Assembly (NCBI GenBank): GCA_965217585.1
Contig: OZ244561.1
Location: 3,456,001-3,520,000, forward strand
Length of the DNA: 64,000 nucleotides
Origin: Candidatus Latescibacterota bacterium
Lineage (GTDB): Bacteria > Latescibacterota > UBA2968 > UBA8231
Direction of reading: 5' to 3'
A program made the translations under genes and the position numbers. How positions within the stretch are numbered: the stretch's first letter is position 1; each line of letters starts with the position of its first letter. Of this stretch, positions 1 through 64,000 are shown piece by piece. The notes under the pieces were generated by a model. That model did not search any database, was not told where the DNA came from, and saw only the letters and a program-made list of their open reading frames with translations.

Positions 1-2
1 TT

Positions 3-914
3 GGCCCCTATACGCACTACCTAGCCGACAAAGGGCAATTGGCGACGTTTTATCAGGACTATCGACAACGCGCCGCCGCTGGTTGGATTACCGACTGCCG
101 CGACTCGCCGCTGGCCAGCGCGGACTTTGAGGATGCCTATATCGGCCGTCGCGCTGCCGAGTGGATCGCCCATGTGCCCGACGACTTTCCTTGGCACTAC
201 TTCGTCAGCTTTGTCGGCCCGCACGACCCCTTTGACCCGCCCACCGAATATGGCGACCGCTACCGCGACGCGGCGATGCCCCCGGTCATCAGCGACTCCC
301 TCGCTGGCAAACCCGAGTGGATCAAAAGACGCGCCGCAGAATTCACTCCCGACCAAATCACCCAAACCCGTCGCCAATACTGCGCCGCAACCGAACTCAT
401 CGACGACCAGATCGGCCAGATCCTCGACGCGCTCGAAAAACGCGGCCAACTCGACAACACCTATATCGTCTTCGCCTCCGACCACGGCGAACTGCTCGGC
501 GACCACGGGCTGTACACCAAGAGCGCCGCCTACGAGGCCAGCCTGCGCGTACCGCTGATTATCGCCGGGCCGAATATCGCCGGAGGCCGCGTCTGTGATG
601 CGCTGTGCGAACTCATCGATCTCAACGCTACGATATGTGATTTTGCCCAGCTCGCGCCGCAGCAAGACATCGACGCCCGCTCGCTACAACCGGTCCTCAA
701 CGGTCAGACCGACACTCACCGCCAAGAGACCGTTGCCGCCCTGAACAACTTCCGCTGCATTCGCACGGCTACCCACAAATACATCCAGAATTACAACGAC
801 TGCGGAGAACTCTACGACCTCGAGCAGGACCCCGACGAGTTGCACAACATCACCGCCACTGCTCCCGCTATGGTCGCGGATCTCGCGCGCCGCTTGCGCC
901 GTCGTCTGGGCTGA
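3..914 (+). CDS. Sulfatase family hydrolase (choline-sulfatase-like), 5'-truncated by the window edge
   Basis: Frame is open from position 3; motifs PHDPFD, SDHGELLGDHGL, YEASLRVPLII, ELYDL..DPDELHN. Confidence 0.9.
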   Translation, partial: GPYTHYLADKGQLATFYQDYRQRAAAGWITDCRDSPLASADFEDAYIGRRAAEWIAHVPDDFPWHYFVSFVGPHDPFDPPTEYGDRYRDAAMPPVISDSLAGKPEWIKRRAAEFTPDQITQTRRQYCAATELIDDQIGQILDALEKRGQLDNTYIVFASDHGELLGDHGLYTKSAAYEASLRVPLIIAGPNIAGGRVCDALCELIDLNATICDFAQLAPQQDIDARSLQPVLNGQTDTHRQETVAALNNFRCIRTATHKYIQNYNDCGELYDLEQDPDELHNITATAPAMVADLARRLRRRLG

Positions 915-929
915 GGCGGAAACATAGAA

Positions 930-954
930 GGGCACCCACAAGGGGTGCCCCTAC
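930..954 (-). repeat. GTAG-type REP-like palindrome, copy 1
   Basis: Minus strand GTAGGGGCACCCCTTGTGGGTGCCC. Confidence 0.75.
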
Positions 955-1000
955 ACACTGGCTGCTCAACAGCGCGACGAATTGATCGTGATTCCTATTT

Positions 1001-1025
1001 GGGTACCCACAAGGGGTGCCCCTAC
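1001..1025 (-). repeat. GTAG-type REP-like palindrome, copy 2 (overlaps the stop codon of the RraA-family gene)
   Basis: Minus strand GTAGGGGCACCCCTTGTGGGTACCC, 1 mismatch to copy 1. Confidence 0.75.
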
Positions 1026-1723
1026 GGTTGCTTTGTTTTCCAGGCCTGGTACTCGGCCAAGGTCTGCTCGTCAGGGGGATAGGTGCCGACGATACTAGCT
1101 CCGGCGCGGATTTTCTCGGTGATGAAGCGCTCTTTCTTTTCCATCTCCTCGGCCTCGATGGCGACCTCCTCGGCCAGGTGCGCGGGTATGACCACGATCC
1201 CTTCTCCGTCGCCGACGAGGATGTCGCCGGGGAATACCGCCACGCCACCGCAGGCGATGGGCACTTGGATTTCGCTGGGGTGGTGGATGGTCTTGTTGGT
1301 GTGGGCGTTCATGGCCGCCGCGTATGCGGGCAACCCCGACGCGGCAATGGTCGGCGAGTCGCGATAGGCCCCATCGGTGACGATCCCCGCACAGCCGCGC
1401 ACTTGCAGCCGCGCCGCTAGGATGGACCCCATAGTTCCGGCGCGGGTGTCGCCGCGTGCATCAATGACAAACACGTCGCCTGCGGTCACCTGCTCAATGC
1501 CGACTCGCTGCACGTCTTTCAGGTTGTCCAGTGGAACCTCGTCGAGGTCTTCGCGCGCCGGTATGTAGCGCAATGTAAAGGCCCGGCCGACCATCTGCAT
1601 ATCGGGCTTGAGGGGTGCGACTTGGTGCATAAACGTGTTGTGCAGCCCCTTGTTGCGCAGCACGGACGTCAGGGTCGCGGTGCTAGCCACTTTTAGTTTT
1701 TCGCTCAATTCGGCAAAATCCAC
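1022..1723 (-). CDS. RraA family / HMG-aldolase-like protein
   Basis: GRAFTLRY, GIVTDGAYRD, GGVAVFPGDILVGDGEGIVVIP. Confidence 0.88.
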   Translation of the reverse strand: MDFAELSEKLKVASTATLTSVLRNKGLHNTFMHQVAPLKPDMQMVGRAFTLRYIPAREDLDEVPLDNLKDVQRVGIEQVTAGDVFVIDARGDTRAGTMGSILAARLQVRGCAGIVTDGAYRDSPTIAASGLPAYAAAMNAHTNKTIHHPSEIQVPIACGGVAVFPGDILVGDGEGIVVIPAHLAEEVAIEAEEMEKKERFITEKIRAGASIVGTYPPDEQTLAEYQAWKTKQP

Positions 1724-1735
1724 AATTCGCTCCTT

Positions 1736-2794
1736 TCAGCGTATCCGCCCGCGGGCGTCAACCGGCCAGACGGCTTCCACTCGGTCGCCACGCACGGCAA
1801 AGATTTGGTCGTGTTCGTTGAAACAGGGGCAGGGATGAACCGGCAAGACTTGCACCTGTTCGCCGATTTGGGGCTTGTCGTCGCAGGCCGATAGATCGAC
1901 CTGCCCGTGTTCCTCCGAGGCCCCGGAGAAGATGGCTTGGGGGTACTCGACGATGTGCCCCATGATGAATGAACCGTCTTCCCCGCGATGGACCGCTGCA
2001 CTGAGCGACTTACTGCCCCCGTCGAGGATGGCGCGGTCCGCGGCTGGCCGGCTGACTACGGTCATCAGCACCCGGCCAGCGCACTGACCGACGCTATGGG
2101 TTCCCCGGCGGAGATGGTGGACGCCGCCGACTGGGTACTCGCCGGCCCGGTACTCGGTCAGCTCGGGGATCTCGTGCGCCTTGAACGCGCCCGGCGTGCT
2201 GCCGCCGCTGACGATGGGATGCGGCAGGCCCTTGCGGTCGAAATGCGCGAGCGTCTCTTGGATTAGCGGCCGCATATCTGGAGGCGCTGGCATGGACATG
2301 ATGCCCCGGAGTTCGATGTTGGGGGCCTGATCGATTTTTTCGCCTAAGGCAGCCGCCGCCGCGGGCGAGCCTACCCCCGTGCGACCGCGGTCGAGTTCGA
2401 CGACCACGCCCAAGGTGACATCCGCTTCTGCAGCGGCCGCGGCTAGCCCCTGCACGGTGTATTCGGAATCAGCCGCCACCGTCAGTCGGGTGTCCCGCGC
2501 CAGCGCAACTAGCCGCGCCAGCTTTTGCGCGCCGATGATGTTGTAGGGAATCAGGATGTCGCGATCGACCCCGCCCGCTGCCATGACCTCGGCCTCCCCG
2601 AGCTTCTGGCAGGTGATGCCCATGCCCCCACGGCGCATTTGCAGATGGGCGATGGCCACGCATTTGTGGGTCTTGATGTGGGGCCGCAAGCCAATGCCGT
2701 GCTCGTCAAAGTAGCGTTGGTAGCGGTCGAGGTTGTCCTCCAAGCCGTCGAGATCGACGAGGAGGGCGGGCGTGTCGAGGTCTTCTATGTGCAT
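1736..2794 (-). CDS. PLP-dependent DSD1 / D-threonine aldolase family protein (alanine racemase fold)
   Basis: DTPALLVD, LRPHIKTHK (PLP Lys), DGGSKSL, SEEHG, PVHPC; start set at MHIEDL. Confidence 0.88.
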   Translation of the reverse strand: MHIEDLDTPALLVDLDGLEDNLDRYQRYFDEHGIGLRPHIKTHKCVAIAHLQMRRGGMGITCQKLGEAEVMAAGGVDRDILIPYNIIGAQKLARLVALARDTRLTVAADSEYTVQGLAAAAAEADVTLGVVVELDRGRTGVGSPAAAAALGEKIDQAPNIELRGIMSMPAPPDMRPLIQETLAHFDRKGLPHPIVSGGSTPGAFKAHEIPELTEYRAGEYPVGGVHHLRRGTHSVGQCAGRVLMTVVSRPAADRAILDGGSKSLSAAVHRGEDGSFIMGHIVEYPQAIFSGASEEHGQVDLSACDDKPQIGEQVQVLPVHPCPCFNEHDQIFAVRGDRVEAVWPVDARGRIR

Positions 2795-2896
2795 AGTGGC
2801 CTTTCCTGAGTGAAGGTGGGAGCCGCGGCGATAAAATAGCAAACCAATCCCGCCGCAGAAATTGACGCGCTTAGGTCCCGTGCCTTTTGTTGCAAG

Positions 2897-3421
2897 ATGC
2901 CCATCGATCTCCAACCCTCCACGCCCGTCGCACTAGTCTGCGCGATATTGGCCGATTCCGCTGATACGCTCGCCGCGGCCCAAGAACGCCTCGCCGAATG
3001 CTTCGGTCCTCTGCGCACGGCCAGTGCTATCTATGATTTTGATTTTACCTCGTATTACGAAGCGGAAATGGGCGCGGGATTGTGCAAACAGCTCGTGTGC
3101 TTTGCCGAGCGGATTGACCCCGCCGAACTGGCGGCTGTCAAGGCGCAGACCATGGCGCTGGAGCGGGCGATGAGCCGAGGGCGGTGCCGCCGCGCCAATA
3201 TCGACCCAGGACTGCTGTCGATCGAGAGCTTGGTGTTGGCCACGACCAAGTGCGCTGGCCATCGCATCTGTATTGCCCCGCAACTCTACGCCGAGGTGAC
3301 CCTGCTCTATCAGCGGGGACGCTATCGGCCTTTGGAATGGACGTATCCCGACTACCGGGACGATGCGGTGCAGCGTTTCTTGCTCGATGTGCGGCCTTGG
3401 TTGCTAGCGGTGCGCGGCTGA
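2897..3421 (+). CDS. DUF4416 family protein
   Basis: FTSYYEAEMG, RRANIDPG, LATTK..HRI, WTYPDY. Confidence 0.8.
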   Translation: MPIDLQPSTPVALVCAILADSADTLAAAQERLAECFGPLRTASAIYDFDFTSYYEAEMGAGLCKQLVCFAERIDPAELAAVKAQTMALERAMSRGRCRRANIDPGLLSIESLVLATTKCAGHRICIAPQLYAEVTLLYQRGRYRPLEWTYPDYRDDAVQRFLLDVRPWLLAVRG

Positions 3422-3423
3422 GG

Positions 3424-4554
3424 TCAGCCCCGCTCGCCGAGCGGGACAAACGCGCGGTGTTCTGGCCCGGTGTAGATGTGGTTGGGGCGGATGAGCCGAT
3501 TGGCGTCGTGCTGTTCGATCACGTGCGCCGCCCAGCCCACCACGCGGCTGGCCACGAAGATGGGGGTGTAGAGCGGGATCGGGATGTCCATCATGTAGTA
3601 GGTGTACGCGCAGGGGAAATCGACGTTGGGGAAGATGCCTTTTTCGCGCATCATCGTCGCTTCGACCACGTCGGCTAGGTCCGGCCACTTGGTGTCGCCG
3701 ACGGCCGCGGCGACTTGGCGGCCAACCTTCTTCATCGTCGGCACCCGCGAATCGCCGCTTTTGTATTCCCGATGTCCAAAGCCCATGATCTTCTTCTTTT
3801 GCGCCAGCGCGTCGAGGACCCACTGCTCGGCCGCCGCGGGCGAATCTACCTCCAAGAGCATGTGCATGGCCGCCTCGTTGGCACCGCCGTGCAAAGGGCC
3901 GTGCAGGGCGCCGATGGCCGCGGTCATGGCGGCGTACAGGTCGGCGAGGGTTGAGGCTACGACCCGGGCGGTAAATGTGGAGGCGTTGTACCCGTGCTCG
4001 GCGTAGAGGATCAGCGAAGTGTTCATGGCCTCTGCTTCGTACGCGGGCGGTTTTTCGCCGCGCAGCATGAAGAGCAAATTGGCCGCGTGGTCTAGGTCTG
4101 CGTTGGGTTCTATGGGCGCGAGGTTTTGCGAGAAGCGATAGCCATAGGCGAGCGCGGTGGGAATTTTGGCCAGCAAGCGCACGGCTTTGCGCACATTAGC
4201 TGCGTGGCTGTTGTCGGGGGTCTCGGCGTCGAAAAACGCCAGTGCTGACACGGCCGTGCGCAACAGGTCCATGGGGTGGGCGTCCGTCGGGGCGGAGCGC
4301 AATAGCTCGACCACCGGGCCGGGCAGGTCGCGCTGCGAGCGCAGTTGTTGGTTGAACTCCGCCAACTCGGCGACCGTCGGCAACTCGCCGTAGAGCAGCA
4401 GATAGGCGACTTCTTCGTAGCGGGCGTTCTCGGTCAGTTCGACTAGGTCGTAGCCATATAGGATCAGGCGGTTGATATCGATATCAATGCGCGAAAGGGC
4501 CGATTCACCGGCGATCACTCCTTCTAGCCCGGGGCTGTAGGCTTTGTCGGTCAT
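3424..4554 (-). CDS. prpC: 2-methylcitrate synthase / citrate synthase
   Basis: YAEHGYNASTF, GPLHGGANE, GFGHREYK, PNVDF; adjacent to prpB. Confidence 0.88.
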   Translation of the reverse strand: MTDKAYSPGLEGVIAGESALSRIDIDINRLILYGYDLVELTENARYEEVAYLLLYGELPTVAELAEFNQQLRSQRDLPGPVVELLRSAPTDAHPMDLLRTAVSALAFFDAETPDNSHAANVRKAVRLLAKIPTALAYGYRFSQNLAPIEPNADLDHAANLLFMLRGEKPPAYEAEAMNTSLILYAEHGYNASTFTARVVASTLADLYAAMTAAIGALHGPLHGGANEAAMHMLLEVDSPAAAEQWVLDALAQKKKIMGFGHREYKSGDSRVPTMKKVGRQVAAAVGDTKWPDLADVVEATMMREKGIFPNVDFPCAYTYYMMDIPIPLYTPIFVASRVVGWAAHVIEQHDANRLIRPNHIYTGPEHRAFVPLGERG

Positions 4555-4617
4555 GCTGTATGTCTCTCTATGGGAAGTGTTGGTCGTGGGAAATTTTGCT
4601 TCATGTTAGCTGATAAC

Positions 4618-5529
4618 TCAGCGGTTTTCTCCGTTCGCTGGAAAGCGGGCGGCCAACGCCGCGTCCAGTTTGGTGTACTCGTCGTAGCCGAGTAGTTCGT
4701 AGAGTTCGTCTCGCGTCTGCATCTGTCCGAGGGAATCCTTGAGGGTGCCCTTTTCCTTCAGTTCGAGGAACAGCCCTTCGACGGCCTTCATCATCGCGCG
4801 GAACGCGCTCAGCGGGAAAATTACGAGGCGGTATCCCATGGCGGCAAACTCTGCAACCGATAGGTACGGCGATTTGCCGAATTCGGTCATGTTGGCGAGG
4901 AGCGGGCCTTTGACTTGCTCGGCGTAGCGGGCGAATTCCTCGGCGCTCTGCATGGCTTCGGGAAAGACGGCGTCTGCGCCGGCTGCCAAGTAGCGTTGGC
5001 CGCGCTCGACGCTTTGCGCAAAGCCCTCGACGGCGCGGGCGTCGCAGCGGGCGATGATCACAAAGTCCGGATCTTGCCGCGCCGTGCAGGCGGCGGCGAT
5101 CTTGCGCTCCATTTCCTCGATCCCGATCAGGGCCTTGCCGTCGAGGTGGCCGCAGCGCTTGGGCATAACTTGGTCCTCTAAGTGCAACCCGGCCAAGCCC
5201 TCGCGCTCGTAAGTGCGCACCGTGCGCATCACCTGCCAGATCTCGCCAAACCCGGTATCCGCATCGCAGATGCAGGGCACTTGCACCGCGTTGGCAATAT
5301 AGCCGGCTTGGCGGGCCATTTCGTCCATGCCCAACAGGCCGACGTCCGGGTAGCCGGCCGTGCTGTTGGCCAGGCCAGCGCCGGAAATGTACACGGCCTC
5401 GAACCCGGTGCGCTCGGCCAGCATGGCCACGGGCGCGTTGAAGGCCCCGGGCAAGGTCAGGGTCTTGGTGGCCATCAGGCGGCGCAAGGCGCACGGCTTG
5501 GACTCGGCGGGTGCAGGCTTGAGTAGCAT
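4618..5529 (-). CDS. prpB: Methylisocitrate lyase
   Basis: DADTGFG, EDQ..PKRCGHLDGK, LANMTEFGKSP. Confidence 0.93.
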   Translation of the reverse strand: MLLKPAPAESKPCALRRLMATKTLTLPGAFNAPVAMLAERTGFEAVYISGAGLANSTAGYPDVGLLGMDEMARQAGYIANAVQVPCICDADTGFGEIWQVMRTVRTYEREGLAGLHLEDQVMPKRCGHLDGKALIGIEEMERKIAAACTARQDPDFVIIARCDARAVEGFAQSVERGQRYLAAGADAVFPEAMQSAEEFARYAEQVKGPLLANMTEFGKSPYLSVAEFAAMGYRLVIFPLSAFRAMMKAVEGLFLELKEKGTLKDSLGQMQTRDELYELLGYDEYTKLDAALAARFPANGENR

Positions 5530-5532
5530 GGC

Positions 5533-6813
5533 TCAGGCGAGGGGGATGGTGGCTTCGCGCTCCGGCCCTACGGAAATCAGGGAGATCGGTGCCCGGCTCA
5601 GTTCGGCGACCCGTTCCACGTAAGCCTGCGCCTTTGGCGGTAGGTCGTCGAAGCGGCGCGCGTGAGTAGTTGGCGCACACCAGCCCTCGACTTCCTCGTA
5701 GATTGGCTCGCACAGCTCTAGGACTTGCGGGTCGGCGGGGAACTCCTCCAGCACTTGGTCGCCGCAGCGGTAGCCAATGCCCAGCTTGAGGTGGTCGCAT
5801 TGGTCGAGTACGTCGAGCCGAGTCAGGGCGATGCTGGTCAGGCCGTTGATGCGGGCCGAGACCCGCAAGATGGCGGCGTCGAACCAGCCGCAGCGCCGCG
5901 GTCGGCCGGTGGTGGCTCCGAACTCGCGGCCTAAGCCGCGCAGACGCTCGCCCTCTTCCCCTAATAACTCGGTGGGAAAGGGCCCGTTGCCCACCCGCGT
6001 GGTGTACGCTTTGGCCACGCCGACGACCTCGGCGATCCGCGTGGGACCGATGCCGGTGCCGGTGCAGGCCCCACCCGCAGTAGTGTTCGAGGAGGTGACG
6101 TAGGGATAGGTGCCGTGGTCGATGTCGAGTAAGGTTCCTTGCGCCCCTTCGCAGAGGACCGTTTTGCCTTGGTCGAGGGTTTGGTTGAGCAGGACCGAGG
6201 TGTCGGCAACGTATGGGGCGAGCCGCTCGCCGTAGCGGATGTACGCGTCGATGATAGGACCGACCTCCAGCGGCTCTTGTCCGAAGACCTTGGTCAGGAT
6301 CTCGTTTTTGGCGCGAATACTGGCCCGGAGCTTGTCGCGCAAACGCGCCGGGTCGCACAAATCCATGACGCGCACCCCGTGGCTGCGCTCGACTTTGTCG
6401 CGGTAAGCCGGGCCAATGCCGCGGCCGGTCGTGCCGATGGCGACGCCGTTTTCGCTCTCCTCCCCGGCCTTTTCCAAGACCTTGTGGTAAGGCATTACGA
6501 CGTGGGCAACTTGGCTGACGAAGAAGCGGCCGGCCACTGAAAAGCCCTTGGTCTCCAACTCGGCAATCTCATCGAGCATGATGGCTGGATCGACGACCAC
6601 CCCGTTGCCCACCACGCAGATTTTATCCTCGTGCATGATGCCCGAGGGAATGGTGTGGAAGATGAACTCGGTGGAGTCGGTGACGACCGTGTGGCCGGCG
6701 TTGGCCCCTCCCTGATAGCGCACCACCACATCGGCTGCGGGTGTGAGATAATCGACGACTTTGGCCTTGCCTTCGTCGCCCCACTGCGCTCCTAATACTA
6801 TTTTCGCGGGCAT
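5533..6813 (-). CDS. purA: Adenylosuccinate synthetase
   Basis: GAQWGDEGKAK, GGANAGHT, EGAQG, TTGRPRRCGW. Confidence 0.98.
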   Translation of the reverse strand: MPAKIVLGAQWGDEGKAKVVDYLTPAADVVVRYQGGANAGHTVVTDSTEFIFHTIPSGIMHEDKICVVGNGVVVDPAIMLDEIAELETKGFSVAGRFFVSQVAHVVMPYHKVLEKAGEESENGVAIGTTGRGIGPAYRDKVERSHGVRVMDLCDPARLRDKLRASIRAKNEILTKVFGQEPLEVGPIIDAYIRYGERLAPYVADTSVLLNQTLDQGKTVLCEGAQGTLLDIDHGTYPYVTSSNTTAGGACTGTGIGPTRIAEVVGVAKAYTTRVGNGPFPTELLGEEGERLRGLGREFGATTGRPRRCGWFDAAILRVSARINGLTSIALTRLDVLDQCDHLKLGIGYRCGDQVLEEFPADPQVLELCEPIYEEVEGWCAPTTHARRFDDLPPKAQAYVERVAELSRAPISLISVGPEREATIPLA

Positions 6814-6828
6814 TGTGTACTCCCGTTC

Positions 6829-8409
6829 TTAAAGACTGACTTGTTTGGCCCAGGAGATGTACTCCCGAGAGAGAATATCGTCAACTACGTCGGTGGTGAT
6901 CGGGTCATCGACGTTGAGGATGGTCAGGGCTTGGCCGCCCATTTGGCGACGCCCGCACGACATTTGGGCGATGTTGACATTGTGGCTGCCCATGACCGTG
7001 CCGATTTGGCCGATGATGCCCGGGACATCATCGTTGATGTAAAAGAGCATGTGCCCCTCTGGGACGGCGTCGAAAATGTACTCGTCGAGGTGTACGAGGC
7101 GCGGGTCGCTCTTGCCGAAGATCGTGCCCGCGAGCAGGCGCTGCCCCTTGTTGGTGTGATACACCACGGTGATGAGACTGGCGTAGTCCTCGTGCTCGCT
7201 GCTGAGCCGCTCATCGACTTGCACGCCGCGCTCCTGCGCGAAGAGCAGCGCATTGACCACATTGACTGACGCGTCCGAGACGGTCTCCATAATGCCCTTG
7301 AGTACGGCCGAGGTCAGCGGCGAGGTCGGGTAGGCAGTGACGTCGCCTTGGTATTCGATGGTGATGCGCTCTAGCTGTCCCGCGCCGAGTTGGGCTTGTA
7401 GGCGACCTAGCCGCTCGGCCAGCACGAGGTAGGGCTGTAGTTTGCCGTGGATCTCGGGATCAACCGAAGGGGCGTTGACCGCGTTGCGAATGACGCGGCC
7501 CATCAGCACGTCGCCGACCTGTTCGGCCACCTGCAAGGCGACATTGGCTTGGGCTTCCTTGGTGGAGGCGGCCAAGTGCGGCGTGCAGATCACGCGGTCG
7601 TCAACCAAGAGGTCCACGAGGGTCGGCGGCTCCTCCTCGAAGACGTCTAAGGCGGCACCGGCTACCTTGCCCGAGGCCAAGCCGCGCAGGAGGGCGTCCT
7701 CGTCAATGATGCCGCCGCGGGCGCAATTGATTAGATAGACCCCGTCTTTACACTGAGCGATCTCGGCGTCGGAAATCAGGTGCCGGGTCTGGTCGCTGAG
7801 ATGGGTGTGGACGGTGATAAAATCCGCGGTAGCGTAGATCTCGTCGAGGGGCGCGAGATGTGCGCCGCAGGAGAGGGCGACCTCTTGGCCGATATAGGGA
7901 TCGTAGCCGAGGACTTTCATGTGAAAGGCCGCCGCGCGCGCGGCCACTTCCCTCCCCACTTGGCCCAAGCCGACCACAGCGAGGGTCTTGCCGGCCAGCT
8001 CGACGCCGACGAATTGGCTCCGTTCCCACAGCCCCCTTTTAAGCGAGGCCGTCGCCTGCGGGATGTGCCGCGCAAGGGAGGCTATGAGCGCGAAGGTGTG
8101 CTCGGCGGTCGATAGGGAATTGCCGCCCGGGGTATTCATGACGATGACGCCGTGGCGGGTTGCCGCCTCTACGTCGATGTTGTCGAAGCCCGTGCCGGCG
8201 CGGCCAATGACCCGGAGGCGCGGCGCGGCGGCGAGCACCTCGGCCGTCACTTTGGTCGCGCTGCGCACGACGAGTCCCTCGTAGTCGCCGATGCAGTCTA
8301 TGAGCGCGCTCGGCGACAACCCGCTGCGCACGTCAACTGCGATCCCGTCATTGGCTTCGAGGATCTCGACGCAGCGGGGGTCCATCTTGTCGCTGATCAG
8401 TACTTTCAT
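6829..8409 (-). CDS. serA: D-3-phosphoglycerate dehydrogenase (long form, ASB+ACT)
   Basis: RAGTGFDNID, GLGQVG, NCARGG, TPHLAAST, C-terminal ACT (DVPGIIG). Confidence 0.95.
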   Translation of the reverse strand: MKVLISDKMDPRCVEILEANDGIAVDVRSGLSPSALIDCIGDYEGLVVRSATKVTAEVLAAAPRLRVIGRAGTGFDNIDVEAATRHGVIVMNTPGGNSLSTAEHTFALIASLARHIPQATASLKRGLWERSQFVGVELAGKTLAVVGLGQVGREVAARAAAFHMKVLGYDPYIGQEVALSCGAHLAPLDEIYATADFITVHTHLSDQTRHLISDAEIAQCKDGVYLINCARGGIIDEDALLRGLASGKVAGAALDVFEEEPPTLVDLLVDDRVICTPHLAASTKEAQANVALQVAEQVGDVLMGRVIRNAVNAPSVDPEIHGKLQPYLVLAERLGRLQAQLGAGQLERITIEYQGDVTAYPTSPLTSAVLKGIMETVSDASVNVVNALLFAQERGVQVDERLSSEHEDYASLITVVYHTNKGQRLLAGTIFGKSDPRLVHLDEYIFDAVPEGHMLFYINDDVPGIIGQIGTVMGSHNVNIAQMSCGRRQMGGQALTILNVDDPITTDVVDDILSREYISWAKQVSL

Positions 8410-8417
8410 GGTCCTCT

Positions 8418-9011
8418 TTAGGTTGCGTTGCCAACTAGCGCCTCGGCGATCCACCCTGTAATGTCGTCTTGCCCGCGGCCGTCAACCGCCGAGAAGGGCA
8501 CAAAGGAAAGGCCGGCGAGCGATCCTTGGTCATCGAGCTGGTCGAACAGGTGTTGCAACTTATTGTGCGACAGTTTGTCGGCCTTGGTAAAGACCAGCAG
8601 GAAGGGCTTATCGAGCGCGCGCAATTCGTCGATCATCTGCCGGTCCAGATCGGTGGGGCCGCGCCGGGCATCGACGAGCTGCAACACCGCGCACAATGCC
8701 TCGCGATTGGTCATGTAGCTGCGGATGAGTTGGCCGAGCTGTAAGCGCAAACCCACGCCGCCGCGCACGTACCCGTAGCCGGGCAGATCAACTAAGTAGA
8801 ACTGCCCGTTGGCCAGATAGTAGTTTAACTGCTGGGTCTTGCCGGGTACGGTGCTGGTGCGCGCCAGCTTCTTGCGCTGCACCAACCTGTTGATCAGGGA
8901 AGACTTGCCGACGTTGGAGCGGCCCACTAAGGCGATTTCGGGCAAGCCGTCCTTGGGCAGATCGGCCGTGCGGACGGCACTAATTTTGAATTCGGCAGAG
9001 GAAAAGCGCAT
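8418..9011 (-). CDS. engB: Ribosome biogenesis GTPase YihA/YsxC
   Basis: GRSNVGKSS, PGKT, DLPGYG, TKADK; downstream of clpX. Confidence 0.95.
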   Translation of the reverse strand: MRFSSAEFKISAVRTADLPKDGLPEIALVGRSNVGKSSLINRLVQRKKLARTSTVPGKTQQLNYYLANGQFYLVDLPGYGYVRGGVGLRLQLGQLIRSYMTNREALCAVLQLVDARRGPTDLDRQMIDELRALDKPFLLVFTKADKLSHNKLQHLFDQLDDQGSLAGLSFVPFSAVDGRGQDDITGWIAEALVGNAT

Positions 9012-9027
9012 CGCCGGGGTTTGGAGA

Positions 9028-10275
9028 TTAGGCGCGTTTGCGCCGCATCTCTTCGTCTTCGCTGCTGGACCGTGCGATCCCGCTCTCGATCATCTCGCCC
9101 GTAACTTGCAGGCGCGTGACTTCCTCCTGAGAGGGAATATCGAACATGATGTCCATCATAGCCTGCTCTAGGACAGAGCGCAGGCCGCGGGCCCCAGTGC
9201 CCTTGTGAACGGTCAGGGCCACTACCTTGCGCAGGGCTTCCTCTGTGAACTCGACCTCGACTCCATCCATGGCGAAGAGCCGCTGCGACTGCTTGATGAT
9301 GGCGTCGTGCGGCTCGGTGAGGATGCGGAGCAAGTCGTCCTCGATGAGCGCGTCCATGGTGGTGATTACCGGTACGCGGCCGACAAATTCGGGGATCATG
9401 CCGTAGGCGAGCAGATCCTCGGGCTGTACCAGCGGCAATACGTCCGGGGTGTCGAGGCTATTCTCGTCGCCGTCGGCCCCAAAGCCCATGGTGCGCTTGC
9501 CGACCCGTTGGCTGATGACCTTATCCAGCCCCTCGAAGGCCCCGCCGCAGACGAAGAGGATGTTGCGGGTATCCATCTGGATCATCGGCTGCTCAGGGTG
9601 CTTGCGGCCCCCCTTGGGCGGGATGTTGGCGGTGGTGCCCTCCAAAATTTTGAGCAGTGCTTGCTGCACGCCCTCGCCCGACACATCGCGGCCGACCGAA
9701 GGCGCGGCGCTCTTGCGGGCGATCTTGTCAACCTCGTCGAGATAGAGGATGCCCTTTTCAGCGCGGGGCACGTCGTAATCGGCCGCTTGCAAAAGGCCCA
9801 CGAGGATGTTTTCCACGTCCTCGCCCACGTAGCCGGCCTCAGTGAGAATGGTGGCGTCGGCAATGGAGAAGGGGACTTGCAGGAATTTTGCGAGCGTTTT
9901 GGCTAGCTCGGTCTTGCCGGTGCCGGTAGGGCCGATGAGCATTACGTTGCTTTTCTCGAGCTCCACCTCGTCTAAGTCAACTTTGGTGCGAATGCGCTTG
10001 TAGTGATTGTACACGGCGACCGCGAGAATTTTCTTGGCCCGCTCTTGGGCGATCACGTATTCGTCGAGAAAATCCTTGATTTGGGTCGGCTTGGGCATCT
10101 CTGCGGTCTCCCAGGGGAGGGTCTTTTGCCGCTCCTCGGCCAGTACGTTGTTGCACAGCTTGACGCACTCGTTGCAGATGTGGACCTGGGGGCCGGTTAT
10201 GATCTTGTCAACTTGGTTGTGACTGCGCCCGCAGAACGAGCAGCGCGGATCGCTTTGGGGAGGCCGGCGACGCAA
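9028..10275 (-). CDS. clpX: Clp protease ATP-binding subunit ClpX
   Basis: Zn finger [28 protein letters not shown]. Confidence 0.98.
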
Positions 10276-10284
10276 AATAGGCTC

Positions 10285-10893
10285 CTATACTGAGGAGGGG
10301 GCTACCTCGACGCGAGATGGAGCGATGATCTCGTCGATGATGCCGTATTCGACGGCTGCTGCGGCCGACATGAAAAAGTCGCGCTCAGTGTCCTGCTCAA
10401 TGCGCTCCATCGGCTGCCCGGTACACTCGACTAGCACCTCGTTGATCTGCTGGCGCATGGCGATGATCTCGCGGGCGTGGATCTCCACATCGGCCGCTTG
10501 GCCGCCGATCCCGCCCATGGGCTGGTGCAGCAAGACGCGGGCGTTGGGCAGGGCTTGGCGCTTGCCCTTGGTGCCGCCGGCCAATAGCACGGCTCCCATG
10601 CTGGATGCTTGGCCGATGCAGATGGTGGCTATATCGGAGGCCACGTATTGCATGGTGTCGTAGATGGCCATGCCCGCCGAGATCAGCCCGCCGGGGGTAT
10701 TGAGATAGAGTGCGATGTCCTTTTTGGGATCTTCAGAAGCGAGAAAGAGTATCTGGGCGATGATGAGATTGGCGATCGCGTCGTTGATCGGAGTGCCCGC
10801 AAAGATGATGCGGTCCTTGAGCAGCCGCGAGTAGATGTCGTATGAACGCTCTCCTCGGCCCGTCTGTTCGATGACCATTGGAATCAGCGACAT
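10285..10893 (-). CDS. clpP: Clp protease proteolytic subunit
   Basis: [22 protein letters not shown]. Confidence 0.98.
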
Positions 10894-10896
10894 GAT

Positions 10897-12153
10897 TTAT
10901 ACCTTTTCCTCTTTGATTTCGGCTTTGGCGATGAGCAAATCAAAAACCTTTTGGTCTTCCAACTCGCGCCGCAATCCCTCCGCGTTCTGCAAGTCGGCAG
11001 GTTGGACGCCGGCACGGGCGGCGCGCTCGGCGGTGAATTGGGCAAACTCCGCGTCCGTCACTTCGACCCCGGCTTGTTGGCGCACGCTGTCGAGCAGTAG
11101 ATAGCTCTTGAGCTGGCGCGTGGCTTGGGCTCGCTCTTCGTCGCTGTGGCTGTGGTCGTGGTCGTGGTCGTGGTCGTGATTGGCCTGCTCCCGCTCGAGC
11201 GAGTCGAGGTAGTTATCGACCATGCTCTCGGGCAGTTCGAAGTCGTTTTTTAGGATGAGCTGCCCGATTAGGTCGCTGCGCAGGCGCTGCTGGGCCATGT
11301 ATTCCCAGCGCTCTTGGATCTGCCCGCTGAGGTGCTGGCGCAAGTCGTCGAGGGTCTGGAACTGCTCGCCGAGATCCTTGGCGAACTCGTCGTCGAGCTC
11401 GGGCAGGGTGCGCTCGCGCACCTCGTGGGCTGCTACCGCGAAATGCGCGGTCTGGCCGGCGAGCTGTTCGTTGGGTAGGTCCTGTCGGTAGGCGAAGCGG
11501 ACCTTGCGCTCTTCGCCGGCACCCATGCCGACGAGGGCCTCTTCAAACTCGGGGCTGAGGGCGTTCTCGTCGCCGATGAGGATGTGGCGCTTCTCGTACT
11601 TATCGCCAATGATGGGTAGGCCGCTCTCGTCGAGTCGCTGTAAATCCGCGACGAGCACGTCGCCGTTGGTCAATGACCGCTCGACGACTCGCTCAGTGGC
11701 GTGGCGGCGGCGCAGCTCCTCTAGATGCTCGCCGATCTCCTCGTCGGCCACCTCGTGAACCATGCGGGTGGCAGCGAGCTTTTCGTAGTGCTCGGTTTTG
11801 ATTTCGGGCCAGATGTCGAGGGCCGCCGTAAACGTCAGGTTCCCCCCTGGCTCGTGGTCGAGTTGGGAAATTTGGGGCGGCGCGGCCGGCCGCAGGCCCG
11901 CCTCGCGCGTGGCTTCTTCTAGGAGCGAGGGGAGGAGATCGCCGAGGACTTCGCCGCGGATGGAACTGCCGAAGCGTGATTCGATGATCCTGAGCGGCAC
12001 TTTACCCTTGCGGAAGCCCGGAATCTCCAGCCGCTTTTGGTATTGACGCAGTGCCTTATTGAAGGAGGCGTCGATGCGCGCGGCCTCGACTTCAACGGCT
12101 AGCTCGCGTGCCCATTGGCCCTTCTCTGTGACATGAGTCTTCACGAAACGCAA
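10897..12153 (-). CDS. tig: Trigger factor
   Basis: GFRKGKVP ribosome-binding motif; tig-clpP-clpX order. Confidence 0.95.
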   Translation of the reverse strand: MRFVKTHVTEKGQWARELAVEVEAARIDASFNKALRQYQKRLEIPGFRKGKVPLRIIESRFGSSIRGEVLGDLLPSLLEEATREAGLRPAAPPQISQLDHEPGGNLTFTAALDIWPEIKTEHYEKLAATRMVHEVADEEIGEHLEELRRRHATERVVERSLTNGDVLVADLQRLDESGLPIIGDKYEKRHILIGDENALSPEFEEALVGMGAGEERKVRFAYRQDLPNEQLAGQTAHFAVAAHEVRERTLPELDDEFAKDLGEQFQTLDDLRQHLSGQIQERWEYMAQQRLRSDLIGQLILKNDFELPESMVDNYLDSLEREQANHDHDHDHDHSHSDEERAQATRQLKSYLLLDSVRQQAGVEVTDAEFAQFTAERAARAGVQPADLQNAEGLRRELEDQKVFDLLIAKAEIKEEKV

Positions 12154-12208
12154 CCCTTACAAGGCTAGGGCGCACCGCCGGACCGCGGGCGGTGCGCTCG
12201 TATGTTCA

Positions 12209-12295
12209 TGGTGCGAAAGGGGGGACTCGAACCCCCAAGCCCTTTCGGGCACTAGATCCTAAATCTAGCGCGTCTGCCAGTTCCGCCACTTTCGC
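12209..12295 (-). tRNA. tRNA-Leu (anticodon TAG)
   Basis: Acceptor stem GCGAAAG/CTTTCGC plus ACCA; D-loop TGG; anticodon arm CTAGA-TT-TAG-GA-TCTAG; long variable arm; GTTCGAGT T-loop. Confidence 0.97.
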
Positions 12296-12388
12296 TATAC
12301 TGGATACCGCATCACAACGCGAAAATCGGCGACTAGGGAGGATTATATCCCAAGCGCGAAGGATAATATCAGGATTTATACTACTGGG

Positions 12389-13762
12389 TCAAGGGATTTG
12401 CCAAGCATCCATGCGGCTCTCAAGGTGGGTGCGCAACTCGGCTATGGGCACCCGCTCTTGGGCCATGGTGTCGCGGGCGCGCACGGTGACGGTCTGGTCC
12501 GCTAGGGTATCCGAATCGACCGTTAGGCAGAACGGCGTCCCCACCTCGTCCATGCGCCGATAGCGGCGGCCGATCGCGCCGCCCTCGTCGTAAAAAACCC
12601 GCATGTAAGGCCGGAGGTCCTCGGCGACTTGCCGGGCGATGGCGGGCATGCCGTCGCGCTTGACGAGGGGCAATACCGCCGCTTTGATCGGCGCAATGCG
12701 CGGGTGCAAGCGCATCACTATCCGCGTCTCGCCCCTGACCTCTTCCTCGTGGTATGCTTCGACTAAGCAGGCCATGCAAGTGCGGCTGGCCCCTATTGAG
12801 GTTTCTACTACGTAGGGTACGAACTTGGTGCGCTGCTGCTCGTCGAAGTACTTGAGCTGTTTGCCCGAAAATGTTTCGTGCTGCGACAAATCGTAGTCGC
12901 CGCGATTGTGGATGCCCTCGATCTCGCCTAGGCCAAAGGGAAACTCGTACTGAATGTCGAAGGCGACACGGGCATAATGGGCCAGTTCGTCTCCCTGATG
13001 TTCGTGCCAGCTCAACTTGCCCTCGGGCAGGCCGATTTGCGCGAACCACTTCCAGCGCTCCTCGCGCCAATAGTCGAACCACTCGTCTTGGGTGCCCGGC
13101 GCGACGAAGTACTGCATCTCCATCTGCTCGAATTCCCGCGTGCGGAAGAGGAAATTCTTGGTGTTGATCTCGTTGCGGAATGCCTTGCCGATCTGGGCGA
13201 TACCAAAGGGCAACTTCTGGCGCGTCGCCGCTTGCACGTTGAGGTAGTTGACGAAGATGCCCTGCGCCGTCTCGGGGCGGAGAAAGACCCGCGCACTGTC
13301 GTCTTCGAGCGGGCCGACGAAGGTCTTGAACATCAGGTTGAATTGTCGCGGGTCGCTCAGTTCGTTGCCCTTGGGGCTTTTGATGTCGCGCTCGCGCAGC
13401 AGCGCACCCATATCCTCGGCACTCAGGCCGGCTACGTCGATGCCGTTTTCTTCGAGGAGTTGGTCGAGCCGAAAGCGCTCGTTGGTCTTGCGATCTTCGA
13501 CCATGGGGTCGGTAAAGCTGTCGACGTGGCCCGATGCTTCCCACACCCGCTGATTCATGAGGATGCTGGCGTCGATGCCCTCTACGTCCTCTCGGTAGGT
13601 CATGGCCCTCCACCAGACCTCTTTGATGTTGCGCAACAGTTCGACGCCCAAAGGGCCGTAATCCCAGCAGCCGTTGAGGCCACCGTAGATTTCCGAGCTT
13701 TGAAAGATGAAGCCTTTGCGTTTGCACAGGGATACTAGTTTTTCCATTGCGTCGTCAGACAT
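12389..13762 (-). CDS. glyQS: Glycine--tRNA ligase, alpha2 (homodimeric) type
   Basis: SSEIYGG, LRPETAQGIF, FRTREFEQME, IGRRYRRMDEVGTP. Confidence 0.96.
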   Translation of the reverse strand: MSDDAMEKLVSLCKRKGFIFQSSEIYGGLNGCWDYGPLGVELLRNIKEVWWRAMTYREDVEGIDASILMNQRVWEASGHVDSFTDPMVEDRKTNERFRLDQLLEENGIDVAGLSAEDMGALLRERDIKSPKGNELSDPRQFNLMFKTFVGPLEDDSARVFLRPETAQGIFVNYLNVQAATRQKLPFGIAQIGKAFRNEINTKNFLFRTREFEQMEMQYFVAPGTQDEWFDYWREERWKWFAQIGLPEGKLSWHEHQGDELAHYARVAFDIQYEFPFGLGEIEGIHNRGDYDLSQHETFSGKQLKYFDEQQRTKFVPYVVETSIGASRTCMACLVEAYHEEEVRGETRIVMRLHPRIAPIKAAVLPLVKRDGMPAIARQVAEDLRPYMRVFYDEGGAIGRRYRRMDEVGTPFCLTVDSDTLADQTVTVRARDTMAQERVPIAELRTHLESRMDAWQIP

Positions 13763-13778
13763 GAAAATCTCCAATAAG

Positions 13779-14558
13779 TTAGGCGGGTAAGGCGGCCCTG
13801 TTGAGGCCATCGAAAAAGTCGAGCGATTTGAGCCGGCTGTGCTCGCCCCCGTGGTACTCTAGAAAGCCGCGCAAAGCCATGCGGATCTCGCCGCGCTGGG
13901 CAGGGGCTTGGGGGATAGCCTCCTTGCTGTAGGTCCTAAGACCCTGGAGGACGGTGAGAAAGCGCAAGCTGCGTTGGGCTAAACGGACTCCGTTTCCGGG
14001 TCCGCAGGCGGCGCACAGGCTGCCCCCTAGGGCTGCGCTGAACCACGACGAGGGTCCGACTAGCTCGCGTTGGCAGGTAATGCACTGGCGCAGCTCCGGG
14101 CGGTAGCCGAGGGCCGCAGCGGCGCGTAGCTGGAAGTACCAGAACAGCGATTCGACCTGCTCTGGCTCTACTTCGACAAGCCCGTGCAATACCCCGGATA
14201 GGCACTGGTAGAGCCGGGGGTTGCCCTCGCCTTCGATTGTCAGGCGGTCAATCAGCTCGCAGGCGGCGCTGCCAAAGGAAAGTCGCTCTAGGCTTTGCGA
14301 TAGATCGGGTGCTGGTGTGAGCAGAGTGCATTCGCTCAGGGTTTGCAGGTCGCGGGTTTCTTTGACGTAGCAGACGGCTTGGACCTCGGTCATCAGGCCG
14401 AGCGCGGCGCCGAACCGGCTCTTGGGCTTGCGGGCACCCCGGGCCATGGCCTTGAGCTTGCCGCACTCCTGAGCGTAGAATGTCACTAGGCTGCTGGTCT
14501 CGCCCATGCGCATGGTGCGCAGCACGATGGCGCGCGTTTTGACGATAGTGCGCGGCAT
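13779..14558 (-). CDS. recO: DNA repair protein RecO
   Basis: AIVLR..GETS, ARGARKPKSRF, Zn finger CITC..CAAC. Confidence 0.93.
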   Translation of the reverse strand: MPRTIVKTRAIVLRTMRMGETSSLVTFYAQECGKLKAMARGARKPKSRFGAALGLMTEVQAVCYVKETRDLQTLSECTLLTPAPDLSQSLERLSFGSAACELIDRLTIEGEGNPRLYQCLSGVLHGLVEVEPEQVESLFWYFQLRAAAALGYRPELRQCITCQRELVGPSSWFSAALGGSLCAACGPGNGVRLAQRSLRFLTVLQGLRTYSKEAIPQAPAQRGEIRMALRGFLEYHGGEHSRLKSLDFFDGLNRAALPA

Positions 14559-14561
14559 AGG

Positions 14562-14843
14562 TCAATCGCCCTCTTCCGCAGGCAGGGGAATGACCACCTC
14601 ACCCGGTTTGACCAAGCCGAGATCTTCGCGCGCGACCCTTTCGATGAAATCTATGTCGCCTTCGAGCAATTTTAGCACTTGGCGCAAACTGTCGGTCTCG
14701 GCCTGTAGTTGGTTCACCTGCGCTTCGAGCTCTGTTAGGGTCTTCTCTTCCTCCCACACCTTGTAGAACAGCCCATTGCCAAAGGCCACGTAAGCCACCA
14801 GAGCGAGGAAGGCGATCAACAAGATCTTGGCCGTTTTAGTCAC
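14562..14843 (-). CDS. ftsB: FtsB/DivIC septum formation initiator
   Basis: N-terminal TM, FGNG, coiled coil, ERVAREDLGLVKPGE. Confidence 0.85.
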   Translation of the reverse strand: MTKTAKILLIAFLALVAYVAFGNGLFYKVWEEEKTLTELEAQVNQLQAETDSLRQVLKLLEGDIDFIERVAREDLGLVKPGEVVIPLPAEEGD

Positions 14844-14850
14844 GTCGATT

Positions 14851-15996
14851 TTAGAATAAGACGAGGTCGTCGCGGTGGATGACTTCGCGGGCGGGGCGGC
14901 CTAGCGCGTTTGCGACTTCGGGCGAGCTCATGCCTAATATGCGGCGCAGCTCAGAGGACGAGTAGCGGCACAAGCCCCGCCCCAGCTTCTCGCCGTGCTC
15001 GCCGATCACCTGCACCACGTCGCCAGCGGCAAACTCGCCCTCGCAGGAGACGACCCCCACCGGGAGCAGGCTCTTGTCCTGCTCGGCGATGGCGCGCTGG
15101 GCACCGCGGTCAACCACCGCGCTGCCACAGCACTGGCTGGCAAAGCCGATCCAACGATGTCGGCTGTTGAGCTTGCGGCCGGTTGGCAGAAAGAGCGTCC
15201 CCTGCTCGCGGCCGGCGAGGATGTGGCGCAATCGGTGTTTGCGCCCGTGCGCGATGACCGCCATTTCGCCGCAGGCCATCAAGAGCCGCGCGGCCTGTAG
15301 CTTAGTCGCCATGCCGCCACTGCCGCGCCCGTCGAGCGAGCGACCAATCATCCCCTCTAGATCGAGGCTGTCTTGGCTCACTTGGCTCACTAGCTTGCCT
15401 TCGGGGCCGCGCGGGCCGAAGGCGTGGTAAAGCCCCTCGACATCCGAGAAAATGACCAGCATATCCGCCCGGATCAGGTTCGTTACGTAAGCGGCGAGCA
15501 TGTCGTTTTCCCCGAGCTGGCGCCGGAGCTCGGCAATGGCGACGCTGTCGTTTTCGTTGATTAGGGGTACGGCCCCATAGGCGAAGAGGTTGCGGAAGGT
15601 GTTTTCGAGATTTACGTAGCGATGGCGGTCGCCGAGGATATCTTCGGCGGTTAAGAGCACTTGGCCGATGGGCACGCCTCGGCCGCGGAACTTGGCCTTG
15701 TAGATATCCATCAACAGAACTTGGCCGATGGCCGCGAGGGCTTGTAGTTGGGCGATGTTGTCTGGACGTTTGTCCAACCCCATCCGCCCCATGCCCGCAG
15801 CCACCGCTCCCGAGGTGACAATCGCCACCTCCAAGCCCTGTGAGCGCAATTCGACCACGTCTTCGACGAGCTGTGCGACGATCTCATCGTCGAGCTTGTG
15901 GCACCGAGTGGTCAGGGCGCTGCTGCCGATCTTGACTACCAGCCGCTGCACCTCGCTCATCAGTGCCTGCCGTGGTACTTCGCTTGCCTCGGTCAC
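14851..15996 (-). CDS. proB: Glutamate 5-kinase (with PUA domain)
   Basis: VVKIGSS, TSGAVAAG, INENDSV, GSGGMATK; GTG start overlapping the hisF stop. Confidence 0.95.
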   Translation of the reverse strand: MTEASEVPRQALMSEVQRLVVKIGSSALTTRCHKLDDEIVAQLVEDVVELRSQGLEVAIVTSGAVAAGMGRMGLDKRPDNIAQLQALAAIGQVLLMDIYKAKFRGRGVPIGQVLLTAEDILGDRHRYVNLENTFRNLFAYGAVPLINENDSVAIAELRRQLGENDMLAAYVTNLIRADMLVIFSDVEGLYHAFGPRGPEGKLVSQVSQDSLDLEGMIGRSLDGRGSGGMATKLQAARLLMACGEMAVIAHGRKHRLRHILAGREQGTLFLPTGRKLNSRHRWIGFASQCCGSAVVDRGAQRAIAEQDKSLLPVGVVSCEGEFAAGDVVQVIGEHGEKLGRGLCRYSSSELRRILGMSSPEVANALGRPAREVIHRDDLVLF

Positions 15997-16766
15997 TGGC
16001 GCACCATTACCCCGCGCTCGCGCAGAAAGCTCTTGACTTCGGGAATCGAGTAATGCTGGAAGTGGAAGATGGAAGCCGCCAGCGCGGCGCTGGCCTCGCC
16101 CGCGGTCAGCACCTCGTGGATGTGGTCGAGGTTGCCGGCGCCGCCCGAAGCGACGATGGGTACATCCACGCGGCGCGCCACCGCTTGGTTTAGCGCGAGG
16201 TCGTACCCGGCGCGCGTCCCGTCGGCGTCGATGCTGTTGAGCACCAACTCGCCCGCTCCGCGATCGACGAGGGCCTCCACCCACTCTAAGGCGTCGATGC
16301 CGGTGGCCTTGCGGCCGCCGTTGATGTACAACTCCCACGACGGCGGCTCGCCGGGCACGGCTGGACGCCTAAGCGCGTCGATGGCCGCGACGATGCACTG
16401 CGAGCCGAAGCTCTCCGCGCTTTGGTTGATGATTTCCGGCGAATACACATGGGCCGAGTTGATCGAGACCTTGTCGGCGCCGGTCTTGAGAATGTGGCGC
16501 ACGTCCGCGAAGGTGCGAATCCCGCCGCCGACCATCAGGGGAATGAAGACCCGCTCGGAGACTTGGCGCACGAGGTCCATGACAATGGCGCGGCCATCGG
16601 CTGAAGCCGTGATGTCGTAGAAGACGAGCTCGTCCGCGCCTTCGGCATCGTAGCGCGCGGCTAGCTCGACGGGGTCACCGGCGTCGCGGTCGGCCGAAAA
16701 GCGCACCCCGCGCACGTTGCGGCCATTTTTGACATCTAGACAGGGAATGATTCGCTTGGCGAGCAT
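15993..16766 (-). CDS. hisF: Imidazole glycerol phosphate synthase cyclase subunit
   Basis: MLAKRIIPCLDV, GADELVFYDI, VGGGIR, ASGGAG. Confidence 0.97.
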   Translation of the reverse strand: MLAKRIIPCLDVKNGRNVRGVRFSADRDAGDPVELAARYDAEGADELVFYDITASADGRAIVMDLVRQVSERVFIPLMVGGGIRTFADVRHILKTGADKVSINSAHVYSPEIINQSAESFGSQCIVAAIDALRRPAVPGEPPSWELYINGGRKATGIDALEWVEALVDRGAGELVLNSIDADGTRAGYDLALNQAVARRVDVPIVASGGAGNLDHIHEVLTAGEASAALAASIFHFQHYSIPEVKSFLRERGVMVRQ

Positions 16767-16779
16767 ATCTCATATCTCT

Positions 16780-17382
16780 TCAGCGCAGGTGCGCGAAGTT
16801 GTCGAGGAGGCGCAAGCCGTGGGCTTGGCTCTTTTCTGGATGAAATTGCACGCCAAAGACGCGGCCGCTCCCAGCGACTGAGGTGTAGTCAATCCCGTAG
16901 TCAGTCGTGGCAACGCAATCGCCTGTGTTGTCGTTTACCACGTAGTAAGAATGCACAAAGTAGAAAAAACTCCCTTCGGGTACACCCTCTAAGAGCGAGA
17001 CCTTGCGCTTGATGGCGATTTGGTTCCAGCCGATGTGCGGCACTCGCTCTTTAGGGGGGAAGCGCACGCATTTCCCCGGCAGGATTCCGAGGCCGCGATG
17101 CCTGCCCATTTCCTCGCTTTCCCCGAACATGAGCTGTAGCCCCACGCAGATGCCTAAGAAGGGCTTGTCGGCTGCGAGGCCCTCGGCGATGGCTGCGTCC
17201 CAACCGGCAGCCTGCAAGTTGTGCATGGCATCGCCAAAGGCCGCGTCCCCAGGCAATACGAGATGCGTGGCCGCGCGTAGGCGTTCGGGGGCTTCGACGA
17301 TCTCGGCCGCATAGCCGAGGAATTCGAAGGCTTTCTGCACGCTGCGCAAATTGCCCATGCCGTAGTCGATGACCGCGATCAC
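16780..17382 (-). CDS. hisH: Imidazole glycerol phosphate synthase glutaminase subunit
   Basis: VIDYGMGNLRSV, GICVG, FVHSY, QFHPEKS. Confidence 0.96.
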   Translation of the reverse strand: MIAVIDYGMGNLRSVQKAFEFLGYAAEIVEAPERLRAATHLVLPGDAAFGDAMHNLQAAGWDAAIAEGLAADKPFLGICVGLQLMFGESEEMGRHRGLGILPGKCVRFPPKERVPHIGWNQIAIKRKVSLLEGVPEGSFFYFVHSYYVVNDNTGDCVATTDYGIDYTSVAGSGRVFGVQFHPEKSQAHGLRLLDNFAHLR

Positions 17383-18185
17383 GATTGCCCCAGTTCGGCG
17401 GAGCGCTCGGCTGCGGCCAGCACGGCGCTGATCAGGGCGTCGCGCAGCCCTTTTTCTTCTAGCTTGTGTAGCCCTGCGGCCGTAGTCCCGCCCGGCGAAG
17501 TAACTTGGTCCCTGAGCACGGCCGGATGCTCGCCGCTTTCGAGCACGAGGCGCGCGGCACCGAGCAGGGTTTGCGCGGCGAGTGTTAATGCGGTTTCGCG
17601 CGGCAAGCCGGCGCGCACGCCGCCGTCGGCGAGGGCCTCGACGACGGTGTAAGCCCAAGCCGGGCCGCTGCCGGAAAGCCCCGTAACGGCGTCCATGAGG
17701 CTTTCGGCGACCTCGACCGTCGTGCCGACCAAGTCGAAGAGAGACCGCACTTGCGCCACCTGCTCCGCGCTGGCAGCGCGACCGGCGCAGAGGGCGCAAG
17801 CCGCACCCCGCACCTTCACCAGCGTCTGTGGCATGACGCGCACTACGGGCATTTGCGCGGGCAGCAGCTCCTCAAGCCGGGCGGTCGATACGCCGGCCAT
17901 GAGTGAGACGACGACCTGCTGGGTACTGAAGTGCGCGGCTAGCGCCTTCAATACCGGAGCGGCCATTTGCGGCTTAAGCACCAAGACCACCAAGTCCTGA
18001 CCGTGGACGGCATCTGCGGCGTCGGTGCTGGTGTGTACGCCCAGCGCCGACAAGCCTTCGAGAGCCTCCGGCCTGATGTCGGCCGCGGTTATCTGACCCG
18101 AAGGGAACTGGCCAACCAAACCCTCAATCAGCGCCCGTCCCATGTTGCCGGTGCCCACAAACCCCAATTTGCTTTTTTCGATCAT
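17379..18185 (-). CDS. proC: Pyrroline-5-carboxylate reductase
   Basis: GFVGTGNMG, TGLSGSGPA, VTSPGGTT. Confidence 0.96.
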   Translation of the reverse strand: MIEKSKLGFVGTGNMGRALIEGLVGQFPSGQITAADIRPEALEGLSALGVHTSTDAADAVHGQDLVVLVLKPQMAAPVLKALAAHFSTQQVVVSLMAGVSTARLEELLPAQMPVVRVMPQTLVKVRGAACALCAGRAASAEQVAQVRSLFDLVGTTVEVAESLMDAVTGLSGSGPAWAYTVVEALADGGVRAGLPRETALTLAAQTLLGAARLVLESGEHPAVLRDQVTSPGGTTAAGLHKLEEKGLRDALISAVLAAAERSAELGQS

Positions 18186-18306
18186 CAATTTTTCAGATCC
18201 ACGAAATACGACAAATCCCAAATGCAAAATTAAAATGGCCGTTTTAGCAAATTATGTCAAACTCCCTAGTAGGGACGTTTCTCCTATGAAAAAGCTACAT
18301 TTTTGC

Positions 18307-18334
18307 TTGACTTATACTGCCCTCGTACTATATT
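18307..18334 (+). promoter_or_regulatory. Putative sigma70 promoter for the SWIB gene
   Basis: TTGACT-N16-TATATT in an AT-rich intergenic region. Confidence 0.55.
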
Positions 18335-18460
18335 GGAAGATAATATTGTAGCTTCACAAAGCGGGTAAAATCGGCCTTAAATCTAAGAGGCGGAAGAGGC
18401 CGAGAAACCGAATTCTCAAACCCCTCTCGCGGGTTTTACCCAGTCAAAGGAGAACTTTTC

Positions 18461-18970
18461 ATGGCGAAGAAGAAGCCTGCCGCCAAGAAGGCTACTGCCA
18501 AGAAGGCTACTGCCAAGAAGGCTACTGCCAAGAAGGCTACTGCCAAGAAGCCCGTTGCTAAGAAGGCTGCTGCCAAGAAGGCTACTGCCAAGAAGAAGCC
18601 CGCCGCCAAGAAGGCTGCTGCCAAGAAGCCCGCTGCCAAGAAGAAGCCCGCTGCCAAGAAGGCTGCTGCCGCGAAGAAGCCCACCGCCAAGAAGCCCACC
18701 GCCAAGAAGAAGGCGAAGCGCAAGCCCAATCCCGCCTTTATGAGGCCCTTGCAGCCCGACGCCGCCCTGGGGGCCATAGTCGGTAACAAGCCATTGCCGC
18801 GCACTCAGATCACCAAGAAAATCTGGGCGTACATCAAGAAGAACGGCCTGCAAGACGAGCAAAACAAGCGCATGATCAATGCCGACGACAAGCTCCAAGC
18901 CATCTTCGGTGGTGAAAAGCAAGTGAGCATGTTTGATCTGACCAAACGGGTTAGTGAGCATGTGGAATAG
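18461..18970 (+). CDS. SWIB/MDM2-domain protein with histone-H1-like Lys/Ala/Pro N-terminal tail
   Basis: About 85 aa of [10 protein letters not shown] repeats, then [32 protein letters not shown]; AAGGAG RBS. Confidence 0.9.
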
Positions 18971-19007
18971 CTACTCTTGAGCAGGACGTTTTATAGTCTA
19001 GTGCATT

Positions 19008-19040
19008 GAGAGGGATTCCCGGTGGGGAGTCCCTCTCTTT
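19008..19040 (+). terminator. Rho-independent terminator
   Basis: GAGAGGGATTCCC-ggtg-GGGAGTCCCTCTC followed by TTT. Confidence 0.8.
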
Positions 19041-19054
19041 GTTAAATTACTCTC

Positions 19055-20110
19055 GTGTCTATGACCCCTGAATTCGCGCTGATCTTAGCCGTCAGCATCG
19101 TCCTCGTCGTATCCTGTGTTTGTTCGCTCTTGGAAGCGGCGCTCTACTCGCTGCCGGCCAGTCAAATCGAAATGCTGGCTGGTCAAGGGCGCACTTCGGG
19201 CAAGATCCTCAAGAGCTTGCACGCTGATATCCAGCGCCCCATCTCGGCCATCCTCACGCTGAACACCTTGGCCAATACTGGCGGAGCCGCCATTGCCGGA
19301 GCCGCCTTTGTCGGAGTATTTCCGCAGACGCCAGAGACGTACTTTACCATCGCTATCTCGCTGGGAGTATTGATTTTTTCGGAGATTATCCCCAAGACGG
19401 CGGGGGTGGTGTACGCCCGGTCCCTGGCTCGGTTGATCGCCCATCCGATCCAATGGCTGGTGTGGCTGTTCGCACCCTTTATCTGGCTCAACAAATTCAT
19501 CGTTCGGCTCATCACAGCCGGGGTACCAGACGTGCCGGTGGTGGTGCCGGAAGAGATTGAGATTATCGCGCAGATGAGCCGCCGCTCTGGCACCATATCG
19601 TCCAACCAAGAGCGCGTCATCCAAAACATCCTCAAGCTCGACGAGTTGCGGGCGCGCGATATAATGACCCCGCGCACAGTAGTCCACTGCCTCGACCGCG
19701 ACTTGACCTTGGCCGAGGCCCGCGAACAGTCTGGTATCTGGTCTCACAGCCGGGTGCCACTCTATCAGGGAGAGCGGGAAAACATCGTTGGCTTAGTGCT
19801 GCGGCGCGATGCGTTCAGCGCCTTGGCCGATGGCCGCGACCAAGCCAAGCTCTTTGAGGTGGGCCGCTCCATCCATTCGGTGCCCGAGTCGGCGCGGGCT
19901 AGCCGCCTGCTCGAAGAATTCATCCAGCGGCGCGAGCACCTTTTTGCCGTCGTCGATGAATACGGTGGCTTCGCCGGCATCGTTACTTTGGAGGACGTGA
20001 TTGAAGAAATCGTCGGCCATGAAATCGTCGACGAATCCGATTCAGCCGTCGATATGCAGGAGCGCGCGCGACAGGAGCGCCAAGACCTGACCGACTCAGC
20101 ACCGGAATGA
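19055..20110 (+). CDS. CNNM (DUF21) + CBS-pair hemolysin/CorB-like membrane protein
   Basis: EAALYS, SEIIPKT, IMTPRT, HSRVP, VVDEYGG..GIVTLEDVIE. Confidence 0.9.
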   Translation: MSMTPEFALILAVSIVLVVSCVCSLLEAALYSLPASQIEMLAGQGRTSGKILKSLHADIQRPISAILTLNTLANTGGAAIAGAAFVGVFPQTPETYFTIAISLGVLIFSEIIPKTAGVVYARSLARLIAHPIQWLVWLFAPFIWLNKFIVRLITAGVPDVPVVVPEEIEIIAQMSRRSGTISSNQERVIQNILKLDELRARDIMTPRTVVHCLDRDLTLAEAREQSGIWSHSRVPLYQGERENIVGLVLRRDAFSALADGRDQAKLFEVGRSIHSVPESARASRLLEEFIQRREHLFAVVDEYGGFAGIVTLEDVIEEIVGHEIVDESDSAVDMQERARQERQDLTDSAPE

Positions 20111-20189
20111 GGCCGCCTGTTCACTGCATCTTTTTTTAGCTAAGTTTTTACTCGCTGTTAAACCCTCTCAAAAGGAGTATCTACGGACG

Positions 20190-21272
20190 ATGAAAGCGCT
20201 CGTTGCGCTCGCGGACGGCACCGTCTTTGAGGGCCGTGCCCTTGGCCACGGGGGTGAGTGCCTCGGCGAAATGGTCTTCAATACCAGCATGACCGGCTAT
20301 CAGGAAATTCTCACAGACCCCTCCTATGCCGGCCAGATCGTCACCATGACGTACCCACTCATAGGTAACTACGGGGTCACGCCCGAAGACGACGAGTCGG
20401 CGAAGCCCCAAGTCCGTGGCTTCCTGATGAAAGAGTGCTGCCGCCTACCGAGTAGCTGGCGTGCGCGCCAGAGCTTGCCCGCGTATCTAGAGGAGCACGG
20501 CGTTCTCGGCATCGAGGGCATCGACACCCGCGAGTTGACCCGCAGAGTGCGCATCAAAGGCGTGATGGACGCCGCCATTTCCACCACAGATCTCGACCCG
20601 GACAGCTTAGTCGAAAAGGCGTGTGCTTGGTCCGGGCTCACCGGCGTGGACATGGTCGCCGCCGTTAGCTGCTCTGCGCCCTATGTCGAAAGCCCTGAAG
20701 CCCCGCGCTTCCACGTCGTCGCGCTAGACTACGGAATCAAGCGCAATATCGTCCGCTGCTTGGTCGCCGCGGGATGCAAGGTGACGGTCGTGCCGGCCAA
20801 AACCACGGCCGACGAGGTTTTGGCCTTAGAGCCGGACGGCGTCTTTCTCTCCAACGGACCGGGCGACCCTCGGCCCCTCGACTACGCGATCGCGACCTGT
20901 AAGGACCTCATCGGCAAAAAGCCGATCTTCGGTATCTGCTTGGGCCACGAGATTCTCGGCTTGGCTTTTGGCGCGGAAATTTACCGCCTCAAGTTCGGGC
21001 ACCGTGGGGCCAATCAGCCGATCAAAGAACGCGATAGCGACCGAATCCTGATCACTTCTGAAAACCACGGCTGGGGTATTGCGGCCGACTCATTGCCGAG
21101 CTGTCTCGAAATCACTCGCCGCAACCTCAACGACAACTGCGTCGAGGGTCTGCATCACCGGGAGTTGCCCATTTTTTCTATCCAGTGCCACCCGGAGGCC
21201 TCGCCAGGCCCGCACGACAGCTTCCATCTGTTCAGCTACTTCGCCGAGCTGATGGAAGCGCACGCCTCCTAA
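20190..21272 (+). CDS. carA: Carbamoyl-phosphate synthase small subunit
   Basis: FNTSMTGYQEILTDPSY, SNGPGDP, GICLGH, HPEASPGPHD. Confidence 0.97.
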   Translation: MKALVALADGTVFEGRALGHGGECLGEMVFNTSMTGYQEILTDPSYAGQIVTMTYPLIGNYGVTPEDDESAKPQVRGFLMKECCRLPSSWRARQSLPAYLEEHGVLGIEGIDTRELTRRVRIKGVMDAAISTTDLDPDSLVEKACAWSGLTGVDMVAAVSCSAPYVESPEAPRFHVVALDYGIKRNIVRCLVAAGCKVTVVPAKTTADEVLALEPDGVFLSNGPGDPRPLDYAIATCKDLIGKKPIFGICLGHEILGLAFGAEIYRLKFGHRGANQPIKERDSDRILITSENHGWGIAADSLPSCLEITRRNLNDNCVEGLHHRELPIFSIQCHPEASPGPHDSFHLFSYFAELMEAHAS

Positions 21273-21298
21273 GAAAGCACCCATCCAAAGGACTCCTC

Positions 21299-22345
21299 AT
21301 GCCCGTGGTCCAACACGACATCCTCAACGACCTCTGTTATCGCATTTTTGCCGCTACTGGTATCCCCGCAGATGACGCCCGCATTGTCGCCGACCACGTC
21401 GTCGAAAGCCACCTCCACGGCCACGATTCCCACGGCACTTGGCTAGTCCCCAGCTACGCCCGCGGTATGAAGAACGATTACATCCGCTGGGAAGAGACCC
21501 AAGTCGTGCGCGACACCCCCGTGCTCAGGGTCATCAACGGCAAGGGAGCCAACGGCATCGTCGCCGTCAATCGCGCCCTCGACATTGCCGTCGAAAAAGC
21601 CCAAAACTCCACCTTCGGTTTTGTCGGCCTCAACCACGTCAGCCATATCTGCCGCCTTGGCGACTATCCGCCGCGGATCGCCGAAAGGGGCATGATCGGT
21701 ATGGTTTGGCTCAATGGCGGTGGCCTCTTCCTCGCGCCCTTCGGCTCGGCCGACCGCCGCCTGCGTCCCGAGCCTATTGCCTTTTCCGCCCCGCGCCAAC
21801 ATGGTCCGCCTTTCATGCTCGATATGACCATGACCGTTGTGGCCGGTGGCAAAATCGTGCAGAAGAGCATTCGCCAGGACCCGATGCCCGAGGGTTGGGT
21901 TATAGACCAGGAAGGCCAGCCCGTCACCGACGCCCAGCGCTATTTAGACGACGCCGAGGGCACCGGCGTCTTGCCGTTGGGCGGCCTGCAGTTTGGACAC
22001 AAGGGCAGCGGACTGGCGATGATGGTGGAAATGTTGGTGGGACCGCTCTCGCATGCTGGCTGCACCAAAGAAGGCGGCAGCGGCGGTAACGGGATCATGG
22101 TCTTGGCGATCAATATCGAGGACTTTATCGACTTGGACTCGTACGAGCGCGAGGTCGAAGAGATGGCCAAGTGGGTGTGCTCGGCTCGCCCCTTGCCCGG
22201 GTTTGAGCAAGTCTATGCGCCTGGCGAGCTCGAACAGAAGACTAGGGCACGGCTGCTGGTCGAAGGCATCGATTTGCCCCAACCCACTTGGGATGAAATC
22301 GGCGAAGTGGCGGCGGAGTTGGGCGTGGAGGTGCCCGCGCTATGA
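21299..22345 (+). CDS. Ldh_2 (type-2 malate/L-lactate dehydrogenase) family oxidoreductase
   Basis: GHDSHG, SHICRLG, GHKGSGLAMMVE. Confidence 0.88.
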   Translation: MPVVQHDILNDLCYRIFAATGIPADDARIVADHVVESHLHGHDSHGTWLVPSYARGMKNDYIRWEETQVVRDTPVLRVINGKGANGIVAVNRALDIAVEKAQNSTFGFVGLNHVSHICRLGDYPPRIAERGMIGMVWLNGGGLFLAPFGSADRRLRPEPIAFSAPRQHGPPFMLDMTMTVVAGGKIVQKSIRQDPMPEGWVIDQEGQPVTDAQRYLDDAEGTGVLPLGGLQFGHKGSGLAMMVEMLVGPLSHAGCTKEGGSGGNGIMVLAINIEDFIDLDSYEREVEEMAKWVCSARPLPGFEQVYAPGELEQKTRARLLVEGIDLPQPTWDEIGEVAAELGVEVPAL

Positions 22346-22362
22346 GCTTTAGAAGTTGAAAA

Positions 22363-23613
22363 TTAGAAAAGTTTGAAATTTTCCTCATCCATGCAGCGCG
22401 CTTGGTGCATGAGCACGGCGTTCATCAGCTCGATGGCCAGCCGCGACTCGAGGGTCGCGCCGGCGCGCACGCCCACGCAGGGATCGTGGCGGCCCTTGGC
22501 GAGTTGGAATTCGATTTCTTCGAGGTCCTTGCGCACGGAATCTTGGGGTTGGGCGATGGTGGCCGTGGGCTTGAAACTCAAGCGGCATACCAGCGGCATA
22601 CCCGTGGTCACGCCGCCGAGCAGGCCGCCGTGGCTATTGCTTTGGTACCCGCTCGTGCGGATGGGATCGTTGTGCTCGCTGCCACGGCGCGCAGACGCAG
22701 CGCGGCCCGTGCCTATTTCGCAGGCTTGGACCGCGTGCAGGCCGCCGAGGGTACCCATCAGGCGCAACTTCAGGCTCTGGTACAGCGGTTCGCCGATGAG
22801 GGGAGGCACGTTGACGGCCACTACTTCGAGTGCCGCGCCGATGGAGTCCTGTTCCTTGCGGGTCTGGGTAATCAGCTCGGCTGCTTGGTGAGCGAAATCC
22901 GCATCCACCGCGCGGAGCGGCCCGCGCTCCAGCTCGCCTTCGAGCGCGGCGCACGTTGCGGCAGACAGGGGCTGCCCATCGGCCTCGGCGACTAGCTCGG
23001 CGACTCGTGCCGCTAGGAAGATGCCTGTCTCCAGCGGTCCGACTTGGCAGATCGAAGAGAAAATGGCCGTGCCGAAGTGCTCGGCCAGATAGAGGCGGGC
23101 AATGGTGCCGCCGATGACATCGGAGATGGTCGAGCGATAGCTGGAACGCCCGCCGCCGCGTGCATCGACAAACCCCCGCGATTTGTAGTACTTGACTAGG
23201 TCCGTATGTCCGGGCCGGACGTGGCCCTGCGGCCCGGCGAACTGCTTGTAATCGCCCGAGCGCTTGGCGGCCGAGAGCACGGCTGCGGCGATCGGTTCAC
23301 CCGTAGTGAACCCAGCTTCATAGGTATTCACCGACGTCTCGTCCTCGCCTAGGTGCAAGTGCAACGCTGGGCCGGATAGGAGCTGGTCGTGATCTTCTGA
23401 GTAGAGGCCAGACAGCAGGGCGACTTGGTCGTCTTCCCGCCGGGGGGTCCCCAACTTGTTGCCGCCGGGGCGTCGTCGGTCGAGATAGTGCTGGATCTGG
23501 GCGCGCTCCACCCACAGACCGGGGGGACAGCCAAAGACCGTTGTGACAATCGCCGGTCCATGCGATTCTCCTGCTCCGGCAACGCCAAAAAGCGGACCGC
23601 CGAGTACTTCCAT
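22363..23613 (-). CDS. aroC: Chorismate synthase (divergent)
   Basis: GESHG, RRRPG, RPGHTD, GGGRSS, FKPT, GRHDPCV. Confidence 0.85.
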   Translation of the reverse strand: MEVLGGPLFGVAGAGESHGPAIVTTVFGCPPGLWVERAQIQHYLDRRRPGGNKLGTPRREDDQVALLSGLYSEDHDQLLSGPALHLHLGEDETSVNTYEAGFTTGEPIAAAVLSAAKRSGDYKQFAGPQGHVRPGHTDLVKYYKSRGFVDARGGGRSSYRSTISDVIGGTIARLYLAEHFGTAIFSSICQVGPLETGIFLAARVAELVAEADGQPLSAATCAALEGELERGPLRAVDADFAHQAAELITQTRKEQDSIGAALEVVAVNVPPLIGEPLYQSLKLRLMGTLGGLHAVQACEIGTGRAASARRGSEHNDPIRTSGYQSNSHGGLLGGVTTGMPLVCRLSFKPTATIAQPQDSVRKDLEEIEFQLAKGRHDPCVGVRAGATLESRLAIELMNAVLMHQARCMDEENFKLF

Positions 23614-23748
23614 GCCAAAAGCTCCTTTACCAAAGAGTGTAAAAATCTACGGCTTTGCCCCTTGGTCGGCAATCGGCGCGTTGCGGATTGTGGACTGGAC
23701 ATCAGAGGCGATTTTTTTACTATTTTTAATAAGGGAGGGAGGCGATCA

Positions 23749-25212
23749 ATGACAATCAAAGAGTTGGAGCACGGCGTTCCGAACAGCCGATACAAGAAGC
23801 TCGAAGCCGAGCTGTGCGCGGAACTGATCGCGGCTCAAGAGCGGTTGCAGCAAGCAAGCTTTCCAACTCTCATCGTCTTGGGTGGTTGCGCCGGCACTGG
23901 TACGAGCGAGACGAGCAACGTGTTCAGGTGGTGGATGGACTCGCACCGCATCGCGGCCTGTGCCTTTGAGCCGCCATCCGCAGAAGAGCGCGAGCGCCCG
24001 GAATACTGGCGCTATTGGCTCTCCCTGCCGCCGAAGGGAACAATCGGCATCTACTTGAACGGCTGGTACGACCGCCCGCTGCGCGACCTAGCTCATGGGC
24101 GTAGCGATGAGGCGGCCTTTGGCCGCGACGGCGACCGCATCGCTGCCTTTGAAAATGCGCTCGTTGTCGATGGTGCGCTGTTAATCAAGTTGTGGATTCA
24201 CTTGGACAAAGAGACGCGGCAGAAACGCATTGCGGACTCGGAGCGGAACCCGCTGACCCGCTGGCGGGTGAACGCGGATGCCAAAGAGGGCTTGAAGTAC
24301 TACGACGAATTCAAACGGGCCGCCGACCGCTTATTGCACAAGACCAATGTCAGCGGCGCTCCTTGGCAGGTCGTCGAAGGCAGCGACCCTCACTACATGT
24401 TGGTGGTGGGCCGCGCCGTGCGCGACGCCATCCGCCAGCGCTTGGCCCAAAAGAGCCGCCCCAAGATCGTTGGCTCGGACTGGCTGCCCGCGCCCAAGGT
24501 GCTGACCCAGTTGGACATGGAAAAGCGGGTGCCCAAGAAGGAATACCAAGCCCTGCTAGAGCGCTACCAAGGACGGCTCTATCGCTTAACTCAGCAGGCT
24601 CGCCGCAAAGGCGTCTCTACCGTCTTGGTTTTCGAAGGGGCCGATGCAGCGGGCAAGGGCGGAGTCATCCAGCGCCTGACTGCCGCCCTCGACGCCTGTA
24701 TCTATCAGATCATCCAAGTCGCTGCCCCCACGGATGAGGAGCACGCCCAACACTACCTCTGGCGCTTTTGGCGTCACCTGCCGCGCGCAGGTCGGGTGGC
24801 GATTTTCGACCGCAGTTGGTATGGCCGGGTGCTAGTCGAGCGCGTCGAGGGCTTTGCCGACGAAGCGGCTTGGAAGCGGGCGTACGGCGAAATCAACGAT
24901 TTTGAGGCGCAGCTAATAGACCACGGCATGGTGGTGGCCAAATACTGGCTTCACATAGACCAGGACGAGCAGCTCCGGCGCTTCAAATCGCGTCAAGCGA
25001 CTCCGCACAAGCGCTGGAAGATCACCGACGAAGACTGGCGCAACCGAGAGAAATGGGACGATTACGAGGCCGCTGTCGATGACATGGTAGCTCGCACCCA
25101 CATCCCCGCCGCTCCTTGGACCTTGGTGGAAGGCAACGACAAACGCTTCGCCCGCCTCAAGGTCATCGAGACGCTTTGCCAGCAGCTAGAGCAGGCGCTC
25201 GCTAGTGGTTAG
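23749..25212 (+). CDS. pap: Polyphosphate:AMP phosphotransferase (two-domain PPK2)
   Basis: Two PPK2 domains; C-domain EGADAAGKGG, FDRSWYGRVLVERV; GGAGG RBS before MTIKEL. Confidence 0.9.
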   Translation: MTIKELEHGVPNSRYKKLEAELCAELIAAQERLQQASFPTLIVLGGCAGTGTSETSNVFRWWMDSHRIAACAFEPPSAEERERPEYWRYWLSLPPKGTIGIYLNGWYDRPLRDLAHGRSDEAAFGRDGDRIAAFENALVVDGALLIKLWIHLDKETRQKRIADSERNPLTRWRVNADAKEGLKYYDEFKRAADRLLHKTNVSGAPWQVVEGSDPHYMLVVGRAVRDAIRQRLAQKSRPKIVGSDWLPAPKVLTQLDMEKRVPKKEYQALLERYQGRLYRLTQQARRKGVSTVLVFEGADAAGKGGVIQRLTAALDACIYQIIQVAAPTDEEHAQHYLWRFWRHLPRAGRVAIFDRSWYGRVLVERVEGFADEAAWKRAYGEINDFEAQLIDHGMVVAKYWLHIDQDEQLRRFKSRQATPHKRWKITDEDWRNREKWDDYEAAVDDMVARTHIPAAPWTLVEGNDKRFARLKVIETLCQQLEQALASG

Positions 25213-25213
25213 T

Positions 25214-27568
25214 TTACTTCTCCTGCATCCGCACCGGCGACGCCGCTAGCCCGTCGGTCTTTATCACCTCGCCGCTTTTGTCAACCTGACCAAATTCCAG
25301 CACGCCCGTCGGACAAGACTGCACGCACGCGCTACAGCGCACGCACTCCGGATCGGCCATCGGCAGGCCCTTGTTGGCGAAGTTCATAACGTCGATGCCT
25401 TGATGGCACACCGAGGTGCAGACATTGCAGGAGATGCATTTTTTCTTGTCGGCGAGGATGCGGAAGCGGCTGAAGCGCGCATAGATGTGCATCAGGGCCG
25501 CCAGCGGGCAGGCGAAGCGGCACCACACCCGGCCGCTGAACCAGAAATAGGCACCGTAGCCCACTACGCCCGCCAGCATCAGATCAATGGCCCATTTGTA
25601 GTTGATCTGGATGCCTAAGACCTGCCAGCCGTAGAGCATGCCCTCGTACAGCCCGCGCACCCATTGACCCAAGCTCGTGTCCGGCCACACCCAGCTCGCG
25701 ATCCTCCCTAGGAGCATCACCACGCACAGGAAGAGGATCACTTGGCCGATGATGTTCATCTTGTTCCAGAAGGCCCCGTGCGGCATCTTGTGCCGCTGCG
25801 TGTCGCCCAAGGTCTCGGCGAGTGCACCGCAGGAACAGATCCAGCCGCAATAGGCTCCCTTGCCCCAGAAGTAGATGAGCAGCGGGATCGCCACAAACGT
25901 CTGTACCGCGCCGATGACTAGCCACCACCACAGCGGCTCGCCGCTGAAGACGTTCCACACAAAGAGCGGCCAAGCCAGCACCAGCCCAAAAGCTCGCCAG
26001 TACTCGCGCCCGTGGTCGTAATTGACCACCGGGAAGAGTCCGTCGGCCACCGTCTTGGCCCAACCCGAATCGAAAAACCCGTTGTGCCCCAAATAGGGGA
26101 GGACGATGTACGGCAGGAGAAAGAGCGGAACGACCTGCACCGCCCCTAGCGAAAAGGTCTGCCACTTGACGTAAGGGGTGCGCCGCTGCGCGATGCGCCG
26201 ATAGCCGAAGACGACGATCAAGAGCGTATAGAGTACGCTGTACCAGAAACCGGGTTTGCCGAGGTTGAAGGTCAGAATGCCCAAGAGCGTTGACAGGTCC
26301 GCCGCCTGAGCCGAGAGGCCGTGCATCCACGCAGACAAGTTGAAGGGGAAGAGTTGTCCGTCCTTGAAGACCTTGGTCAGCGCGCCGCCGGCCTTCCAGT
26401 TATAGACGAAAAAGCAAAAGGCCATGAAGAGTCCAAAGCCCCACCACTGCTTGCTCTTCATTTCGCCGCTTATTTCGACGCCTGAACGGCGAAAAAAATC
26501 GAGCGGTGCCTCGCGCCCAATCATGGAAAACACCGCGTCGTTGGGCAGGCTCTGTTCCTCGCCCTCGGCGTCTTTGAGCGCGACGCGCTCCTCCTCAATG
26601 CCCAGCACTTGGCTGGCCATCAGTAGGCGGATCGAGCCGGCTTTGCGGCCCTCCTCCATGAAGTGGCCGCTGCTGGTTGTCACCCGCTCCGAGGATGGCG
26701 TATCCACGGCCACATCGGCCAGCGGATCGGCTGCCAACTTTTCTAACTTCTCGACGTTGTCCGGCTTGGGCCGCGAGAATTCGGGCTTGCGATACGAGAT
26801 GGTCACTCGCCCGCCGCACTGGGCAATGGCGATGGCTGTCTCCAAGGCGCTGTCGCCGCCGCCGACCACCAGCACGTCCTTGTCGCAGAAGTCAACCGGA
26901 TCGTGCAGGCGGTTGAACACTTTGTCCGTATCCTCGCCCGGCACCCCCAGCTTGCGAAAGTTGCCCGAGCGCCCGATGCCTACTACTACTCGGCGAGCCT
27001 TGAGATTCTCCTGCCCCGGGATATCCAATTCAAAGTGGTCTCCCCGCCGTGTGACCCGTTCGACGCGCCCCCTAGTTGGTTCGATGCCCTGGGCGAGCGT
27101 CTGCTCGTGCAACTCCTCGATCAGCGGTTCCTTGACCTCGGCCGCAAAGCGAATCTGCCCAGCCGGCTCCATCTCGGTGGGGTAGGTGTAAATCGGCTTC
27201 CCCTTAGGGAAGTTGACCAAGGTCGAAAACGGCTCGGTCGCCTCCAAAAGCGCGAACGACAACCCGGCCTCTCGCGCCTCTAGGGCCGCCGACATCCCCG
27301 AAACCCCGGCTCCGACGATCGCCAAGTCCAAGACCTCTTCCCCTCCCTTGTGGCGCTGGAAATCCTCGTCCGCCAGTATGTGCTGCACGGCCCGCGCACC
27401 CGTATCGGCTGAGAACTTCAACAGCGGAATCCCGGTCAAGTCGCCGACGATGTACAGCCCGGGGACATTGCTCTGCCCGTGCTCATCCACCCGCGGCAAC
27501 TTCTCCACCACCCCGGCCGGCCACCGCAGGTGCAACCAGTGCAGATAGCGACTGAGAAAATTGCTCAT
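25214..27568 (-). CDS. TrxR-like FAD/NAD(P) oxidoreductase fused to a membrane polyferredoxin (NapH/RdxA-like)
   Basis: GAGVSG, VGGGDSA, several TM helices, CGWIC, CRFACP, two CxxCxxCxxxC motifs. Confidence 0.85.
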   Translation of the reverse strand: MSNFLSRYLHWLHLRWPAGVVEKLPRVDEHGQSNVPGLYIVGDLTGIPLLKFSADTGARAVQHILADEDFQRHKGGEEVLDLAIVGAGVSGMSAALEAREAGLSFALLEATEPFSTLVNFPKGKPIYTYPTEMEPAGQIRFAAEVKEPLIEELHEQTLAQGIEPTRGRVERVTRRGDHFELDIPGQENLKARRVVVGIGRSGNFRKLGVPGEDTDKVFNRLHDPVDFCDKDVLVVGGGDSALETAIAIAQCGGRVTISYRKPEFSRPKPDNVEKLEKLAADPLADVAVDTPSSERVTTSSGHFMEEGRKAGSIRLLMASQVLGIEEERVALKDAEGEEQSLPNDAVFSMIGREAPLDFFRRSGVEISGEMKSKQWWGFGLFMAFCFFVYNWKAGGALTKVFKDGQLFPFNLSAWMHGLSAQAADLSTLLGILTFNLGKPGFWYSVLYTLLIVVFGYRRIAQRRTPYVKWQTFSLGAVQVVPLFLLPYIVLPYLGHNGFFDSGWAKTVADGLFPVVNYDHGREYWRAFGLVLAWPLFVWNVFSGEPLWWWLVIGAVQTFVAIPLLIYFWGKGAYCGWICSCGALAETLGDTQRHKMPHGAFWNKMNIIGQVILFLCVVMLLGRIASWVWPDTSLGQWVRGLYEGMLYGWQVLGIQINYKWAIDLMLAGVVGYGAYFWFSGRVWCRFACPLAALMHIYARFSRFRILADKKKCISCNVCTSVCHQGIDVMNFANKGLPMADPECVRCSACVQSCPTGVLEFGQVDKSGEVIKTDGLAASPVRMQEK

Positions 27569-27600
27569 GTCATCTCTCCCTAAGTTTGGTTGTGCTCTGG

Positions 27601-29046
27601 TCAGCGCACCAAAGCCATGCTCCGCGCTTGGACAAAGCCGGCCGCTGGTACTTCCAACCGGTATAAGTACGCGCCACTGGCCACCTGCTGCCCGGCGTCG
27701 TCGCGCCCGTCCCAGGGCTGCAAGTATAGCCCAGCCGCTTGGTGTTCGTCCACTAGTGAGCGCACCCGCTGCCCAGCCGCGTTGAACACGCTGAGCCGCA
27801 CTGGCCCGGCCGCCGGCAGCTCGTACTGGATTAGTGTCTGAGCGTTGAACGGGTTGGGGAAATTTTGCCGCAGGGCAAAGCCCGCAGGCCCGGCGTCAAA
27901 GGCTTCGACGACCGTTGTGACTTGCTCGATATCCTCTGGGCTGAGAATCCCCTCGCCCGGCTGCCAGACCTCAGTATCGGGCCAGTAGGCGGTCCAGGCA
28001 AACCACATGGCGTTATAGGTGGGGACTTGCGCTAACCGCCGCCCCGCGAGCGGCCCTGCGACGGCTTCTCCGAGCATGTTCCAGCGCGAACCCGTTTCCG
28101 CATCCATGAATTCCACCGGCAGCGGCCCCTCGGACTCCACTCCGTAAAAGCTCAAGGGCTCGTCGTCGAGTTGGCTGAAATAGGCCAAGGCCGTGCGCGA
28201 CGCGGCGTCGAATAGGATGACTACGAGGTCGTCACCGACGAGATCGTTGATTACCGCCCCGTCGGGCATCAGCGCGAAGGGGTAGGCTTTGATCTGGTCG
28301 CCACGGCACAACCCCAATACGAGGTCCTTGGTTTCAAAGCGGTGGTCGAATGCGCCGCTGTTGGTCGTGGGTCGGAAGATCAAGTCGTCGTGGTTAGTGC
28401 GGTAGTTGCCGTAGGGATAGAAGGTATATTGATCTTCATTGTAAGCTGGTCTCGAGTTATAATGCTCCCAGCCCGTGGTGGCTTGTACCACGGTAGTGCT
28501 TGGGTACATACGCTGCCACAGTGCCCAAGTCGTCTCTATCACGGGCATCAGCTCTAGGCGGTCGCCGGCCCGAGTGCCGTTAATGGCCGTGTAAATCATC
28601 TGCGGGTAGAGCGTTTCGCCGTCGCGCCGGTCGTACATGACCAAGTTGCTGTTGATCAGCAGACCGGAGACTCCGAACTCGATTTGCGAGCCATCGCTAT
28701 CGGTGGCGTTGAAGACTTGGCCGGTACCTGTAAGCGGACACAAAGACACTACGACCGACTGATCGCCAACGCGATCATTGATGATCTCGTTCCACCAGCC
28801 GATGTTGTGCGGATAGGCCCGTGGTTCGCCGTTGATAACCAGCCCCATGACCACGTCGTCTTCCGCTAGGTAGCCAATTTCGTCCGGTGCCACGAAGGTG
28901 GGATTGGTTAGGGCCGGAATGCCGTCTTTGGGCACCCCACCAGAGACGAGGTGGCTAGTGAGAAAGCCCGGCTCGTCGTAGCGGCCAGCTTCAGCCGGAT
29001 AGATCGCCACCAGCAGCAGCAAAGCGGACAGATAGCCATGTCGCAT
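27601..29046 (-). CDS. Secreted DUF3179 protein with C-terminal FlgD-Ig-like domain
   Basis: Signal peptide, SGGVPKDGIPAL, CPLTG, GVSGLL.NSNLVMYDR, WFAW; C-terminal QNFPNPFN..WDGRD. Confidence 0.85.
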   Translation of the reverse strand: MRHGYLSALLLLVAIYPAEAGRYDEPGFLTSHLVSGGVPKDGIPALTNPTFVAPDEIGYLAEDDVVMGLVINGEPRAYPHNIGWWNEIINDRVGDQSVVVSLCPLTGTGQVFNATDSDGSQIEFGVSGLLINSNLVMYDRRDGETLYPQMIYTAINGTRAGDRLELMPVIETTWALWQRMYPSTTVVQATTGWEHYNSRPAYNEDQYTFYPYGNYRTNHDDLIFRPTTNSGAFDHRFETKDLVLGLCRGDQIKAYPFALMPDGAVINDLVGDDLVVILFDAASRTALAYFSQLDDEPLSFYGVESEGPLPVEFMDAETGSRWNMLGEAVAGPLAGRRLAQVPTYNAMWFAWTAYWPDTEVWQPGEGILSPEDIEQVTTVVEAFDAGPAGFALRQNFPNPFNAQTLIQYELPAAGPVRLSVFNAAGQRVRSLVDEHQAAGLYLQPWDGRDDAGQQVASGAYLYRLEVPAAGFVQARSMALVR

Positions 29047-29069
29047 CAGATGCTCCTTTCGCTCAGCTT

Positions 29070-31097
29070 CTACGAGCCAGCGCGTTGATGTTCGCGCGGT
29101 TTTCTTCCATACCGCTCCCGCAAGACTCGCCGCATCACCTTGTTCGACGCAGTCCGCGGCAGCGATTCCACCACTACTACCTCGTGAATCTTGAAGAGCG
29201 GATTGAGTTCCCGGCGGATCGTTTGTTGCATCGCTTCTTGCAAGCGGTCGCCGGCGTCCTCTAGCACAGCGAAGACCACCAGCAGACTCGGTCCACCCCC
29301 CGGCGGCGGCGCTGCAATCGCCGCGGTCTCGACCACGCCCGGCATCGCGTTCAAGACTCGCTCGATCTCCGCGGAACTCACCTTGATCCCGCCTAGGTTC
29401 ATCGCGTCGTCGGCACGGCCATGGACCCGGTAGATGCCCGGGGCCAGCCGCTCAACTTGGTCGCCGTGGCGGCGCAGTGGCACCCCGTCCCGCTTGGGCA
29501 CGCCCGCATAATACACTTCGCGGTGGTCGCGGTTGAGCACCCGAGTTGACATTCCAATGGCGGGCGGCACCAGAAAAACCTCGCCGCTTGCGCACTCCTG
29601 CCCGTCTTCGTCTAAAATTGCCAAGTCCGTCCCCAGCGTCGCCGAGTTAAAGGTTGCGGGTGCGACCGGCTCGACTAGCGTGCTGAGCAAGTAGCCACCC
29701 GCCAGCTCGGTGCCGCCACAGTATTCGAGTATTGGCCGATACCCCGCCAGTGCCATCAGATAGTGCATGTCCTCGGCGTTGGAGCACTCCCCCGTGGCAC
29801 TAAAAGCCCGAATTGCCGAAAAGTCGATTCCCTCCATGCAGCCCGTGCTGCGCCAAGTCCGCACCATGCTTGGGATGACGCCGAGCATGGTAATGCCAGC
29901 CGCCTGCACAAACTCCCCAAAGCCCCGTTCCGTCGGCGCGCCATAGTAGAGCGCCATGGTCGCCCGGTTCAAAAAGGCGGCGTAGATCAGCCACGGCCCC
30001 ATCATCCAGCCCAAATTGGTTGGCCAAGCGACCACGTCGCCCGGGTGGACATCTTGGTGATAGTGCGCGTCTGCGCCGCACTTGATCGGATTGACATGGG
30101 TCCAAGGCAGGGCCTTGGGGTCGCCGGTAGTCCCCGATGAAAACAGGACATTAGTTGTCTCGTCGGGGTCACAGGTCACGGCCGCGGGCATAGCGTCGGC
30201 CGACAAGAATTCGTCCCAGCGCAGATCCCCGGGGCGCAATGTCTCCGTCAACCCTTCCACACGCCCCGGCAACGCGATCGCCAACGGGGCCTCTGCGGCG
30301 ACCAAGCGCGAGTACAGCGGCAACTCGCGCCCACCGCGCAAAATCACGTCCTGCGTAAAAACGGCCTTGGCCTCCCCAATCCGCAGCCGGGCGGCGATCT
30401 GGGGGGCGGCGAAGCTGTCGGCAATGGCGACCACCGCGCAACCGGCCTTGATGATCCCCAGATAGATCGCCACCGACTCGGCCGTCATCGGCATGGCCAC
30501 GGCAATCCGGTCGCCGGGACCAAATCCCAACGCGCACAACCCGCCGGCGACCCGGTCGCACAGAGCTTCTAGGGTACCGAAACTCATCCGCTCAAGTCGA
30601 CCACCCTCGCGCTGGAAAACAATGGCCGTCTGATCGGCGGGGGCTTGGAAGCAGTTCTCGGCGATGTTCATCTCGGCCCCGACAAACCACTTGGGCGCTT
30701 CGATTCCTTTGGAGAGGTCGAGCAGCCGCGTGTATGGCTTGCGAAAGCGGATTCCCAAGCGGGCGACCGTCCGCTCCCAAAACGCCTCTCGTTCTGCAAT
30801 CGACCACGCAAAAAGCGCGGTGTGCGAATCCAGACCGAGTTCGCGCCGCAGCGCCGTTATATGCGCGTGCTCAACATCTGCTGGCTCGGGGAAAAACACC
30901 GGGCCACCCGCGTTGCCGTAGATTTTTCGATAGAGCAACTGGTGCAGCGCGAAGGGATGATCCGGCCTCAGAATGCAGCGGGCCGCCTCCCGCCAGCGCA
31001 CTTCCGGCGTGCCAGAGAGGGCTTCGACTTGGGCGAGGAGCTTGGCAGCCTCTAGCTCGCCTACCTCGCAGCCGATGATGTCTGCGCGTTGGATCAT
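29070..31097 (-). CDS. AMP-dependent acyl-CoA synthetase (acetate--CoA ligase-like)
   Basis: [28 protein letters not shown]. Confidence 0.88.
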
Positions 31098-33415
31098 GGT
31101 GCTACGACCACCCGCACGCTCCAGCTCAATTCCGTCGGCGGAAGGCAACGGGTCTCGTCACAGGCCTGATATTGGACCAAGAACCGCACATCACCTACCG
31201 TCCCCGCCGCACTTTTGGGCAGCGACAAATCCGCCCACAGCGCGACCTGATCCTCGTACACCGAGAGCGTCTCTGCTAGGGCCGGGAAGGCCTGCGATCG
31301 GCCGATGGGATAGCGCACGCGAGCAAAGTCCAGCGGCCAGTCCGCATTGAGTGTCAGCGAGGTGGGAATGAGGAAGTCGCCCGAGGGCGGGTTGGCGTTG
31401 ATGTGCCAGCCCGGGCGGATGTCCAGATGCACGGCCACGGCAAAAGCCTCGCCCGCCACGGGCTGTTGCACGGGCAGTTCGACCCGCATGGAGACCAGCG
31501 AATCCGCTTGGGTGTCCTCTAATGCGGTTGCGGACAGCGACGCTTGCAGATGGCGCTCGACCGCAGCCGCCAAATGCACCGAGGCCGAGGGTTGCCCCCA
31601 CATGGCCCCGCCAAAAGCGGATAGGATTTGCGCCGCCCGGCTGAGATAGTGCGCTTGGCCCGTTAGCTCGGCCAAGTCTAGCAGCGCGTGGGCTGCCACC
31701 GCATTGCCCGAAGGCAGAGCCGAGTCCTGGGCGAATTTGCTCCGCACGATGAGCGCGTTGCTGGCTTCCGTAAAGAAAAATCCCCCAACCTCTTGGTCCC
31801 AAAACCGCGCCACCATCTCGGCGCTCAGCTCGCGCGCGGCCTGTAACCACCGCGTCTCGCCGGTCGCCCGGTACAATGCCGTCAGCCCGCGTGCCAAAAA
31901 CGCATAGTCGTTTAGATACGCCGCCTGCTGCGAAACCCCCAGCCGATGGACCCTCCACAACCCCCCGTCCTCGCGCCGCAGGTTCTTCAGAGCAAAATCG
32001 GCCGCTTGCTCGGCCGCCCGGCGATATGCGGGATCGCCCAAGACTGCGAAACCCCGCGCATACGCCTCGATCATCATCCCGTTCCAAGCGGTTAGCACCT
32101 TGTCGTCGAGGAGGGGATAGAGCCGTTCGGCCCGCGCCGCAAGGACGCGCTGCCGCACGGGTTCCATTTGCGCACGCAGCTCGGCATCGGCAAACGATGT
32201 CTCCACGTAGAGGACGCCCCCTTCGCCCTCGGGCATGGGGGCTAGCCCATAGACGCCCCAAAACAATTCCGCCTCGCGCCCCAACGCGTTTTCCAGATCG
32301 CTCGCAGTCCACAGGTAGTACTTGCCCTCTTCGGCTTCGGTCTCGGCGTCCAAGGCCGAGTAAAAAGCCCCCTCCGGCCCGGTCATCTCCCGCGCAACAA
32401 AGCGAAAAATATCCTCTGCCACCCACCGCCAGCGGTCGTCGCCCGTCAGTTCGTACGCACGCAAGTACAGCCGCGACAAATGGGCTTGGTTGTAGAGCAT
32501 CTTTTCGAAGTGCGGCACTTGCCACTCGGCATCCGTGGCGTAGCGGTGAAAGCCGCCGCCGATTTGGTCGTAGATGCCGCCGGCCGCCATCTGCTCCAGC
32601 GAGTGCAAAACGATGCGCTGTACTTGGGGATCGGCAAAGCGCTGGGCCGTGGCCATCAGCATCTCCAAGCGCAGGCTCGGGGGAAATTTGGGCGCGCCGC
32701 CAAAGCCGCCATTAATCGCGTCGTAGCGCCCCTGCACAGCGGCTAGCACCCGCGCTACTAGCAAAGAATCAGGAGGTACTGCTGACATCTGTTGTCCGGA
32801 TTCCAAGTCGCGGATGGCCGCGGTCAAGCGGGCCGCGATTTGGAGCACCTGCTCGCGCTGGTCCTGCCAGCGCTGGCGCGTGAAGTCCAAGACTTGGGGA
32901 AAGGAAGGCCGTCCAGGCAAAGGCTCGGGCGGAAAGTACGTGCCGGCGAAAAACGGCTCTTGGTCTGGCGTCAAAAACACCGAATTGGGCCAGCCGCCGT
33001 GCCGGGTAGTTAGTTGGGTCGCCAGCATGTAAATGCGGTCGATGTCGGGCCGCTCTTCCCGATCGACCTTAATGTTGATAAAGCTGGCATTCATCTGCGC
33101 CGCGATCTCGGCATTGGAAAAGACCAGTCGCTCCATTACGTGGCACCAATAGCAGGTCGAGTAGCCGACCGACAGAAAGATCGGCTTGTCCTCGGCCTTG
33201 GCCCGCGCCAGTGCCTCCTCTCCCCAGGGGTACCACTCGACCGGATTGTGCGCGTGCAGCAATAAGTATGGACTCGTCTCCCCCACCAGATGATTGCTGT
33301 ACTTCCACGAGCCATCCGCGTTCTTTAGCGCATCTCCTCCTGCAGCACCCGTGCCAAAAGTCGCGGTAAAGACCCCGAACCAAAAGCATCGGGATATGGA
33401 CAAAAGACGCGCCAA
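31094..33415 (-). CDS. YyaL/SSP411 (DUF255 thioredoxin + alpha/alpha barrel) protein with C-terminal DsbD-N-like domain
   Basis: [37 protein letters not shown]; C-terminal [15 protein letters not shown]; TTG start inferred. Confidence 0.85.
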
Positions 33416-33423
33416 GGAGCCCC

Positions 33424-34461
33424 CTACCCGATCATTTCTCGGGTCGCCTCCACCACGTAATTGACGTCCTCTAGGGCCACGTGCCGATTTGCCACCAGCC
33501 GCGCCCCATGCGGCGGACGCGGATTGCACAACACGCCCCGCGCCTTCCACTTGGCCACTAGATCGGCAGCCGACCACCCCAAGGCCGCAAAATCCACCTT
33601 GAGTATGTTGGTTGGTCGCGGCGGAAAAGTTACCTCAATGCCCTCGATTGCTCCCAACCCGGTGGCCAGTTCCCGCGCCACCGCGTGATCCTCGGCCAGC
33701 CGATCGGTCATCTGCTCTAGGGCCACGATTCCGGCCGCAGCCACGATTCCGGCTTGGCGCATGGCGCCGCCGAGCCGCTTGCGCATCCGATAGGCCCGAT
33801 CGACAAAGTCCCTGCTTCCGCATAGCAGCGAGCCAACCGGCGCGCTCAGTCCTTTGGAGATGCAGAACATCACGGAGTCAACGTGCTGAGTGTATTCTGG
33901 AACCGTCGTTCCGGCGGCGATGGCGGCGTTAAAAATGCGCGCCCCGTCCACGTGTAGTTTCAGCCCGTGTTCGCGGCACGCAGCACTCACTGCGGCCACC
34001 TCGGTGACCGACCAAGCGTGGCCAGCGTGGTTGTTGTGGGTGTTTTCGATGCAGACGACCTTGAGCGGGGCGAAGTGCGGGTTGTCGGCGCGGACTGTCT
34101 CGCGTACTTGGTCGGCGGTGATGACGCCGTGCTCGCCAGCAGCGATGCGCGCGGACAACCCGGCGAGCGAGGCGTAGGTGCCGGCCTCCCAGTAATACAT
34201 GTGAGCCTGCTCCTCAAAGAGCACTTCGTCTCCCCAGTTGGTGTGGGTCATCAAGGCGCAGGCATTGCCCATTGTGCCCGAAGGCACGTAGAGCGCGGCT
34301 TCCATGCCCACTTTTTCGGCAGCCAATTCTTGCAAGAGATTGACCGTTGGGTCTTCGCCGTACACGTCGTCGCCCAACGGCGCGCAGGCCATGGCCTCCT
34401 GCATGGCCTTAGTCGGCAGGGTAATCGTGTCGCTGCGCAGGTCTATTGTCTTGTCACTCAT
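33424..34461 (-). CDS. ltaE: Low-specificity L-threonine aldolase
   Basis: [41 protein letters not shown]. Confidence 0.92.
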
Positions 34462-34549
34462 AATAGGTAAGCTCCTCGATTGACGCTGTAATTTGCTCGC
34501 CCTATTTTAGGCGGTCGCAAAATCTACAAATCACAAGGAGTTGCGTCCA

Positions 34550-36184
34550 ATGGCCTTTTCTTCCAAAGGAATCACCCACCGCAGCACCGCCACAGGCCGC
34601 CGTGGCATGATCGCCTCGGCGCATCCGCTCGCTTCTCTCGCTGGTATGCGCATCCTGATGGAGGGCGGCAATGCCATTGACGCGGCCATTGCCACGGCCG
34701 CGGCGCTCAACGTGGTCGAGCCGTATATGTCAGGCATTGGCGGTATTGGCTATCTGCACATCTACAGCGCCCGCGAAAAAGAGCACAAGATCGTCGACTA
34801 CGTCGGCCTCACCCCGCGCGCGGCCGCGCTGAATCTGTACGACAGCGACGACAAACAGGGGTTTGGTCCCCTCACGCCGTTAGTACCTGGTGCTTGCGGC
34901 GGCTGGCTGGCCGCGCTGGAGCGCTACGGCTCGATGGACGCCGCCCGCGTCTTCGCTCCAGCGATTGAGTACGCCGAGCAGGGCTACGCCCTCACGGTCA
35001 AGAACGCCTTTTTCTACGCGGGTGCGGCCTCAAGCCTGCGCCGCTTCAAGACCGGTGCCGACACCTACCTACTCGACGGCGCGGCCCCCGGGCCTGGGGA
35101 AGTGGTAGTGCAAAAGGCCCTTGCCGAAACCTTCCGCCAAGTTGCTGCCGAGGGCGCGGATGTCTTTTACAAGGGCGCGATTGCCGACCGCATCGTTCGC
35201 TATATGGAAGAGACCGGCGGCCTAATTACAAAAGAAGACCTCGCCGACTTTGCCCCGGCGTTCGTCGACCCAGTCTCCATCAACTATCGCGGCTATGAGG
35301 TCTTTGCGCCGCCGCCGCCCTGCCAAGCCGTCCAGTACTTGGAGACGCTGGCCATCATGGAGGGCTTTGACGTGGCCGACCTCGGCCACAACACCGCCCC
35401 GACCTTGCACCGCTTTATCGAGACAACCAAGCTGGCCATGGCCGACCGCATTGCCTACACGGCCATCGACAATCCACCGACAGCGGGCCTGCTGTCGAAG
35501 GAATACGCAAGCGAGCGGCGCGCGCTCATCGGCGACAAGGCCCAGTTTACCGCCGGCGAGCACCTCGTGCCCGGCGGCCCGGTTGGAGAGGTCAAAGCGG
35601 GCGACCCGCGCGCGTGGATGAGCGAATGCACGACTCATTTCGACACCATCGACGCCGATGGCAACGCCGTCGCCTGCACCCAGAGCTTGGGCGGCCCCTT
35701 TGGTTCGGCCATGGTGGTACCGGAGACCGGCGTTGCCCTCAACAACTTCATGCGCTGGTTCGACCGCGAGCCGACCAGCCCCAATGTCATCGGCCCGGCC
35801 AAGAAAAACGAGATGTGCGTCTCGCCGGCCCAGATTTGGGACGCCGACGGCCTGCGCCTGCTCATCGGTACCCCAGGGAGCTATGGCATCCTCCAGACGA
35901 CTCCGCAGATGATTATGAACATTCTCGATCACCAGATGAATGTCCAAGCCGCCATTGAGGCCCCCCGCGTCAAGACCGGGAGCCCCGGCTTTGTCGTCGA
36001 TGCTGAAAACCGCATTGACCGCGAGGTTTTCGCCGAACTGGAGCGCCGCGGGCACCAGTTCAATTTCCTCGGCGACTGGTCGGCTGGCGTTGGCGGCGGC
36101 CAAGGTATCATGGTCGATGCCGACACGGGTTCCTTTATGGGCGGAGCCGACCCGCGCCGCGACGGCTATGCCCTCGGTTGGTGA
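34550..36184 (+). CDS. ggt: Gamma-glutamyltransferase family protein
   Basis: GGNAIDAAIA, SGIGG, autocleavage TTHF, GTPG, GGADPRRDG. Confidence 0.9.
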   Translation: MAFSSKGITHRSTATGRRGMIASAHPLASLAGMRILMEGGNAIDAAIATAAALNVVEPYMSGIGGIGYLHIYSAREKEHKIVDYVGLTPRAAALNLYDSDDKQGFGPLTPLVPGACGGWLAALERYGSMDAARVFAPAIEYAEQGYALTVKNAFFYAGAASSLRRFKTGADTYLLDGAAPGPGEVVVQKALAETFRQVAAEGADVFYKGAIADRIVRYMEETGGLITKEDLADFAPAFVDPVSINYRGYEVFAPPPPCQAVQYLETLAIMEGFDVADLGHNTAPTLHRFIETTKLAMADRIAYTAIDNPPTAGLLSKEYASERRALIGDKAQFTAGEHLVPGGPVGEVKAGDPRAWMSECTTHFDTIDADGNAVACTQSLGGPFGSAMVVPETGVALNNFMRWFDREPTSPNVIGPAKKNEMCVSPAQIWDADGLRLLIGTPGSYGILQTTPQMIMNILDHQMNVQAAIEAPRVKTGSPGFVVDAENRIDREVFAELERRGHQFNFLGDWSAGVGGGQGIMVDADTGSFMGGADPRRDGYALGW

Positions 36185-37333
36185 GTGGTGAGCGCAGACG
36201 ACAACTGCACCAGCACCCCACACGTCGAATTCACCGGCGTCAGCAAAAGCTACGACGGTCGCAACTGGGTCGTGCGCGACCTTGACCTCTCCGTACACAA
36301 GGGCGAATTCCTCACCATGCTCGGGCCGTCTGGTTCCGGTAAGACGACCTGCTTGATGATGCTCGCTGGGTTTGAAACGCCAGCGTCTGGTGCCATCCAC
36401 ATCAATGGCGTGCCGGTCGGCGATTTGCCCCCCCACAAGCGCGACATCGGCGTCGTGTTCCAAAACTACGCACTCTTTCCGCACATGACGGTCGGCGGCA
36501 ACTTGGCGTTTCCGCTGGAAGTGCGCGGCATCGACCCCAGCGAGCGGCAGGAGCGGGTGGCCCGCACTCTGCGCCTCGTGCGCTTAGAAGGCCTGGAGGA
36601 TCGTCGCTCAGGGCAGCTATCCGGTGGTCAGCAACAGCGCGTTGCGATCGCCCGCGCTTTGGTCTTCGATCCGGAACTCGTGTTGATGGACGAGCCGCTC
36701 GGCGCACTAGACCGACGCCTGCGCGAGGAAATGCAGTACGAAATCCGCCGCATTCAGCGCACTTTGGGCATAACGGTCGTCTATGTCACGCACGATCAAC
36801 AGGAGGCCATGGTCATGTCGGATCGGGTCGCCGTCTTTCGCGGCGGCGCGATCGAGCAGATAGCATCCCCGGAGGTGCTTTACGAAGAGCCGGAACGCGC
36901 TTTTGTGGCCCATTTCATCGGCGAGAACAACCGCCTAAACGGCGTGGTGCGCACGGTCGGCGACGGCGTGTGCGAAGTGGAGGTCGGCGATGCGCTCATC
37001 AAGGCCGTGAGCTTGGAGCAATGCCCGCCGGGGGCTGCCGCGACGGTCGTCATTCGCCCGGAGCGAGTGGAGCTCTCGCCGGGTGCGGGCCTACACGCGT
37101 ACTCCAACGAGTTTGAGGCCGATATCGAGGATATAGCATTTCTCGGGGATCACCTGCGGCTGCGCCTAAAGCTGTGCGGGCACTCGGGCTTCATCGTCAA
37201 GATCCCCAACGTCGTGGGCCAGGGAGCGGTGTTGGAGGGAGATCGGGTCCGCGTCGGCTGGACCGCGCTGGACTGCCGCGCGCTGCAACCCGATGCTGCC
37301 GACGATGGAGAGGACCCATCGGCAAGTGGTTGA
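36185..37333 (+). CDS. Polyamine-type ABC transporter ATP-binding subunit (PotA-like)
   Basis: GPSGSGKT, VFQNYALFPHM, LSGGQQQR, TOBE-like tail. Confidence 0.92.
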   Translation: MVSADDNCTSTPHVEFTGVSKSYDGRNWVVRDLDLSVHKGEFLTMLGPSGSGKTTCLMMLAGFETPASGAIHINGVPVGDLPPHKRDIGVVFQNYALFPHMTVGGNLAFPLEVRGIDPSERQERVARTLRLVRLEGLEDRRSGQLSGGQQQRVAIARALVFDPELVLMDEPLGALDRRLREEMQYEIRRIQRTLGITVVYVTHDQQEAMVMSDRVAVFRGGAIEQIASPEVLYEEPERAFVAHFIGENNRLNGVVRTVGDGVCEVEVGDALIKAVSLEQCPPGAAATVVIRPERVELSPGAGLHAYSNEFEADIEDIAFLGDHLRLRLKLCGHSGFIVKIPNVVGQGAVLEGDRVRVGWTALDCRALQPDAADDGEDPSASG

Positions 37334-38558
37334 CCAAGTAACAGCAGAGACGGGTTTAGACGCGTCCAAGCAGCAGGCGCGACAGCGGCGGCGAGCGGTC
37401 GGGCTGGCTCTGCCGCTGATCGCCTTTGTTCTGGCGACCTTTGTCGCGCCGCTCGGCTCGTTGCTCGTGCGCAGCGCGTACGACCCTCTAGTCGCGGATG
37501 CGTTGCCGGAAACGCTCTCCCTATTGCGCGCATGGGACGGGACCGACGCCTTGGCGGAGCCTGTGTATGCCGCGGCCGCACGCGAGTTATTGCGGGCGCG
37601 GGAGGATCGCACCCTCGGCCAAATCGCCACGCGCGTCAACCGCATCAAGAGCGGCTTGCGCAGCGTCGTCACGCGCAGTGTGCGCAAGCTGCGCAACGCC
37701 AGCGGCGACTCTTGGCGCGAGACCATGATCGGCATCGACGCCGCTTGGGGCGAGCCGGATGTGTGGCTGGCGATTCGCAGCGCTGGGGAGCGGTTCACGT
37801 CTCGCCACTATATCAATGCGCTCGATCTCGTGCATCAACCCGATGGTAGCATTGTCCGGCAGCCGGAGGAACGCCGCATCTACCTGCCGCTCTTATGGCG
37901 CACGCTGGCCGTTAGTGCTGGCATTGCCGCGCTGTGCTTGGTCATTGGCTACCCGATTGCCCACTTGATCGCCAACGCGCCAACGCGCCGTGCCAACCTG
38001 CTGTTGTTGCTGGTGTTGGTGCCGTTCTGGACGTCCCTGTTGGTGCGGACGACGGCTTGGATCGTGCTGCTCCAGACTCAAGGCGTAATCAATAGCTTGC
38101 TGGTGGCGGTCGGACTGATCGCGGACGACGGTCGCATCGCCATGATATACAACATGACCGGCACGTTTGTGGCGATGACCCACGTGCTGCTTCCCTTCAT
38201 GGTGCTGCCGCTGTACTCGGTAATGCGTTCGATCCCGCCTTCGCACCTACAGGCCGCGGCTTCCCTCGGCGCGACCCCCTTTCAGGCGTTCTGGCGCGTC
38301 TATTGGCCGCAGACCTTGCCCGGTGTTGGCGCTGGGTTGCTGATGGTATTCATCCTCGCCATTGGCTACTACATCACGCCGGCGCTGGTCGGCGGGAGCA
38401 AGGGTCAGCTCATCTCCAACATGATCGCCTATCACATGCAGACCTCGCTCAACTGGGGACTCGCCGCTGCGCTCGCCGTCATCCTGCTCGTGGGCGTCAT
38501 CGCACTGTACGTGCTCTACGACCGCGTGGTGGGCATTGACCGCATGAGGCTGAGCTGA
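37326..38558 (+). CDS. Polyamine-type ABC permease (PotB-like) with large N-terminal extramembrane domain
   Basis: PFWTSLLVRT, LPFMVLPLY, AAASLGA; start uncertain (37293-37329). Confidence 0.88.
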   Translation: MVDQVTAETGLDASKQQARQRRRAVGLALPLIAFVLATFVAPLGSLLVRSAYDPLVADALPETLSLLRAWDGTDALAEPVYAAAARELLRAREDRTLGQIATRVNRIKSGLRSVVTRSVRKLRNASGDSWRETMIGIDAAWGEPDVWLAIRSAGERFTSRHYINALDLVHQPDGSIVRQPEERRIYLPLLWRTLAVSAGIAALCLVIGYPIAHLIANAPTRRANLLLLLVLVPFWTSLLVRTTAWIVLLQTQGVINSLLVAVGLIADDGRIAMIYNMTGTFVAMTHVLLPFMVLPLYSVMRSIPPSHLQAAASLGATPFQAFWRVYWPQTLPGVGAGLLMVFILAIGYYITPALVGGSKGQLISNMIAYHMQTSLNWGLAAALAVILLVGVIALYVLYDRVVGIDRMRLS

Positions 38559-39373
38559 TGTTTGGGCGGTGGGTCTATCTCGCGTTCTGCACGGCGGCGT
38601 TTGTCTTCTTGGTCGCGCCGATTTTGGTAATTGTGCCACTCAGCTTCAACGCGGAGCCGTATTTCACGTTTACCGAGGGCATGCTGAGCCTCGACCCAGA
38701 GGCGTATTCGCTGCGTTGGTATCGCAGCATCATCGAGGACGACGTATGGACCCGCGCCTTAATCAACAGCTTGGTCATCGGCGTCTCGGCGACCTTGCTC
38801 GCGACCTCGCTTGGCACCCTTGCGGCCCTCGGATTGGCGAATTCGGCTATGCCCGCTCGGAGGGCGGTGATGGGGCTATTGATTTCGCCGCTGATCACGC
38901 CGGTTATCATCGCCGCGGTCGGGATGTTCTTCTTTTATTCTAGCCTCGGCTTGGCTCAGACCCACCTCGGCATAATCCTCGCCCATGCCGTGCTCGGGGT
39001 GCCGTTTGTGGTGATTACCGTAACCGCCACGTTGTCGGGTTTCGACCAGAACTTGATGAGGGCCGCCGCCAGCCTCGGCGCGGGTCCGCTGCGCAGCTTC
39101 TGGCGCGTGCAGTTGCCGCTCATCGCACCTGGGGTTGCGTCTGGCGGGTTGTTCGCCTTTGCCGCTTCCTTCGACGAGGTGGTGGTGGTGCTGTTCATGG
39201 GCGGCTTGGAGCAGCGGACCATTCCGCGACAGATGTGGGCGGGCATCCGCGAGCAAATCAGCCCCACCATCCTAGCTGTGGCGACCTTTCTCATCGCGTT
39301 TGCTGTCTTGGTTTTGTTTACGGTAGAATGGCTGCGCCGTCGCGGGAGTGGAACCGACTCTCCCGCAGGATGA
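38558..39373 (+). CDS. Polyamine-type ABC permease (PotC-like)
   Basis: SLRWY, AAASLGA, SFDEVVV. Confidence 0.9.
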   Translation: MFGRWVYLAFCTAAFVFLVAPILVIVPLSFNAEPYFTFTEGMLSLDPEAYSLRWYRSIIEDDVWTRALINSLVIGVSATLLATSLGTLAALGLANSAMPARRAVMGLLISPLITPVIIAAVGMFFFYSSLGLAQTHLGIILAHAVLGVPFVVITVTATLSGFDQNLMRAAASLGAGPLRSFWRVQLPLIAPGVASGGLFAFAASFDEVVVVLFMGGLEQRTIPRQMWAGIREQISPTILAVATFLIAFAVLVLFTVEWLRRRGSGTDSPAG

Positions 39374-39482
39374 ATGCGATAGCCTAGCGACTAAGCCCGA
39401 ACCAAAAAGACCTTGAGGTACCCCTAAATTATGCGTATTACTTTGGGACGATGAATGAAATCCCAAATCAGGGAGGGGAATC

Positions 39483-40850
39483 ATGGACAACGAACTCAGC
39501 TCGCTGAGCGTCATATTCACCGAGTTTTACTACTGGATCACGGTGGTGTTGATGTTCTTCATCCACGTGGGATTCTGTATGTACGAAGTAGGCGTTTCGC
39601 GCCATAAAAACCACGTCCACACCCTGATGAAGAATACAATGCTCATCCCGCTGGTGACCATTACCTTCTTCTTCTTTGGGTGGTGGATCTACTTCGCCTT
39701 CCCGAACGGTCCGGGCATCATCGGCGGCCTCGTCGAGGCACCGCACGCGGTGGCTTGGAGCGAGCTGATGGGACCGCATCTGGGGGGTGCTGGAGATCCC
39801 GATGGCTGGGCGCGGCTCAACGGCGTGTTCTGGGCGGCGTTCCTGCTGTTTTCTTGGACCGCGGCCTCGATTGTCTCTGGATCGGTCATCGAGCGCATCC
39901 GCTCCTCCGCGTTCTGGATTTTGGCTATCCTCATCGGCTCGGTATTCTGGGTCATTGACGCTGCTTGGGGCTGGCACGCCGAAGGCTGGATGGTGCAGCT
40001 GCTGGGCTACCACGACGCCTATGCCTCTGGGGTCATTCACGCCATTGCCGGCGGCTTTGCCCTCGGCATCTTAGCCGTGCTGGGGCCGCGGATCGGCAAG
40101 TTTGCCGCCGACGGGACGCCGAGGAGCATCAACCCGCGCAACCCGTGGCTGGTGACCATCGGCCTCTTCCTCATATACACCGGCTTCTGGGGGTTCTACG
40201 TGGCCTGCAACGTCCCGATGTGGGACGTGCAGAGTGGCGACGGCGTTTTTTATTCGGCCACCAACATCTACTTGGCACCTACTACCCTATCCGCCATTAC
40301 GGTGAACTTTCTCATGGCCTTGGCCGGAGGCCTGCTCGCCGGCTACCTCGTCTCAAAGGGCGACGCGTACTGGACCTATTCGGCCGGCTTGGCTGGCATC
40401 ATCGCCGCATCGGCCGGCAACGACTTATACCACCCGGTGCAGGCTATGCTCATTGCCGCCCTCGGCGTCGTATTCATGTATAGGATGCACTACTGGGTGG
40501 AGCGCAGGTTCAAGATTGACGACGCCGTCGGGGCGGTGGCCGTACACGGCTACGCTGGCTTCTTTGGCGTCGTGGTCTGTGGCTTCGTGCTGTGGGGCTA
40601 TCCATCGTCGCCGAACGCGGGCTTTGCCAGCATCAACCCGCTGGGCCAAATCGCCGGCGCTTTGATCATGTTCGGACTGCTTGGCTTCATTCCGGGGTGG
40701 GTAGCGGCCAAAATTATTCACCGCCTCGGTGGGCTGCGCATTCCACGCGCGATTGAGCTGGCCGGCCTCGACTACGGCACGGCCTCTGATCGGGCCGCGG
40801 AGGAACAGGGCATCATTGACGCCGAGCGCGAAGAACTCGGCAAACTGTAA
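39483..40850 (+). CDS. Ammonium transporter family protein (divergent Amt)
   Basis: Multiple TM helices; IVSG..ER, twin His (SGVIH, DDAVGAVAVH), LGPRIGKF. Confidence 0.88.
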   Translation: MDNELSSLSVIFTEFYYWITVVLMFFIHVGFCMYEVGVSRHKNHVHTLMKNTMLIPLVTITFFFFGWWIYFAFPNGPGIIGGLVEAPHAVAWSELMGPHLGGAGDPDGWARLNGVFWAAFLLFSWTAASIVSGSVIERIRSSAFWILAILIGSVFWVIDAAWGWHAEGWMVQLLGYHDAYASGVIHAIAGGFALGILAVLGPRIGKFAADGTPRSINPRNPWLVTIGLFLIYTGFWGFYVACNVPMWDVQSGDGVFYSATNIYLAPTTLSAITVNFLMALAGGLLAGYLVSKGDAYWTYSAGLAGIIAASAGNDLYHPVQAMLIAALGVVFMYRMHYWVERRFKIDDAVGAVAVHGYAGFFGVVVCGFVLWGYPSSPNAGFASINPLGQIAGALIMFGLLGFIPGWVAAKIIHRLGGLRIPRAIELAGLDYGTASDRAAEEQGIIDAEREELGKL

Positions 40851-40901
40851 ACTCGGCGAGCCACTAGCTGAACCAAACACATACTCTACTAGGAGATCAT
40901 C

Positions 40902-41135
40902 ATGTCCACCGGAAACATCGAAAGTTGGAGCGGCAACATGGCCGAGATTGGGCCTCTCTACCCGTTTGTCGGTGCGGAGTTCGCGCTGTTCGTCGTGGGG
41001 ATGGTACTGTGGATTCTCTGGCACGTGCGGCAGGCCCGCATCGAGACGGAGCAGTACGAAGAAGAGGTGCAGCGCTTCGGCAGCCCCGAATCCCTGAGCA
41101 AGATCTTGGACGCGGAGGACCCCTATTCTCCATGA
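40902..41135 (+). CDS. Small single-TM hypothetical protein downstream of Amt
   Basis: AGGAG RBS; GPLYPFVG, TM segment, WH. Confidence 0.7.
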   Translation: MSTGNIESWSGNMAEIGPLYPFVGAEFALFVVGMVLWILWHVRQARIETEQYEEEVQRFGSPESLSKILDAEDPYSP

Positions 41136-41202
41136 GAATCGGCAGATACCCCTCCACGCGAGTCAGACAAAATCCATAAACACCGTGCCTGAAAGGAAAG
41201 GT

Positions 41203-41856
41203 ATGCTGAGATTCGCCGAAGAAATTATGCTTCTTTTGCTCGACGATGAAAATGGGAGCTTCGCCCGAGTGCCCGACCGGTTGGTGCGGTACGCCTTAGG
41301 CGGCGGGGTCCTGATGGAACTGGCGCTGGAAGACCGCATAGACACCGACTTGGACAAGCTGGTCCTCGTCGACAGCACTCCCTTACAAGATAGTCTAATC
41401 GACCCGACGCTAAGCGACATTGCCGCGGCGACCGAAACGCACGACACCCGTTACTGGCTAGAGCGCGCTGCCGCCCGCGCCGACGCGATCCGCGAGGGCG
41501 CGCTCCGCCGGCTGGTGCAGAAGGGCATTCTCGCGAGTGAGGAGGGGCGCTTCCTGTGGGTGTTTCGCTCGCGGCGCTACCCAGTTCTCGATGGCAAGGC
41601 CGAGTTAGAGGTCAAGCTGCGCATCATGGAGGTGCTGTTCAGCGATAAGATCCCCGACCCCCGCGACGTGGTCATTATCTGCTTAGCGGACGCCTGCGGA
41701 ATTTTCGAGCAGCTCTTGGCCAGCCGCGAGCTGGCTCGTGCGGCCGGGCGCATTGAACAGGTGCGCAAGCTGGACTTGATTGGCCAAGAAGTGACCAAGG
41801 CCATCTGGGACATTGAAGCGTCGCTCGCCCTCGCCGTGCAGCCGCACATGTATTAA
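41203..41856 (+). CDS. GPP34 (GOLPH3/Vps74-like) family protein
   Basis: FAEEIMLLLLDD..G, LMELAL..RI, LVQKGIL, FLW...RRYP. Confidence 0.8.
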   Translation: MLRFAEEIMLLLLDDENGSFARVPDRLVRYALGGGVLMELALEDRIDTDLDKLVLVDSTPLQDSLIDPTLSDIAAATETHDTRYWLERAAARADAIREGALRRLVQKGILASEEGRFLWVFRSRRYPVLDGKAELEVKLRIMEVLFSDKIPDPRDVVIICLADACGIFEQLLASRELARAAGRIEQVRKLDLIGQEVTKAIWDIEASLALAVQPHMY

Positions 41857-41875
41857 GCGCTGTCGTAACCCAATG

Positions 41876-41922
41876 AAAAAAGGCGCGAGAAGCACACACT
41901 GTCTGTGCTCCTCGCGCCTTTC
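41876..41922. terminator. Bidirectional terminator between convergent genes
   Basis: A-run, AGGCGCGAG.AGCAC...GTGCT.CTCGCGCCT, TTT. Confidence 0.75.
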
Positions 41923-41939
41923 TCGTGCCACAAGATAAG

Positions 41940-43346
41940 TTAATCCCGATAGGAAATCCCAAAGAGAATCATCATCTCGTCTGTTGACAAGAAACCGAAA
42001 TTGACTTCTTGGTCGGTCGTGTTGTCGTAGGTTGCCTCTAACCTGAAGCCTTCCCCTCGCTCTAGGACCAGAGGGGAGTCGAATCTCAGGATCGGCGGGT
42101 GGTCCCAATCGTAGGCGGCGTAGATGAGCTCGCCGTCGTGCGCTCCCCCGATCATTTCGACCCGGAATTCTACCATGAGCTGATGAGCGTGCGAGAGTAG
42201 CTGCACAATGTGGGTCCGCTTGGAGAAGGTAAAATCCTTCTCTATGGTCGTCACCTCCCCGGCCGGCAGGGAGATATCAAGATTGTTCAAAGAAAAAAGA
42301 CGCGCCTCGTGCTCGACTTCAGACGGGTCGGCAAAGTGCAAGTTGGTATAGACCTCGCCGGTAACGGGCTGACTGGTGCGATTGACATAGTGCGAGTTGA
42401 GGTCGAGCAAAGTGTTCTTGGGCAGCCGTATCGCCACTCCAGGCGGCAGGGAGACATCAATGGAAGGCCATTGGCTGCCGGCGATTGGCAGGTGGTAAAA
42501 TTGCGTGAGTATGGTTGCAAGGACGTACTGGCCGGTGCCGTTGTGCAACTCGCGATATTCGTAGGGTTCCGGCATGCGCTCGGGAGGTATGTCGTCTTGG
42601 AATGTGTAGAGTAGGAAGTGGTGCGAGCCGGACTTCATAAAGATCTGGACGCGCTCTAGGAATATATCGTCTTCGTTGTTCAGCGGATGCACGACAAAGA
42701 TCTCGCGCTCGGAGTTGGGTTGTATCTCGAAAGGCGGCAAGTGCAGTTGGACGCCGTTTTCCGGCTCGGCTAGCGGCTTGAACTCCGGCTCCTCGTAGCG
42801 CGACTTGTCCTTCAAGAGGTCTGGGTCGGCCACGTGGCCTGTCTCCGGTGCGCCCGCCTCGATCCAAGCGCGGATAAAAGCCAACTCGCCGTTGGTCAGC
42901 GGCTTGTCGCCAAGGGGCATTATCTCCCCGTAATAGGGATGGTCGCCGTAGAAATGCTGCTGGTCGGGAGCGTTGAGCTTCTCCCACAAATAGCTCTTGA
43001 GAAGGCCGGGCATACCCTGTCCGAGGTCGCTGACCCGCATCAGCCCGTCGGCCGCGGCGGCCGCGTTCGTCGGAGCGGCACCCACGAGCTGTTCGTAGGC
43101 CACGTCCGGGGTGAGTACGAGGCTCGACTGACGCCCAAACGAGGTCCCAGCCGTGTGGCAGCTAACGCATTGGCCGGCGAAAATTTCCGTTTGGATAATA
43201 TCCCAAGTCGAATCGGACTCATGCACGGCCGTTTGGACCGGCCCCGGGCCGTCGGCACTACAGCCGACGAAAATCGAGCCTATGAGCAAGCAGCGGCGAA
43301 TTGTGCGGCTTGCGCGCTCGGGATATGTGGGGGGTAGCATGATCAC
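41940..43346 (-). CDS. Putative lipoprotein: CxxCH heme-c domain + copper type II (PHM/DBH-like) monooxygenase domains
   Basis: FVGC lipobox-like, CVSCH, SHHF, SHYVN, SHAH, DEMM. Confidence 0.75.
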   Translation of the reverse strand: MIMLPPTYPERASRTIRRCLLIGSIFVGCSADGPGPVQTAVHESDSTWDIIQTEIFAGQCVSCHTAGTSFGRQSSLVLTPDVAYEQLVGAAPTNAAAAADGLMRVSDLGQGMPGLLKSYLWEKLNAPDQQHFYGDHPYYGEIMPLGDKPLTNGELAFIRAWIEAGAPETGHVADPDLLKDKSRYEEPEFKPLAEPENGVQLHLPPFEIQPNSEREIFVVHPLNNEDDIFLERVQIFMKSGSHHFLLYTFQDDIPPERMPEPYEYRELHNGTGQYVLATILTQFYHLPIAGSQWPSIDVSLPPGVAIRLPKNTLLDLNSHYVNRTSQPVTGEVYTNLHFADPSEVEHEARLFSLNNLDISLPAGEVTTIEKDFTFSKRTHIVQLLSHAHQLMVEFRVEMIGGAHDGELIYAAYDWDHPPILRFDSPLVLERGEGFRLEATYDNTTDQEVNFGFLSTDEMMILFGISYRD

Positions 43347-43358
43347 CTGCGGGAGGAT

Positions 43359-44201
43359 TCAAATTCCGGCTTGGTCGATCAGGCCAGCCAAGTTCTGGCC
43401 CAGGATCAGGCGCTTGTGCTCGTCTGGTACGAACGTGCAGTGCGTGCGGAATGCCTCGAGCGCGTGCTGGTAGGTCATGTTGGTTCGCACTACCGGGTAG
43501 TCCGAACCCCAGCACAGCCGCTGGGGGCCGAAGTGCTCGTAGAGTTGGCGCACGATGTGGTGCGTATCCGAGTAGGGGTAATCCCACGAGACGTGCGAAG
43601 CGTAGTGAAAGCCCGAGAGCTTGATGTAGATGTTGGGCACCTCGGCCGAGCGCAGAATCTCCTGCAGGTTGGGATGCGGCACTTCCTCGCGCGCGTTGGC
43701 CCCGGCCATGTGATGACAGAGAAAAGTCACCGACGGAAAGCGCCGCGCCAGCTCGCGCAGCGCTGGCTGCCACTGCGGCCCTAAGGCCAAGCTGGCGATC
43801 AGGTTTAGATCGGCTGTGGTGCTGAAAAACGCGAGCCCCTCCTCGGAAGCAAACCACTCGGTGTCGCTTTTTACGTAGTGAGTATAGCCCTTGAGTTGGT
43901 ACTTTGCCGCGGCCGCTTTGAGCCGCTCGGCCGCACCGGGGGTGTGGTATTCTTCCGACCACGAGCAATCCACGTCGGCGAATTGCACCAATCGATCTGG
44001 ATAGGCACGGATTTGTTCGGCGACGTAGTCGTTGTTGTGGGGATTGTGCTCGATGCGGGCGCAGACCAACACGGCCTTATCGACGCCGTTGCGGTCCATT
44101 TCCCACAGCAGTTGCTCGGCCCGGCCGCGGCTGTTGTGATCGGGCACGGGTGGCTCGTAGGGCCAGTATTCCCAAGCGTGAGTATGCGAGTCGATTATCA
44201 T
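43359..44201 (-). CDS. Amidohydrolase_2 family metal-dependent hydrolase
   Basis: IIDSHTH, HHM, NIYIKLSG, WGSDYP. Confidence 0.88.
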   Translation of the reverse strand: MIIDSHTHAWEYWPYEPPVPDHNSRGRAEQLLWEMDRNGVDKAVLVCARIEHNPHNNDYVAEQIRAYPDRLVQFADVDCSWSEEYHTPGAAERLKAAAAKYQLKGYTHYVKSDTEWFASEEGLAFFSTTADLNLIASLALGPQWQPALRELARRFPSVTFLCHHMAGANAREEVPHPNLQEILRSAEVPNIYIKLSGFHYASHVSWDYPYSDTHHIVRQLYEHFGPQRLCWGSDYPVVRTNMTYQHALEAFRTHCTFVPDEHKRLILGQNLAGLIDQAGI

Positions 44202-45501
44202 CGAAAACCTCTTTAGGAGACGGTCGTCTTTAGGCGGCCGAGGAATAAAGAGCGGTCGGAGCGATGGGGCCTTGGGCCCCCTGAGCAAAGGCCATAAAGG
44301 GCTTGACTCGGTTTCGCGGAATGGGTCCCTTTAGCATGGTGAAGCGGATCATTCAAATCCAACTCCGGCCTACGCCCGATCAAGCGGCGGCGCTTAAAAA
44401 GACAATGTGCCGCTTTAATCAGGCGTGTAATTGGGTGACTCAACGGGCGTTTGAGCGCAATCTGGCCAACCGTTATGCCTTGCACAAGCTGTACTATTAT
44501 GCCGTGCGCCAGCAGTTTGACCTGCCTGCGCAAATGGCCTGTCTGACCTTTGCCCAAGTGGCCGCTGCCTATAAGCGCGACAAGAGCAAAAAGGTGTCGT
44601 TTCGTCCTTTGGCGTCGATGCCCTACGACGCGCGCCTTTTGCATTACCGAGGGCTGGACCGGGTGTCGCTTTCGACGCTGGACGGGCGCATCGTCGTGCC
44701 AATGGTGATGGGTGCCTACCAAGCCGAGCAGTTCGGCCACGTCAAGCGGTATGCCGAGTTGGTGCGACGGCGGGATGGCCAGTGGTTTTTGATGGCTACC
44801 GTCGAGTTCGACGAGGTGCCGCCGGTCGATCCCAATGACTTCCTCGGCGTGGATCTCGGTGTGGCGAATCTGGCGACGGACTCGGACGGTCAACAGCATT
44901 CGGGTGCCGACGTGGAGCGCGTGCGCGTAAAGTGCCAGACAATGCGTCAAAAGCTGCAATCGGCGGCCGACCAAGCTCAAAACACTCGCCGCCGCAAGCG
45001 CATCCGCAAGAAACTGCACCGACGCGCGCGCAAAGAAGCCAACTTCCGCAGAAACACCAATCACGTCCTCTCCAAGCGACTCGTTGAGCAGGCTAAAGGC
45101 ACTGTCCGGGGTATTGCCCTCGAAGACCTCAAGGGTATCCGGGATAGCATCCGGTTTCGCAAGCCTCAACGCGCCCGCATGGCGGGATGGGCTTTTGACC
45201 AACTGAGGCAGTTTATCGCCTACAAGGCGCAAGCTGCCGGCGTGTTGGTCGAGATGGTCGATCCCAAGCATACCAGTCAGAGGTGTGCCGAGTGTGGCCA
45301 TGTCGAGCGAGCCAATCGCTGCTCTCAATCTGAGTTTTGTTGTCGTCGCTGTGGGCTGAAAGTCCATGCCGATGTCAACGCGGCTCGGAACATCCGAGCC
45401 AGGGCTCTGTGTCAACGAGCCCATAGTTTCGGCCTCCCTACCGCTGCGGCGGCTGGGTAAGGCTAGGGACAAGCCGCCTCCTTTAGGGGGCGGTAGTTGA
45501 C
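44202..45501 (+). mobile_element. Non-autonomous IS200/IS605-family (IS1341-type) element carrying tnpB only
   Basis: Left hairpin CGGTCGTC-TTTA-GGCGGCCG (44221-44240); right hairpin GCCGCCTCC-TTTA-GGGGGCGGT (45473-45494) followed by TGAC (45498-45501); no tnpA; left boundary inferred. Confidence 0.85.
44336..45460 (+). CDS. tnpB: RNA-guided endonuclease TnpB
   Basis: RuvC-I GVDLG, RuvC-II IALEDL, Zn finger CAEC/CRRC, RuvC-III HADVNAARNI. Confidence 0.95.
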   Translation: MVKRIIQIQLRPTPDQAAALKKTMCRFNQACNWVTQRAFERNLANRYALHKLYYYAVRQQFDLPAQMACLTFAQVAAAYKRDKSKKVSFRPLASMPYDARLLHYRGLDRVSLSTLDGRIVVPMVMGAYQAEQFGHVKRYAELVRRRDGQWFLMATVEFDEVPPVDPNDFLGVDLGVANLATDSDGQQHSGADVERVRVKCQTMRQKLQSAADQAQNTRRRKRIRKKLHRRARKEANFRRNTNHVLSKRLVEQAKGTVRGIALEDLKGIRDSIRFRKPQRARMAGWAFDQLRQFIAYKAQAAGVLVEMVDPKHTSQRCAECGHVERANRCSQSEFCCRRCGLKVHADVNAARNIRARALCQRAHSFGLPTAAAAG

Positions 45502-45521
45502 AAGAAGCTCAAGAGGGTGTC
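45380..45521 (+). ncRNA. Predicted omegaRNA/reRNA scaffold plus guide (45502-~45521)
   Basis: TnpB reRNAs overlap the tnpB 3' end and the right end, with the guide taken from the flank; 5' boundary is approximate. Confidence 0.55.
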
Positions 45522-45558
45522 GTTGTTAAGCGTCAGTGGCGTATGGCAAAAGATACTG

Positions 45559-45596
45559 AAAAAAAGGGTACTCTGACAAATCTGTCATTGATACCC
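45559..45596 (-). terminator. Terminator-like hairpin with T-run (minus strand)
   Basis: Minus strand GGGTA..TGACA-gatt-TGTCA..TACCC-TTTTTTT. Confidence 0.5.
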
Positions 45597-45740
45597 ATAA
45601 CGCATTTGTTTATATAAATCCGCGTCCTCGCTAGGCGCGGGTTCCAACTTGCGTCATCTGTGCTCAAAAGAAGACCGGGATGCGGATTCCGGACGCAGTT
45701 TCGCCACGGACAGGTGGACTGATACAACGAAGGGAGCGGT

Positions 45741-46445
45741 ATGAGTATACGAAACGTAGCGGTCATCACCGGGGCGGGACGCGGCATGGGTGCGGCCATC
45801 GCGCGCAACCTCGTGGGCCAAGGCTGGGCGGTCTCGCTGCTTTCACCCTCCGGAGCGGCCGAATCGCTAGCGGAGGAACTGGGCGGCATCGGGGTGACCG
45901 GTACCGTTACGGAGGAGGGAGACCTGCGGCGACTCGTCGATCAGACCATGGACGCGTACGGCCGCATCGACGGCGTCGTCAACAGCACGGGCCATCCGCC
46001 CAAGGGCAGTCTCCTAGATATCCCGGACGAGGACTGGCACGAGGGGCTGGATATCGTCTTTCTGAACGTGGTTCGCATGGCCCGGATCGTCACGCCGATC
46101 TTGGTCAGGCAGGGCGGGGGATCGATTGTCAACATCTCCACCTTTGCCGTCTTCGAACCCGAGCATCACTTCCCCGTTTCGACGCCCTGCAGGGCGGCCC
46201 TGGCGAGTTTTACGAAGATCTACGCAGATAACCACGCCAACGACAACATCCGGATGAACAATATCCTACCGGGTTTCATCGACAGCCTCCCGGAAGTGGA
46301 ATCGTTCAAGTCGCGCATTCCCATGGGACGTTACGGAACCGTGGAGGAGATCGCCGAAACCGCCGCCTTCCTCCTCTCTCCCGGCGCTGGATACATAACC
46401 GGACAGAACCTACGGGTCGACGGGGGCATTACGCGGTCGGTGTGA
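45741..46445 (+). CDS. SDR family oxidoreductase
   Basis: TGAGRGMG, VNIST, NNILPG, YITGQNLRVDGG. Confidence 0.92.
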   Translation: MSIRNVAVITGAGRGMGAAIARNLVGQGWAVSLLSPSGAAESLAEELGGIGVTGTVTEEGDLRRLVDQTMDAYGRIDGVVNSTGHPPKGSLLDIPDEDWHEGLDIVFLNVVRMARIVTPILVRQGGGSIVNISTFAVFEPEHHFPVSTPCRAALASFTKIYADNHANDNIRMNNILPGFIDSLPEVESFKSRIPMGRYGTVEEIAETAAFLLSPGAGYITGQNLRVDGGITRSV

Positions 46446-46532
46446 CGGATGTCGGCGGTCCGGGCGGCCTGAAGGTCCGTGCCGGTTGGGGACACCCGGT
46501 TCGGACGCGCACGAGCATCCATTGAAAGAAAT

Positions 46533-46564
46533 AAAAAACGCGGAGTAGACCAGCTACTCCGCGT
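46533..46564 (-). terminator. Terminator of the sigma/Spy operon
   Basis: ACGCGGAGTAG...CTACTCCGCGT preceded by an A-run on the plus strand. Confidence 0.75.
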
Positions 46565-46589
46565 CGTGAAGGAAAACAGGAATTGGTGC

Positions 46590-47195
46590 TTACCGCCTGC
46601 CGCGCCAGCGCCTGCCACCGTAAAACGCCTCGTCCTTCATTGCTTCGAGTTTTTCGCGCTGCTCGTCGGTCAAGACGCTTTCCAAGGCCGTGCGGTGCTT
46701 TTGGCGCGATTCGCGCATCTCTGCGCGCTGCTCCTCGCGCAATTCCACGAGCTGTTCCTTCTGCTCGTCGGTCAGGTCCAGCCTTGAGAACGCGCCCTTG
46801 CCGCCGCGCCGCATGTCGTGATCCTTGCCGCCGCGTCGCATGTCGTGCCGATCTTTGCCCCCCCAGCCGCGCCGACCAAAAAATTTGCCGCGCTTACTGC
46901 GCATTTCTTTCATGGCCTCCTGCTGCTCCTTGGTCAAAATGTTCATTACGGCTTCGCGTTGCTCCTTGCCCATAGCGGCCATGGCCTCGCGCTGCTCGCG
47001 CATGGCTTCGCGGTGCTTTTCGCGCAACGCTTGCAACTGCTCCTGCTGCTCGTCGGTCAGGTCGAGATGTTCCAGCATTCTCATCGCGGGCTGCCGGTGT
47101 TCCCGCATCTTTTCCCCGCGCTCGGCTACGGCCACGGTGGCCAGTGCGCCGAGTGCCAGCGCGACACCGGCTGAGATGATCCATTTCTTTTTCAT
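46590..47195 (-). CDS. Spy/CpxP-family (LTxxQ) periplasmic protein
   Basis: Signal peptide; four LTxEQ motifs; internal 27-nt duplication encoding HDMRRGGK. Confidence 0.85.
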   Translation of the reverse strand: MKKKWIISAGVALALGALATVAVAERGEKMREHRQPAMRMLEHLDLTDEQQEQLQALREKHREAMREQREAMAAMGKEQREAVMNILTKEQQEAMKEMRSKRGKFFGRRGWGGKDRHDMRRGGKDHDMRRGGKGAFSRLDLTDEQKEQLVELREEQRAEMRESRQKHRTALESVLTDEQREKLEAMKDEAFYGGRRWRGRR

Positions 47196-47301
47196 TTTAC
47201 GTTCTCCGCATTGGATGGTTAGTTGGGTTCACCGCCCTAGTGGACGGTTCGTGAGAAACGGCCATTTCTCTTCTCTACGCCCATTAGACCACCGATTGAT
47301 T

Positions 47302-47712
47302 CTATTCATTCCCGTGCGGTTTCATTTTTTTGTGGTGCTGCCGCTCGCGCCAAGGTCCCATCAGTTCCCCGAAGCGCCGCAGCCGCCGATCCAGCCGCCG
47401 CAGTTGCTCCTCAGACAACAAGGGGGCCAGCTCGGCTCGCGTCGCATCCAACTGCTCCTTTAGTGCCTCCCGGTGCTCGGCGTCGAGTGCGCGGAGCTTT
47501 GCAGCGTATCGCCGCAGCACGGTTCGCACGGCTTGGCGCTGCACTTCGTCCTGCGGCGCGATCAATCGCTCGGTGCTGCGGACGAAGTGCCGGGGATGCG
47601 GAATGGGCCGCAGCCGGTCGCGGACAAACCACCCGGAGAGCAGGGTGCCGATCAGGACGCCGATGAGCAGGGTGCTAAAGAGAATGAGCGCGCCTTTGGT
47701 TCTCTTTCGCAT
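47302..47712 (-). CDS. Membrane-anchored periplasmic helical protein (LSEEQ motif)
   Basis: N-terminal TM, helical domain; lies in the ECF operon. Confidence 0.65.
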   Translation of the reverse strand: MRKRTKGALILFSTLLIGVLIGTLLSGWFVRDRLRPIPHPRHFVRSTERLIAPQDEVQRQAVRTVLRRYAAKLRALDAEHREALKEQLDATRAELAPLLSEEQLRRLDRRLRRFGELMGPWRERQHHKKMKPHGNE

Positions 47713-47713
47713 G

Positions 47714-48124
47714 TCACATGTCCATTACGTAAGCCGCTTCGGGCGTGGCGGGCACGGCGGCGAAGATCGCGGCGACGAACGAGGCGTCGTCGCCGACTAG
47801 TTCGCGCTCGTTCCAGTTGCTCAGTGCCAAAAAGGCGACCACCACTAAAGCGACTGGGGCGAGGGGGCGGAAGAGCCACACGAGGGCGTCGGTTAGGCTT
47901 TCCTCGCGCTGGCTTTTGATGTGCTGCGCGACGCGGGCGGCAAAGAACGGCCGGAATGAGTCGGCGCGGCTCTCCTGCAAAAGGCCGCTAACTTTTTGCA
48001 GGCGCTCCCATTCGGCGCGGAGCGCGTCGTCGGTAGCTAGGGCGCGCTCGAATGCCTCGCGCTCGCGCGCGGTCAATTCGCCGGTCAGCGCCCTTAGCAT
48101 TTCGCTGCGATAGCTGTCAGTCAT
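47714..48124 (-). CDS. Putative anti-sigma factor
   Basis: GELT..ER..FE..L N-terminal domain plus one TM; overlaps the sigma gene stop. Confidence 0.75.
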   Translation of the reverse strand: MTDSYRSEMLRALTGELTAREREAFERALATDDALRAEWERLQKVSGLLQESRADSFRPFFAARVAQHIKSQREESLTDALVWLFRPLAPVALVVVAFLALSNWNERELVGDDASFVAAIFAAVPATPEAAYVMDM

Positions 48125-48683
48125 ACACGTCCTCGGCTTTGAGGATGGTTTCTAGTTGTTTCATGCCACGCGAGAGCCGCGAGAGCACCGTGCCCTCGGC
48201 GATCTCCAACAGCGCCGCCGTCTCCTTGGTCGAATAGCCCTCGATCATCCGCAGCACCACCACCGCTCGGAAGGCTGGCTTGAGCTGGGCGAGGGCCGCC
48301 TGCACCGCTTGCTCGCGCTCGCGCGTGGCCTGTTCGTCGCGGCCATCGACGCTCGGCTCGGGCGGGGCCTGTTCGTCGTCGCGGCTCCAGAAACGCCAGC
48401 GCTGCCGCTTGCGGCGCTCTAGCGCGTTGAGCGAGAGGTTGATGGCAATGCGGGTCAAATAGGTGCCCAATGCCGCGTCGCCGCGAAACTTGTCCAGCGA
48501 TTGGTAGAAGCGGACAAAGGTCTCTTGCCCCACGTCGTCGGCCTCGTCGCCCGGCCCCAACATGCCCACGACTGTGGCGGCCACTTGAGGTTCATAGCGC
48601 TCGATTAGGGCGCGCAAGGCCACTTCATCGCCCGCCCGCGCTTGGTCGATCAAGGCGCGGTCTGTGCCCACTTGCTCCGACAT
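48117..48683 (-). CDS. ECF sigma-70 factor
   Basis: ADDVGQETF, TYLTRIAIN, region 4 GTVLSRLSRG. Confidence 0.92.
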   Translation of the reverse strand: MSEQVGTDRALIDQARAGDEVALRALIERYEPQVAATVVGMLGPGDEADDVGQETFVRFYQSLDKFRGDAALGTYLTRIAINLSLNALERRKRQRWRFWSRDDEQAPPEPSVDGRDEQATREREQAVQAALAQLKPAFRAVVVLRMIEGYSTKETAALLEIAEGTVLSRLSRGMKQLETILKAEDVYD

Positions 48684-48783
48684 ATTGTTAGACAATGTAG
48701 GGGGCAAATACATTCCCTAGCCAATAAAAATGCGAAAAGTCGGCAGCCTTGCAGTCCGTGCCCAATATCCGTTTTCTTCTTTT

Positions 48784-49332
48784 ATGCTCTTAGCTATTCT
48801 TGCACCTCTACTGCTGGTGGGCTGCCGTCCCGACCCCCCCCAAGCCCTCGACTTGGCTGGCAACCCGGTCGATCCCTTTGTCAACCGCGCTCCCGTTGCG
48901 GTTTTGCTCTTCGTGCAGACCGATTGCCCCATCTCCAACCGCTACGCCCCGACTATAGCGCGTCTCCACGCCCGCTTCCAGCCGCAAGGCGTTGCGTTCT
49001 ACTTGGTGTATCCCGACCGTCGCGAGGATGCGGACGCCATCCGCCGCCACGGCCGGGAATACGGCTTGCCGGGCCAAGCCCTGCGGGACGTGCAGCACGT
49101 CCTCGTCAAAAGAGTCGGCGCGACTGTGACCCCAGAAGCCGTGGTGTTAGGTGCGCGTGGCAACATCGTCTACCGGGGCCGCATCGACAACCGCTACATG
49201 GCCTTGGATCAAGTGCGCCCACAGCCGACCCGAAGCGACCTCGTAAATGCCCTAGATGCCGCCCTCGCTGGTCGCCCCCCGGACCCGAGTGTCACCGAGG
49301 CGATTGGCTGTTTTATCGCCGACCTGCGATGA
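48784..49332 (+). CDS. Redoxin / thioredoxin-fold putative lipoprotein
   Basis: LLVGC lipobox, TDCPIS, TPEA, YRGRIDN, C-terminal GC. Confidence 0.8.
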   Translation: MLLAILAPLLLVGCRPDPPQALDLAGNPVDPFVNRAPVAVLLFVQTDCPISNRYAPTIARLHARFQPQGVAFYLVYPDRREDADAIRRHGREYGLPGQALRDVQHVLVKRVGATVTPEAVVLGARGNIVYRGRIDNRYMALDQVRPQPTRSDLVNALDAALAGRPPDPSVTEAIGCFIADLR

Positions 49333-50999
49333 CGCGCTATTGGGTGCCTTTGGTCGCGGCCTGCTTTGGATGCAGCGGGGGAGGAGAAGCCCCGACCTTC
49401 AACCGCGACATTGCGCCGATCGTCTTTCAGCACTGCGCCCCCTGCCACCGGCCCGCCGGCCCAGCCCCCTTTGACTTGCTCAGCTATGCGGATGTGAGCG
49501 CGCGCGCCGAGCAAATCGCCTTTGTCACGGAGACCCGCTACATGCCGCCGTGGAAGCCCAAGCGCGGCTATGGTAGCTTTGCCGGCGAGCGCGGATTGAG
49601 CGCGGAGCAGATCGCCACGATCCGCCGCTGGATTGACCACGGCGAGCAGGAGGGTAGTCCTGCCGACCGACCTCCACTGCCCCAGTGGGAGGGCGAGTGG
49701 GAGCTAGGCCAGCCCGATTTAATTGCCTCCATGACATCGGCCTACACTCTGCGGGCCGACGGCCCAGATGTCTTCCGCAACTTCGCCATCCCGCTGCCCG
49801 TTGACTCGACCCGCTACGTCAAGGCCCTAGAATTCAGGCCGGGCAACGCGCGCATCGTCCACCACGCCACCATGATGATCGACCGCAGCGGCGCGGCGCG
49901 GCAGCGGGATGGGCGCGACGGTGCTCCGGGCTTTGACGGCATGAGCTTCGGCGAGGCCGAGGACGCCGATGGGCATTTTCTTGGCTGGACCCAAGGCAAG
50001 ACCCCATACCCCGGCAGCGACAGCTTGGCCTGGCGGCTCAATCCGGGCACGGACTTGCTGCTACAGTTGCACATGTTACCGACCGGCAAAGAGGAATCCA
50101 TTGAGGCCCGCGTCGGCCTGTTCTTTGCCGATGCGCCGCCCAAGAGACGCCCGGCCATGCTGCGCTTGGGCCGCAAGGACCTAGATATACTGGCCGGCGT
50201 GCGCGACTATTGGATCCGCGATACGTACCTGCTGCCCGTGGACGTCGAGGTCTTGACCATCTACCCGCACGCCCATTACCTCGGTCGGGAAATCCGGGCG
50301 TACGCCGAGTTGTCCAACGGAGAGCGAGAGTGGCTTATCTGGATTGAGGACTGGGACTTTAGCTGGCAGGACGATTACCGGTTTTCCTCGCCGGTCTTCC
50401 TGCCGGCTGGCTCGACGCTGGTCATGGAGTACGCGTACGACAACTCCGCGCAAAACCCCCGCCAACCTCACGACCCACCCGTGCGGGTGCGCTACGGGCT
50501 GCACTCGACCGACGAGATGGGCGACCTGACGCTGCAGATTTTGCCGCGCCGCCCCGAGGACCTGAAGCGACTCCGCCGCGACTTCTACCGCAAGTGGTTA
50601 GCGCAGGAAATCGACGGTTACAAGAAGCTGCTCGAAGCCCAGCCGCAAGACTGGGACACCCACCACACCTTGGCCATGTTCTACATGCGCTCCGGCCAGC
50701 GTCCGTTGGCGCTGGAGCATTTCGAGTGGGCGCTGGAATACAACCCAGACTACCCGGAAGCGCACGTGAACTTTGGGATTGCGCTGGCCCAAGGTCGCCA
50801 ATGGGAGCGGGCCGTCGCCCATTTTGAACGGTCCTTGCAAATCAACCCCGATTTTGCCGAGGCCCATTTCAACTTGGGATTGATGTTGGAGATGCTGGGC
50901 CGCTCCGCCGAGGCCAAGCCCCATTTCGACGCTGTCATTCGCCAGCGGCCAGACATGGCCGCGGCTATCCAACAGCGCTTGGCGAAGCTACGCCGCTAG
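49329..50999 (+). CDS. CxxCH heme-c + PHM/DBH-like copper monooxygenase + TPR protein
   Basis: CAPCH, MPPW, VHHA, QLH, PHAH, WDFSWQ, DEMG; three to four C-terminal TPRs; ATGA overlap with the redoxin. Confidence 0.78.
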   Translation: MTRYWVPLVAACFGCSGGGEAPTFNRDIAPIVFQHCAPCHRPAGPAPFDLLSYADVSARAEQIAFVTETRYMPPWKPKRGYGSFAGERGLSAEQIATIRRWIDHGEQEGSPADRPPLPQWEGEWELGQPDLIASMTSAYTLRADGPDVFRNFAIPLPVDSTRYVKALEFRPGNARIVHHATMMIDRSGAARQRDGRDGAPGFDGMSFGEAEDADGHFLGWTQGKTPYPGSDSLAWRLNPGTDLLLQLHMLPTGKEESIEARVGLFFADAPPKRRPAMLRLGRKDLDILAGVRDYWIRDTYLLPVDVEVLTIYPHAHYLGREIRAYAELSNGEREWLIWIEDWDFSWQDDYRFSSPVFLPAGSTLVMEYAYDNSAQNPRQPHDPPVRVRYGLHSTDEMGDLTLQILPRRPEDLKRLRRDFYRKWLAQEIDGYKKLLEAQPQDWDTHHTLAMFYMRSGQRPLALEHFEWALEYNPDYPEAHVNFGIALAQGRQWERAVAHFERSLQINPDFAEAHFNLGLMLEMLGRSAEAKPHFDAVIRQRPDMAAAIQQRLAKLRR

Positions 51000-51859
51000 C
51001 CCCCGTCTTTTCCCAACGTCGTCGCCAACCCCAAGACGAACTGCCGCCCGGCCGGAAAATTGCGCCCATTGAGCGAGAAGCGCACCGCCGCCTCGACAGT
51101 CGTGCGCTGGCCGACGGTGTAGAGCAGGGCCGGCGTCAGGTAGGTGATGCGCTTGATCTCGGCTTCAATACTGCCAAAGACGACCGCCGGATTGCTGCGG
51201 AGTACCTCGCATTTGCCCAGCAGCATCAGTTGGCGCACGAGCTGATAGCCCAACTCGGCGTTGAGGAACCACTCGTCGCCTGGGTCGCGGTCGATCTGCT
51301 CGTTGCGGGTGCGGACGCGATAGCCGAGGTCCATGTTGCCGTACAAGGGTAGCGGCCAAAAGGAGCGCCCCACCTGCCCGACAACGTCGAAATCCCACTG
51401 CCCTTCGCCCACTGGGATCAGCCCGTCTTCGTTTTTGAACGTTCCGGTCGGTATCTTGACACCGGCCTTGAGCGAGAGGACCAAGGGTTTGGCCAAGAGG
51501 CGCAACTTGGCCAAGGCGCGGATGTCGCTCAGGCCGGTATCTGTGCGGGGTGCGGCGAACGCGGCGTTGGCAAAGGATTGATCGAAATAGGGAACCTGCA
51601 AGCCGAGGTCTAGGCGGTCGGTGACGCCGTATAGGCCCTCGAAAAAGACGGCGCGCGATTCGTATTGCCCATCGAAGTCGTAGCGAGCGCGGGTGCCGGG
51701 TGCGCCAAAGCGTCCTTTGCCGACATACCACTCCTGGGTTTGCTGCTGGAAATACGTGAGCTTGCCCCAGAACTGGCCTCTCTGCAAAGTCCAGGCTCCG
51801 GCATCCACATCGGCTGCCGCGCCTAGGAGTGCCAAACCGACCAACAGGTATTGGACCAT
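50996..51859 (-). CDS. Putative outer-membrane beta-barrel protein (phenol MetA/transporter-like)
   Basis: Signal peptide, YGVTDRLDLG..VPY, GLSDI, GVKIPTG, GEGQWD. Confidence 0.65.
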   Translation of the reverse strand: MVQYLLVGLALLGAAADVDAGAWTLQRGQFWGKLTYFQQQTQEWYVGKGRFGAPGTRARYDFDGQYESRAVFFEGLYGVTDRLDLGLQVPYFDQSFANAAFAAPRTDTGLSDIRALAKLRLLAKPLVLSLKAGVKIPTGTFKNEDGLIPVGEGQWDFDVVGQVGRSFWPLPLYGNMDLGYRVRTRNEQIDRDPGDEWFLNAELGYQLVRQLMLLGKCEVLRSNPAVVFGSIEAEIKRITYLTPALLYTVGQRTTVEAAVRFSLNGRNFPAGRQFVLGLATTLGKDGG

Positions 51860-51921
51860 GGCCGCATTCCTTTCGCGTATTGGGTTCGCAGTTTCCCCGT
51901 AGAATAAGTACTTTTAAGGCT

Positions 51922-53205
51922 GTGCATATACTGACTTTAGGAATCAATCACCGCACTGCGCCGGTAGAAATCCGCGAGCGGCTGGCCTTCCCCGAAAGCG
52001 ACCAGCCCTCGGCCCTAGCCCAACTCGTCGGCGACTACGGGCTGCACGAAGCGGCTATTCTCTCCACCTGCAACCGCTCCGAGCTGTACTTGGCTGCCGA
52101 TAGCGACAGCGGGCTGGCCCAAGTGCGCCGCTTTCTCGCCGAATGCCAAGGCGTAGATGTCGCGGCGCTTGAACCCCACTTCTATCAGCTCAACGACTCA
52201 GACGCGGCCGTTCACCTTTTTCGCGTCGCCAGCGGCATTGACTCCCTCGTCGTCGGCGAGTCTCAGATACTCGGGCAAGTGCGGCGCGCGCTGGAAATGG
52301 CCCAGCAAAACGGCTCGGCGCGCCTGTTGCTCAACGAGCTTTTTCAGCGCTCGCTGCGCGTGGGCAAGCGCGCGCGCGCCGAGACGGATATTGGCCGTGG
52401 CCGGCTGTCGATTAGTACGGCTGCGGTCGAGCTGGCGGGCCAGGTCTTTGAAAACCTGACGGGCTGCTGCGTGCTCTTGGTCGGCGCTGGCGAGATGGGC
52501 GCGCTCACGGCCCAGTACTTGGTTGATTCTGGCGTCGAGCGACTGTTGGTCAGCAGCCGCACTTTTGCCCGCGCCCAGTCGCTAGCCAGCCGCTTGGGTG
52601 GCGAGGCCGTGCCCTTTGCGGAACTAGCCGCTCAGCTCGCCACCGTTGACATCGTCATCTCGGCGACTGCGGCTGCGGACTACGTCATCCGGCCTACCGA
52701 GTTACGCCAGGCCATGGAGCAACGCCGAGGACGCCCGCTGTTCCTCATCGACATTGCCGTGCCGCGCGACATCGACCCGGCCGCCCGCGATATCGACAAC
52801 GTCTTCCTGTTCGATGAGGACGATCTCGAACAAGTCGTTGCGGCCAATCGCCAAGAGCGCGAGGGAGAGATACGCTGCGTGCAAGCCATTATCGACCACG
52901 AGCTAAAGGAGTTTTTGCACTGGTTTAACGCCTTGGGCACCGGCCCGCTAATCCGCGCCTTGCGCCAGCGCGCCGCTCACCTCCAAGAGCAGGAACTCAC
53001 ACGCTGGGCTGCCCAACTCGGCCCGCTCTCCGCGGCTGAGCGCCAGCTCGTCGAGGGCATCTTGCGCGGTTACGCCAACAAGCTCCTGCACGATCCGCTC
53101 GTGCAGATCCGCGAGTTTGCCAACGACGACGAGGGCTATGTCCGCCTCGATACGGTGCGCCGCCTCTTCCGACTCGACGATGAGGCCGAGGAGGAAGAAT
53201 CGTGA
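51922..53205 (+). CDS. hemA: Glutamyl-tRNA reductase
   Basis: GINHRTAP, STCNR, GESQILGQV, GAGEMG, DIAVPRD. Confidence 0.96.
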   Translation: MHILTLGINHRTAPVEIRERLAFPESDQPSALAQLVGDYGLHEAAILSTCNRSELYLAADSDSGLAQVRRFLAECQGVDVAALEPHFYQLNDSDAAVHLFRVASGIDSLVVGESQILGQVRRALEMAQQNGSARLLLNELFQRSLRVGKRARAETDIGRGRLSISTAAVELAGQVFENLTGCCVLLVGAGEMGALTAQYLVDSGVERLLVSSRTFARAQSLASRLGGEAVPFAELAAQLATVDIVISATAAADYVIRPTELRQAMEQRRGRPLFLIDIAVPRDIDPAARDIDNVFLFDEDDLEQVVAANRQEREGEIRCVQAIIDHELKEFLHWFNALGTGPLIRALRQRAAHLQEQELTRWAAQLGPLSAAERQLVEGILRGYANKLLHDPLVQIREFANDDEGYVRLDTVRRLFRLDDEAEEEES

Positions 53206-54014
53206 CGACGTTCTGCATTGTCTCTCTCGTCATCGCCTTGGCGTTCTACTTGGCTGCCGCGCTGCTGTTTCAAGGGCACTTTCTCTGGCACAAGAGCGGT
53301 TGGGACGCGTTGGGACGCAAGAGCTTGAAGTTGGGTCTGGTCGTACACGCAGTCAGCATCGTGCTGCACTTCGCGTTTTCCGGCCAAGCCCTCTTCGCCA
53401 ACATGGTGGTGATCATCACTTCGCTGGTCATGGCCTTGGTAGTCGCGGGCCTGCTCGGCGAGCGCTATGCGCGCATTCGCCACCTCGGGCTGCTGACCGC
53501 GCCCCTCGCCTTTCTCGGCCTGCTCTATCCGCTGCTGTTGCCCATCCGCTTTGCGGAGGCCGAGTCGATTCTCGTGGAATATCCCTTCCTCGGCATCCAC
53601 GTGGTGCTGACCTTGCTCGGGCACGTGGGCTTCGCGCTGGCGTTCTGCTCGGCAGTCGGCTACCTCGTCCAACACCAAGCCCTGAAAAAGGGGCGGCTCA
53701 ACAGCTATCTACCCGCGCTCGACACGGCTGCCGCGGCGACCTTTCGCTTTGCCGGCGGCGGCTTTTCGCTCTTTACCTTGGGCTTGGGCATGGGTGCGAT
53801 TTGGCTCTTTGGCGCGCCGGGAGAATACCTCGCGGGCGGGGATACCAAAATCTGGCTGGCCCTGCCGACGTGGTTCGTCTTTGGTATCTACCTCTATTTG
53901 CGCGGCATTGGCCGTCGGCACGGTCGCCGTCTTAAGTGGCTGGTGATTGCGGGGTTTGTGCTGGGGCTGATCAACCTGCTGTGGGTGCGCCACGATTTCG
54001 TCAATTTTGTCTAG
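53202..54014 (+). CDS. CcsA/HemX-like membrane protein
   Basis: About 8 TM helices, IHV, degenerate WWD region (W...DTK); coupled to hemA. Confidence 0.75.
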   Translation: MTTFCIVSLVIALAFYLAAALLFQGHFLWHKSGWDALGRKSLKLGLVVHAVSIVLHFAFSGQALFANMVVIITSLVMALVVAGLLGERYARIRHLGLLTAPLAFLGLLYPLLLPIRFAEAESILVEYPFLGIHVVLTLLGHVGFALAFCSAVGYLVQHQALKKGRLNSYLPALDTAAAATFRFAGGGFSLFTLGLGMGAIWLFGAPGEYLAGGDTKIWLALPTWFVFGIYLYLRGIGRRHGRRLKWLVIAGFVLGLINLLWVRHDFVNFV

Positions 54015-54049
54015 TGCGCCGCCGAAATGGCAGGAGTCGATACGCTTTA

Positions 54050-54105
54050 TTGTCAGTCTGATATTTATGTTAGTATAATCCCAATAACGTTATATCCTAT
54101 AACGT
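54050..54105 (+). promoter_or_regulatory. sigma70 promoter plus palindromic operator
   Basis: TTGTCA-N18-TATAAT, then perfect palindrome ATAACGTTAT (54084-54093) and a second ATAACGT. Confidence 0.55.
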
Positions 54106-54142
54106 CTTGCCTTATTCATAACCATCTGAAAGGAGCCGCGTT

Positions 54143-55147
54143 ATGAACTATCGATCCCTACTGATCGTCTGCTTGGCAACGCTGGGGCTAGCCGTCGCTG
54201 GCTGGGGACAAGCCGACGGTAAAATCGCGTTTCTCTCCGACCGCGAGGGGCATTCTGACGTGTGGGTTATGAATGCGGACGGGAGCGACCCCGTAAACCT
54301 GACCAAAGGGCGGGATTGCGCTAGCCCGGCTTGGTCTCCAGATGGCACGAAGATCGCCTATATCGGCGACATTTTTGACGACGATCAGTACGGGGGGGAG
54401 ATTTGGGTGATGGATGCCGACGGCGGCAATCCACAGCAGCTAACAGACGATTCGGCTAATAAAATACATCTTTCATGGTCTGCAGACGGGAGTAGCATTT
54501 ACTATAGGGCTTATAGGGCTATTGAGGAGCTGGATACGGACCATATAAGGGATGGCCCTTATATGTTTGTTATGGCGTTGGACGGAAGTGGCTCCTCGCC
54601 CGTGGACTGGAGAGAGGTACCTTACTACCGCTACTTCGGTCGTTCCTCGGACGGGACCAAAGAAGCAGTCGTCGTGCTGCGGGAACAAGGGGACGAAGAG
54701 AATCTCGCCCGCCTCTACCTGAGCGATGTTAGGGAAGATGATTCCTCGGTTTTTCATTGGCCTATCAGTGAAGCCGATCCCGCGATTTTTCTTCGGCAGA
54801 TCAGTGGAATCGAGGTTATCCCTCTACCTGACCTACACCAGATCAGTCTGTGCGTACGCGAGTCCACACCCCCGTTTCCTACCGTTATGTTTGACCAAGA
54901 TGGTGTGTGCGTGTCCGACGACACATTTATAGGTGGCGCAACTTGGTCGCCCAACAGTATGAGAATCGCCTTCGCTTCTTTCACTGAGCTCATTTGGGCC
55001 GTTGATCTAGACGGGGGCAATTTGGTCGAATTGACCAACGGCTTAGGTGGAGTCGCTCCCGCTTGGCAACCTGTCGTCCCTTCTGCTACTGCCACGAGCG
55101 TCGAGTCTCAGTCGTGGGGACGGATCAAAGCGCTGCTTTCTCATTAA
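54143..55147 (+). CDS. Secreted TolB-like (PD40) beta-propeller protein with C-terminal WGxIK tail
   Basis: Signal peptide, IAFLSDR, WVMNADG, PAWSPDG; tail TSVESQSWGRIK. Confidence 0.8.
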   Translation: MNYRSLLIVCLATLGLAVAGWGQADGKIAFLSDREGHSDVWVMNADGSDPVNLTKGRDCASPAWSPDGTKIAYIGDIFDDDQYGGEIWVMDADGGNPQQLTDDSANKIHLSWSADGSSIYYRAYRAIEELDTDHIRDGPYMFVMALDGSGSSPVDWREVPYYRYFGRSSDGTKEAVVVLREQGDEENLARLYLSDVREDDSSVFHWPISEADPAIFLRQISGIEVIPLPDLHQISLCVRESTPPFPTVMFDQDGVCVSDDTFIGGATWSPNSMRIAFASFTELIWAVDLDGGNLVELTNGLGGVAPAWQPVVPSATATSVESQSWGRIKALLSH

Positions 55148-55156
55148 TCGCGTCTC

Positions 55157-55197
55157 GTGCGTAGGGGCGGTGCGGAGCGCAGGCCGCCCCTACGCAC
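55157..55197. repeat. GTAG-type REP-like inverted repeat
   Basis: GTGCGTAGGGGCGG-N13-CCGCCCCTACGCAC. Confidence 0.7.
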
Positions 55198-55386
55198 CCT
55201 TCTGCATTAATCCCGCCTTACCGATCCATGTAGCGCAACCGCAACACGGCTGTTTCTCCCATACTACACCGCATCGCCTAGCAAAGCGTCCTTGTTCAGA
55301 GTGCAAGATGATTTAAGCGCTTGGCCTGCATTTTGCATAAGCCATGTAGCCGATTATCTTTGACCCACTACCAAAGGATGCTCACC

Positions 55387-55887
55387 ATGTCCACCCCACA
55401 ACCCTCTCCCGAGCTCACCACTCGCGATGTTTTGCAACAAATTGACCATCGCCTGAGTCTCATCGAGACGGATGTGCGCGAAAACAATAACAAGATCGAG
55501 GCTAAGATCGACGCTTTTGACCGCAAGTTTGAAGGCAAGATCGACGCTTTTGACCGTAAATTTGAGGCTAAGATCGACGCTTTTGACCGCAAGTTTGAAG
55601 GCAAGATCGACGCACTCGATAGCAAGGTCGAAGACGGGATCAATGCTCTTGACCGCAAAGTCGAAGGCAAGATCAACGCGCTCGATAGCAAGGTCGAAGA
55701 CGGGATCAATGCTCTTGACCGCAAAGTCGAAGGCAAGATCGACGCGCTCGATAGCAAGGTCGAAGGCAAGATCGAAGTCGAAGTACGCGAACTACGCCGT
55801 GAGCTCAACGGCAAATTTAACTTGGTTATCGGCTTGGTCATCACCTCTTGGCTGTCGATGATGGGTACGCTTCTCTTCAAATTGTAG
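55387..55887 (+). CDS. Coiled-coil protein with 11-aa KID repeats and C-terminal TM anchor (Bdr/DUF1640-like)
   Basis: KIDAFDRKFE[GA] and KIDALDSKVE repeats; hydrophobic C-terminus; AAAGGA RBS. Confidence 0.8.
   Translation: MSTPQPSPELTTRDVLQQIDHRLSLIETDVRENNNKIEAKIDAFDRKFEGKIDAFDRKFEAKIDAFDRKFEGKIDALDSKVEDGINALDRKVEGKINALDSKVEDGINALDRKVEGKIDALDSKVEGKIEVEVRELRRELNGKFNLVIGLVITSWLSMMGTLLFKL
55504..55770 (+). repeat. 33-bp intragenic tandem repeat (about 8 units)
   Basis: AAGATCGACGCTTTTGACCGCAAGTTTGAAGGC and variants. Confidence 0.85.
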
Positions 55888-56111
55888 ATACGGTCACACA
55901 CCCTTCCACACCAACTCTGCCCGATCAGTCTCAAGCGCAAACTCCGCGCCGACTCGCACAACAGATGCACGTAGCATGACCCCGCCCGACGCTGCCGTAG
56001 CTGGTTGAGTTTCATGCAAACTCGATGCGCCGCCGCGAGGGATTTGTATCGCCGTCGTTCTGCCGTATCTTCTGTCGCCTACAAAAAAATAAGGAGTTAT
56101 AGATACCCGAT

Positions 56112-57359
56112 ATGCCCCTCGACCAAATGCTCACCCCGGAAGAAGCCCGCGCCATCGTCCTTGAGCACGTACAAGTCCTCGGCCCCGAGCGCATTTCTCT
56201 GCTCGAAGCTACGGGTCGCGTGCTCGCCCAAGACGTGTTGGTGCGCCGCGACAATCCGCCCTGCGACAACTCGGCCATGGACGGCTATGCCGTGCGCCAT
56301 GCGGATGTAGCCGCAGCGGGGGACGATGCGCCCGTAGCCTTGGAGATCATCGAAGACATACCGGCCGGCAAGGTGCCGCAAAAAGCGGTCAGACCCGGTC
56401 AAGCCAGCCGCATTATGACGGGCGCGGCCGTGCCCGCCGGAGCCGACACCATCGCCCCAGTAGAGGACACCCGCCCTTCCGGGCAGGGGGTCGAGATCCT
56501 CGCCGTTGAAGAGTGCGGCGCGCACATTCGCCGGCGCGGCGAGGACATGCGCTGCGGTGAGCCGATCATCAAGGCCGGTACCGAGTGCGGCCCCGGCGAA
56601 CTGGCCGTGCTTGCCGCCGTGCAGCAGAGCTTCGTCTCGGTCTATCGCCGGCCGCACGTCGCCATTCTCTCCACCGGCGACGAGTTGGTCGAGATCGAAG
56701 AGGCGCCCGGAGAAGGCCAGATTGTCAACAGCAATACGTGTGCTCTAGCCGCCTTCTGCCACGCCCACGGAGCCGAACCAGTGATGCTGCCCACAGTAGC
56801 GGACGACGAGGCCGCGATCCGCGCCACCATTGAGGCCGCGATCCGCGCTGACTTCGCCGTCTCTTCAGGCGGCGTCTCGGTCGGCGAATACGACTTCGTC
56901 AAAAAGGTCCTCGACGACTTGGGGGCCGAGACGATCTTCTGGCGCGTGGCCATGAAACCAGGCAAGCCCCTGATCTTCTGCACGGTCGGCGGCGTGCCGT
57001 ACTTCGGCCTGCCCGGCAATCCAGTATCGAGCATGATGTCCTTTCTCCAGTTCGTGCGCCCCGCCATCCGCAAGGCCGCAGGCTATCCGCAAGCGGCGTG
57101 GTTTTTGCCCGAGGCGCACGCCCGGGTGGAAAGCCCCTGCGACAACGACGGCGATCGCCGCCAGTACATGCGCGCCACCTTGCGCTACCAAGATGGCCAG
57201 TTCTGGGTGCGCCCCGCCCGCAGCCAAGGCTCGCACATCATCAGCTCCATGCTCAACGCCAACAGCTTCGTCGTCCTCGAACCCCGCCAGCGCGCCGAAA
57301 TCGGCGACCAAGTCATGGTGCAGGTCGTTGGAGAGTTAGTGATGAGTGGTGAGGGATAG
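56112..57359 (+). CDS. moeA: Molybdopterin molybdenumtransferase
   Basis: SAMDGYA, IMTGA, STGDEL, SGGVSVG, PGKP, GLPGNP. Confidence 0.95.
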   Translation: MPLDQMLTPEEARAIVLEHVQVLGPERISLLEATGRVLAQDVLVRRDNPPCDNSAMDGYAVRHADVAAAGDDAPVALEIIEDIPAGKVPQKAVRPGQASRIMTGAAVPAGADTIAPVEDTRPSGQGVEILAVEECGAHIRRRGEDMRCGEPIIKAGTECGPGELAVLAAVQQSFVSVYRRPHVAILSTGDELVEIEEAPGEGQIVNSNTCALAAFCHAHGAEPVMLPTVADDEAAIRATIEAAIRADFAVSSGGVSVGEYDFVKKVLDDLGAETIFWRVAMKPGKPLIFCTVGGVPYFGLPGNPVSSMMSFLQFVRPAIRKAAGYPQAAWFLPEAHARVESPCDNDGDRRQYMRATLRYQDGQFWVRPARSQGSHIISSMLNANSFVVLEPRQRAEIGDQVMVQVVGELVMSGEG

Positions 57360-57416
57360 CGGCAAAAAAATCGCGACCTCCAGCACCACCCGGTCGCTTC
57401 ACCCTTAGGATCCGTT

Positions 57417-58481
57417 ATGGCTTCCAAAATACTCGACAATCGCGCCCTAAAACCACTGCAACCGGCGACCGCGCTGTGGAAACAGTACGACCCGGCGGCA
57501 GCGCCTCGCGCCTTTAAGGCCGAAAATCCAGCCCAAGCGCGACGCTGGCAAAAGACGACGCGCCGCGCTTTAGCCAAGCATCTAGGCCTAGCGACCGGCG
57601 ACGAGACGAATTTGGCAGCGCGCAAAGTAGAAGAAATCGACAAAGGCGATTATACGCGGCAAAAAATAATCCTCCGCACCGGCCCCCACGCGCAGATGCC
57701 GGTGTACATCTTGCTGCCCAAAGGTGCCACCGGCCCCCTGCCCACGGTCGTGGCTTTCCACGGCCACGGCTACGGGGTCAAGGACATTGTCGGTTTATGG
57801 GAGGATGGGGGGGAGCGCGACGAGCCCGACGGCTACCACAAGGACTTCGGCGTGGCCCTGTGCCGCGCTGGCTTTGCCGTGGCTGCCCCAGAAATTTCGG
57901 GCTTTGGCGAGCGCCAGACCGATTTCTCCTATCTGGAACGCGGCCAAGGAGCGCCTTCGACCTGTACCCATACGGCCATGCTCGCCTTCCACTTGGGCAC
58001 CTCGGTGGTCGGCATCCGCGTGCGCGATGGTCTGCGCTTGGTCGATTACTTGGAAACCCGCCCCGAATTCGACACCAGTCGCCTCGGCGCGATGGGCATT
58101 TCGGGCGGCGGCATGCACACCTTCTTCTCCACCTGCATGGACGAGCGCATCCGCGCCTGCGTGATCAGCGGCTACTACTCGACCTTCGAGCACAGCATCC
58201 TCGCCATGTCGCACTGCCCCTGCAACTATGTGCCGGGCTTGGCTGAATTCGGTGAAATGTACGATCTGGTCGGCCTCATCGCCCCGCGCCCATTGCTGGT
58301 GGAAGCCGGCACCCACGACCCCATCTTCCCCCTTGCTGCCGTGCGCTCCAGCCTGACCAAAGCGCGCAGAGTGTACGGGGTTTTCTCAGCCCGCCACCAA
58401 GTGGAAGCCGACATTTTTTCGGGCCGACACCAAATCAGCGGTGCCCGCGCCTACGATTTTCTCCGAGAGGCCCTCGTCTGA
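57417..58481 (+). CDS. Alpha/beta hydrolase (acetylxylan esterase/dienelactone hydrolase-like)
   Basis: HGHG, GISGGG nucleophile elbow, IAPRPL, DPIFP, GRH. Confidence 0.82.
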   Translation: MASKILDNRALKPLQPATALWKQYDPAAAPRAFKAENPAQARRWQKTTRRALAKHLGLATGDETNLAARKVEEIDKGDYTRQKIILRTGPHAQMPVYILLPKGATGPLPTVVAFHGHGYGVKDIVGLWEDGGERDEPDGYHKDFGVALCRAGFAVAAPEISGFGERQTDFSYLERGQGAPSTCTHTAMLAFHLGTSVVGIRVRDGLRLVDYLETRPEFDTSRLGAMGISGGGMHTFFSTCMDERIRACVISGYYSTFEHSILAMSHCPCNYVPGLAEFGEMYDLVGLIAPRPLLVEAGTHDPIFPLAAVRSSLTKARRVYGVFSARHQVEADIFSGRHQISGARAYDFLREALV

Positions 58482-58519
58482 AGGCAGTGCAAGCAGATTC
58501 TAACCCCAAGGAACCCTCC

Positions 58520-59527
58520 ATGAATCGCCCCCCCGCAGAATTCAAACGCGTACCCGTCGCCATGCTGCGCTCCTTTACCGCCGACTGTCTCAAGGCCGCC
58601 GGGCTGCGTGCCGACCACGCCGATCAGCTAGCCGAACTGTTGTCCAACTCCGACCTGCGCGGCGTGCGCTCGCACGGCACCCGCGCCATGGTTGGCTATT
58701 GCGGCGGCCTCCGCGACGGCACCGTCAACCCCAACCCCGACCTGCGCGTGCTCCAAGATACCGAAACCACGGTCCTCATCGACGGCGACGGCGGCTTGGG
58801 CTATGCGCCGATGATGCTGGCCACCGAAAAGGCCATTGAGAAGGCCAAGCAATACAAGGTCGCTCTCGGCGCGGCCTGCCACCTCGGGCACTACGGCTCG
58901 GCCGGGCACTACGTGCGCCGCGCCATGCAGGAGGGCTGCTGCGCCTTTTCGGTTCAGGGGCACCATCCCAATTACTTCGGCGAGGGCGGCGGCAACCGCG
59001 GCCAGCAGTCGGCCTATTGGGGCAACCCGCCGCTCTGCTTTGGCTTTCCGTCGGAAGAAGAGCCGCCGCTGGTCCTCGACGCGGCGACCTGCATCTTGGC
59101 CGACTATCATCGCGGCCCTGAATACGACGCTTTACAGGAGTTGATTCCGCCGGCTTTCTTCAAGTCGATGGGTTATACCGGCTCGGCCTTGACGCTGGGC
59201 GGGGCCTTCGTCGGCCAGAATAGCGACCGCGCCCGGGCCGCTGCCCAGCGGTGGCCCCGCGCTGGCAATGGCGGCCTGATCATCGTCATGGACATCGGCG
59301 CGTTCGCCCCCCCCGACGCCTTCCGCGCCGGTGTTGACACTCTCGTGCGCGGCGTCCGCGAGACCATGGAACCCGTGCGCGGCTACGACGAGGCGACCCT
59401 GCCGGGCACCATTGAGCACCGCAAGAGCGAGGAATACTCCCACGAAGGGATTCCGCTGGCCATGGACGATTTGGAAAGGCTAGCGGCGTGCGGGCGCGAG
59501 TTGGGGGTTGAGGCGGAGTGGGATTAA
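58520..59527 (+). CDS. Ldh_2 family oxidoreductase (second paralog)
   Basis: DLRGVRSHG, DGDGGLG, HYGSAG, GNPP. Confidence 0.82.
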   Translation: MNRPPAEFKRVPVAMLRSFTADCLKAAGLRADHADQLAELLSNSDLRGVRSHGTRAMVGYCGGLRDGTVNPNPDLRVLQDTETTVLIDGDGGLGYAPMMLATEKAIEKAKQYKVALGAACHLGHYGSAGHYVRRAMQEGCCAFSVQGHHPNYFGEGGGNRGQQSAYWGNPPLCFGFPSEEEPPLVLDAATCILADYHRGPEYDALQELIPPAFFKSMGYTGSALTLGGAFVGQNSDRARAAAQRWPRAGNGGLIIVMDIGAFAPPDAFRAGVDTLVRGVRETMEPVRGYDEATLPGTIEHRKSEEYSHEGIPLAMDDLERLAACGRELGVEAEWD

Positions 59528-59610
59528 ATATGGGCTGAGTGTTTTGTCGAATTGGGCGTATAATTTTAAGTGTCACTGCAAAACTTACGCCATTTTAGAA
59601 AAATCAACGC

Positions 59611-60672
59611 TTACTCGATCCGCACTTCCCGCCCCTGCTCCGCTGATTCGTACAGTCCGTCGAGCATCTTCTGCACCATCAGCCCGTGCTCTCCGGGCGA
59701 CAGGGTTTCCGCGCCGTAGAGTACGTGATCGACGAAGTTGCGCATCTTCTGGCCGAAGGCGTCGGCTGCCGGGCCGCTGGGCATCCAGTCGGGCCGGGTG
59801 TTGACCATGTAATCGTTGGCGTCGTGGAAAAGCCCCGGCGGGTCCCAGTTGGCACCGCCCTTCTCGCCCATCAGCGTGAAGTTCCACTCGTTCTTCTCGA
59901 TATGGGCGGCGAAGCTAGCCTCAATACTGAGCATCGCGCCGTTGGCAAAGCGGATATGCCCCACCGCTAAGTCCTCTATCGTATAGGTCTTGTAGTCCCA
60001 GTTGGGCCACTGCGAGATCACGTTTGACGGCTTGTCACCGAGGTAGGTATAGGTGCTGCCACTGGCTGCCACCGGTTTGGGCGCACCCATTGCATAGTGC
60101 GTGGTCTCCAGCATGTGGACGCCGATATCGATCAGCGGCCCGCCGCCTTGTAGGTCCTTGCGGCCAAAGACTCCCCAGTTGGGAATCCCCCGCCGCCGCA
60201 GGGCCTGCACCCGGGCGTACAGGACCGTGCCCAGTTCGCCGTTGTCAACGATCTTCTTGATAAACTGCGTCTTCGGCTCATAGCGGTTTTGGAATCCAAT
60301 AATCAGCTTTTTGCCGTTTTTCTCCGCGGCGTCGAGCATCTTTTGGCCCTCGCGCGCGTTCATGGCCAAAGGCTTCTCGACGAGGGCGTGGGCACCCGCA
60401 TCAAGCGCGGCGATGGTGCAGGGGGCGTGCAGACCGTTGGGTGTGCAGACGCTCACGGCGTCGGGTTCGACCTGCCGGAGCATTTCCCCGTAGTCGGCGT
60501 ACGCTTGGGGGATTTCGTATTCCTCACAGCAGTCTTGCGCTCTTTCGAGGGCCACATCCGCCACGGCCACCATCTCCACGTCGTCCATGTTTTGGTAATA
60601 GCGCATGTGCGCCTTGGCGATGCCGCCAGCGCCGATTAGGGCGACGCGCAGCTTGTCTTGCTTCTTGGTCAT
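59611..60672 (-). CDS. Gfo/Idh/MocA family oxidoreductase
   Basis: GAGGIA, CTPN..H, EKPLA, GGGPLIDIGVH. Confidence 0.92.
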   Translation of the reverse strand: MTKKQDKLRVALIGAGGIAKAHMRYYQNMDDVEMVAVADVALERAQDCCEEYEIPQAYADYGEMLRQVEPDAVSVCTPNGLHAPCTIAALDAGAHALVEKPLAMNAREGQKMLDAAEKNGKKLIIGFQNRYEPKTQFIKKIVDNGELGTVLYARVQALRRRGIPNWGVFGRKDLQGGGPLIDIGVHMLETTHYAMGAPKPVAASGSTYTYLGDKPSNVISQWPNWDYKTYTIEDLAVGHIRFANGAMLSIEASFAAHIEKNEWNFTLMGEKGGANWDPPGLFHDANDYMVNTRPDWMPSGPAADAFGQKMRNFVDHVLYGAETLSPGEHGLMVQKMLDGLYESAEQGREVRIE

Positions 60673-60706
60673 TGCTCTCCGTTCGTGTCTGGTTATGGCA
60701 AGGCAC

Positions 60707-60733
60707 AAAAAAACCGGCCCGCAGACCGGTTTT
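60707..60733 (-). terminator. Intra-operon hairpin / terminator
   Basis: AAAAAAACCGG..CCGGTTTT. Confidence 0.55.
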
Positions 60734-60752
60734 CTCTCCTACAGATACCATC

Positions 60753-61655
60753 CTATCCCGCTTGGAACTGCTCAATCAGCCGGCGCACGTCTGGGTGCCC
60801 ATCAACGCCGCGACCGGGATGGATGATCAGCCGGTAGCGGAAGACGGCCTTGTCGCCGCTGGAGATGGTTAGGCTCTCGTCGATGTTCGCGTCGCCCTTG
60901 AAATCGTGCACCCCAAAGGGATTGGCGGTAAATAGCCCGTAGCCGCGCACGTGCCAGTAGGTCGGGTGGCGGGGATTGTCGCGGTGATCGACGACGGTAT
61001 GCCCCCACTCCTCGCCGTCGGCTATCGGCCCGGAGTAATCCACCCAAGCCGCCTGCTGGCCCCAAGTAGCCTCTGGGCCTTGGCCGTTTTCAAAAATCTG
61101 GCCGGCGGAGTTTTCGATCCGCCCCGCGTCTTTGGCATCCATGGAGGTCGGCACCCGGATCGAAAACAGCCCGCCTTCTTTGGTGTCGCCGAAGGTCACG
61201 TCGCCGTAGCGGGCGCGAAACTCGCTGCGCTGGTCTATGATCCGCAACGCACCTTCAGCGCGGATGGCGATGGTGTGCCGCTCCTCCAACAGCTTTTCCC
61301 CTTCTGGCCCGAACCAATCGACGATTCCGTCGATTTGCGCTACGCCATCGGCTACGCCGACTACCGGCTCGCCTCGCTGGAGCATGGCTCCGTGGCCGGT
61401 GCCCTCGTCCCAAAGGTTGTGGCCGTTGACCAAGCCGTGGGCCGTGTAGATGCCGCGATGGTGGTAGTGGTCCTGCGTCTCGCCCGCGACATCTTCCATG
61501 GGATAGGCGCGGGTGAGGCCGGTGCCGCTGGGCGTCAGCACCGGGTAAAAGTACGGGCGGCACACGTAGTGGCCGTAGCGGTACTCGGTAAAAAGCTGGC
61601 CGTCGATGGCGACGACGGCCTTGCAGTCTGCGGGAATTAGCTCAATATCGATCAT
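60753..61655 (-). CDS. DUF6807 ('PmoA'-labelled) family protein
   Basis: PYFYPV, DHYHHRG, FGDTKEG, HPTYWHVRGYGL..ANPFG. Confidence 0.8.
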   Translation of the reverse strand: MIDIELIPADCKAVVAIDGQLFTEYRYGHYVCRPYFYPVLTPSGTGLTRAYPMEDVAGETQDHYHHRGIYTAHGLVNGHNLWDEGTGHGAMLQRGEPVVGVADGVAQIDGIVDWFGPEGEKLLEERHTIAIRAEGALRIIDQRSEFRARYGDVTFGDTKEGGLFSIRVPTSMDAKDAGRIENSAGQIFENGQGPEATWGQQAAWVDYSGPIADGEEWGHTVVDHRDNPRHPTYWHVRGYGLFTANPFGVHDFKGDANIDESLTISSGDKAVFRYRLIIHPGRGVDGHPDVRRLIEQFQAG

Positions 61656-61668
61656 TGCTTCCTTTCCG

Positions 61669-63009
61669 TTATGCGGCCCGGCCACAGCAGCGCTTGTACT
61701 TCTTGCCGCTGCCGCAGGAGCACGGGTCGTTGCGGCCGGGGGCCTTTTGGTGCAGGGCCGCCTTGACCGCGTCCCGTTTTCTGGCCCATTCCATCACGCC
61801 GGTGGCCGGTCGGCTGTGTTGCAGCTCGTTGGCCATAAAGCGCATGTAGGGATCGACGTGCCCGAAGTACATCTTGTACCCCTTGCACAGGTAGTTGAGA
61901 CCGTCTTCGCCGCGCGGGGTTTTGGTAAAGCGGTGCTTGGGGCAGCCGCCGTTACAGGCGAAGCGGTAATCGCATTCGATGCAGTACTGGGGCAGCGTGT
62001 CTTTTTTGTCCTGCCCGAACTTGGTCTGCTGCGGGCTGGCGACCATGTCGCGGATGCTCTCGTCGTGGACATTGCCCAGGCGATAGTCTGAATAAACGAA
62101 GTGGTCGCAGGAGTAGAGGTCGCCGTTGTGTTCGATGATCAGCGCCTTGCCGCAGGTCTCGGCGAAGATGCACAGGCTCGCATCTTGGCCCAGCCACGAG
62201 CCGAGCGTCACGTCAAAGAGCTGCACGAAGACTTGGCCGACGTCATTGCGGACCCACTCGTCAAAGATCGCGCAGAGGAACTTGCCGTACTGCCCCGGCC
62301 CCACCGACCACTTGGAAACCGGTGCCCGGCCCTCGTATTCGGGATCGACTAACTCCAGCCCGTCCTCGTCCGGCTCGTGGGCGATGCGCTCGACGATGGG
62401 AATAAACTGCATAAACCCCGAACCTTCTTGGCGCAGGAAGCGGTAGATTTCGAGGGGATTATCGGCGTTGTGGTTTTGCAGCACGGTCAGGGTGTTAAAT
62501 TCAACCGCGTGCTTTTTGAGCATTTGCAGACCAGCGTACACCCGGTCGTAGGTCGGCTTCTGGCCCTTGTCAACCCGGTAGTGGTCGTGGTATTGGCGCG
62601 GCCCGTCGATCGACAGCCCGATTAGGAATTTGTTTTCCGCGAGGAACTCGCCCCACTCGTCGTCGAGGAGGATGCCGTTGGTTTGGAAGGCGTTGGTGAT
62701 GGCCTTGCCGTTGGCGTACTGCTGCTGTAGCTCGACTGCGCGGCGGAAGAAGTCCACGCCCATCAGCGTTGGTTCGCCGCCCTGCCAGGCAAAGTCCACC
62801 TGCGGCACGTCTTGGGCCTCGATGTACTGCTGGACGTAGCGTTCGAGCGTCTCGTCGGACATGCGCCAATTTTTGCGCGCGTCCGGGTAGAGCTTCTCCT
62901 TCTCTAGATAGAAGCAGTACTTGCAGTCGATGTTGCAGACCGAGCCCGAGGGCTTGGCCATCACGTGGCAAGACGCCGGAGCAGGGTTGAGTGTAGTCGC
63001 AGTTTCCAT
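61669..63009 (-). CDS. Anaerobic sulfatase maturase (radical SAM/SPASM) with SEC-C motif
   Basis: CNIDCKYC, WQGGEP, SPASM Cys motifs, GRNDPCSCGSGKKYKRCC. Confidence 0.92.
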   Translation of the reverse strand: METATTLNPAPASCHVMAKPSGSVCNIDCKYCFYLEKEKLYPDARKNWRMSDETLERYVQQYIEAQDVPQVDFAWQGGEPTLMGVDFFRRAVELQQQYANGKAITNAFQTNGILLDDEWGEFLAENKFLIGLSIDGPRQYHDHYRVDKGQKPTYDRVYAGLQMLKKHAVEFNTLTVLQNHNADNPLEIYRFLRQEGSGFMQFIPIVERIAHEPDEDGLELVDPEYEGRAPVSKWSVGPGQYGKFLCAIFDEWVRNDVGQVFVQLFDVTLGSWLGQDASLCIFAETCGKALIIEHNGDLYSCDHFVYSDYRLGNVHDESIRDMVASPQQTKFGQDKKDTLPQYCIECDYRFACNGGCPKHRFTKTPRGEDGLNYLCKGYKMYFGHVDPYMRFMANELQHSRPATGVMEWARKRDAVKAALHQKAPGRNDPCSCGSGKKYKRCCGRAA

Positions 63010-63078
63010 CAGGGTCTATCTTGAAGTGGTGAGTATGATAGGGTTTGCCCTGCGGCAATGCAAATATAGGAAAATCTA

Positions 63079-63762
63079 ATGCGTACCATTTTTGTCGGCG
63101 ACGTGCACGGCTGCGCCGCCGAGTTTGAAGCCTTCCTTGCAAAGATAAGTTACGACCAAGCCAAAGATCGCCTGTTGCTGGCCGGCGATGCCTTTGCCCG
63201 CGGCCCCGACCCGCTGGCGGTGTGGCAGTTGATCCGAGATACCGAGGCCGAGATGGTTTTGGGCAACCACGACGCCCGCCTCTTAAAGCAGCTAACCGCT
63301 CTGGCGAAGGGCCGCAAGCCCAAAGTAAAGTTCCCCGACCAGCGCTATACCCTCGACCAGCTTCAGCCCGCCCACGACGAAATCCTCGCTTGGCTTCGGC
63401 AGTGCCCGCTCTACATCGCGGAAGACGCCTTCCTCCTAGTCCACGCCGGCATCCACCCGAAAAAGGGCTTACAAGGCACCCGCCGCAAAGAATTCCTGAA
63501 GATCCGCACTTGGCCGCCCACCGACGATCTGGCTAGCCCGCGCTGGCACGATTTCTACGAGCCGGAGTATCCCCTGCTCGTCTTTGGCCACGACGCGCCT
63601 GGCGGCTTGGTGGTTAAAAAGCACGCTGGCCGCCCCTATCTCATTGGGCTCGATTCGGGCTGCATCTATGGCGGCCAGCTCAGTGGTTATGTGCTTGAAG
63701 AAGCGCGGCTGGTGCAAGTGGAGAGCCAGCAAGCAGCGGATGTGTGGAAGCGGCTAGCTTAG
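63079..63762 (+). CDS. Metallophosphoesterase (ApaH/PrpE-like)
   Basis: GDVHG, GD...RGP, GNHD, HAG, FGH, LDSGC. Confidence 0.88.
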   Translation: MRTIFVGDVHGCAAEFEAFLAKISYDQAKDRLLLAGDAFARGPDPLAVWQLIRDTEAEMVLGNHDARLLKQLTALAKGRKPKVKFPDQRYTLDQLQPAHDEILAWLRQCPLYIAEDAFLLVHAGIHPKKGLQGTRRKEFLKIRTWPPTDDLASPRWHDFYEPEYPLLVFGHDAPGGLVVKKHAGRPYLIGLDSGCIYGGQLSGYVLEEARLVQVESQQAADVWKRLA

Positions 63763-63788
63763 GCAAGGTCGCCGCAGGTTGGCGTGCA

Positions 63789-63846
63789 AATTTGAAGTAG
63801 TGGTTCAAAATTACATGATAATTTGAAGTAGCGGTTCAAAATTACA
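63789..63846. repeat. Tandem pair of 27-bp palindromic repeats (period 31)
   Basis: AATTTGAAGTAG[T/C]GGTTCAAAATTACA at 63789-63815 and 63820-63846. Confidence 0.8.
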
Positions 63847-64000
63847 GCAAAATAAAGGCACCCGTACGCTCCTTCTCTCGTCTCCGCTCCAGACATATTG
63901 CCTTCACTTAATTTCAAATGGAGACAATGTGTCTGATTCCGGCTAATAAACTAAACGGCATTGCTCCTTATCGCCTCGAGTAGGTCTTGCACCTGGCGGC

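Follow-up and report, generated by a model that had tools for sequence, protein, structure and literature searches.

A TnpB-only IS200/IS605-type element inserted at the start codon of an amidohydrolase gene, with a left end that resembles an outward ribosome-binding region

Insertion sequences are usually viewed as gene breakers or as accidental promoters, and cutting a gene off from its promoter and leader usually does harm. In the genome of a Candidatus Latescibacterota bacterium (G000), an IS200/IS605-type element lies directly against the start codon of an intact amidohydrolase gene. How does an element come to occupy such a position, and how might the gene beside it still be translated? 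We addressed this question in a window of 64,000 nucleotides from contig OZ244561.1 (assembly GCA_965217585.1), which is the whole stretch of DNA analyzed here and to which all coordinates refer, and by comparison with copies of the element and with orthologous loci in related genomes.

Anatomy of the element and its exact boundaries

The element is 1,300 bp long (44202-45501), carries only tnpB, and is IS1341-like. Its tnpB (44336..45460, plus strand) is an intact open reading frame of 374 aa, and the product matches the Pfam families OrfB_IS605 (PF01385, 1.8e-12) and Cas12f1-like_TNB (PF07282, 2e-22), both above their cut-offs. No TnpA match (PF01797) was found in the element or elsewhere in G000; we therefore class the element as a non-autonomous, tnpB-only member of the IS200/IS605 family. 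PF01797 matches are present in 15 of the 30 genus genomes, and relatives hold tnpA-tnpB elements with the same left-end type (CCAT/AAAAA..GGGA-hairpin, the slash marking the boundary). TnpB matches in genus g8 were all flagged as containing one TAA, which by eye looks like the true stop, the search having apparently extended into the conserved right-end region.

Terminal inverted repeats are absent from the element, which instead has subterminal imperfect palindromes; the hairpins at its two ends have similar loops of the TTTAGG type and have equivalents in 30 copies. On the plus strand, the left end begins with a 15-nt linker, CGAAAACCTCTTTAG (44202..44216), which read outward on the minus strand occupies positions -1 to -15 of the gene. 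The linker is followed by the left guide tetranucleotide G_L, GAGA (44217..44220), which forms the 4 nt 5' of the hairpin foot, and by the left hairpin IP_L (44221..44240), CGGTCG-TCTTTAGG-CGGCCG with the loop tctttagg, recognized from its sequence and from its equivalents in other copies. The right end, on the same strand, consists of the guide G_R, CAAG (45470-45473), a hairpin (45474-45493), and the cleavage site C_R, TGAC (45498-45501), with which the element ends. This boundary, ...GTAGTTGAC, is supported by 30 genus copies that align through ..GGTTGAC and diverge beyond it.

The amidohydrolase gene (43359..44201, minus strand) encodes an intact protein of 280 aa that matches Amidohydro_2 (PF04909) with an E value of 3.4e-30, profile positions 1-282 aligning to residues 3-270. 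With the first profile position falling on residue 3, the ATG at 44201..44199 is the genuine start codon. The open reading frame is 843 nt long here and has the same length in 19 of 19 relatives examined. The gene has many paralogs and could be dispensable.

Given the empty sites and the covariation described below, the target and left cleavage tetranucleotide, C_L, is TCAT (44198..44201, plus strand), the antisense of ATGA, that is, of the start codon plus one base. In related genomes, 19 of 19 orthologous loci examined carry the empty allele, ...ATTATCAT/AAGAAGCTCAAG..., with the native leader directly abutting the ATG (GATTATCAT/AAGAAGC..). The element therefore inserted 3' of TCAT without target duplication. 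A preliminary description of this DNA, which correctly placed TCAT, GAGA, the hairpins, CAAG, and TGAC, had proposed that the insertion lies exactly at the start codon and had predicted an empty allele with TCAT at the junction; both hold to the base, and boundaries after TTTA (44215) or TCTT (44213) are ruled out. Among 21 other copies tested, 11, all from other genomes, have flanks that adjoin each other in G000. Across the occupied junction, the minus strand reads CCTAAAGAGGTTTTCG-ATG-ATA, and the native amidohydrolase leader, with its promoter-like TTGTCA-18-TATCTT (45579..45550), now lies 1.3 kb from the ATG (45502..45579, minus strand).

In TnpB elements, the sequence 3' of the right end serves as the omega-RNA guide. 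By analogy, the first ~16 nt of the plus strand past the right end would be the guide here, and the TCAT at 44198-44201 is probably also the TnpB TAM, giving TCAT plus AAGAAGCTCAAGAGGG as the candidate target. The right-end region is strongly conserved among copies, and it matched no omega-RNA family in Rfam at threshold; the sole Rfam match at the element was a sub-threshold, 18-bit HEARO-like match on the opposite strand.

The target rule and the enrichment at gene starts

The register in which we paired guides with cleavage sites is that of work on IS608. In the available text of PMC3201880, IS608 has a subterminal hairpin at each end. Its left cleavage tetranucleotide lies 5' of the hairpin foot at a distance of 19 nt and is read by four guide nucleotides at that foot, new copies go in on the 3' side of the target and leave no duplication, and the right cleavage site falls inside the element, a few nucleotides 3' of the right hairpin; guide and cleavage sequences are given there as AAAG/TTAC and TCAA. 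In our element, the cleavage site likewise lies 19 nt from the left hairpin foot. Among the copies, two positions covary between G_L and C_L (GAGA/TCAT, GGGA/CCAT, and GAAG or GATG/TCAC), and the right-end pairs are CAAG/TGAC and AAAG/TTAC. The IS608-like spacing and the guide-predicted cleavage site of the preliminary description are thus confirmed. We found no conserved base or further preference in the flanks outside YCAT. This tetranucleotide alone is demonstrably targeted, and the enrichment at gene starts described below may stem from which insertions survive. As an aside on replication, the cumulative GC skew of G000 is noisy (minimum near 2.7 Mb, maximum near 6.4 Mb), and by our reading two of its three copies may fit a top strand that is the lagging-strand template.

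We scored a copy as start-abutting if it adjoins the ATG of an open reading frame of at least 100 aa that is the true N-terminus of a gene. Of 35 independent insertions into YCAT targets, 21 adjoin the ATG of a real gene: 10 of 21 in genus family A, 7 of 10 in family B, and 4 of 4 in the TCAT subfamily of genus g8. Pfam profiles begin within residues 1-22 of the products, or after a signal peptide, in the case of HisD, HisG, Ddl, an aminotransferase, a sulfatase, PhyH, STAS, and solute-binding proteins. For comparison, 3.5% of the 97,073 ATGR sites in G000 are start-abutting, a share that rises to 25-32% when the count is limited to starts and intergenic sites; against nulls of 3.5%, 25%, and 32%, the observed 21/35 has P = 4e-22, 1e-5, and 6e-4, respectively, with the reservation that the null comes from a crude ORF-based gene set in one genome and that the copies counted are related. 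When three more copies read by eye are included, none of them at a start, the count becomes 21/38 (P = 0.0025 at a null of 0.32). A sister subfamily with the target TCAC was found at starts in only 1 of 9 cases (Fisher P = 0.02).

Several copies whose left ends we could not delimit were left out of these counts: 8 of 30 in family A (L007, L010, L013, L014, L033, L037, L046, and L047, in which the left end is truncated, degenerate, or unmatched), and L070, L072, L074, L077, L078, L085, L089, and L090 in genus g8 and L091 and L092 in genus g9. L096 in family B was also not counted. The preliminary suggestion that the element targets ATGA starts divides in two: the enrichment at starts and the targeting of YCAT stand, and a choice of starts beyond YCAT is unproven.

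The left end as a candidate ribosome-binding region

Read outward, the left end places a Shine-Dalgarno (SD)-like AAGAGG (44208..44213, minus strand) 6 nt before the ATG, with the spacer UUUUCG. Against the 3' tail of the 16S rRNA of G000 itself (GGATCACCTCCTTTCT), AAGAGG-N6-ATG gives a predicted duplex of -9.3 kcal/mol, compared to -1.9 kcal/mol for the displaced native leader, in agreement with the earlier impression of a strong left-end SD and a weak native one. In the predicted fold of this copy, AAAGAGG is paired with an upstream CUCUUUA, and the stability equals that of shuffled sequences (z = -0.15).

Across 27 distinct left ends, positions 1-5 of the top strand are A-rich and positions 7-12 pyrimidine-rich, so that the outward, antisense reading shows a U-rich stretch at -1 to -5 and a purine block at -7 to -12. 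The mean SD energy of left-end leaders is -6.0, compared to -6.2 for the displaced native leaders, -6.1 for gene starts generally, and -4.7 for internal ATGs; on average, the left-end SD is only as strong as a native leader. Copies of this subfamily and of a second genus have the strong outward SD that the preliminary description attributed to the element; in others the SD is weak or absent. In the subfamily of L002, L008, and L009, it amounts to -0.5 to -1.8 kcal/mol, and L009 (-1.8) nonetheless sits at the start of a PhyH gene; several other start-associated copies reach only -3 to -4.

We also surveyed genome contigs and metagenome contigs with an IUPAC pattern for the left end. The pattern was found in 11 stretches of the genome contigs, nearly all of them from metagenome-assembled genomes (MAGs) titled Candidatus Latescibacterota or Gemmatimonadetes, and there were no matches in the metagenome contigs. 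One match fell in an Oscillospiraceae MAG.

A proposed explanation and its alternatives

We propose that the element moved as single-stranded DNA through a Y1 TnpA supplied in trans, which would locate its site by pairing the left guide GAGA with TCAT and insert the element on the 3' side of that tetranucleotide, leaving no duplication. Since ATGA on one strand reads TCAT on the other, each insertion sets the left end against an antisense ATG. Here, the amidohydrolase reading frame is untouched, its leader and promoter have been pushed 1.3 kb away, and the outward left end (AAGAGG, spacer UUUUCG) would have become the new ribosome-binding region. Transcripts that start at the native promoter, now displaced, or that come from a gene farther upstream in an operon would cross the element antisense to tnpB, and translation of the target gene would restart at the left end. 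Where a stop and a start overlap as ATGA, the right end, read in antisense, also stops the upstream frame anew within 0-10 codons. Selection would purge insertions within genes; insertions at starts would be tolerated because the left end compensates for the lost leader, and lineages in which the otherwise free 15-nt linker resembles a ribosome-binding site would therefore persist. The boundaries, the target rule, the excess at starts, the intact target genes, and the resemblance of the left end to a ribosome-binding site are observations; read-through, use of the left end by ribosomes, and a selective origin of the excess are the parts that we infer. Continued use of the target genes is suggested by reading frames of equal length in occupied and empty genomes, by the sole-copy ddl and hisD, and by the mostly synonymous changes in the amidohydrolase gene. 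Taken as a whole, we consider this account probable.

A consensus scan detected no outward promoter inside the element, although promoters of the host phylum may not fit sigma-70; the one site on the minus strand belongs to the displaced native leader. Read-through over 1.3 kb must therefore be assumed. Logan contigs from metatranscriptomes that map to 43300-46500 bridge both junctions (X2 record 10, 44168-44348, with one mismatch; X1 record 6, 45370-45956), but these contigs are unstranded and may reflect DNA carry-over, so we draw no proof of expression from them, and stretches that they leave uncovered are given no weight. X1 record 4 (44151-44766) shows no listed difference up to 44396 and 41 beyond it; it may be chimeric, and we therefore build no argument about age on it.

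The strongest alternative is that survivorship alone explains the pattern: TnpA would use any YCAT, copies within genes would be lost, and the left end would resemble a ribosome-binding site incidentally, as a TnpA requirement or through base composition, with the target genes expressed poorly or otherwise. The lack of flank preference past four bases fits this, as does an excess that is moderate against the null of non-disruptive sites (60% compared to 25-32%). Left-end SD strength also varies widely and, computed by hand, is the same at starts (mean approximately -6.0) as elsewhere (approximately -6.1), and one subfamily has no SD. Against it, the element sits at the starts of ddl and hisD genes that are the sole copies in their genomes, and hisG and a DapL-type aminotransferase gene also carry it and remain intact. 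Furthermore, the purine block and U-rich spacer are kept across TnpB families of only ~40% protein identity, whereas the TCAC sister subfamily, so rarely at starts, lacks such a leader. Another gene in G000 has a 31-nt left-end remnant as its sole leader at the ATG, where 25 of 25 orthologs keep the native leader. On this evidence, we judge survivorship alone unlikely.

Active choice of start sites beyond YCAT, for example through single-stranded or structured DNA at operon junctions, would account for the excess over the survivorship null, for the 8 of 20 start insertions that fall on overlapping stop/start junctions, and for one site, empty in G000, at which L142 and L043, two different elements, each inserted independently. 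IS608-type TnpA, however, is described in the available text of PMC3201880 as reading only the tetranucleotide, through G_L; our copies share no conserved base outside YCAT, and 14 of 35 lie away from gene starts. We regard such targeting as very unlikely. Least probable of all, and likewise very unlikely, is that the insertion silenced the amidohydrolase gene so recently that the frame still looks intact: the 1.3-kb displacement of promoter and leader and the many paralogs of the gene would suit this, but the nine substitutions unique to G000 comprise eight synonymous and one non-synonymous change with no frameshift, the element is no fresh copy (its nearest relative within G000 is 84% identical), and in other genomes, single-copy genes with essential or biosynthetic roles carry the element in this way.

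The proposed compensation by the left end could be extended further, to specialized start-codon squatters equipped to live in operons without polarity. Their kit would comprise a target complementary to ATGR, ATGA being the commonest operon junction; an outward ribosome-binding site in the left-end linker; an antisense right end that stops the cut-off upstream frame after 0-10 codons; and a tnpB purged of TTA, CTA, and TCA, which would keep an in-register antisense frame open across the element so that ribosomes could cross it and hand over to the host gene. At seven ATGA overlaps, the upstream frames meet a new stop after 0.3-10.3 codons, and the right end of family B reads NNG-TAA in antisense, leaving the upstream protein unchanged. 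There are no TTA, CTA, or TCA codons in tnpB, and the antisense frame (44213..45472, minus strand; 428 stop-free codons, 419 aa from a TTG) ends in a TAA 11 nt before the amidohydrolase ATG. This extension is tentative, and we doubt it as it stands. Separately, we rejected the antisense frame as a protein-coding gene: the first in-frame start that it usually has lies antisense to the conserved His codon of HADxNAA and has no SD, and its product matched no Pfam family.

If the proposed explanation is confirmed, it would account for the survival of tnpB-only elements at essential genes with a single copy, it would predict a YCAT TAM that enables programmable cuts exactly at start codons, and the element would represent a compact natural cassette for swapping ribosome-binding sites. 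This TnpB family seems to have settled, to the base, on the junction of leader and start codon, which is often an ATGA overlap in an operon. How far an adjacent host gene shapes the non-coding end of a transposon is a general question that can be tested.

IS608 (ISHp608) and ISDra2 are the prototypes of single-strand, "peel and paste" transposition in the IS200/IS605 family. Our element resembles them in its hairpins, 19-nt spacing, 4-nt guide, lack of duplication, and internal right cleavage site, but its target is YCAT, the antisense of ATGR, rather than TTAC or TTGAT; it has no tnpA, its copies lie mostly on start codons, and its linker resembles an outward ribosome-binding site. With IS1341-type elements it shares a lone tnpB between IS200/IS605-like ends and the OrfB_IS605 and TNB zinc-finger domains; it differs in having no Rfam omega-RNA match and in its association with start codons, of which we found no description for IS200/IS605 elements in the literature searched, where coverage of subscription journals was poor. 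IS1, IS10, and ISAba1 carry outward or hybrid promoters and are inserted upstream of genes at variable distances. As in those cases, an element end gives its neighbor expression signals (here predicted), but the signal in our element would be translational, the junction is base-exact, and no outward promoter was detected. An IStron combines an IS200/IS605 or IS607 element with a group I intron; no intron family matched within 44000-45800 at E <= 1, and the element is thus not an IStron. The available text of PMC4227781 describes the IStron as an IS200/IS605-type element with a device that makes insertions harmless to the host gene. IStrons splice out of the mRNA, whereas our element leaves the reading frame whole and, as we propose, supplies a ribosome-binding site and an upstream stop; if confirmed, this would be a second, splicing-free path to harmless IS200/IS605 insertion.

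Boundaries of the element and its empty site

The element lies against the start of an Amidohydro_2 gene (43359-44201, minus strand), and its parts can be read directly from the sequence: the TCAT target (44198-44201), a 15-nt linker, the 4-nt guide GAGA (44217-44220), the left hairpin (44221-44240), tnpB (44336-45460, encoding the Pfam domains OrfB_IS605 and Cas12f1-like_TNB), CAAG (45470-45473), the right hairpin (45474-45493), and TGAC (45498-45501). Every motif coordinate in the preliminary description was correct in the sequence. Because position 1 of the Amidohydro_2 profile aligned to residue 3, the ATG at 44201 is the true start.

The site was empty in 19 of the 19 orthologous loci that we examined, where the 5' end of the amidohydrolase (...GATTATCAT) directly joins AAGAAGC(T/C)..., the sequence found 3' of 45501 in the window. 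The alignment of 30 copies from the genus holds up to ...GGTTGAC and diverges beyond, placing the right end at 45501. The empty sites thus define an element of 1,300 bp (44202-45501), inserted 3' of TCAT with no duplication, exactly between the native leader of the amidohydrolase and its ATG, and bear out the proposed boundary right after TCAT at an antisense ATG. For 11 of 21 other copies, both flanks mapped side by side when blasted against the genome carrying the window (G000), giving exact empty sites. G000 itself (7.32 Mb, one contig) contains three copies, at 100, 84, and 73% identity, and a single 31-nt match that covers just the left end. Copy 2 (L002, G000:C1:1751863-1752930) carries an in-frame TAG in tnpB, a probable sign of decay, and the frame that begins at its boundary ATG has only 18 codons.

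Start codons as insertion sites

We defined the left boundary for 22 copies of the element's own TnpB family in the genus (family A, 21 events), 10 copies of the second TnpB family of the genus (family B, ~40% identical to family A), and 4 copies of a TCAT-target subfamily from another genus (g8). At 21 of the 35 events, the boundary antisense ATG is the true N-terminal start of an ORF of 100 aa or more. The targets included HisD, HisG, Ddl, class I/II aminotransferase, sulfatase, PhyH, STAS, HlyD-type, and solute-binding proteins with signal peptides, among others, and their Pfam profiles start close to residue 1. Empty sites in G000 have the same ATG and the same ORF as the occupied genomes, with paired lengths of 441/440, 266/259, 411/413, 416/415, 168/168, 434/439, and 408/408 aa. 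The occupied ddl and hisD genes are the sole copies in their genomes (G089 and G012, respectively). The long ORF at another locus, L042, was rejected as a start insertion; it corresponds to the C-terminal portion of a methyltransferase, and the insertion is within the gene.

G000 contains 97,073 ATGR sites, the antisense of the YCAT target (TCAT or CCAT), of which 3,422 (3.5%) open a gene as its first ATG when genes are defined crudely from ORFs. With 7,415 to 10,141 intergenic ATGR sites, starts make up 25 or 32% of non-disruptive sites. The observed 21 of 35 lies above each expectation (P = 4e-22 against 3.5%, 1e-5 against 25%, and 6e-4 against 32%), confirming the suspected enrichment at start codons; adding three copies that were read solely by eye (L014, L046, and L072=L090; none at a start) gave 21 of 38 (P = 0.0025 at 0.32). 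Since the insertion flanks showed no preference beyond YCAT, the excess may be due chiefly to selection acting on the persistence of insertions.

Among tnpA-bearing elements, one of four was at a start. In a TCAC-target sister subfamily from g8 (L079-L088), one of nine events was at a start, which is a GTG (Fisher P = 0.02). The left end of this subfamily begins with CTAA, supplies the stop of a plus-strand gene cut at its 3' end (L080 = L082), and has no Shine-Dalgarno (SD) motif in its outward sequence. Every g8 TnpB match (L068-L090) was flagged for one internal TAA; by eye, this appears to be the real stop codon, and the search ran on into the conserved right-end region. One CCAT site carries different elements in two genomes (L142, tnpA-tnpB, and L043, tnpB-only), which suggests recurrent use of one site; it is empty in G000 (C1:1702170/1702171) and adjoins a terminator-like hairpin.

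Outside the window, 27 to 31 nt of the same left end (L004:1505-1531; G000:C1:4122249-4122275) directly abut the ATG of an enolase-superfamily gene, with unrelated DNA on the other side. The native leader is kept in 25 of the 25 genus orthologs examined. This stub is probably a further start-codon insertion from which only the outward leader of the element survives.

The left end as a putative leader and the antisense strand

The 16S rRNA of G000 ends in GGATCACCTCCTTTCT at its 3' end. SD energies of -8 kcal/mol or lower occur at 31% of gene starts versus 13% of internal ATGs, and the genome makes moderate use of SD pairing. Read outward, the left end of the window copy gives AAGAGG-UUUUCG-AUG (-9.3 kcal/mol), compared to -1.9 kcal/mol for the displaced native leader, as expected from the claim that a well-spaced outward SD had replaced a weak one. 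Across 27 distinct left ends from the genus, top-strand positions 1 to 5 are rich in A and positions 7 to 12 consist almost entirely of pyrimidines, which in the outward reading gives a purine block and then a U-rich spacer. The outward sequence in g8 is CUGGAGG(U/A)AAA-AUG (-9.3 to -10.7). Mean SD energies are equivalent, at -6.0 for left-end leaders versus -6.2 for displaced native leaders, and the outward SD is absent in one subfamily and weak in several. Given this variation, the case for a replacement ribosome-binding site appears strong for the window copy and plausible for its family as a whole; such a role would not be universal.

In 8 of 20 start insertions (L011, L031, L040, L069, L071, L100, L102, and L015), a long co-directional upstream ORF formerly ended on the target start, with an ATGA overlap in seven and TGATG in one. 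Insertion on such an overlap removes the upstream gene's own stop codon. ATGA-type upstream ORFs then read NNG followed by the antisense right end, and reach a new stop after 0.3 codons in family B (NNG-TAA), 5.3 codons in family A (at a TAA or TGA in the hairpin loop), and 10.3 codons in g8. In both family B cases seen, the upstream protein is unchanged.

The sole minus-strand promoter-like site (TTGTCA-18-TATCTT, 45579..45550) lies within the displaced leader, amid sequence that relatives with an empty site also conserve. This site is probably the promoter that natively served the amidohydrolase gene, from which it is now 1.3 kb away. We found no convincing terminator on the antisense strand of the element, and read-through transcription across the element would be the simplest model. 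Contigs from RNA libraries, which carry no strand information, bridge both junctions. HEARO is an IscB-associated RNA, and a sub-threshold Rfam match to it (45334-45501, minus strand, 18 bits, E 0.5) was noted; the 5' end of its consensus is similar to the right-end hairpin read in antisense, GUCAAC..CCCUAAAGGAGG..CUUG.

The antisense strand of the element (44213-45472, minus) has an open frame of 428 codons without a stop, which ends 11 nt upstream of the host ATG; this requires a tnpB without TTA, CTA, or TCA codons. The window tnpB has none, versus ~4.6 expected from 43 Leu and Ser codons (Poisson P = 0.01), and in host genes matched for GC3 the median is seven and zero never occurs. Thirty copies of both genus families contain 45 versus 150.8 expected, with no depletion of other A-ending codons (639 versus 552.8); 11 diverged representatives contain 16 versus 55.7 (P = 4e-10, relatedness ignored). 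The depletion recurs in unrelated TnpB genes of these genomes (10 versus 43.4; about 3.5-fold overall for their tnpB genes), so it is not specific to the start-codon families. The depletion is a lead that may point toward ribosome transit or an antisense product.

Relation to IS200/IS605 elements

No Y1 transposase was found in G000; 15 of 30 genomes of the genus have a match, and relatives carry tnpA-tnpB elements with a left end of the same type, indicating that the window element is mobilized in trans. By the four features tested, it is a non-autonomous IS200/IS605 member. The proposed pairing of guide and cleavage site (GAGA predicting TCAT) is supported by covariation across copies: GAGA occurs with TCAT, GGGA with CCAT, and, in the subfamily of another genus, GAAG or GATG with TCAC.

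In the literature searched, which included few subscription journals, we found no published description of IS200/IS605 elements at start codons. In IS608 (PMC3201880), cleavage is at a tetranucleotide 19 nt 5' of the foot of the left hairpin, the 4-nt guide is at that foot, and insertion occurs 3' of the target with nothing gained or lost; the window element has this same layout in its 19-nt spacing, foot guide, and insertion 3' of the target. What is new is that the target is the complement of a start codon and that the copies are located predominantly, and to the exact base, at start codons, among them those of sole-copy essential genes; the end sequences, too, look adapted to this site.
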